From Microcystis aeruginosa NIES-843 (lineage in GTDB: Bacteria > Cyanobacteriota > Cyanobacteriia > Cyanobacteriales > Microcystaceae): DNA of 32,000 nt. The stretch covers positions 3,450,001 to 3,482,000 of the forward strand of contig NC_010296.1 of the NCBI RefSeq assembly GCF_000010625.1. Reading direction: 5' to 3'. The notes under the pieces were generated by a model, which saw nothing but the letters and a program-made list of their open reading frames with translations, was not told the origin of the DNA and made no database searches. This document shows positions 1 to 32,000 of this stretch, piece by piece; within the stretch, counting starts at the first letter, position 1, and every line of letters begins with the position of its first letter. A program made the position numbers and the translations under genes.

Positions 1-1233
1 CCCCAATTGCCCCTGCGGGAACAGGAACGAGTTAACTGGGATTTCTTCCTTAATTTGCCTAATCCAGACCGATTAAGCCTAAATCTCAATAAAATTAACC
101 ATCAGCAAATGCAGGAACCTCTCTTTGAGTTTTCCGGCGCTTGTGCCGGTTGTGGTGAGACTCCCTACGTTAAATTAGTCAGTCAGCTATTTGGCGATCG
201 CATGATAGTGGCTAATGCCACCGGTTGTTCATCTATCTACGGAGGTAATTTACCGACAACACCCTGGGCAGTTAACGCCGAAGGTCGCGGGCCGGCCTGG
301 TCGAATTCCCTCTTTGAAGATAATGCCGAATTTGGCTTAGGATTCCGAGTTTCCATCGATAAACAGGCAGAATTTGCCGCAGAACTCTTAGGAACCCTCG
401 CTAGTGAAATCGGAGAAAGTCTAGCGGCAGATATTCTCAATTGTCACCAAGTCGATGAAGCGGAAATTTACGAACAACGGCATCGGGTAGAGGCCTTAAA
501 ATCCCGTTTAGGGGAATTAACCCCGACCACGCAGGTGAAAATGTTGTTATCCGTGGCCGATTATCTGGTCAAGAAAAGCGTCTGGATTGTCGGGGGTGAC
601 GGTTGGGCCTACGACATCGGTTATGGTGGCTTAGATCACGTTTTAGCTAGTGGTCGCAATGTGAATATTTTGGTCATGGATACGGAAGTTTACTCGAATA
701 CGGGCGGCCAGGCCTCGAAAGCTACTCCTCGCGCCGCCGTAGCTAAATTTGCTTCTGGTGGCAAACCAGGACCGAAAAAAGACCTCGGTTTAATGGCCAT
801 GACCTACGGTAACGTCTATGTGGCCAGCGTGGCTATGGGGGCAAGAAACGAGCAAACTATCAAAGCTTTCCTAGAAGCGGAAGCTTACAACGGGCCATCG
901 TTAATTATCGCCTATTCTCACTGTATTGCTCACGGGATCAACATGACCACCGCCATGAACCATCAAAAAGAAGTGGTGGAAAGCGGTCGCTGGTTAATGT
1001 ACCGTTATCATCCCGATTTAGCTAAAGAAGGCAAAAATCCCCTACAATTGGACAGCCGTGCGCCTAAGCTTACCGTAGCGCAAACTCTCTACTCGGAGAA
1101 TCGCTTTAAGATGTTGGCCACCAGTAAGCCGGAGGAAGCTAAACGTCTGCTCAAAGAAGCACAAGCAGATGTGGATACGCGCTGGCAAATGTATCAGTAT
1201 TTAGCAGCAAAAGGTACAGGGAGCAACGAATAG
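1..1233 (+). CDS. nifJ: Pyruvate:ferredoxin/flavodoxin oxidoreductase, C-terminal ~410 aa (5' end lies outside the window)
   Basis: Frame is open to the window edge. Carries the CAGCGETPY cysteine motif and the GGDGWAYDIGYGGLDHV thiamine-PP binding motif typical of the PFOR C-terminal domain. Confidence 0.9.
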   Translation, partial: PQLPLREQERVNWDFFLNLPNPDRLSLNLNKINHQQMQEPLFEFSGACAGCGETPYVKLVSQLFGDRMIVANATGCSSIYGGNLPTTPWAVNAEGRGPAWSNSLFEDNAEFGLGFRVSIDKQAEFAAELLGTLASEIGESLAADILNCHQVDEAEIYEQRHRVEALKSRLGELTPTTQVKMLLSVADYLVKKSVWIVGGDGWAYDIGYGGLDHVLASGRNVNILVMDTEVYSNTGGQASKATPRAAVAKFASGGKPGPKKDLGLMAMTYGNVYVASVAMGARNEQTIKAFLEAEAYNGPSLIIAYSHCIAHGINMTTAMNHQKEVVESGRWLMYRYHPDLAKEGKNPLQLDSRAPKLTVAQTLYSENRFKMLATSKPEEAKRLLKEAQADVDTRWQMYQYLAAKGTGSNE

Positions 1234-1235
1234 TT

Positions 1236-2261
1236 ATGAATCTACACACTACCTACATGGGTTTACAATTGCGATCGCCGCTAGTTATCGGTGCGGCCGC
1301 ACCCTTGAGCGAGGATATCGACAATATCAAGAGAATGGAAGACTTTGGGGCCGCTGCCGTGGTTTTACACTCCTTTTTCGAGGAGCAGATTAAACACGAA
1401 AGACTGGCTCTACACCATCATTTTACCCACGGAGCCGAGAGTTTTGCGGAAGCTTTGACTTATTTTCCCGAACCGGAAGTTTTTCACGTTGGTTCCGACG
1501 AATATCTCAACCATATTCGCAAAGCCAAAGAAATGGTCGATATTCCGATTATTGCCAGTCTCAACGGTGAGACCTCTGGGGGATGGTTGGAGTATGCCAT
1601 TCAAATTCAACAAGCGGGCGCTGATGCTTTGGAGTTGAATGTTTATTATGTTCCCAACGACCTGGAATTAACCGGAAATCACGTCGAACAAAACTATATT
1701 GATATCCTCAAAATTGTCAAATCGGAGGTATCAATTCCCGTCTCGATGAAGTTAAGTCCCTACTTTAGCAATACGGCCAATATGGCTAAACAATTAGCGG
1801 AAGCGGGGGCCGATGGGTTGGTATTATTTAACCGTTTCTATCAGCCGGATATCGACTTAGAAACCTTGGATGTTCACCCCAATATTATCCTCAGTAATCC
1901 CCAAGCGATGCGTTTACCCCTGCGCTGGATTGCCATGCTTTACGGTCGTGTACCGACGGATTTTGCCGCTACCAGTGGTATTCATAACGCCATCGACGTG
2001 ATCAAAATGATGATGGTGGGGGCAAAAGTGACCATGTTAGTTAGTGTTTTATTACGCCACGGTTTGGAGGAAATTACCAAGATCGAACAGGGTTTATTGC
2101 ATTGGTTGGAAGAAAATGAGTACGAATCGATCGAGCAGTTAATTGGCAGTATGAGTCAAATGAATTGCCCCGATCCGACGGCTTTTGAACGGGTACAGTA
2201 CATGAAAGCCCTGCAAAGTTACGAACCTGTTTGGAAACGTTTTCAAACCACCAGCAAATAA
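1236..2261 (+). CDS. Dihydroorotate dehydrogenase-like (TIM-barrel flavoprotein) protein
   Basis: 341-aa ORF starting 3 nt after the nifJ stop. The N-terminus (TTYMGLQLRSPLVIGAAAPLSEDIDNIKRMEDFGAAAVVLHSFFEEQ) matches the DHOD-like family often linked to nifJ. Confidence 0.75.
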   Translation: MNLHTTYMGLQLRSPLVIGAAAPLSEDIDNIKRMEDFGAAAVVLHSFFEEQIKHERLALHHHFTHGAESFAEALTYFPEPEVFHVGSDEYLNHIRKAKEMVDIPIIASLNGETSGGWLEYAIQIQQAGADALELNVYYVPNDLELTGNHVEQNYIDILKIVKSEVSIPVSMKLSPYFSNTANMAKQLAEAGADGLVLFNRFYQPDIDLETLDVHPNIILSNPQAMRLPLRWIAMLYGRVPTDFAATSGIHNAIDVIKMMMVGAKVTMLVSVLLRHGLEEITKIEQGLLHWLEENEYESIEQLIGSMSQMNCPDPTAFERVQYMKALQSYEPVWKRFQTTSK

Positions 2262-2278
2262 AAGTGGGAAGCTTTTTT

Positions 2279-2334
2279 CAGTGATCAGTGAACAGTAATC
2301 AGTAATCAGTAATCAGTAATCAGTGAACTGAAAA
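2279..2334. repeat. Heptanucleotide tandem tract (CAGTGAT/CAGTAAT/CAGTGAA x7, then CTGAAAA)
   Basis: Read directly from the sequence. Inverse complement of the tract at 2534-2568. Confidence 0.9.
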
Positions 2335-2338
2335 CTTA

Positions 2339-2505
2339 AGTAGGTAGGCGTTAAAAATTATCAGACACCCCCCTTATCAAGGGGGGCAGGGGGGATCGGC
2401 ACCCCCCTTATCAAGGGGGATCCCCCCGCCTATCGGCACCCCCCTTATCAAGGGGGGCAGGGGGGATCGAACCTAAAATCGATTTTTAATTTAATTATAA
2501 CCAGC
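2339..2505. mobile_element. MITE-like element built of CCCCCCTTATCAAGGGGGG / GGGGGGATCGGCACCCCCC hairpins (167-bp copy)
   Basis: Near-identical 130-bp copy at 4776-4905. Flanked by AACTTA/TACTTA hexamers. No coding capacity. Confidence 0.8.
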
Positions 2506-2533
2506 TACTTAACTGAAAACTGAAAACTTACAT

Positions 2534-2568
2534 CTGATCACTGATAACTGATAACTGATAACTGACAA
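2534..2568. repeat. Heptanucleotide tandem tract (CTGATCA/CTGATAA x5), inverse of the 2279-2327 tract
   Basis: Read directly. Ends 9 nt before the AGGAGG Shine-Dalgarno of pfkA. Confidence 0.9.
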
Positions 2569-2590
2569 AAAAATCCAGGAGGATATAACC

Positions 2591-3799
2591 ATGAACGAGA
2601 ATCAAAAGAAAAAAATCGGCATTCTGACCAGTGGTGGCGATTGCCCGGGGTTAAATGCGGTAATTCGTGCCGTGGTGAAATCATCAAAACTAAAGGGTTG
2701 GGATGTGTACGGCATTCCCTACGGGACCGACGGTTTTATGCAGATTGCCGAGGGAAAATATCACCCCCAAGATTTGATCCTGACTCAGCATGGCTATAAC
2801 CTACCCGGGGTCTTGAAAGGATTAGACGTTTTGCAGTTTCTTAGTGGTAGTGTTTTGGGTTCTTTGAGCAAAGGACATCCCGAAAACCCAGAAATTGCCA
2901 CGAAAATCCTGCAAGGATACGAAATGCTGGGATTAGATGCCCTGATCGTCGTCGGGGGCGATGGGAGCATTGATATCATCTACGATCTCGCCCAGAAAGG
3001 CAACTGGAATATTATCGCGGTTCCCAAAACCATCGATAATGACGTTCCCTATACGGAATGGGCAGTCGGTTTTACCACTGCCGTGGATATCGTCACTCAA
3101 GCTTTGTATGATCTCACCTTTACCGCCGCTAGTCACGAAAGGGTGATGATTGTGCAGGTGATGGGTAGAGATGCCGGTCATTTAGCCCTTCATGCTGGGA
3201 TTGCCGGGGGGGCCGATGCGATTTTTATTCCCGAATTAACCCCTGCTCTCACTCCCGAAATTATCGACGGTTGTTGTCGTCATTTGGCAGAATTACGCGC
3301 TCAAGGTCGTAAATTCGCTCTCATTGTGATTTCTGAGGGTGTTAAAAACGAAGATAACCAAAAAGAGAAGTATATTGCCGATTATTTAGAAAAATTAATA
3401 TTTGACAAAACTCGCTCTTTGTGCGTTACCGATCCCGTCTTCTGTTATCTCAATTCCATGGATGTGCGGGCCATGTCTTTGGGACACCTGCAAAGAAGTC
3501 GTCCTCCTTTGGCCATGGATCGACTGTTAGCCACGGCTTTCGGCATTAAGGCCGTAGAATTAATCGAACAGGGTAAACTCGATCGCGTGGTGATTTGGCG
3601 CGGGGGACAAGTGCGTAGTTTGCCCCTGAAACCAGTGATCAAAATTATCAAACAATGTCATCAAGAGCATCGCTGTGCCTATCCCGTGGATCCTAATGGT
3701 TTTATCGTCAAAACAGCCCGTTCTTTGGGAATTTACCTAGGGGAAAATCCCACAACTGAGACGGCAGTAGTTCCGCAAGCTGTGGAGGTGTTGGTTTAG
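2591..3799 (+). CDS. pfkA: ATP-dependent 6-phosphofructokinase
   Basis: 402-aa ORF preceded by AGGAGG. Contains the PFK motifs [34 protein letters not shown] and [10 protein letters not shown]. Confidence 0.9.
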
Positions 3800-3807
3800 T
3801 TATAATA

Positions 3808-3845
3808 AAGCGAGAAGGGTTGCTCATACTTTCTCGCTTTGTTAA
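3808..3845 (+). terminator. Putative intrinsic terminator of pfkA
   Basis: Perfect 9-bp stem AAGCGAGAA...TTCTCGCTT with a 14-nt loop, 9 nt after the stop, followed by T-rich TGTTAATT. Confidence 0.5.
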
Positions 3846-3938
3846 TTGGTTAAGATTAGGTATTTCTTAACCCTACAATTACGAAAGATACTGACGGCTA
3901 CTGTCGAAATAAAGAAACTTTTTAAAAGAGTGTAATTA

Positions 3939-4132
3939 GGGCTTGCTGAATAAATGTGAAATATAGACGAGGTAAGGGTTTTAGGGGCCTATTTTGCGAA
4001 ACAGGTGCAAGATTTTGAGAGAATCGTGGTTGAAAACCTTGCATCTTCGGGGCGAAGCATTCGGGCATAACCTATCGCTGAAACCGTAGATTTCCTATCC
4101 GAATGCTTCGCCCCTACTTTTTCAGCCAGCCC
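3939..4132. mobile_element. MITE (194 bp) with GGGCTTGCTGAA...TTCAGCCAGCCC terminal inverted repeats and TAATTA target duplication
   Basis: TAATTA is present at 3933-3938 and 4133-4138. The TIRs are shared with the 212-bp MITE family at 6249, 15683 and 30366. Internal 16-bp stem GGGGCGAAGCATTCGG/CCGAATGCTTCGCCCC. Confidence 0.8.
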
Positions 4133-4235
4133 TAATTAATTTTCTGAGCATAAACTTTTATTATTATAAACCCGAACTGTATATCCTTCTCAACCCGACG
4201 AATCAAATTCTTTTCTGTCAAATTTGTGGCTTTTC

Positions 4236-4516
4236 TCGCGAAACAGGTGCAAGATTTTGAGAGAATCGTCGTTCAAAACCTTGCGTCTTCATCGGCCCGC
4301 GTCCTGTAGGGGCGAAGCATTCGGGCAATAACCTATCGGTGAAACCAGAGATTTTCTATCCGAATGCTTCGCCCGTACTTTTTCAGCCAGCCCTAATTAA
4401 TTTTCTGAGCATAAACTTTTATTATCGGCCCGCGTCCTGTAGGGGCGAAGCATTCGGGCAATAACCTATCGGTGAAACCAGAGATTTTCTATCCGAATGC
4501 TTCGCCCGTACTTTTT
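4236..4516. repeat. Partial, rearranged copies of the 3939-4132 element, including a duplicated flank
   Basis: 4236-4425 repeats the right ~150 bp of the element plus its flank TAATTAATTTTCTGAGCATAAACTTTTATTAT. The ~93-bp block ATCGGCCCGCGTCCTGTAGGGGCGAAGC...GCCCGTACTTTT occurs twice (4291-4383, 4424-4516). Confidence 0.8.
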
Positions 4517-4618
4517 GCCGCAAACCCTACATAAAGACTTCTACTATCAGTAATGAGGTTATAAAATTGAACTATTGGACAAGCTTCAATGAGATGTCTA
4601 ATCTCTTGAAAATAGTCA

Positions 4619-5045
4619 TTAATCAACAAATTCTATCTCCTCAATTTCTTCTTTGTCTTGCAGTAAAGCTTCTAGCATCCAAGCTTCTCCCATCCATTCA
4701 TCAAAGTCTAAGGTATGCTGCAATTCATTGTTTTCAAATCGTCTGAGAAATTCTTGTGTCTGCATTTGATACTTAAGTAGGTAGGCGTTAAAAATCATCA
4801 GACACCCCCCTTATCAAGGGGGGCAGGGGGGATCGGCACCCCCCTTATCAAGGGGGGCAGGGGGGATCGAACCTAAAATCCATTTTTAATTTAATTATAA
4901 CCAGCTACTTATTTTCAAAAAAAGTTATTCGTTCTTGAGTGTGCTTAATTCCTTCTTGAAGTTCTTGCAGTCTTTCGGTTAATGCGTCTTCAATAAATTT
5001 TTTTAAGGAGTTTAGATGCTTAGATTTAAGTTTTACTTCAGCCAT
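4619..5045 (-). pseudogene. Small helical protein gene (about 96 aa when repaired) split by a MITE insertion
   Basis: The 5' part (5045-4905) ends at a TAG supplied by the MITE. The 3' part (4765-4619) is in the same frame once 4776-4911 is removed. Its start overlaps the stop of the RHH gene (ATGGCTGAAGTAA). Confidence 0.6.
4776..4905. mobile_element. MITE-like element, 130-bp copy of the G6/C6-hairpin family
   Basis: Near-identical to 2339-2505 minus one 37-bp internal unit. Flanked by TACTTA at 4770-4775 and 4906-4911. Confidence 0.85.
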
Positions 5046-5260
5046 AATGCTTCCGAGTTGATAATCGCTGCTGTTTGCCATTCGTCAGTCCATCCTAATT
5101 CTAGTTCATCTACTGCTAAAAAAGCTTGGGCGAGTTCTTCTGCTTCTTGTTGTTGTCGCCATTGTTGTAAAATTGAGGCGATGAAAATGCTTTTATCTTC
5201 TACTTTCTGGTTTAGGTAATTAACCAGTTCATCGGGTAAAGAAATGGAGATTTTAGCCAT
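5033..5260 (-). CDS. Ribbon-helix-helix (CopG-like) putative antitoxin
   Basis: N-terminus MAKISISLPDELVNYLNQ is a typical RHH beta-strand/helix start. I chose the internal ATG at 5260; the track ORF extends to 5323. Confidence 0.55.
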   Translation of the reverse strand: MAKISISLPDELVNYLNQKVEDKSIFIASILQQWRQQQEAEELAQAFLAVDELELGWTDEWQTAAIINSEALWLK

Positions 5261-5346
5261 TGTTATCTCTTTGGCTATTTGATTCCAATGTCTATCGTAT
5301 CGTGAACTACTTTTCCTTGCCAACTAATTTTCCTTCACTATTAAAT

Positions 5347-5553
5347 TTAATTCTGCTTACTTCTAATCTCCTGAATATCTTGCCAAAAATCGGCTCTTGT
5401 CACATTTTTTAAGGTCTGTTGACGTTCTTGAGTATAGTCACCAAAACCCCATCCAGTATCTTGTAAAAAGCGAATAGCATCGACTTGTCCTAATTCTTTA
5501 ACTAATGCTTGATAGCCTTTTTGTCTTAGCTCAATTGGTGTCATTGTTTTCAT
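5347..5553 (-). CDS. Small conserved cyanobacterial protein, probable partner of the upstream PIN fragment
   Basis: 68-aa ORF overlapping the 3' end of the PIN fragment by 23 nt. No enzymatic motif recognised. Confidence 0.4.
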   Translation of the reverse strand: MKTMTPIELRQKGYQALVKELGQVDAIRFLQDTGWGFGDYTQERQQTLKNVTRADFWQDIQEIRSKQN

Positions 5554-5743
5554 CTCCTTGTAATAGCAAAGTTTCCATTAACCAAGTAACAGGATTATCT
5601 AATTTTACTTGCAATAATTTACTGTATTTTATGGCTTTTCTAAGTAATCTGTCATCGGTGGTTAGCAATACGTCTATCCTAGCATATTCGGCGGAAGCGA
5701 TATGAAAAGAATCATAAAGATCAAATCCTAAATATATAACCAA
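5531..5743 (-). pseudogene. PIN-domain (VapC-like) toxin, C-terminal fragment only
   Basis: DSFHIASAEYARIDVLLTTDDRLLRKA resembles the C-terminal acidic motif region of PIN nucleases. The ~70-80 N-terminal residues with the first catalytic Asp are absent, and hicA abuts at 5750. Confidence 0.5.
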
Positions 5744-5749
5744 TACTGT

Positions 5750-5965
5750 TTAACTGTTGTCCCATTCTTCATCACTAATACCCGCTTGTTTGAGAATTTC
5801 CTTAACTAAATCTGTAGAGATTTCTTGATTTCCATGAGGGTTAGGGATGCGAATTTTATGTTGACCCTTTTTCATAAATTGATGTTTACTACCAGAAAAA
5901 GGTCCTGTGTAACCTAAAGCTTTCAATTTTCTGATTAATTTTCTGCGAGAAATTGCTGATGGCAT
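5750..5965 (-). CDS. hicA: HicA-family mRNA interferase toxin
   Basis: 71 aa. The pattern RKLIRKLKALGYTGPFSGSKHQFMKKGQHKIRIPNPHGNQEISTDLVKEILKQAGIS matches the HicA dsRBD-like fold signature. Confidence 0.8.
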   Translation of the reverse strand: MPSAISRRKLIRKLKALGYTGPFSGSKHQFMKKGQHKIRIPNPHGNQEISTDLVKEILKQAGISDEEWDNS

Positions 5966-5967
5966 AA

Positions 5968-6216
5968 CTAAACTTCTGCAACTGTTGTAACTTTAATTTC
6001 TAATCCATCTATGATAGGTAAAGGGTCGCCATCTTGTAATTTTAAAATGATCCATTCTTCTAGAACTTCTAGTAAGTCTTGACGGCATTCTTCAACGGTC
6101 AATCCATTTCCCCAAACGCCTTGAAAGCCTTCTATTTCAGCAAACCAAGTACCGTCATTTAGCCTTTTGTATTGTGCTTTTTGTAAAGCTTTTTCACAAT
6201 AATTGAGTAAGATCAT
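5968..6216 (-). CDS. hicB: HicB-family antitoxin (N-terminal HicB fold only)
   Basis: 82 aa. Motif TWFAEIEGFQGVWGNGLTVEECRQDLLEVLEEWI. Stop lies 2 nt upstream of the hicA start. Confidence 0.7.
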   Translation of the reverse strand: MILLNYCEKALQKAQYKRLNDGTWFAEIEGFQGVWGNGLTVEECRQDLLEVLEEWIILKLQDGDPLPIIDGLEIKVTTVAEV

Positions 6217-6248
6217 TTTCTTCTCTAAATCTCCATAATATGTAACTA

Positions 6249-6460
6249 GGGTTTGCTGAAAAAGCTTTTCCTGGGGGCAGGGTGTGGGGTGTGGGGTGTG
6301 GGGTGTGGGGTTTTACCAGTTTTGAGGTGGTCAACTACCTAATTTTCAGGGAAAAAGTACCTGAATTTTCCCCCGATCCCCGCAATGGCTGGCACTTTTT
6401 GAGGGGAAAAAAGTCCAAAAGTCTTATCCAACAAGGTTTTTAGATTTATTCAGCAGACCC
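6249..6460 (+). mobile_element. 212-bp MITE, TIR GGGTTTGCTGAA...TTCAGCAGACCC, TAACTA target duplication
   Basis: TAACTA at 6243-6248 and 6461-6466. As far as I can read, identical to the copy at 15683-15894. Internal (GGGGTGT)n run. Confidence 0.9.
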
Positions 6461-6471
6461 TAACTATATTA

Positions 6472-6666
6472 TCACTTCTCCTCACCAATCCCATCACACA
6501 AATGTCTATCCTCCTCCTTAACGCCAGAATTAGGATTGTGCAAATAAACCCGCACCCAATCGCAACTACGCCCCATTAAAGCGTTTAAGTCCTGCATTGT
6601 CCTACAATCTTTCTGTATTGTCCTACAACTCTTCTGCATCGCCCTATAATCCTTCTGTATCCTCAC
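6472..6666 (-). pseudogene. Remnant of the 3' tail of a WD40/STAND gene, fused to 21-bp tandem repeats
   Basis: LMGRSCDWVRVYLHNPNSGVKEEDRHLCDGIGEEK parallels the C-terminal tail of the 962-aa protein (LMERSCDWVRVYLHNPNSDVREEDRGLCDGIGGK). About 110 bp of DNA similarity between 6478-6600 and 6790-6900. Confidence 0.65.
6596..6658. repeat. Three tandem 21-bp units (ATTGTCCTACAATCTTTCTGT and variants)
   Basis: Read directly. Units at 6596-6616, 6617-6637 and 6638-6658. Confidence 0.85.
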
Positions 6667-6773
6667 AAAGAAGTCTAAACCAAGATTAACGGGATTTTAG
6701 GATTAACTGGATTATTTACTTGGAAACTCCTGACAATCTTTTAAGATTGAGCATCCTGAAAATCCTCTAATCC

Positions 6774-9662
6774 TCAAAATCCTGATACTGACGATTTACC
6801 CCCAATCCCATCACACAAACCCCTATCCTCCTCCCTAACATCAGAATTAGGATTGTGTAAATAAACCCGCACCCAATCGCAACTACGTTCCATTAAATCA
6901 CTTAAACCCCAGTCTGTCCCAAGATTCCAGAGTTTGATAGTCTTGTCATCACTACCGCTCACCAATGTCTTGCCGTCGGGACTAAAACTAACGCTACTGA
7001 CAAAGCTACCATGCCCCCTGAGGGTGCGGATTTCTTGTCCTGTTTCTACATTCCAGAGTTTGATAGTGTTGTCATTACTACCGCTCACCAAAGTCTTGCC
7101 GTCGGGACTAAAATTAACGCTATTGACAAACCAATCATGCCCTTTGAGGGTGCGGATTTCTGTTCCTGTCTCGACATTCCAGAGTTTGATAGTTTTGTCC
7201 CCACTACCGCTCACCAATGTCTTGCCGTCGGGACTAAAATTAACGCTTCTGAAATAAATATCATGCCCCTTGATGGTGCGGATTTCTTTGCCTGTCTTTA
7301 CATTCCAGAGTTTGATAGTGTTATCCCTACTAACGCTTACCAAAGTCTTGCCGTCGGGACTAAAATTAACGCTATTGACATAACTATCATGCCCCTTGAG
7401 GGTGCGGATTTCTTCGCCTGTTTCTACATTCCAGAGTTTAATAGTATTGTCACCACTACCACTCACCAAAGTCTTGCCGTCGGGACTAAAATTAACGCTA
7501 ATGACAGAGTTATCATGCCCCTTGAGGGTGCGGATTTCTTGGCCTGTTTCTACATTCCAGAGTTTGATAGTTTTGTCCCCACTACCGCTCACCAAAGTCT
7601 TGCCGTCGGGACTAAAATTAACGCTATTGACAGGGCCATTATGCCCCTTGAGGGTGCGGATTTCTTCCCCTGTTTCTACATTCCAGAGTTTGATAGTGTT
7701 GTCCCAACTACCGCTCACCAAAGTCTTGCCGTCGGGACTAAAATTAACGCTCTGGACACCATCATGCCCCTTAAGGGTGCGGATTTCTTCGCCTGTTTCT
7801 ACATTCCAGAGTTTGATAGTGTTATCCCTACTAACGCTTACCAAAGTCTTGCCGTCGGGACTAAAATTAACGCTTGTGACAAAGTCCTTATGCCCTTCTA
7901 AGCGATTGCGTTCACTTTTCCAGTTGAGAAGTGCTTGTAAGGTATTCATCACCTCCTTGTCATATTTGTGTTGCTTTTGCAGGGTTTTTCCTGCCTTAAT
8001 CGCTAAGACGAAAGCATCTAAGTCTTTTCCTTGAACAAACAAAGACCAGGAAGAAAACCCGCGAGCATTTGCTAGATTGAGTTCAGCTTGTCGCGTTTGT
8101 TTCCAAGCCATTAAACCCAATCCCGTACTAACCATCACCGCCACCAACGAAACCGCTGTAATCCTTCGCGCTGTTCTAATTTTTTCGTTTTTTTGTCGTT
8201 CTGCTTGACTAATACTCGCCTTAATAAACTCAATCGCCACAGGATCTAAATTAGGCAGAGAATTATTCTTTTGAAACTCAACAATTTTGGCTAACTTAGA
8301 ACCGCCCCAAAGCTCACTACTCGCTTTTACTGCATCTTGCTTCTGTAAATCATCCCACTGTTTAGCATCAGCATATAAACGACTTCTCAGAACAATTATC
8401 TCCTCTTTTTCTCGAATTAAATCCTGTAACACTTTCCAAGAACGTAATAACGCCTCATGTGCCACCTCAACCGTTGCTTTCCCGTCTTCTCCCTTACTCA
8501 CCAAAAGACGATTATCTATTAATTGATAGAGAACCTCCTTTTGCATTTCCTCCTGTTCAAAACTCGATTTATCCGCCCTTCTGCTAACCGCTTTTTCCCC
8601 TTCTAAACTAATTAACTCTAGAAAAATTTCCTCTGCTGTTTTCCGTTGCTGTTCATTAAATTGACTATAAATTTTATCCGCTTGTTTTTCTAGCGCACCC
8701 GTTACCCCACCAATCTCTTGATAAATCTTATTATTTAAAACCCGCTCTTGAATATGATTTTTTTGCCACAATAAATCTAACGTATATTGTAACAGAGGTA
8801 AAGAGCCAGCCTGTTCATAAAAATCGGCAATAATTTGATTAATTAATCCCTTTTCAAAGATTACCCCATTTCTCGCCGCCGGTTCAGCAATAGCTAATCT
8901 TAACTGACTTTCATCCATATCCGTTAACATCTTGCTATACTGATCATGGATTTTTCCTAAACTGGGATAAGGACTTAATTTATCTAAAAAATCCGCCCTC
9001 ATCGTCATCACAATTTTAACTAAACTATTATTATTTTCAATTAATTTAATCAAACTTTTAATGAAAATATCTCTTTCCGTCTTCGGTGTACGAGTAAATA
9101 ATTCCTCAAATTGGTCAATAAAAATAAACCATAAATCAGAATTATTTTTTAATCCTTCAACCACCTTAATTAAAGTATCTTCCTTAACAGCTTGTGCTAA
9201 TTTCGCTTGGTATTGTGTATATCTATTCCCTAAAAGACAACCATAGAAAGACTCAAAGGGATTAACATCAGGAACAAAAGTTAAATTAACCAATCTATTC
9301 GCACCAAAATCATCCTTTAACTTAGGAATTAAACCCGCTTGCACGAGAGAAGATTTACCGCTTCCCGACGCACCTAAAAGCAATAAAACATTCTTTTGCT
9401 TTAAATAATCGGTTAACTCAACAATCCAATTATCTCGACCAAAAAACCTATCCTTATCATCTACTTCAAACTTCCTTAAACCCAAATAAGGTGAACCCGT
9501 AATTAAAGGTTGAGACTGAATCTCAACTCCTGACTTTTGGGTGATAATATATTGATTGATTACACCCCCACTAATATCACCTGCAATTCCCTTAAATTCA
9601 CCATCACCAATAAGACCTTTAACATCACCCCCTATTTCTAAATAATAACTTTTATCAGTCAT
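6774..9662 (-). CDS. STAND (NLR-like) P-loop NTPase with an N-terminal Gly/Asp-rich motif, one predicted TM helix and 8 WD40 repeats
   Basis: SPYLGLRKFEVDDKDRFFGRD followed by Walker A LLLLGASGSGKSSLVQAGLIPKL, and Walker B-like WFIFIDQFEE. Hydrophobic segment ITAVSLVAVMVSTGLGLMAW (about 8104-8163). Eight GH...SVNFSPDGKTLVSGS.D.TIKLWN units. Confidence 0.9.
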   Translation of the reverse strand: MTDKSYYLEIGGDVKGLIGDGEFKGIAGDISGGVINQYIITQKSGVEIQSQPLITGSPYLGLRKFEVDDKDRFFGRDNWIVELTDYLKQKNVLLLLGASGSGKSSLVQAGLIPKLKDDFGANRLVNLTFVPDVNPFESFYGCLLGNRYTQYQAKLAQAVKEDTLIKVVEGLKNNSDLWFIFIDQFEELFTRTPKTERDIFIKSLIKLIENNNSLVKIVMTMRADFLDKLSPYPSLGKIHDQYSKMLTDMDESQLRLAIAEPAARNGVIFEKGLINQIIADFYEQAGSLPLLQYTLDLLWQKNHIQERVLNNKIYQEIGGVTGALEKQADKIYSQFNEQQRKTAEEIFLELISLEGEKAVSRRADKSSFEQEEMQKEVLYQLIDNRLLVSKGEDGKATVEVAHEALLRSWKVLQDLIREKEEIIVLRSRLYADAKQWDDLQKQDAVKASSELWGGSKLAKIVEFQKNNSLPNLDPVAIEFIKASISQAERQKNEKIRTARRITAVSLVAVMVSTGLGLMAWKQTRQAELNLANARGFSSWSLFVQGKDLDAFVLAIKAGKTLQKQHKYDKEVMNTLQALLNWKSERNRLEGHKDFVTSVNFSPDGKTLVSVSRDNTIKLWNVETGEEIRTLKGHDGVQSVNFSPDGKTLVSGSWDNTIKLWNVETGEEIRTLKGHNGPVNSVNFSPDGKTLVSGSGDKTIKLWNVETGQEIRTLKGHDNSVISVNFSPDGKTLVSGSGDNTIKLWNVETGEEIRTLKGHDSYVNSVNFSPDGKTLVSVSRDNTIKLWNVKTGKEIRTIKGHDIYFRSVNFSPDGKTLVSGSGDKTIKLWNVETGTEIRTLKGHDWFVNSVNFSPDGKTLVSGSNDNTIKLWNVETGQEIRTLRGHGSFVSSVSFSPDGKTLVSGSDDKTIKLWNLGTDWGLSDLMERSCDWVRVYLHNPNSDVREEDRGLCDGIGGKSSVSGF
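6921..7895 (-). repeat. Array of 8 near-identical 126-bp (42-codon) WD40 repeat units
   Basis: Units align by eye at DNA and protein level. This repetition also generates the long antisense ORFs in the track. Confidence 0.9.
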
Positions 9663-9727
9663 TTTTGCTACCCCAAAATTATTCTTTTAAAGTTAACTTT
9701 AAATTGCAGTTTTAGAATTAGCAATTT

Positions 9728-10123
9728 TTAAGGACTTCCTACTAAACCAAACAATTTAGCCAAACCGCCTAAAATCGTTACAATTAAAGCGACTAAAATC
9801 CCTCGACTGACAAACTCTTGATTCTCTAAGCGCTTTTCCACGCCATCATTTTTTCCCTCTAGACGCTTCTCAATACCATCAATTTTTTCCTCCAGACGCT
9901 TCTCGACACCATCAATTTTTTCCTCCAGACGCTTCTCGACACCATCAATTTTTTCCTCCAGACGCTTCTCGACACCATCAATTTTTACCTCCAGACGCTT
10001 AATTTCACCTTTAACTTCACTAAGTTCAATCTTAATATCAGTAACATCTTTTTGAAGATTGTCTAACTTTTGATTGATTTGAATTAGAAAATCTTTAAGT
10101 TCTACCTCAACAGTAATTGACAT
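9728..10123 (-). CDS. Tail-anchored coiled-coil protein with KIDGVEKRLEE tandem repeats (XhlA-like architecture)
   Basis: 131 aa with AGGAGGG 8 nt upstream of the ATG. Heptad-rich N-terminal ~100 aa, then C-terminal hydrophobic helix GILVALIVTILGGLAKLFGLV. The XhlA resemblance is by architecture only. Confidence 0.7.
   Translation of the reverse strand: MSITVEVELKDFLIQINQKLDNLQKDVTDIKIELSEVKGEIKRLEVKIDGVEKRLEEKIDGVEKRLEEKIDGVEKRLEEKIDGIEKRLEGKNDGVEKRLENQEFVSRGILVALIVTILGGLAKLFGLVGSP
9828..10002. repeat. About 5.3 tandem copies of a 33-bp unit (CAGACGCTTCTCGACACCATCAATTTTTTCCTC)
   Basis: Units at 9828, 9861, 9894, 9927 and 9960. Units 9894-9926 and 9927-9959 are identical. Confidence 0.9.
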
Positions 10124-10483
10124 AAATTTCCCTCCTAAATAATCCTCAACTAATTAATGTTCTGACTAATATTTCCACCACTAATATCTCCTGCAATTCC
10201 CTTAAAAGTACCATCTCCCACCATTCCCTTAATATCATCACCAACATTAATATTATACTTACCTGCGGCAAATTCTTCAGGTTTTAATTGCTTAAGTAAT
10301 GATTCTGCTGTCTTAATAACCTCTGCATCTCTATCAATTTTTGCTTCAAGTAACTCTTCTTTGAGCAGTGTTTTTACCCCCTCTGAATCTGGTTTTTTCT
10401 CATGTTTATCGACGATATCACTATCATCTGTTTTCCCTTTTTCTGCAAATTTCTTCTTAATCAACGCTTTTAAACCCTCATAA

Positions 10484-11846
10484 TGGGACTTAAACGCCAA
10501 ATAAAGATCAAATCGAGTATAATCGTTAAAGAGTAAGCACTTTACGTTGAAAGAGCAGCGATGAAAGAGACAACCCCAGCCGCGATGCCCCCATGCTTTG
10601 ACCGATGGTGTCGGCGGTTTGACAATTGCTTCAAAAACGAAGCGCAAAAAAACGGCTTCAGACAATATTTAGGAGGATTATTAGGGGAAAGTGAGCGGAA
10701 AAACCTCACTCAAATGGCCAATAATGCCGTCGGAGTAGTTTATAACCGATTACATCACTTTTTGACCGAATCTCCCTGGTCAGACCGTCAGGTGAATGAA
10801 TGTCGGTTGCAAGTGATGAACCAATGCCGCCAGACGCAAATCCCCCGAGGATTTTCCCTGATTGTCGATGACTCAGGACATCGAAAAAGTGGCAATCTGA
10901 CCGCCGGAGTTGGCAGGCAGTACCTAGGAGAAATTGGCAAGACAGACAACGGAATAGTCGCCGTCACTACCCATCTCTACGACGGCAAAAAAAGTGTCCC
11001 CCTAGACATTGAAATTTATCAACCGGCTAGTTCCTTAGCCGAGGGGAAAGAAGACAAAGAATTTAAGAAGAAACCAGAGATAGCGATAGATTTAATTGAC
11101 CGGAGCTTAACCAGAGGCTATCGACCGAAAATCGTCTTAATAGATGCTGGTTATGGCAACAACACAAATTTTCTCAAAGCCCTGGAAGAAAGAAAGCTAA
11201 AATACTTAGGAGGATTGGCAAAAAATCGAAAAGTAATTATTGAAAAAGAAGGGGGTGTGGAAGAAACAATCCAGCTTGAGCAACTAGCAAAAAGCCTATC
11301 AGAAAAGGATTGGGAGAAAATCACCCTAAATCTAGATAAAGAAAAAACGGTTTGGGTAGCGGTATTCAGAGCGAAAATATCTCAACTAGAAGGAGAAAGG
11401 AACTTGGCGATCGTCATGAATGCAAGTTCAATGGAAAAAGCCACAGAGGTGGACTATTTCATCACCAATGTAGTTGAGGCAGATACAGTAACAGCTTCGT
11501 GGATAGTGAGGACTTACACCGAAAGAAATTGGGTGGAAGTATTCTACCGAGAAGCCAAAGGATGGTTAGGGTTAAGGGAATATCAAGTCAGGGATAAACG
11601 AAGCTTACTTCGTCATTTTATCCTGGTGTTTTGTGCCTATACATTTATCCTGTGGCATAAGTTAACTGGGGGATTGCAAAGGCGGTGGGCGAATCGACCT
11701 TTAAACACTTTTGTGGAAGCCTTGGAAGCTTTTCGGACAGCGATGTCTTTCCGTTTCTTTGAGTGGCTGACCGAGAATCGGGATGTGTTTGCCGCTTACA
11801 AAGCCAGTTTAGGCTTTGTTTGGGCTTGAAATTTGTTTAAGTCCCA
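10484..11846 (+). mobile_element. IS701-family insertion sequence (1363 bp)
   Basis: 12-bp terminal inverted repeats TGGGACTTAAAC / GTTTAAGTCCCA. 4-bp direct duplication ATAA at 10480-10483 and 11847-11850. Single transposase ORF. Confidence 0.85.
10561..11829 (+). CDS. IS701-family DDE transposase
   Basis: 422 aa. N-terminus FDRWCRRFDNCF...FRQYLGGLLGESERKNLTQMA, with the IVDDSGHRK and LIDAGYG DDE regions typical of IS701-like transposases. Confidence 0.85.
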   Translation: MKETTPAAMPPCFDRWCRRFDNCFKNEAQKNGFRQYLGGLLGESERKNLTQMANNAVGVVYNRLHHFLTESPWSDRQVNECRLQVMNQCRQTQIPRGFSLIVDDSGHRKSGNLTAGVGRQYLGEIGKTDNGIVAVTTHLYDGKKSVPLDIEIYQPASSLAEGKEDKEFKKKPEIAIDLIDRSLTRGYRPKIVLIDAGYGNNTNFLKALEERKLKYLGGLAKNRKVIIEKEGGVEETIQLEQLAKSLSEKDWEKITLNLDKEKTVWVAVFRAKISQLEGERNLAIVMNASSMEKATEVDYFITNVVEADTVTASWIVRTYTERNWVEVFYREAKGWLGLREYQVRDKRSLLRHFILVFCAYTFILWHKLTGGLQRRWANRPLNTFVEALEAFRTAMSFRFFEWLTENRDVFAAYKASLGFVWA

Positions 11847-12292
11847 ATAAGCATCCTTAACGGCTGTTCCTGCCGTATCCTTAGCAGCAGCAACCGCACC
11901 AGCAGCCAACGCAGCGAGAATTAGAGAAATTGGTTCCATTGCCTGAGACTCCAAATTAGATATTGCTGACTCAATTTTAGATCAAAGCAAAGTATCTGAC
12001 GCAATTATGGCGCAGGTATTGGGTGCGGATGGCTTGCTCGTCGGGGTTGTTGGCTACTACTGCCAGTTGCACATAGGTGGGATAGTAGCGACAGAAGGTG
12101 TAAATCTCACTGTCATCGATGCCCTGCTTGTTCGGTAAAAATCGTTCGCACTGAGGGATGATTTCGACGGGATAGCCGAAAATCTGGACAAAACTGGGAG
12201 TAGCAGTCCTCTAGATGCGCCCAATCAAGCGCACACTCAGATGAAAATTGCTCAAATTCACTTTAACCTAGATTTGTAGAAGTTGGATTAAA

Positions 12293-13324
12293 TTATCTCA
12301 AGGGAACAAAACCAGCTTTTTCAATTAATTCCTGTCCTTGATCGGTTAATAATAAATCAGCGTAAGCTTCCCCCGCTTGTTCGTCTAATTGACCATTTTG
12401 TTTGATAATAACAAAAAGACGACGGGTGATCGGGTATTCTCCCTTTTGAAAAGCTAATTCATTCAGTTGATTACGCTTCTGGGGACATTGGGAAGACGGG
12501 ATCGAAGGTTCTTGATAGGGGGCAACTAACTTATTTTCGCTTTTACCGAGGGGTAAAGTTTTAATTCCACACTGGGGAACTACTTCCGGTGCAGAAGCAT
12601 AGTAAATTCCTCCTAAATTTTGGGAAACTTTTCTGAGAGCGGGAGTTGTACTATAAACGTACTTAATGTTACTGCCAAAATCGGCTTTTTCTAAAACCTG
12701 ATCGATAAAAAATTCCACGGTTCCCCCATCTTCCTTGCGTCGGGAATAGGGAATAATGGCTAAATTAGGCCCGCCCACTTGCCGCCAATTGCGAATTTTT
12801 CCTGTATAAATATCTTTTAACTGGGTAATTGTTAGACCGGAAACCGGTAAATCAGGATGAACTGCGATCGCAATTCCATCGATAGCCACGGGAACCTCTT
12901 TTAAGGTCAATCCCCGTTGTTGAGCGCGTTGTATTTCCTCATCTTTGAGCGATCGAGATGCTTGGGAAAAAGCCAATTGATTCTCGATTAACATCCGAAT
13001 ACCGCTGCCGGTGCCGGGGGTTCCCGTAGTGGGATCGGTATAGACAAGGCGAAATTTCGGCCAGACTTGCTGGATAATAAAGTCCACTTCCTTGCGAATC
13101 GGGGCCCAAGTGGTACTTCCCCCGTAGTTAAATAATCCTTCCGGGACATTTTTAACTGCACCTAAAGTTTCAGAAATTTGATTATTCGAGGAGGAAGAAG
13201 AATTAGATCGATCATTGAGATTGGGAAAGGTTTTGTTGAGCAACCACCAAGCAATTCCTCCTAAAAGTGCCGATGTCACCATAACCGTCAACAGCAGCGG
13301 AAGAATTTCATTTTTCTGGGACAT
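12293..13324 (-). CDS. PstS-family periplasmic phosphate-binding protein (PBP-like)
   Basis: 343 aa with an N-terminal TM/signal segment. Motifs YGGSTTWAPIRKE, GTGSGIRMLIENQLAFSQASRSLKDEE and YPITRRLFVI. Confidence 0.7.
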   Translation of the reverse strand: MSQKNEILPLLLTVMVTSALLGGIAWWLLNKTFPNLNDRSNSSSSSNNQISETLGAVKNVPEGLFNYGGSTTWAPIRKEVDFIIQQVWPKFRLVYTDPTTGTPGTGSGIRMLIENQLAFSQASRSLKDEEIQRAQQRGLTLKEVPVAIDGIAIAVHPDLPVSGLTITQLKDIYTGKIRNWRQVGGPNLAIIPYSRRKEDGGTVEFFIDQVLEKADFGSNIKYVYSTTPALRKVSQNLGGIYYASAPEVVPQCGIKTLPLGKSENKLVAPYQEPSIPSSQCPQKRNQLNELAFQKGEYPITRRLFVIIKQNGQLDEQAGEAYADLLLTDQGQELIEKAGFVPLR

Positions 13325-13742
13325 AAAATCAGGATCACGATTCGGACTACTTTAATGATAATCCCAGCTTTTTTTAATGACCCTAACTTTTACAATTCTT
13401 TCGGGTTGTGCCAAGGGTTAAGGATCAACCATAGAGACACGAACAACAGAAAGGAGAGGATAGATTCGATGAGTAATACTAAACCAGGTTATTAAAAACT
13501 GATTATTTATTCTCCCTTTTGCCTCTTGCCTCTTGCATGAGTGCCTGTCCTGATATGTAAGCCTATACTCAACGGATTTAGTATAAAACCTATCAGACAA
13601 AGGACAAGATAGCGATATAACCTGCTTGAGCATCTTCTCCTGTTGACTGGCTACAGACCTTCGAACAGCAAAAAAACTTGAACAACAAAAACTAGAACAG
13701 CAAGGGATGGAGGCAACCCCATCCCCAAACTAGACAATTATG

Positions 13743-14138
13743 CTATTCTTTTTTATACATCACCTCCACCACGGTATGTACGTTACCTCTGGGATGAAAA
13801 TCCCCCTTAACTTTCATCTGCAAGGGTTCGCAAGCGGCCACCAAATCATCTAAAATTTGGTTAATTGCTTCTTCGTGGGAAATATAACGATCGCGATAAC
13901 TATTAATATAAAGTTTAATCGCCTTTAATTCCATCACCTTTTGATCGGGAACGTAGCTAAGATAAATAGTGGCAAAATCGGGATAACCGGAAAAGGGACA
14001 CTTACAGGTATATTCCGGCAGAGTGATCTGAATATCGTAATTTCTGCCAGGGCGTGGATTGGGGAAAGTAATTAATGTTCCTTCGGCAATTTCTCTTTCC
14101 CCGTACTTAACTTCAATTTTTTCGGAAGACTGAACCAT
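13743..14138 (-). CDS. queF: NADPH-dependent 7-cyano-7-deazaguanine (preQ0) reductase
   Basis: 131 aa. Motifs EYTCKCPFSGYPDFATIYLSYVPDQKVMELKAIKLYINSYRD and the catalytic Cys context of type I QueF. Confidence 0.9.
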   Translation of the reverse strand: MVQSSEKIEVKYGEREIAEGTLITFPNPRPGRNYDIQITLPEYTCKCPFSGYPDFATIYLSYVPDQKVMELKAIKLYINSYRDRYISHEEAINQILDDLVAACEPLQMKVKGDFHPRGNVHTVVEVMYKKE

Positions 14139-14365
14139 GTTTTTTCCTAACTAGACAATGTTTCCTATCATAGCTGGAATATTCTCTCAAGAGGCGTTAC
14201 CGAATCAAGAGATGAATAGTAACTCCTGCATCCTATTGACAAATTAGCTTAGTCCAGGGTTGAAAGAATGCCGAGAAGACAATGCAGACTTAAAATCAGC
14301 CAAGTCGAATTTTCAGGTAAAAAATGCTCTATGATTAACTCTAAAGATACTGTAAAACTGGTTTC

Positions 14366-15547
14366 ATGCTCTCCGAGATTAAAAACATAGCCGAGAGTCT
14401 CGCACCCCGATTAGTGGAGATTCGCCGCCACATTCACGCGAATCCAGAGTTAAGTGGGCAAGAATATCAAACGGCCGCCTATATTGCCGGGGTTTTGTCT
14501 TCCTGTGGTCTATCGGTGCAGGAAGCGGTGGGAAAAACGGGAGTTAAGGGAGAATTGGCGGGAAAAGGCAGTGATCGAAGGATTTTAGCCATCCGCGCCG
14601 ATATGGATGCCCTACCGATCCAAGAAAGAACCGATTTAGACTTTGCTTCCCGCAAACCCGGGATTATGCACGCCTGCGGTCACGATGTTCATGCTACCGT
14701 CGGTTTAGGGGTGGCGATGGTGCTTTCCCGTCTCTCGGAACCTTTGCAGGGAAAAATACGCTTTCTCTTTCAACCAGCAGAGGAAATCGCCCAGGGGGCT
14801 AATTGGATGATCCGGGAGGGGGTGATGCGGGATGTCAGCGCCGTTTTGGGGCTGCACGTTTTCCCCTCGATTCCGGCCCGATCAATCGGGGTTCGTTACG
14901 GGGCCTTAACTGCAGCTGCCGACGATCTGGAGATTTTTATTCAAGGGGAATCCGGCCACGGGGCCCGGCCCCACGAGGCGATCGATGCTATCTGGATCGC
15001 CTCCCAAGTAATCACCACTTTGCAACAGGCAATTAGTCGGACTCAAAACCCTTTGCGTCCCATTGTCCTCACCATCGGGCAGATTAGCGGTGGTCGCGCC
15101 CCCAACGTCATCGCTGATCAGGTACGCATGGCGGGAACCGTGCGATCGCTGCACCCAGAAACCCACGCCCATCTCCCGGAATGGATCGAGAGTTTGGTCA
15201 CGAATGTCTGTAGCACATATAACGCTAAATGTCAAGTAAAATATCGCCGGGGCGTGCCATCGGTGCAAAATGACCAATTTTTAACCCGGTTAGTCGAAGA
15301 AGCTGGTTTAGAAGCTTGGGGAAGGGATCGGGTTTTAATTCTCTCGGAACCCTCCATGGGGGCCGAGGATTTTTCCCTTTATTTGCAACAGGCCCCGGGG
15401 ACAATGTTCCGTCTGGGAGTGGGTTCTCCTCACCTCCTCAATCCCCCCCTTCACCATCCGGAATTTTTAGTGGATGAGTCGGCAATTCTGACGGGAGTGA
15501 TTACTTTGGCCTACGCGGCCTATAAATATTGGCAACGGCAAGATTAA
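14366..15547 (+). CDS. M20-family amidohydrolase (N-acyl-amino acid amidohydrolase / hippurate hydrolase-like)
   Basis: 393 aa. Motifs RRHIHANPELSGQEYQT, MHACGHDVH, FQPAEE and GAEDFS. Confidence 0.85.
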   Translation: MLSEIKNIAESLAPRLVEIRRHIHANPELSGQEYQTAAYIAGVLSSCGLSVQEAVGKTGVKGELAGKGSDRRILAIRADMDALPIQERTDLDFASRKPGIMHACGHDVHATVGLGVAMVLSRLSEPLQGKIRFLFQPAEEIAQGANWMIREGVMRDVSAVLGLHVFPSIPARSIGVRYGALTAAADDLEIFIQGESGHGARPHEAIDAIWIASQVITTLQQAISRTQNPLRPIVLTIGQISGGRAPNVIADQVRMAGTVRSLHPETHAHLPEWIESLVTNVCSTYNAKCQVKYRRGVPSVQNDQFLTRLVEEAGLEAWGRDRVLILSEPSMGAEDFSLYLQQAPGTMFRLGVGSPHLLNPPLHHPEFLVDESAILTGVITLAYAAYKYWQRQD

Positions 15548-15594
15548 ACCGGTTTTTCAAGATAATTTTATGGAAATTTGGGAAGATTTAGAAC

Positions 15595-15659
15595 GTAGGT
15601 TGGGTTGAAGCATGAAACCCAACACCCGCATAGTTTACGCTACCGCTAACCCATCCTAC
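15595..15659. mobile_element. 65-bp palindromic mini-element with GTAGGTTGGGTT / AACCCATCCTAC ends
   Basis: Imperfect terminal inverted repeat (11 of 14 by eye) and internal hairpin GTTGGGTT...AACCCAAC. Lies inside the insertion bracketed by a 48-bp duplication. Confidence 0.45.
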
Positions 15660-15682
15660 AAATAATTGTGCCTCCCTACTTA

Positions 15683-15894
15683 GGGTTTGCTGAAAAAGCT
15701 TTTCCTGGGGGCAGGGTGTGGGGTGTGGGGTGTGGGGTGTGGGGTTTTACCAGTTTTGAGGTGGTCAACTACCTAATTTTCAGGGAAAAAGTACCTGAAT
15801 TTTCCCCCGATCCCCGCAATGGCTGGCACTTTTTGAGGGGAAAAAAGTCCAAAAGTCTTATCCAACAAGGTTTTTAGATTTATTCAGCAGACCC
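15683..15894 (+). mobile_element. 212-bp MITE, second copy, TACTTA target duplication
   Basis: TACTTA at 15677-15682 and 15895-15900. Sequence reads identical to 6249-6460. The 69-aa track ORF inside it is an artefact. Confidence 0.9.
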
Positions 15895-15923
15895 TACTTA
15901 AACCAGTTTTTCAAGATAATTTT

Positions 15924-16388
15924 ATGGAAATTTGGCAAGATTTAGCTATTATAGCTTGGACGGAATTGCTGCTGGATAATTATGAACGATTAATCGGGCG
16001 ATCGCTTTTACCCCGGATCGGTACTGGCAAAGAACAGAGTAAAATGCTCTTTTATGCCCCTTTTGTGCTAGTTTCCCACGGTACACAAACTAATCCGATC
16101 TTCAATTATGGTAATCGCGGTGCCCTCGATCTCTGGGGTTTAACTTGGCCAGAATTATTAACAACTCCTTCGCGAGCGACGGTAGAGGGGGAGGAAATCG
16201 CCCAAGAACGCCAAAAAATGCTGGATTTAGTCAAAAAACAGGGCTATATCAACGATTATCACGGGGTAAGGATCACGAAAAATGGTCAACTATTTCGCAT
16301 CGAAAAAGCGATCGTTTGGAATATCATCGATCGTGATGGCATTTACTGCGGACAGGCTGCCACTTTTGCCGATTGGATTTTTCTCTGA
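15924..16388 (+). CDS. MEKHLA (PAS-like) domain protein
   Basis: 154 aa. [56 protein letters not shown] and [27 protein letters not shown] match the MEKHLA family pattern. Confidence 0.75.
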
Positions 16389-16416
16389 TTTAAGCTGTAC
16401 TGCCTTTAAACTCCGT

Positions 16417-16500
16417 CCCCACTTCCCCACTTCCCTCTCCCCGCTTCCCTCTCCCCACACCCCACACCCCACACCCCACACCCCACACCCCACACCCCCA
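16417..16500. repeat. C-rich tract: CCCCACTTCCC-type units followed by (CCCCACA)x6
   Basis: Read directly. (CCCCACA)x6 at 16453-16494, 16 nt upstream of the pyrF ATG. Confidence 0.9.
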
Positions 16501-16515
16501 CTGTATCGCCCCAAT

Positions 16516-17217
16516 ATGACCAACTCAGACCGAATTATTGTTCCTCTCGATGTGCCGGATTTAGAATCAGCGATCGCACTGCTTGATCTGTTGCCGGAAG
16601 TCAATTTTTGGAAAGTGGGACTAGAATTATTTGTCAGTAGCGGTGCAGAAATTCTAGGGATTCTGCAAGAAAGACAAAAAAAGAGCTTTCTCGATTTAAA
16701 ATTTCATGATATTCCCAATACGGTCGCTGGGGCCTGTCGTTCAGCTAGTCGCTATCAAGTGGATTTACTCACCCTGCACGCTACGGCCGGACGGCAAGCA
16801 CTGACGGCGGCTAAGGGGGCAATCTCTGACCTGCTATCGCCGCCAAAACTTCTCGCTATCACCGTTTTAACCAGCCTTAACGCCCGCGAATTAGCCCTCG
16901 ACCTCAAAATTCCCCTAGAACTATCGGAATATGCCTTAAATCTGGCATTATTGGGCAAGGAATCGGGAATTGATGGGGCGGTTTGTTCTCCCCAAGAAGT
17001 GGCGCAATTGCGTCGCGTCTGTGGAGAGGATTTTCTCTTAGTTTGCCCCGGAGTTCGTCCCTCCTGGTCAAGCAAAGGGGATCAAAGTCGGGTGATGACT
17101 CCGGCCCAAGCGCTTAAAGCTGGGGCTGATTATCTAGTAATTGGACGACCGATCACCGGTGCCGAGGAGCCAAAGGTAGCATGGGCAAAAATTTGTCAAG
17201 AATTAGCCGATATTTAG
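16516..17217 (+). CDS. pyrF: Orotidine 5'-phosphate decarboxylase
   Basis: Starts at [13 protein letters not shown]. Motifs [17 protein letters not shown] and [10 protein letters not shown]. The longer track ORF (16282) reads through the C-rich repeat and overlaps the previous gene. Confidence 0.9.
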
Positions 17218-17717
17218 CTGTATTACTGGTTATTTTCGGGATTAACTTGCCAGCAGTTAGTCGTCCTCTTTCTAGCTGTCCGGAGGATTTAAATCTTTTA
17301 GTCGATCGCCTCTTGTCAGATTTACCCAGTTATGCTAATCGAGTTATTACCCGCTCCCAAATCGACCAAAAATTATCTACACCGGTTTTTGTGATTATTG
17401 CCGGTCGTCCTGAATTTGCACCCCTACCTTTAACTGCTAGTCAATATTCCGGTCAAATTGCCGATGACACTCAACAGGTTTTTTTTACGACTTTAGAGCG
17501 TCAGTATGGCAAAAATCGCTCTGTCACTCTCCAGAATTATCACTGGTTATTTTTAACTAAAACTGGGGAAGGATGGCGATTAGTGACGGTTTACAGTCAA
17601 TTAGCTGCCCTTGAACCCGCTCAAGTCCCCTTACCTCCCCTAGAAACCAGTCAAGGCACCATCGGCCAAGCGGTGCGTCTCTGGCTGCGGGACTGCGAAG
17701 CGGGGACATTGCGCTAA
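17181..17717 (+). CDS. Hypothetical secreted/lipoprotein-like protein
   Basis: 178-aa ORF with an N-terminal hydrophobic segment [15 protein letters not shown] followed by a Cys. Codon usage resembles neighbouring core genes. Start codon uncertain. Confidence 0.5.
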
Positions 17718-18598
17718 ATTCGCTCGGCCAAAACAAAGCGATCGAAACCTGCTAGGTCGTTAATAATCTGAATTTGTCGATAATTTCCCTGATTTTCCAG
17801 CATTTGCGCTACTTTTTCCCCTTGACCGGCTCTCATTTCCACTAGCCAAAGGCCTCCCGATCGCAGATAATCGGGAGCAGTGGCCACTAGATAGCGCAGC
17901 GCGGTCAATCCGTCTTCACCTCCATCGAGGGCCAAACGGGGTTCATGTTCCCGCACTTCAATTTGTAAGTCAAGGATTTCTGCACTGGGAATATAGGGAG
18001 GATTGGACAGCATACCGCTAATCTGTCCTTGCCACTTCTCTAGGGGGGTCCACCAAGAACCCTGTTTTAAGATAATTCTGTCGGCAAAACCGGTATTGAT
18101 GATATTTTCTTTGGCGATCGCTAAAGCCGTTTGACTGTAATCAATAGCATATATTTCTGCTTTTGTCAAGATACTGGCTAAACCAATAGCGATCGCGCCG
18201 CTACCGGTTCCCAGATCTACCCAGATTCCCCCGTCGTCTCCTCTGACGGTTTCTCCAACAATATCGATTAATAACTCGGTTTCGGGACGAGGAATTAAGA
18301 CTTCTGGGGAGACTTTGAGGGTAAAATTACGCCAGACCACCGATTCGAGCAAATACTGTAAAGGAACCCTTGATTGCAGGCGTTTTTGCCAGCGTTTAGT
18401 AATTTCCGACCAAGAATAACTCAAGGGGATTTTTTCTCGTTCGCGAAAGGATTGTAAGCGCAGGGAAAGAGTATCTAAATCTGTCACTGCTTGCAGAAAG
18501 ATATCCACTTCTTTCGGAGATAGTTGCGCTTGCTCTAAATCGGCGATCGCCTGTTGTCGCCATTGACTTAATTCTTGACCGGAAATACTAGCAGACAC
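17714..18598 (-). CDS. prmC: Peptide chain release factor N5-glutamine methyltransferase
   Basis: 294 aa. SAM-binding VDLGTGSGAIAI and the catalytic NPPY motif (SNPPYIPS). Confidence 0.9.
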   Translation of the reverse strand: MSASISGQELSQWRQQAIADLEQAQLSPKEVDIFLQAVTDLDTLSLRLQSFREREKIPLSYSWSEITKRWQKRLQSRVPLQYLLESVVWRNFTLKVSPEVLIPRPETELLIDIVGETVRGDDGGIWVDLGTGSGAIAIGLASILTKAEIYAIDYSQTALAIAKENIINTGFADRIILKQGSWWTPLEKWQGQISGMLSNPPYIPSAEILDLQIEVREHEPRLALDGGEDGLTALRYLVATAPDYLRSGGLWLVEMRAGQGEKVAQMLENQGNYRQIQIINDLAGFDRFVLAERI

Positions 18599-18603
18599 AA
18601 GAC

Positions 18604-19404
18604 TTAACGATTGGGGGCGGGGGGATTATTGGTATTATTATTAGGGCGTGGCTGATTTGCCGGGGGTTGGTTGGGAGCCTTTTGGTTGCTATTTGCCCGA
18701 ATGAAATCAATCGTTTCTTGGCTAGGATAGAGGAGAATTTTAGTTAAAGCTTCATCGTTGCTTTGTTGTAGGGTGGCGATGACATTTTCTAAGGGAATAA
18801 CATCAATTTTCACCGTGGCCGCTTCTGCGGGATTAGCTTTTTTATATTGTTCTACCATTTGCAAAGCGGCGGCCTTTTCAAAGAAGAAAGGAATCAAATC
18901 CTGATTATTGCGACTGATCACCAGAAAATTACTCTCTTTTCCTGCTTTCGGCACAAATAAAGGTACACCACCTTGATATTGTTGACCTCTTTCACTGAGC
19001 AGTTTTTTCGCTGATTCTACTTCCGACTCTTTGGGAACAAAATCGATAATTAGACGATTTTGATCGGTTTGACTGGTTTGCATTTTATAGACCTGTGCCA
19101 AAGAAACAGGCTGAACTTTAACTTTGCTGGCCACTTCAGGATTCTCTTTTTTCAGTCGTTCAAAAAAGTTTTGTGCGTCCTGCCGACTGATAAAAACTCC
19201 CGTGAATTTCTGTTCTTTTTCTCCCACGGCAATTAGGGGAACTCCTTGATCATCGGCAATAGCGAAGACAGGTACAGACTGCAAGGTTCTGACGATTTGT
19301 TCTTCTGGTAAAGCGAGTGCTTTAGAATAGCTGCCCAGCAGCGAAGTCAACATTGTCGTTCCTACTAAACCAAGAGTTGCTGTCCAACGAATGAGAGATT
19401 TCAT
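18604..19404 (-). CDS. Tic22-like periplasmic protein
   Basis: Signal peptide MKSLIRWTATLGLVGTTMLTSLLGSYSKALA; GAGG lies upstream of this ATG, and the track ORF extends to 19437. Two repeated VPVFAI.../VPLFVP... halves. P/N/Q-rich C-terminal tail. Confidence 0.55.
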   Translation of the reverse strand: MKSLIRWTATLGLVGTTMLTSLLGSYSKALALPEEQIVRTLQSVPVFAIADDQGVPLIAVGEKEQKFTGVFISRQDAQNFFERLKKENPEVASKVKVQPVSLAQVYKMQTSQTDQNRLIIDFVPKESEVESAKKLLSERGQQYQGGVPLFVPKAGKESNFLVISRNNQDLIPFFFEKAAALQMVEQYKKANPAEAATVKIDVIPLENVIATLQQSNDEALTKILLYPSQETIDFIRANSNQKAPNQPPANQPRPNNNTNNPPAPNR

Positions 19405-19791
19405 CAAAATAATTACCTCGTTATTACTATTAACCAATATTTGCCGTTAATCTGAACTATATAGTCTATTTGACTCCTGCGATCAGGAGTTTTTTGATGA
19501 ATAACAAGCCCCGAAAGTTCCCTTTATTGGCTTGCTTCTGAACCATCATAGCTAAAAAGCTCCATATTTGGTGAGATGTGGTCGCAGCGGCGGCCAGGAA
19601 ATAGGGGCAATTTACGGACTGATCTAGGGAATAATAGGGATTAATTGGATTTTTTAAGCTATATTTTCAAAAAAATCGCTTTAGCTACGGTTTAAGCTTG
19701 CTTTTGCCTTAATAAGCACCAACTTGAGATCAAAAGGCATCCTCTTGTCTGAATCAGTTAGTCAACTGGCTACCCCTTGATCTTGGCACTG

Positions 19792-20226
19792 CTAATGACT
19801 TTCTGAGAAATCGCGCGGATGGGCGATCGCTAACCGCAGCCATTGATAGGAAACTAGATTTAAAATCAGTCCGATGATCAATAAAATTGCCATGAGAGCG
19901 ATTTGATACCAGGCGATCGGTCTGACCAGAAGATCGGCGATCAGATGGGCTAAATTCAAGACAGAATAGAGAATTGTCAGCCAGAAATGGGTCTTTCTCA
20001 AGGAGCGACTTTCGCTAAAATTGACCCCGATAATCGCTAACATTGGCAGCAAAAAAAAGAGCAACATTCCCCAGAAAATCGGATCGAGATTGCTGGTTTG
20101 ATGACTCTCGACGATCGATTGACCATGGAAGAGCGGCATTAAACCCAGTTGGGTGTGAAATAGAGTTCCCAAGAGGAATGTTGTCCAGAGAGCGGCAATT
20201 TTTTCGGGATATTTCGCTGTTTTCAC
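19792..20226 (-). CDS. Hypothetical integral membrane protein (about 4 TM helices)
   Basis: 144-aa ORF dominated by four hydrophobic stretches. No motif recognised. Confidence 0.5.
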   Translation of the reverse strand: MKTAKYPEKIAALWTTFLLGTLFHTQLGLMPLFHGQSIVESHQTSNLDPIFWGMLLFFLLPMLAIIGVNFSESRSLRKTHFWLTILYSVLNLAHLIADLLVRPIAWYQIALMAILLIIGLILNLVSYQWLRLAIAHPRDFSESH

Positions 20227-20440
20227 GGTAATTATCCTCTTAATCGGTTAGTATAAAAGGTCGGGCTAGGTGAGAAAGTATTCTTAAATTTTTCCTAGTC
20301 ACTTATCTATACATTCTAAAAAAAGTTTCTGTATTTAAAATTACTTTTTACAAAAAAACACAAAATAGTTTTTACTGCTGATCAGCCGTGGAGAAAGGCC
20401 GCTGCTATAGTGGTAAATTTAGCTAATTCTCAATCTAAAA

Positions 20441-21508
20441 ATGTTTATGACCACAACCACTTGCGAGAGTAACTCGATCTATCCCGTGCGTTGGCAAGAT
20501 AATAAAGTCTGGCTGATCGATCAAACCCGTTTACCCATGGAGTATGGGGAAGTTGAGATCACCAGCAGTGAAGCCATGGCCCGGGCGATCGAAACGATGA
20601 TTGTCCGCGGCGCTCCGGCGATCGGGGTGGCGGCTGCATACGGTATGGTTTTAGGAGCGCAGGAAATTACCACCGACCAGAAAGAGCAATTTCTGGCTGA
20701 TTTAACTAGAATAGCCGATCGATTAGCCCAAACCCGGCCGACGGCGGTGAATTTATTCTGGGCGATCGAGCGAATGTTAAAAGTGGCCAGGGAAAGTGGC
20801 CCAGAAGTGGCAGTAATTACCAAAAATCTCCTTGAAACTGCCCAAAATATCCAAAAAGAAGACGTGGAAACCTGTCGGGCGATCGGTAATCATGGTTTAT
20901 TGGCGCTGCCGGAGCAACCAGAAAAACTGACAATTTTAACCCACTGTAATACTGGTTCCCTGGCCACGGCCGGTTATGGTACTGCTTTAGGGGTAATTCG
21001 TTCCGCTTGGACAGCAGGGAGATTAATACAAGTGTATGCAGACGAAACCCGGCCGCGGCTGCAAGGGGCAAAATTAACCGCCTGGGAATGTCTGCGGGAG
21101 GGAATTCCCGTCACCGTGATCACCGATAGCATGGCGGCCCACTGTATGCAGCAAAAACTGATCGATGCGGTGATCGTTGGGGCCGATCGCATTGCGGCCA
21201 ATGGGGACACGGCTAACAAAATCGGCACCTATTCCCTTGCGGTGGTGGCAAAAGCTCATAATCTGCCTTTTTATGTGGCCGCGCCGCTATCGACGGTGGA
21301 TTTTTCCCTTAAGGATGGTACGGGGATACCGATCGAACAGCGCGATCGTGCCGAAATTTATCAGGTGGGGACAACTACCCTTTGCCCTAGAGATGTTAAC
21401 TTTTATAACCCCGCTTTCGATGTTACTCCCGCCGCTTTAATCACCGCTATCATCACGGAAAAAGGAGCGGTAACACCGGCTGAATTAATTTTTTTACAGG
21501 ATTCCTAG
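20441..21508 (+). CDS. mtnA: S-methyl-5-thioribose-1-phosphate isomerase
   Basis: 355 aa. Motifs [44 protein letters not shown] and AFDVTPA of the eIF2B-like MtnA family. Confidence 0.9.
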
Positions 21509-21762
21509 GGGTGAGCTTTTTCCCTACTGACACCATTTTTATTTGTTTATATCCATTGGCACAGTGGGGAAAAATTCCGCCTCAATCCCATTGGAGGTGA
21601 CGGCCAAGGGCGAAAAATAGACAAAAACTCCCTCTATCCATAAACTAAAGGACTAGAGTAATTTGGCTCTTCTGGTTTCTGTGTGGAGGGAAGAAGAATA
21701 GGGATAATTTTATAGAAATATAGTCTTCAAAGCCTTGCCTAGCAAGACTCCTACGAATGATA

Positions 21763-22712
21763 TAGTTATTTCAAATAAGAACGAGACACTAGGCGACACA
21801 ATAAGTACGAATAATTTCATCAAGGGGTGTCCCCACAGGAGCATACATTCTTGCCCTCTTTAATGCACTAAAATCATGTTCGATATCATTTAAATCAGGA
21901 GAGTATTTTGGCAAAAACACGACCTGATGACCTGCTTCCTCTACCAGTTGTTTAATGACTGTCTTCCGATGAATTGGTGCATTATCCATAATTAATACTG
22001 ATGTTATGGTTAGAGAGGGCAACAAATATAAAGATAACCACCCTTCAAAACCTTCGGCATTCAGGCTTCTCGTAAATACCATCGGTGCAATAAAGTCTTT
22101 TTTTCCCTTTCTTCTACCAGCGACAAGGTTCTCTCTTTTTCCTCGTTTTCCTTGTCTATCTCCAAAGACTTTCTTCCCTTTTTTTGACCAAGCATAAAAA
22201 CAGGCTTGAAATTCTTCAAACCCTGACTCATCAATAAATACAAGGCTTTCACTTCCATATATTTTAATCAATTCTCTCAGCACTCTGTAGTATTTCATTC
22301 TTTCTTCTCGGTTTCTTTCTCTATAACGAAGTTCCTTCTTTTTTCTGGTAACTTTCATGTTTTTTAAGGCATAGCAAATGGCACTTGGTCTCACTCCAAA
22401 TTTCTCGGCTCTGTCTCTTAATCTTGCCTCGGGATTTTCTTGGACATCTTTTGACAGTGCTTTCCAGTCCAGCTTTCTCTGACGGTGTTTTACCTTTGTT
22501 GCTTCCAGTTTTTCCCTACCTAGCCATCTATATATCGTCGCTCTTCCTATATTAAATAGAGCGGCGGCTTTGGTTATGCTTCCCCCATTCTCTACATAAT
22601 CGATTACTTTTTTTCTCAAGTCTAGGCTATAAGACATTTTTCTGTATGGGTTGCTCGTTTCTCTTGATTTTACCTTATTTTTCCCTCGTCTCACACTTAT
22701 TTGAAATGACTA
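21763..22712 (-). mobile_element. IS630-family insertion sequence (about 950 bp)
   Basis: About 27-bp terminal inverted repeats TAGTTATTTCAAATAAG...GAGAC / GTCTC...CTTATTTGAAATGACTA. Flanking TA/TA duplication. Confidence 0.85.
21789..22637 (-). CDS. IS630-family (Tc1/mariner-like) DDE transposase
   Basis: Start taken at MSYSLDLRKKVIDYV (HTH). DDE region VFIDESGF...IMDNAPIHR...LPKYSPDLNDIEHDF. The track ORF extends to 22694. Confidence 0.85.
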   Translation of the reverse strand: MSYSLDLRKKVIDYVENGGSITKAAALFNIGRATIYRWLGREKLEATKVKHRQRKLDWKALSKDVQENPEARLRDRAEKFGVRPSAICYALKNMKVTRKKKELRYRERNREERMKYYRVLRELIKIYGSESLVFIDESGFEEFQACFYAWSKKGKKVFGDRQGKRGKRENLVAGRRKGKKDFIAPMVFTRSLNAEGFEGWLSLYLLPSLTITSVLIMDNAPIHRKTVIKQLVEEAGHQVVFLPKYSPDLNDIEHDFSALKRARMYAPVGTPLDEIIRTYCVA

Positions 22713-23078
22713 TAATCAGTGCTTATCACACAAAGTAGAGAAGAGCCGTAATTTTGAGAAACTATCTAGTTATCAATAGAATAGTTTGAATTAATTATTG
22801 ATTACTTAAATCAAGAAACCATAAATTATTTATTAGTTTTAGAACCTTTTTTTGTTAATATAGGCTAAAAAATTAATTAAACCAGAGCTTGGTTCTATTC
22901 TATGAAAATCCAAGCAGCTCAAAGATGTATTCTTCTTAAAATTATCTTGGCTCTTCTCGACTTTGTGTAATAATTTTTGCCGATCAAATTCTGAAATGTT
23001 TACTGGGAAAGACTTTTAGGGCTATTTTGGTGAATAAATCAACTATCAGTATAGGCCTCGTTTCCACACAGAAACCAG

Positions 23079-23209
23079 GGCTCTTCTCGTTTCTGTGTGG
23101 GAGTAAGAAGAATAGGGATAATTTTCCAGAAATATAGTCTTCAAAGCCTTGCCTAGCAAGACTCCTACGAATGATAAGCACTGATTATCACACCAAGTCG
23201 AGAAGAGCC
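23079..23209. mobile_element. Intact 131-bp MITE with GGCTCTTCTCG / CGAGAAGAGCC ends
   Basis: Perfect 11-bp TIR. Serves as the uninterrupted reference for the IS630-disrupted copy. A solo end also occurs at 22949-22973. Confidence 0.8.
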
Positions 23210-23330
23210 AAACCAGAAAAGCCAAATCCTTGCATAATCGAGATTTGTATGATATTATAAAGAAATAATTAAAGCAGAAAATTCTGGTTAATTTGGGTAG
23301 ATTTGAGTATATTTTAGGGGAGGCTAAGTA

Positions 23331-24550
23331 TAGACCTCTTGCATAATTTTTTTATGGTATAATATAAGGTTTTGCTTTTTTCTCAATTCTTAGATTGAAG
23401 TGGAAAAAAGAATAAAATGTGATCTTAGGTCAGGAAATCATCTATAATTTTGCTATGTTTATTAGCAAAATTATGGATTATCAAAACTTATCAGATGAAC
23501 AATTCAAACGCCGTTTCGGTGTGTACAAACAAACATATAGAAAGATGGTAGAATCAGTAAAAAGTGTTGAAGCCGACTCTAATTCACCATCTAAAAGGGG
23601 ACCGAAACCTAAACTATCTATAGAAGAACAAGTTTTAGTAACGTTAGAATATTGGCGAGAATATAGAACATATTTTCACATTGGTACAAGCTGGGAACTA
23701 TCAGAATCAACTATATGTCGGATTGTAAATAAGACGGAAAAAATGCTTTTACAATCGGGAAACTTCCGTTTAAAAGGAAAAAAAGCTTTACTCAATCAAG
23801 CAGAGATACCGGTCATAACGGTAATGGATGTAACGGAAACTCCCATTGAACGCCCCCAAAAGAAACAGAAAGATTTTTTTTCGGGTAAAAGAGGTTATCA
23901 TACTTTAAAATCCCAATTAGTAGCTGATCAAAATACAGAGGAAATTATCTGTGTCTTCTGTGGGAAAGGTAGAGGTCATGATTTTAGTTTATTTAAAAAA
24001 AGTCGAGTTCGTTTTCATCCTTTAACTACCAGCATAGAAGACAGTGGTTATCAGGGAATAGCTGCATACCATAGTAATAGTTATACACCGAAAAAGAAAT
24101 CGAAAAATAGAAAATTAACAGAGTTAGAAAAAGAGTATAACAAGGCTTTAGCTAAAGAAAGGATTATCATTGAACATATAAATAGGAAACTCAAAATCTT
24201 TAAAATCTTATCCTGTAAATATCGGAATCGTCGTCGAAGATATAGTTTAAGAGTTAACTTGTTGGCGGCTATTTATAACTGTGAGTTAGGGATAGGTATA
24301 GCAGCTTCTTAAAAGTTGCCTAAAGATTAATCAAGTCAAGGAGAATTTATTCTCAATTATAAAAATTGAGATAGTTTGTGCCGCTTAAATAAAGAGGTTT
24401 TGATAACCAAATTAAAGCAGCTCTAAAGAGTTTTGAGTTAAAAGTTAAACTTCAAGTTTTCATTCAGGACGAATGTACTGATTAACTAATTTTTTGGGGA
24501 AAATTAGTTAACCCATCATTATAACATATAATTAATTTGCAAGAGTTCTA
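23331..24550 (+). mobile_element. IS5-superfamily (DDE_Tnp_4, PIF/Harbinger-like) insertion sequence (about 1.2 kb)
   Basis: Imperfect TIRs TAGACCTCTTGCATAATTT... / ...AAATTTGCAAGAGTTCTA enclosing a single transposase ORF. Target duplication not resolved. Confidence 0.65.
23473..24312 (+). CDS. DDE_Tnp_4-type transposase
   Basis: MDVTETPIERPQKKQKDFFSGKRGYHTLKSQLV...GRGHDFSLFK...EDSGYQG...ERIIIEHINRKLKIFKIL pattern. Start taken at MDYQNLSDEQF; the track start is 23419. Confidence 0.8.
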   Translation: MDYQNLSDEQFKRRFGVYKQTYRKMVESVKSVEADSNSPSKRGPKPKLSIEEQVLVTLEYWREYRTYFHIGTSWELSESTICRIVNKTEKMLLQSGNFRLKGKKALLNQAEIPVITVMDVTETPIERPQKKQKDFFSGKRGYHTLKSQLVADQNTEEIICVFCGKGRGHDFSLFKKSRVRFHPLTTSIEDSGYQGIAAYHSNSYTPKKKSKNRKLTELEKEYNKALAKERIIIEHINRKLKIFKILSCKYRNRRRRYSLRVNLLAAIYNCELGIGIAAS

Positions 24551-24742
24551 ATATTTGCCATCTCTGCTTTTAGTAAGTATCAATAAAATCAACCGGAAAA
24601 AGGGGATTGCCGAATGAAGAATAAGAAAGCGGAATTCAGAGAAGGAGGAAGGGAGTGAAGTCAATGTTAAGGAGCGGCTCTAATAATCGAAAAGCCAAAA
24701 TTATCAAATCATCGCCTAATTCGGCGAAACTGGTCAAAAAAT

Positions 24743-25456
24743 ATGGATAAAGTGCGGGTTATCGTTGTAGAAGATCACGATTTAACGCGCATGGGCTTAG
24801 TGGTGGCTCTCCAGCATCGGGAAGGTATTCAAGTGGTAGGGGAAGCGATCAGTGGATTACAGGGACTGAAACTGCTAGAGGAGACTAAACCCGATGTAGC
24901 GATCATCGATATAGGTTTGCCTATGATCGATGGGATCGAGTTAGTGCGACGCTTCCAACAAAATCGGGGCGAAGACCCCCTGGCCACGAAAATCCTCATG
25001 CTAACCATGCACAAAACCCAAGAACAGGTTTTAGCGGCTTTTAGTGCTGGGGCTGATTCCTACTGTATGAAGGATATTAGCATTGATAAGTTAATCGAGG
25101 CGATTTATTCCACCCACGAAGGCAATCATTGGCTTGACCCTGCGATCGCCAATATTGTTCTGCAACAAGTGCGCCAAAATGTTCCCGTCGGTGCGGCTGC
25201 CGGGACCAAAACAGTGATAATTCAAGGCGTTGACCGAGAATATCACCAATTGCTGGAAAATGCCCCCCTAACGGCACGAGAGCGAGAAATTCTCGATCTG
25301 ATTGTCGCGGGTTGTAGTAATGCCGAGATTGCCAAGCGACTCTATATCACCATCGGCACGGTGAAAACCCATGTCCGCAATGTCTTAAATAAACTCTCTG
25401 TGGATGATCGGACTCAAGCGGCAGTGCTGGCCCTGCGATCGGGATTAGTGGATTAA
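24743..25456 (+). CDS. NarL/FixJ-family response regulator (REC + LuxR-type HTH)
   Basis: REC motifs VEDHDL and DVAIIDIGLPMIDG. C-terminal LTAREREILDLIVAGCSNAEIAKRLYITIGTVKTHVRNVLNKL. No adjacent histidine kinase. Confidence 0.9.
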   Translation: MDKVRVIVVEDHDLTRMGLVVALQHREGIQVVGEAISGLQGLKLLEETKPDVAIIDIGLPMIDGIELVRRFQQNRGEDPLATKILMLTMHKTQEQVLAAFSAGADSYCMKDISIDKLIEAIYSTHEGNHWLDPAIANIVLQQVRQNVPVGAAAGTKTVIIQGVDREYHQLLENAPLTAREREILDLIVAGCSNAEIAKRLYITIGTVKTHVRNVLNKLSVDDRTQAAVLALRSGLVD

Positions 25457-25489
25457 AAAAACCGGCATCCTACCCGGGTAGGATGCCGG
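25454..25489 (-). terminator. Intrinsic terminator of prk (hairpin + T7 on the minus strand), shared intergenic with the convergent response regulator
   Basis: Perfect palindrome CCGGCATCCTACCC/GGGTAGGATGCCGG at 25462-25489, followed on the minus strand by TTTTTTT (25461-25455). Confidence 0.7.
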
Positions 25490-25507
25490 CTCGGTCAAAA
25501 CTAGAAA

Positions 25508-26509
25508 CTAGACTTGGGCTGCCACTTTTGATTCAGCGGCCATTAGTTTTTCGTAGGTTTCACGCATTTTGAGACCGACTAACACTTGGAATAAACCCGT
25601 ACCATTGGTAGAACCGGGATAATCCTTGTGTTTGAGCAGTAATTCCGTCATTTCACCGTAGTATTTAGTGCCGGTTTTGCTCAAATGGCTTTCGATGTAG
25701 ATCATTTCTTCGAGGTTATCGAATTGACCATCTAGTTCCAGAATCGACACTTCATTCCCCAAGAAGCCATCTGGACCATAGTAGAGTTTAATGCCGGGAT
25801 AAGCGCAGGTCAATTTACGACCACAGGGCCGCCAATCGATGGTGGAACCTTCATCAAACAGATAAGCGGGTTCAAAGTTTTCTACCCCTTCTTTCTGGAT
25901 TAAACGGACCCGTAGTAACTTACTTTCGTGATCTTCAAGTAATTGGGTGGGCAGCACTTGAATCACCACGTCAGCGTACTGTCTTTGGGGATCGATATAG
26001 GCACTGAAATCCGGTTTTCTAGAATTAATAGCCGCCATCACATCATCATAGGTGTGACCGCGCTCGGCCATATCCCGTTGAATTTTCCAGTTAACTTTGA
26101 CTTCATCGCTAATATCGAGATAAACGCTGAAATCTAATAGGGCCCGGACTCGTTCATCATATAAGGGGTGCAGTCCCTCGATCACGATTACCTTATTCGG
26201 TTCGATGATTTCGGGGGGATCGATCATCCCCGTTTCATGATTATAAATAGGTTTATTAATGGCTTGACCTTCCTTGAGAGCTTTAATCTGCTCGTACATC
26301 AGGTCAAAGTTATTCGCTTTCGGATTGAGTGCGGTGACACCCACCTCTTTTCTCTGTTTGCGATCGAGACAATGGTAGTCATCTAAACAGATCACTGTCA
26401 TAAACTCGGCCCCGAATAAATCCGTCAAACGACGTAAAAAAGTAGACTTCCCACAACCGGAGTCCCCAGCTACACCGATTAGAACCACGCGCTCTGGCTT
26501 ATTGGCCAT
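25508..26509 (-). CDS. prk: Phosphoribulokinase
   Basis: 333 aa. P-loop GVAGDSGCGKSTFLRRL. VICLDDYH and EGLHPLYDERV are typical of cyanobacterial/plant PRK. Confidence 0.95.
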   Translation of the reverse strand: MANKPERVVLIGVAGDSGCGKSTFLRRLTDLFGAEFMTVICLDDYHCLDRKQRKEVGVTALNPKANNFDLMYEQIKALKEGQAINKPIYNHETGMIDPPEIIEPNKVIVIEGLHPLYDERVRALLDFSVYLDISDEVKVNWKIQRDMAERGHTYDDVMAAINSRKPDFSAYIDPQRQYADVVIQVLPTQLLEDHESKLLRVRLIQKEGVENFEPAYLFDEGSTIDWRPCGRKLTCAYPGIKLYYGPDGFLGNEVSILELDGQFDNLEEMIYIESHLSKTGTKYYGEMTELLLKHKDYPGSTNGTGLFQVLVGLKMRETYEKLMAAESKVAAQV

Positions 26510-26529
26510 AGTTTCCCTCTAAATACACG

Positions 26530-26700
26530 ACTAATTGTTAACCCATAGTAGTAATTAAACCAGACTCTGGATCCAGCAGCACCCCGCCGCCACAAATTTC
26601 TGCTGCTGACAGGTTCGGCAAGAGTCTCACGCTAGATTGACATCCTCGCCGCCGTAAAACGGACGGCGATTCCCAAACCTCACGATTTGGGTTTCTGCTT
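26530..26700 (-). ncRNA. Putative omega-RNA (reRNA) scaffold at the TnpB 3' end
   Basis: By analogy with characterised TnpB systems, the guide RNA derives from the tnpB 3' end or right end. The region contains three stem-loops (CCCAAA/TTTGGG, CGCCG.../...CGGCG, CAGCAGCA/TGCTGCTG). Ends not determinable from sequence alone. Confidence 0.35.
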
Positions 26701-27867
26701 CTTTCCCTTGCGGGGTTCCGCACCTGCCTTAACAGATTTACTCTGTTCTGGTCTTATGGTCGCTCTACAGACTGACACCGCAAGCCCTGCGGCCAAAATA
26801 TTTTTACTCGCGTTAATATCTCGGTCATGGTGAGTCCCACAGTCTGGACAGTCCCATTCTCGAATATTTAACGGCATTTTTTCAGCAATATACCCGCAAT
26901 TACTACATCTTTTAGAGCTAGGAAACCATCTATCTATTTCGATGTAGTTTCTCCCATACCAACGGCATTTATAGGCTAATTGTCGAGTGATTTCTCCCCA
27001 ACTAACGTCAGATATTGCCTGAGATAATTTCGGGTTTTTGACCATATTCTTGACGGCTAAGTTCTCAACCACAATCGTTTGGTTTTCACGAACTAATTGA
27101 GTGGTTAGCTTGTGTAAATGGTCTTTTCTGTTATCGGTGATTCGAGCGTGAATCTTGGCTACTTTGATTCTCGCTTTTTCCCGATTTTTTGACCCTTTCT
27201 GTTTTCGAGAAAGACTTTTAGATGCTCTTCGCAGTCTCCGATAATGCTTTTTAAAATGCTCAGGATTAGATACTTTGTCACCATCGCTGGTAATGACAAG
27301 GCTACTAATTCCTAAGTCAATTCCAATGGCTTTATCTGTTACTGGTAATGGCTTAATCGTTGGGTCATCAAATCTTATTGAGATATGCCAACGTCCTGAA
27401 GGATGTAATCTGACTGTTACTGTGCTTGGTTCACAGCTTTCTGGGATGTGTCTTGACCATCGAATAGGTAAAGGTTCTGTGCATTTAGCTAAATAGATTT
27501 GTCTGTCTTTAATTGTAAAAGCAGATTTGGTAAATTCGGCACTTCCTCCCTGATGTTTTTTCTTAAAGTTAGGATACTTAGTACGACCAGCAAAGAAATT
27601 AGTGAAAGCTGTTTGTAAATGTCTTAACCCTTGTTGTAAGGGTACACAGCTTACTTCATTGAGAAAGTTTAATTCTTCTTGCTTTTTCCAATCGGTTAGC
27701 ATTGAAGAAGTTTGAGCGTAGCCTACTCTTTCTTGTCTTTCGTACCATGCTTGTGTTCTGACATGGAGAGCTTTATTGTAAACTAATCTTACACAGCCCA
27801 AAGTGCGCCGCAATAGCGACTCTTGTTCTGGTGTTGGGTAAAATCGAAACGAATAGGCTTTCTCCAT
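26680..27867 (-). CDS. tnpB: TnpB (IS605 OrfB) RNA-guided endonuclease-like protein
   Basis: 395 aa. N-terminus YSFRFYPTPEQESLLRRTLGCVRLVYNKAL. RuvC-like IGIDLG, VVENL, and zinc ribbon CSNCG...CPDCG followed by HDRDINASKNI. Confidence 0.9.
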   Translation of the reverse strand: MEKAYSFRFYPTPEQESLLRRTLGCVRLVYNKALHVRTQAWYERQERVGYAQTSSMLTDWKKQEELNFLNEVSCVPLQQGLRHLQTAFTNFFAGRTKYPNFKKKHQGGSAEFTKSAFTIKDRQIYLAKCTEPLPIRWSRHIPESCEPSTVTVRLHPSGRWHISIRFDDPTIKPLPVTDKAIGIDLGISSLVITSDGDKVSNPEHFKKHYRRLRRASKSLSRKQKGSKNREKARIKVAKIHARITDNRKDHLHKLTTQLVRENQTIVVENLAVKNMVKNPKLSQAISDVSWGEITRQLAYKCRWYGRNYIEIDRWFPSSKRCSNCGYIAEKMPLNIREWDCPDCGTHHDRDINASKNILAAGLAVSVCRATIRPEQSKSVKAGAEPRKGKKQKPKS

Positions 27868-28005
27868 ACCTCACATTTTAGCATATATTTCGCAAATGTG
27901 CTAATATTTAACAGTAAAGCCGTCGTAGAACGACGGGGTTTCAGACCCAAATTTTCGATGAGTAGGTATTTGATCCTAGATTCTCTGTTCAGATCATACC
28001 GGAAT

Positions 28006-28060
28006 CAGTGACCAAAATCAGTTATCAGTAATCAGTTATCAGTAAACAGTGATCAGTGAA
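28006..28060. repeat. Heptanucleotide tract (CAGTTAT/CAGTAAT/CAGTGAT variants)
   Basis: Read directly. Inverse complement of the 28124-28158 tract. Confidence 0.9.
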
Positions 28061-28123
28061 AGGACAGCACTGTTAATGCTATTTCATCCTCCTCACTTAA
28101 TACCCCTGACTAAAAACCCAGAG

Positions 28124-28158
28124 CTGATAACTGATCACTGATCACTGATTACTGACAG
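28124..28158. repeat. Heptanucleotide tract (CTGATAA/CTGATCA/CTGATTA x5) overlapping the 3' end of the GGDEF-EAL gene
   Basis: Read directly. The gene stop codon (28135-28137) and last ~7 codons (LSVISDQ) lie inside the tract. Confidence 0.9.
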
Positions 28159-29955
28159 GCTGCGGTGGATGTGGAGAAATTTAGTCATTTCCTCCACTGC
28201 TAGAGGGCCACTGATGCGATTGCCTTGCATTCTCTCGCAACCTAATTCTTGCAGGATTTCTAATTGTTGTTGGGTTTCTACTCCCTTGGCGATCACTATT
28301 AAGTTAAAACTTTTCGCTATCGCCAGCAATGACGAGATAAAACGGGTATCTTGGGGATTATTACTCAGGTTTTTCGTTAAAGATTGCTCTATTTTCAGTT
28401 TTTTCACGGAAAATTGACCGAGATAGGCGATCGACGCGTAACCGCTGCCAAAATCATCGAGGGTGATCCCAATACCCAATTCCTGCAAATCCCCAAGAAT
28501 TCGAACGGTTTCACGGCTATTTTCTAGTAAACTTGTCTCGGTTATTTCCATCTCCAGAAAGAAAGGCCCGATTTGGGTTTCAGTCAAGACTTCTTTGAGG
28601 ATGGTGAGCAACTGCGGATCCCGCAATTGGTGCGGGGACAGATTGATCGAGATGGGAGTGTATAATAATCCTCGCTGCTGCCATATTTGTGCTTGTTGAC
28701 AGGCATTTTTCAGCACCCAACGATTAAGCTCAAGGATTAACTCGCTTTCTTGGATTAAGGGTAAGAAACGATTAGGAGCGATTAATCCGAATTGAGGGTG
28801 TAACCAGCGCAATAATACCTCTAACCCTTCCACTTGTCCCTGAGTCATATTAACTTGCGGTTGATAGTAAAGAGCTAATTCATTATTTCTGATTGCCTGA
28901 TAGAGAAAATATTCAACTTTAGAACTACGAGTATTTTTAGGGTGAACATTAACTGACTCTATCCTGGAGTTATTATTGATATTATTCTTGACCGCTACTA
29001 AATTTTCCTCCAGTTTCTGTAAAATCATTTTTCTGTCTGTGCCGACGGGGGGACAGATAACTGAACCTAAATTTAATCGCACGGCTAGGGAGTGATTTTC
29101 GATTTCGTAATTATTTTCTAGGGTTTTAATAATTCTTTGACTAACTTTTTCCAGATCATTAGCATTATTAATTTGTGGCAGCAGGATAATAAATTCGTCC
29201 CCTCCCCAACGAGCGACTATATCCCCCGATCTCAAATTTTTTCTTAACCGTTCACTGACGATTTTTAATAGCTTATCTCCCAGTCGATAACCTAGTCGAT
29301 TGTTGACATTTCTTAGCCGCTCTACATCCACTAATAACAGACCGAGCAGTTGATTACTTTTCTGGGCATTATTAATAGCATTTGACAGATATTCATTAAA
29401 GATAGAACGGTTAGGCAAATTCGTGAGAGGATCTAGGAAAGATTCCCCTTGAGTCCTGTTATCAAAACTAATGGTCTGGGATGGGGAATGATGGAGAATT
29501 AGGGTACTTTTTGTGTGGAGGTCATCCCGGCTATAATTTGCTTCATTTTCCGTCAGATACACTCGTAGCTGTCCTGAACTTTTAACCGGTGCTTGCTCTA
29601 TTTTTTCTTGACTGGCTATTAAATGAAAACTGGCATTTATATCACAGCCAAAGTTAATTAAATCACCATCTTTTAATTCATGAACCAAGCATTTAGATCC
29701 ATTGATATAAATACCATTATGACTTTTATTCCCCTCTAAATCACCATCAAGAATCCAATAGGAAAAATTTTGGCGATCAAGACTCTTTTTAATTAAAGTC
29801 GCATGATTGCGAGACGCGTATTTGGAGCGAAGAACAATTTGATTATCGGACTTACGGCCGAGAGAATATTTCATGTCTTCTAGGGTAATTGTTCTTCTCC
29901 CTTGAGGATCTTCCACAATGAGCAGATAACGGGAATTGGATGAACCATTAATCAT
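28135..29955 (-). CDS. FHA-GGDEF-EAL cyclic-di-GMP signalling protein
   Basis: FHA: YSLGRKSDNQIVL...SRNHATL...SHNGIYING. GGDEF: RSGDIVARWGGDEFIILL, with an RxxD I-site 5 residues upstream. EAL: LEVLLRW, INLS, EMEITE, LDDFGSGYAS. Confidence 0.9.
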   Translation of the reverse strand: MINGSSNSRYLLIVEDPQGRRTITLEDMKYSLGRKSDNQIVLRSKYASRNHATLIKKSLDRQNFSYWILDGDLEGNKSHNGIYINGSKCLVHELKDGDLINFGCDINASFHLIASQEKIEQAPVKSSGQLRVYLTENEANYSRDDLHTKSTLILHHSPSQTISFDNRTQGESFLDPLTNLPNRSIFNEYLSNAINNAQKSNQLLGLLLVDVERLRNVNNRLGYRLGDKLLKIVSERLRKNLRSGDIVARWGGDEFIILLPQINNANDLEKVSQRIIKTLENNYEIENHSLAVRLNLGSVICPPVGTDRKMILQKLEENLVAVKNNINNNSRIESVNVHPKNTRSSKVEYFLYQAIRNNELALYYQPQVNMTQGQVEGLEVLLRWLHPQFGLIAPNRFLPLIQESELILELNRWVLKNACQQAQIWQQRGLLYTPISINLSPHQLRDPQLLTILKEVLTETQIGPFFLEMEITETSLLENSRETVRILGDLQELGIGITLDDFGSGYASIAYLGQFSVKKLKIEQSLTKNLSNNPQDTRFISSLLAIAKSFNLIVIAKGVETQQQLEILQELGCERMQGNRISGPLAVEEMTKFLHIHRSLSVISDQ

Positions 29956-30044
29956 TTTTTCGGTACCTCGACAAAATATAAGTTAATATGCTCCCTCAAA
30001 AAGTCATGGCTTATTCGTCTTTGACTTAATTTATTTTCTCAATA

Positions 30045-30345
30045 AAGTGTTGGGTGTGATTCGGAACAGTTACTTAACAAGAATTGAGTCACATCTTCTG
30101 GTTTCAAGGCCTGAGTAACCCAAAATCTTTGTACTTCTTCAAATTCTGTACTAGGCCGATTATAGTCGATAACATGGCTAAATGCTCGGTTTTTGATGGT
30201 AAAGATGGGATAAAGGTTCGCTCTTCAAGCTGTCGAGGGGATATTTATCAATATAACTTAAGAAGGAATAGCCAGCATCAAAATTATCTAAAACTAACTG
30301 TACCCCTAATTCCTTGGCTTAAAGCTGACCCCGCTTTCAGGGGGT
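30045..30345 (-). pseudogene. Degraded EAL-domain gene fragment
   Basis: Minus-strand translation gives KELGVQLVLDNFDAGYSFLSYIDKYPLDSLK (compare LGV.IALDDFGTGYSSLSYLK..P.D.LKID), with an in-frame stop just upstream. A frameshift precedes ...STEFEEVQRFWVTQALKPEDVTQFLL. Confidence 0.5.
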
Positions 30346-30365
30346 CTTAACGAGTAATTTAGATA

Positions 30366-30577
30366 GGGCTTGCTGAATAAATCTAAAAACCTTGTTGGGT
30401 AAGACTTTTAGACTTTTTGTCAATCAAAAAGTACCAGTTGTGGGAGAGATAGGGGGAAAATTCTGGGACTTTTTCTCTGAAAATTAGGTAATTGACCAGA
30501 TGAGAATCGGTAAAACCCTACACCCCACACCCCACACCCCACACCCTGTCCCCACGAAAAACTTTTTCAGCAGACCC
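30366..30577 (-). mobile_element. 212-bp MITE, third (inverted, diverged) copy, TAGATA target duplication
   Basis: TAGATA at 30360-30365 and 30578-30583. Reverse complement aligns with 6249-6460 with scattered substitutions. Confidence 0.85.
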
Positions 30578-30965
30578 TAGATAGTCAACAGCTTACCGAC
30601 AATCAGCAATTATCAGTCATCCTTAAACTGGTACAAATGTATGGACAACCCCCTGTAAGCATCCCACTTGCTCCCGCTAATGCTTTCCAGCGTTTGGGGG
30701 AGACAGTTCCTCCACGGACATCTGATAGCAAATCGGTTTTTAGTGGTACGATTAACTGCCAATCAAACTTGAAAAACCCGCTCCCTTCTCCCCACTTCCC
30801 ACTTCCCACTCCCCAACGGAGGGTTTGGGGGGTAGAATCCCCCAAGAGTCAAAGATTAAGTGATAAAATCGGAAATAACAGCCAATTCTAGCCGAGAGTT
30901 TCCCTTTAAAAATCCCAACCTAGTAAATTTACAAAAATGAGAGGCAACCGACAGGAGTTCTCCCT

Positions 30966-32000
30966 ATGGATAGCAACCGATTAATCGAAGAATTAAAAAA
31001 TCCCGACTTTTATCCTCATTCTGTCAAAATTCCCGTTGAAATTATCCAAACCCATGCTTCCATTATCTTCTTGACGGGAGATTATGCCTATAAAGTCAAG
31101 AAACCAGTTAATTATAATTTTTTAGATTTCTCCACTTTAGAAAAGAGAAAGTATTATCTAGAACAGGAACTAGAGTTAAATAAAAGAGTTGCTGCGAATA
31201 TCTATCTGGAAGTTTTGTCAATTAATGAGGAACGGGGTAGCATAAGTTTAAATGGAGAAGGGAAAGCGATCGAATACATTTTAAAAATGAATCAGTTTCC
31301 CCAAGAATGTTTACTGAGTAAAGTTTTTGAACGGGGAGAACTAACGGAAAAAGCTATAAAATATTTGGCTGAAAAAGTGGCAGGATTTCATCGACAAGCT
31401 GTGACTAATTCCTATATTACTCAATTTGGCAATTTAGAAGTTATTAAACAAGCTTTTGATGAAAACTACCAACAAACCGAGAAATATATTAATTTTGTCC
31501 AAACCCAAAAACAATACGATGAAACGAAAGCTTACACAGATAAATTCTTCGCAGAACACGGAGATTGGTTAGAAGAAAGACAAATAAAAGGGATGATTCG
31601 CGAATGTCACGGAGACTTACATTTAAATAATATCTGTCAGTGGCAGGGAGAAATACAATTATTTGATCGCATAGAATTTAATGAATCTTTTCGCTTCGTT
31701 GATGTCATGTATGATATTGCTTTTACAGCCATGGATTTAACCGCTAGGGGGAGAGGAGATTTCGCTAATTTATTTGTCAATACTTATTTAGAACAAACCG
31801 CTGACTGGGAGGGTTTAAAAGTCTTGCCTCTCTACCTGACTAGACAAGCGTATGTGAGGGCAAAAGTCAATAGTTTTCTGCTTGATGGTGACACTTTTTC
31901 TGAGAAAATTAAAGCCAATGCACAGGATTATTATCAATTAGCTTGGCAGTACACACAACCGCAGAAACCGAGATTAATTCTGATGTCGGGATTTTCTGCA
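30966..32000 (+). CDS. Aminoglycoside-phosphotransferase-like kinase domain protein, N-terminal 345 aa (3' end outside the window; the family usually continues into a P-loop kinase domain)
   Basis: Open frame from ATG 30966 to the window edge; not in the ORF track because it has no stop. Motifs IIQTHASIIFLTGDYAYKVKKPV and CHGDLHLNNI (kinase catalytic loop). Ends at ...PRLILMSGFSA, just before the expected P-loop. Confidence 0.75.
   Translation, partial: MDSNRLIEELKNPDFYPHSVKIPVEIIQTHASIIFLTGDYAYKVKKPVNYNFLDFSTLEKRKYYLEQELELNKRVAANIYLEVLSINEERGSISLNGEGKAIEYILKMNQFPQECLLSKVFERGELTEKAIKYLAEKVAGFHRQAVTNSYITQFGNLEVIKQAFDENYQQTEKYINFVQTQKQYDETKAYTDKFFAEHGDWLEERQIKGMIRECHGDLHLNNICQWQGEIQLFDRIEFNESFRFVDVMYDIAFTAMDLTARGRGDFANLFVNTYLEQTADWEGLKVLPLYLTRQAYVRAKVNSFLLDGDTFSEKIKANAQDYYQLAWQYTQPQKPRLILMSGFSA

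Follow-up and report, generated by a model that had tools for sequence, protein, structure and literature searches.

Within the window, i.e. the whole stretch of 32,000 nucleotides from Microcystis aeruginosa NIES-843 that was analysed, three collinear genes on the minus strand follow each other in the order gene 1, gene 2, gene 3 (Table 1). The tight packing claimed in a preliminary description agrees with the ORF coordinates: the intergenic gaps comprise 26 nt (10124-10149) and 65 nt (9663-9727), and a scan of the coding strand yielded no terminator-like site in either of them. The surrounding genes are mostly housekeeping genes, plus one HicAB pair. PADLOC did not report any defence family fitting the module, and a search of viral contigs found no relatives.

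Table 1. Features of the three-gene locus and of the element inserted into it (positions within the window)
Feature	Position	Strand	Basis
Gene 1, 5' portion (codons 1-31) with the hydrophobic N-terminal helix MEPISLILAALAAGAVAAAKD	11847..11939	-	ORF, junction analysis
IS701-family insertion sequence between gene 1 codons 31 and 32, 1363 bp	10484..11846	+	profile match, inverted repeats, target duplication
IS701-family transposase	10561..11829	+	NCBIfam NF033540 E=1e-102; Pfam DDE_5 E=1.8e-43
Gene 1, 3' part (codons 32-140 and stop), remaining Bell domain and C-terminal motif	10150..10479	-	junction analysis
Bell-side motif, gene 1 residues 106-139: YNINVGDDIKGMVGDGTFKGIAGDISGGNISQNI	10156..10257	-	BLASTP; AF2
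Gene 2, 131 aa, 11-aa (hendecad) repeats EKIDGVEKRLE and hydrophobic C-terminal tail	9728..10123	-	ORF
Gene 3, 962-aa STAND NTPase	6774..9662	-	ORF, Pfam
NTPase-side motif, gene 3 residues 6-39: YYLEIGGDVKGLIGDGEFKGIAGDISGGVINQYI	9546..9647	-	BLASTP; AF2
nSTAND1 NTPase module, residues 58-443	8334..9491	-	Pfam PF20703, 364 bits, E=1.7e-108
Hydrophobic transmembrane-like segment, residues 501-519: ITAVSLVAVMVSTGLGLMAW, RTARR flank	8106..8162	-	Kyte-Doolittle
WD40 array, eight 42-aa repeats	6924..7913	-	TRF, AF2, Pfam WD40 E=2e-111

Gene 3 encodes an N-terminal motif, an nSTAND1 NTPase, a hydrophobic segment and an eight-bladed WD40 array, in this order. The NTPase match is nearly full-length (profile positions 1-378 of 379; 364 bits vs a cut-off of 27), and the Walker A/B residues G97, G102, K103, S104, D183 and E186-E187 occupy columns that do not vary across the aligned homologs. 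The profile match together with the intact P-loop and Walker B identifies the protein as an nSTAND1-type STAND NTPase, so that its first reading as a 962-aa STAND P-loop NTPase holds. In the AF2 model (mean pLDDT 79.7) the WD40 array comprises 32 strands, which corresponds to eight blades, and TRF finds 7.7 copies of a 126-nt period with 89% matches. Variation between the repeats is concentrated in columns 3-7, 21, 23, 25, 33 and 36. Residues 1-44 are disordered (pLDDT <50). At other Microcystis loci, the NTPase ORFs adjacent to relatives of gene 1 range from 637 to 1224 aa, several of them ending at contig edges.

A transmembrane helix had been proposed between the NTPase and the WD40 part. 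The hydrophobic segment is indeed present: its 19-residue Kyte-Doolittle mean is 2.0, its N-terminal flank is basic, and 58/63 partner NTPases as well as 75/99 homologs show a hydrophobic window about 400 residues past the P-loop, including cases of diverged sequence. The helix, however, does not appear in the AF2 model, where residues 499-517 have a pLDDT <50 and no helix is built. Judged from hydropathy alone, the gene 3 product is probably membrane-anchored through this one segment, and the WD40 sensor might possibly face the extracytoplasmic side.

The 11-aa repeat unit of gene 2 (33 nt) is present in 5.2 copies, and the profile matches of the protein are weak throughout (coiled-coil, XhlA, holin-like). 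One gene 2 homolog was found in an unrelated gene context. The preliminary description set the extra gene between effector and NLR apart from described pairs, and such a gene is confined to Microcystaceae loci, most loci being without it. Gene 2 is thus a Microcystaceae-specific addition and not a core part of the module; it appears to be a tail-anchored repeat protein with a putative accessory role.

Gene 1 is split by an element whose transposase scores 344 bits with NF033540 (cut-off 150). The element ends in perfect 12/12-nt terminal inverted repeats TGGGACTTAAAC and is flanked by a 4-bp target duplication TTAT at 10480-10483 and 11847-11850. The empty site GGATGCTTATGAGGG is found in an intact Microcystis locus, and blastn alignments to other strains stop exactly at 10483/11847. 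By these sequence features the element is an insertion sequence of the IS701 family. Rejoining 11939..11847 with 10479..10150, i.e. precise excision, gives exactly the 140-aa protein postulated for the repaired gene. Because the element splits the executioner gene, the module is presumably inactive in M. aeruginosa NIES-843. The recurrent disruption of this gene hints at a fitness cost.

The 346 cyanobacterial homologs of gene 1 are nearly all annotated as Pfam HetE-N (PF20701). This profile is matched at E<=0.01 by 22 of 47 aligned family members (best 1e-8), while gene 1 itself stays below the Pfam cut-off (16.7 vs 25 bits). A protein of Stenomitos frigidus ULC18 is 45% identical to gene 1 (E=1e-30), and the motif pair of this strain reads exactly as PSB32048.1/PSB32049.1 (Leptolyngbya frigida ULC18) in Table S2 of Dyrka et al. 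Homology therefore places gene 1 in the Bell family (Pfam HetE-N) of cyanobacteria, some members of which end in RHIM-like BASS3 C-termini. The hydrophobic N-terminal helix noticed at the outset is strongly conserved: the 47 sequences share the signature M-[ED]-P-[IV]-S-L-I-x-A-A-L-x-A-G-A, with M1, P3, S5, I7, A10, L11, A13, G14 and A15 invariant or nearly so, and gene 1 carries an acidic residue at position 2. Such a helix, acidic at position 2-3, has been described as a hallmark of Bell, HeLo and MLKL (Dyrka et al. 2020, 10.1101/2020.01.06.895854). AF2 models the gene 1 monomer as five helices (residues 3-102, pLDDT about 88) followed by a disordered tail (residues 111-140, pLDDT <50). A Foldseek search of the Bell model against the PDB returned nothing below E=1, HeLo and MLKL included, and a sequence search of the PDB gave no significant match.

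The C-terminus of gene 1 and the N-terminus of gene 3 share a motif with 22/34 identical and 28/34 positive residues (BLASTP, ungapped, E=2e-12), where a hand alignment had counted about 22 of 35, and the identical 11-residue core FKGIAGDISGG is present in both as first read. The likeness seen at the DNA level near 9540-9650 and 10150-10260 amounts to 71/102 identical nucleotides (9546-9647 vs 10156-10257). The DNA of the core is identical at 30/33 nt, and the same codon is used at 13 of the 22 identical residues. Third codon positions agree in only 17 of 34 cases, which argues against a recent copy event between the two genes. The motif is rich in Gly, Asn, Gln, Ile and Val; its glycines are conserved, its GG is invariant, and Lys and Asp are conserved as well. 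Published BASS motifs are depleted in Lys (Dyrka et al. 2020, 10.1101/2020.01.06.895854). Relative to the common short form, both Microcystis partners contain the same 9-residue insertion. Motif cores of class A are confined to the first 13-40 residues among 120 NTPase homologs. The motif had not been recognised in the preliminary description, and the strings GDISGG, GDVSGG, DIKG and KGIVG do not occur in Table S2 of Dyrka et al.; by this string comparison, which covers BASS1-10, the published table of BASS pairs lacks the present class of motif. A natural chimera between the two copies of the motif (P0246) was also observed.

Pairs of this kind were surveyed at 80 cyanobacterial genome loci, comprising 78 Bell genes and 71 Bell/NTPase neighbour pairs. 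A P-loop ORF lies downstream of 71/78 Bell genes, mostly 0-25 nt away; at the present locus the distance between gene 1 and gene 3 is 461 nt, because gene 2 sits between them. nSTAND1-like proteins account for 54 of the 71 Bell-adjacent NTPases. The mean Smith-Waterman score between Bell C-terminus and NTPase N-terminus is 69.8 for cognate and 35.1 for non-cognate combinations, and none of 10000 permutations reached the observed cognate score (z=15.7). At least eight classes of motif can be distinguished among the pairs, the class assignment being concordant between neighbours. Neighbours thus match systematically in their motifs across the 71 pairs. In a second Microcystis pair the NTPase body is 91% identical to that of gene 3, its gene being 94% identical at the DNA level up to the motif boundary; its own, different motif fits its own Bell protein. 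At two loci (L017 and L040) the Bell-side motif forms pseudorepeats.

We consider it moderately probable, by analogy with known amyloid signalling, that the locus encodes a module for regulated cell death of the Bell/BASS type in the colonial cyanobacterium Microcystis. Gene 3 would be the receptor, with the hypervariable eight-bladed WD40 propeller as ligand sensor, and gene 1 the executioner, consisting of a five-helix Bell domain with its N-terminal hydrophobic helix. Ligand binding might lead to NTP-dependent oligomers of the NTPase, in which the disordered N-terminal Gly/Asp-rich motifs of about 34 residues would be clustered and might form, by cooperative folding, an amyloid-like nucleus of stacked beta-arches. 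This nucleus would then template the matching motif at the C-terminus of Bell, and templating would free the N-terminal helix of Bell for an attack on the membrane, causing cell death as abortive infection or as a non-self response. The motif would serve as a private address, each NTPase and its own Bell protein sharing the motif class as well as the number of 8-9-residue units. We infer the templating by this motif pair from analogy, and the oligomerisation, the membrane killing, the topology and the biological trigger are part of the same proposal.

It is also possible, albeit unlikely, that the shared motif forms a finite, non-amyloid homotypic contact, for instance by beta-strand augmentation or as a small beta-sandwich in the NTPase oligomer, and recruits the Bell protein stoichiometrically and with no prion-like templating, much as the globular effector-associated domains (EADs) of Aravind-type conflict systems do. 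nSTAND1 proteins typically use EADs, and Kaur et al. (PMC7159879, PMC8195603) formulated for these the principle that the adaptor copies most alike are found in neighbouring genes. Weak EAD10 matches occur in 7/47 gene 1 family members, and the motif contains conserved charged residues. However, these matches are below the cut-off and lie mostly on the helical part, and the motif, with 21-34 residues predicted to be disordered on both proteins, lacks the length that a globular adaptor needs. Moreover, the same Bell family includes carriers of BASS3, an experimentally shown prion former, and the variation in unit number and the Bell-side pseudorepeats mirror HET-s and BASS1/6.

We judge it very improbable that the motif is a sorting or processing signal read by one third factor for both proteins, which might be a protease, a double-glycine-type peptidase or a receptor of a membrane microdomain (possibly gene 2). 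The products of gene 1 and gene 3 are both predicted to be membrane-associated, the GG of the motif is invariant, and in Microcystaceae a membrane protein is encoded between the two partners. On the other hand, no third-factor gene is conserved in the loci, gene 2 itself being missing from most, and the motif is C-terminal in one protein but N-terminal in the other. Since each of the at least eight motif classes matches its cognate neighbour only, as many dedicated third factors would be required. Finally, recombination or gene conversion between neighbours, with the similarity as its neutral outcome and no signalling role, could account for the near-identical core (30/33 nt) and the chimera P0246 but is hardly credible, given that the matching is kept across many genera and classes despite diverged DNA, that third positions (17/34) and shared codons (13/22) agree so moderately, that the motif occurs only at the extreme Bell C-terminus and NTPase N-terminus, and that the permutation test gives z=15.7.

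In fungi it is established that NLRs signal to membrane executioners in an amyloid or prion-like manner, and recent work has established this for actinobacteria, at the motif level, and for E. coli with the Bab/Agp defence system. The present locus suggests that the published BASS catalogue missed many cyanobacterial cases, because it was screened next to NACHT/NB-ARC proteins only, whereas most Bell-adjacent NTPases found here (54/71) are nSTAND1. If the cell-death reading is extended further, which we do tentatively and with clear doubt, cyanobacteria might hold an extensive, uncatalogued repertoire of address-code motifs, comprising at least seven orthogonal families, that couple Bell executioners to membrane-spanning nSTAND1 receptors, with the hypervariable WD40 part outside the cytoplasm and inward signalling by prion-like templating. 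If this were true, the paired gain of a 9-residue unit would reflect the equal rung length needed for an in-register beta-solenoid, and an extracytoplasmic WD40 sensor would be unusual among NLR-like receptors. The two Microcystis systems with about 91%-identical NTPase bodies and different motifs constitute a natural specificity experiment, as does the same unit insertion in both Microcystis partners. Microcystis is bloom-forming, phage-exposed and colonial, and regulated cell death is ecologically relevant in this organism.

Among known systems, the EAD-coupled nSTAND1 conflict systems (PMC7159879, PMC8195603) share with the present module the nSTAND1 clade and the principle that effector and NTPase of neighbouring genes have the adaptors most alike; it was also in this work that Kaur, Burroughs, Iyer and Aravind (2020/2021) named the HetE-N effector domain. 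Unlike their globular alpha-helical EAD or Death-like domains, the coupling element here is a disordered Gly-rich motif of 21-34 residues. An EAD-coupled system with a shared globular domain was considered and rejected: the NTPase N-terminus gave no EAD match, and gene 1 reached 15.4 bits with EAD10 (cut-off 24.1).

The logic of the fungal HET-S/NWD2 system (HRAM motif) is alike, in that an NLR N-terminal motif acts as template for the prion-forming domain at the C-terminus of a helical, membrane-targeting executioner, and so are the highly similar, hypervariable WD40 repeats of the NLR and the motif pseudorepeats of some effectors. In contrast, the present module is bacterial, its NTPase clade differs, and homology to HeLo or HET-s_218-289 is not detectable, the Pfam HeLo and HET-s profiles giving no match to the module proteins at E<=1 to 10. 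The resemblance is a functional analogy, or at best reflects a very distant relationship.

For Bab/Agp (BASS11) of E. coli, amyloid signalling that leads to membrane alteration, cell death and abortive infection was shown experimentally (Ibarlosa et al. 2024, 10.1101/2024.11.07.622273). There, too, a small Bell-related executioner carries a C-terminal motif that is echoed N-terminally in the sensor encoded next to it, an arrangement known here from the genes alone. The Bab/Agp sensor is built as TPR-GreA/B-C-PIN and the Microcystis sensor is a STAND NTPase; the E. coli motif differs and its context is a prophage or defence island.

Also close are the pairs of Dyrka, Saupe et al. 2020 (10.1101/2020.01.06.895854), who report experimental prion and fibril formation for the BASS1 and BASS3 motifs. 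In contrast to their NACHT/NB-ARC partners with TPR/WD repeats, the partner here is nSTAND1 and therefore lies outside their screen. The present motif, GDxKGxxGDxSGGxxNQxI with an extra 9-residue unit, differs from those of their pair table; unlike in most described Bell/BASS pairs an extra gene lies between the partners, and a conserved hydrophobic segment precedes the WD40 array of the NTPase. Common to both are a small helical Bell protein (about 120-140 aa) with an N-terminal hydrophobic helix, a short C-terminal effector motif that recurs at the N-terminus of a WD-repeat STAND NTPase encoded by the collinear neighbour, and a host range of colonial or multicellular cyanobacteria, Microcystis included; in addition, gene 1 is homologous to the Bell protein of one of their Table S2 pairs. 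The Bell/BASS-type, HET-S/NWD2-like effector/NLR layout suspected from the beginning is thus supported by Bell homology, by a STAND-WD40 partner and by motif matching in 71 pairs.

The preliminary description had drawn the module as three closely spaced minus-strand genes, and the ORF coordinates bear this out: the intergenic gaps measure 65 nt and 26 nt, with no terminator-like site on the coding strand in either of them. Gene 1 encodes a small Bell (HetE-N) protein, the presumed executioner, gene 2 a repeat protein and gene 3 an NTPase with WD40 repeats, the presumed receptor.

Features of the module and its immediate surroundings (positions in the window unless residues are stated)
Feature	Position	Strand	Length	Remarks
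Gene 1		-		split in two by the insertion sequence
Insertion sequence	10484..11846		1363 bp	splits gene 1 between codons 31 and 32
IS transposase	10561..11829	+		IS701 family; NCBIfam NF033540, E=1e-102; Pfam DDE_5, E=1.8e-43
Gene 2	9728..10123	-	131 aa	ORF
33-nt repeat of gene 2	9831-10000
Gene 3	6774..9662	-	962 aa	ORF
Hydrophobic 19-mer	gene 3 residues 501-519			ITAVSLVAVMVSTGLGLMAW; 19-residue Kyte-Doolittle window 2.0; preceded by ERQKNEKIRTARR
Tail-copy ORF	6472-6666	-	64 aa	downstream of gene 3; 29/35 identical to gene 3 residues 920-954, E=1e-19
21-nt tandem repeat	6592-6657			3.1 copies; adjoins the 64-aa ORF
HicA toxin and HicB-like antitoxin genes	5750-6216	-		directly downstream of the module; PF07927, E=3e-12; UPF0150, E=4.5e-26

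The insertion sequence ends in perfect inverted repeats of 12 nt (TGGGACTTAAAC) and is flanked by a 4-bp target duplication, TTAT. Its precise excision restores the 140-aa protein that had been proposed for the repaired gene. In an intact locus of Microcystis ichthyoblabe the site is empty, GGATGCTTATGAGGG; alignments to several Microcystis strains end precisely at 10483/11847. The restored gene is 95-99% identical to those of seven Microcystis loci (nearest M. ichthyoblabe FBCC-A1114, 99%), and an intact ortholog with 111 member sequences (database protein P0001) shares 98% identity. Since the receptor gene is intact but the executioner gene is split, the module is presumably off in this genome. 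Other Microcystis Bell alleles (P0005, P0006, P0012 and P0025) are truncated, are frameshifted inside the motif or begin with a different N-terminus. Microcystis genomes have a high IS load, and the damaged alleles could merely reflect this load or, alternatively, the cost of carrying the executioner. At the other end of the module, the 64-aa ORF copies the C-terminal tail of gene 3 and resembles a relic 3' end that recombination among the WD40 repeats left behind.

The C-terminus of gene 1 (residues 106-139) and the N-terminus of gene 3 (residues 6-39) share a motif, which BLASTP aligns ungapped with 22/34 identical and 28/34 positive residues (E=2e-12), in agreement with the earlier estimate of about 22 of 35 and with the proposed identical 11-residue core FKGIAGDISGG. 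The similarity is, as had been noted, also visible in the DNA, where 71/102 nt are identical between 10156-10257 (gene 1) and 9546-9647 (gene 3). Third codon positions match in 17/34 cases and the codon is common to 13/22 identical residues; judged by its nucleotides, the motif pair is no fresh copy. An old gene conversion between the two copies is conceivable, since their 33-nt core is identical at 30/33 positions. A natural chimera exists as well: P0246, a protein of 40 aa from an ENA contig of 1309 nt, joins an NTPase N-terminus (MTDKSYYLEIGGDVKGLIGDGEFKGIAGDISG) in frame to the Bell C-terminus ATVSQNIN-stop. It shows that the two motif copies have recombined, and such exchange may be one way in which they evolve in concert. 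Neither the isolated motifs nor gene 1 reached a cut-off in scans against Pfam, NCBIfam, PADLOC and PHROGs. A profile of the motif alone, run with limited sensitivity against 5.8 billion proteins, matched just 17 short fragments, all belonging to the two protein types already known to carry it, and revealed no additional domain context. We rejected the motif or the N-terminal helix of gene 1 as a double-glycine leader or a signal peptide: the motif is found at opposite ends of the two proteins, and the n-region of the N-terminus is acidic and not basic.

The 346 homologs of gene 1 are cyanobacterial wherever named, and nearly all are annotated with Pfam HetE-N (PF20701), which Kaur et al. named as an uncharacterised effector domain (PMC8195603). 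Among 47 aligned family members, 22 match PF20701 at E<=0.01 (best 1e-8). The gene 1 protein itself reaches only 16.7 bits and stays under the HetE-N cut-off of 25. For gene 3, residues 58-443 match the Pfam profile nSTAND1 over its full length (PF20703, E=1.7e-108). Three sequence features show that the gene 1 family can be equated with the Bell domain family of Dyrka et al. (bioRxiv 10.1101/2020.01.06.895854). First, a relative from Stenomitos frigidus ULC18 (locus L039; 45% identity, E=1e-30) has the C-terminal motif GKFNVQISGGTVQGLTQQNTGTINQNF and a neighbour with the N-terminal motif ...ISGGNVQGFIQENHGTVTQNF, which is an exact reading of the pair PSB32048.1/PSB32049.1 (Leptolyngbya frigida ULC18) in Table S2 of that catalogue. 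Second, the C-terminal ends of some other family members are RHIM-like BASS3 sequences. Third, the family is most strongly conserved at its N-terminus MEPISLILAALAAGAVAAAKD, where residue 2 is acidic, and an N-terminus with an acidic residue is a hallmark common to Bell, HeLo, MLKL and RPW8 domains (bioRxiv 10.1101/2020.01.06.895854).

The AlphaFold2 model of the gene 1 protein, built from a 47-sequence alignment, consists of five helices (residues 3-102, pLDDT about 88) and a disordered tail (residues 111-140, pLDDT <50); both motifs are disordered in the monomer models. Neither a PDB sequence search nor a Foldseek search of the PDB with the Bell model gave a significant match; a structural kinship to HeLo, MLKL or Bab is conceivable.

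To compare loci, we searched a GTDB set of one genome per species with the Bell alignment as query; the 80 best loci, all of them cyanobacterial, were retained. A collinear P-loop ORF lies downstream of 71/78 Bell genes in these loci, usually after a gap of 0-25 nt, and 54/71 of these partners are nSTAND1-like by BLASTP against the NTPase domain from the window. When the last 38 Bell residues were compared by Smith-Waterman alignment to the NTPase region ahead of the conserved core, the mean score of the 71 pairs was 69.8 for cognate and 35.1 for non-cognate combinations. None of 10000 permutations reached the observed cognate mean (z=15.7); the loci are phylogenetically related, so that z overstates their independence. 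Qualitatively, the matching of cognate motifs is robust despite this kinship. There are at least eight motif classes, and the class of each Bell protein is that of its own neighbour: class A (GDxKGxxGDxSGGxxNQxI), class B (GDVxGVAGTNxGTVNI), class C (GGVQxVxGxNxGT), class G (FQGEVKGAQVGDxN...), and further E, F, H and canonical BASS3. Class A cores in the homolog sets lie either 2-4 residues short of the Bell C-terminus or within the first 13-40 NTPase residues, and at no other place in these proteins.

Some loci deviate from the simple pair. Among L017 (Phormidium lacuna, 5998-6426), L040 (Okeania, 3687-4085) and L034 (6001-8046), an extra motif unit is found on the Bell side only, a pseudorepeat as in HET-s, and one of these contigs carries a class A orphan Bell gene followed by a class B Bell gene beside a class B NTPase gene. 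The 17 Bell-adjacent NTPases without nSTAND1 match belong mostly to class F (L032-L049, L060, L063, L075, L076, L082). The P-loop of these 17 lies about 135 residues in and very hydrophobic segments occur (19-residue Kyte-Doolittle values up to 3.7), features that hint at another family of NTPases with several membrane spans.

In Microcystis, two natural experiments bear on the specificity of the motif. The usual class A motif is short; KYRINVQGDIKGIVGDVSGGEINQTIN is an example from the Bell side and SYFSEIGGDFKGIQGDISGGVINQYII one from the NTPase side. In both partners of the Microcystis pair it is longer by a 9-residue unit, MVGDGTFKG and LIGDGEFKG, which occupies the same place in the alignment. 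Moreover, Microcystis aeruginosa Ma_SC_T_19800800_S464 possesses a second Bell/nSTAND1 pair, of class C (L068, 6001-8570). The NTPase gene of this pair shares 94% DNA identity with 7509-9559 of the window, the homology ends just inside the motif region 9546-9647, and its class C N-terminus matches its own class C Bell protein. Given the common insert and this motif switch, motif and Bell gene act together as a cassette that co-varies and can be exchanged while the receptor body stays constant, as would be expected of a private recognition code. If the motifs stacked in register as a beta structure, the need for equal numbers of units would be explained as well. L068 also has a weak gene 2 homolog approximately 4.5 kb upstream.

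Gene 3 is, as described before, a STAND P-loop NTPase with WD40 repeats. nSTAND1 is a STAND NTPase clade defined by Kaur et al. 2021 (PMC8195603). The Walker A and B residues of gene 3 are intact, and its eight 42-aa repeats supply the 32 strands of an 8-blade propeller in the AlphaFold2 model. The repeats share 89% DNA identity and differ at columns 3-7, 21, 23, 25, 33 and 36, a pattern that resembles the hypervariable WD repeats of fungal HET-E/NWD proteins. The Bell-adjacent NTPase ORFs in other Microcystis loci measure 637-1224 aa, several of them being cut by contig ends. Some close nSTAND1 homologs whose N-terminal motif is of class A or B (P0187, P0191, P0199) have the histidine-kinase domains HisKA and HATPase_c in place of WD40, or are annotated as hybrid histidine kinases.

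Where a transmembrane helix had been postulated between NTPase and WD40 part, the hydrophobic 19-mer is present; in the AlphaFold2 model of the full NTPase it is neither buried nor helical (pLDDT <50). A similarly hydrophobic window lies approximately 400 residues past the P-loop in 58/63 partner NTPases and 75/99 homologs, even among unrelated sequences, as is usual for membrane spans. A span at residues 501-519 is plausible but unproven; under the positive-inside rule it would place the NTPase in the cytoplasm and the propeller on the extracytoplasmic side.

In the gene 2 protein, an N-terminal helix is followed by five 11-residue repeats and a hydrophobic C-terminal tail. The copy number of its 33-nt repeat depends on the strain (L001-L004, L010-L016), with products of 109, 120 and 131 aa, and its family matches are all weak (coiled-coil noise, XhlA, holin-like families, ssr2422 family). 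The extra coiled-coil-like gene noticed earlier between effector and NLR does exist, but in Microcystaceae loci only: every class A locus of Microcystis has it between the Bell and the NTPase gene, and one Microcystaceae MAG has a homolog with 69% identity there. In the loci of other genera it is absent from this position, and the two genes abut or a DUF29 gene intervenes. The gene 2 family is large, with 1511 representatives at E<=0.001. Since most loci lack the gene and one homolog of 51% identity lies in an unrelated neighbourhood, we rejected gene 2 as a core third component and regard it as a lineage-specific accessory or passenger; an assignment to EACC1 was rejected as well. DUF29 genes were found beside or between the Bell and NTPase genes of Snowella and Microcystaceae (L005 and L027, 7111-7572; L006 and L007, 5421-5882; L009, 1-196).

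Family and architecture support the reading of the module as a Bell/BASS-type effector/NLR pair. In the best-supported model, the receptor would sense a ligand through its variable WD40 surface and oligomerise, so that the disordered N-terminal motifs might cluster into a beta-arch nucleus. This nucleus would then template the Bell C-terminus, whereupon the N-terminal helix of the Bell protein would be set free to attack the membrane. The oligomerisation, the amyloid templating and the killing are proposed by analogy with experiments on BASS1/3 and on the E. coli BASS11 abortive-infection system Bab/Agp (bioRxiv 10.1101/2024.11.07.622273). A defence role is not demonstrated, since the PADLOC scan gave no matching defence family for the module, the Bell alignment found no relatives in the viral contigs scanned, and the neighbours are housekeeping genes and the HicAB pair. 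Toxin-antitoxin genes (HicA, ParE, BrnT, Gp49/HTH) flank the related loci L001, L005 and L008, too.

The diagnostic strings of classes A, B, C, G and H are absent from the full pair table of Dyrka et al., and class F occurs there once, as 'class_not_assigned'. Full-text literature searches with the motif strings and PF20701/HetE-N yielded no paper describing them; a 2025 paper on ASM detection makes no mention of nSTAND or cyanobacteria, and a 2026 STAND survey none of amyloid or Bell. Set against this pair table (BASS1-10) and literature, the motif class and its link to nSTAND1 appear to be undescribed. The locus reveals that the catalogue has a systematic gap, and it lends itself to clean experiments on specificity. 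The type of system is already known and the mechanism is not categorically new. New are the motif class, the clade of the partner NTPase and the extra gene between the partners, and probably also the membrane span in the receptor. Whereas the Bell pairs of Dyrka et al. come from a screen for NACHT and NB-ARC neighbours only (bioRxiv 10.1101/2020.01.06.895854), the Bell protein of Microcystis is paired with an nSTAND1 partner.
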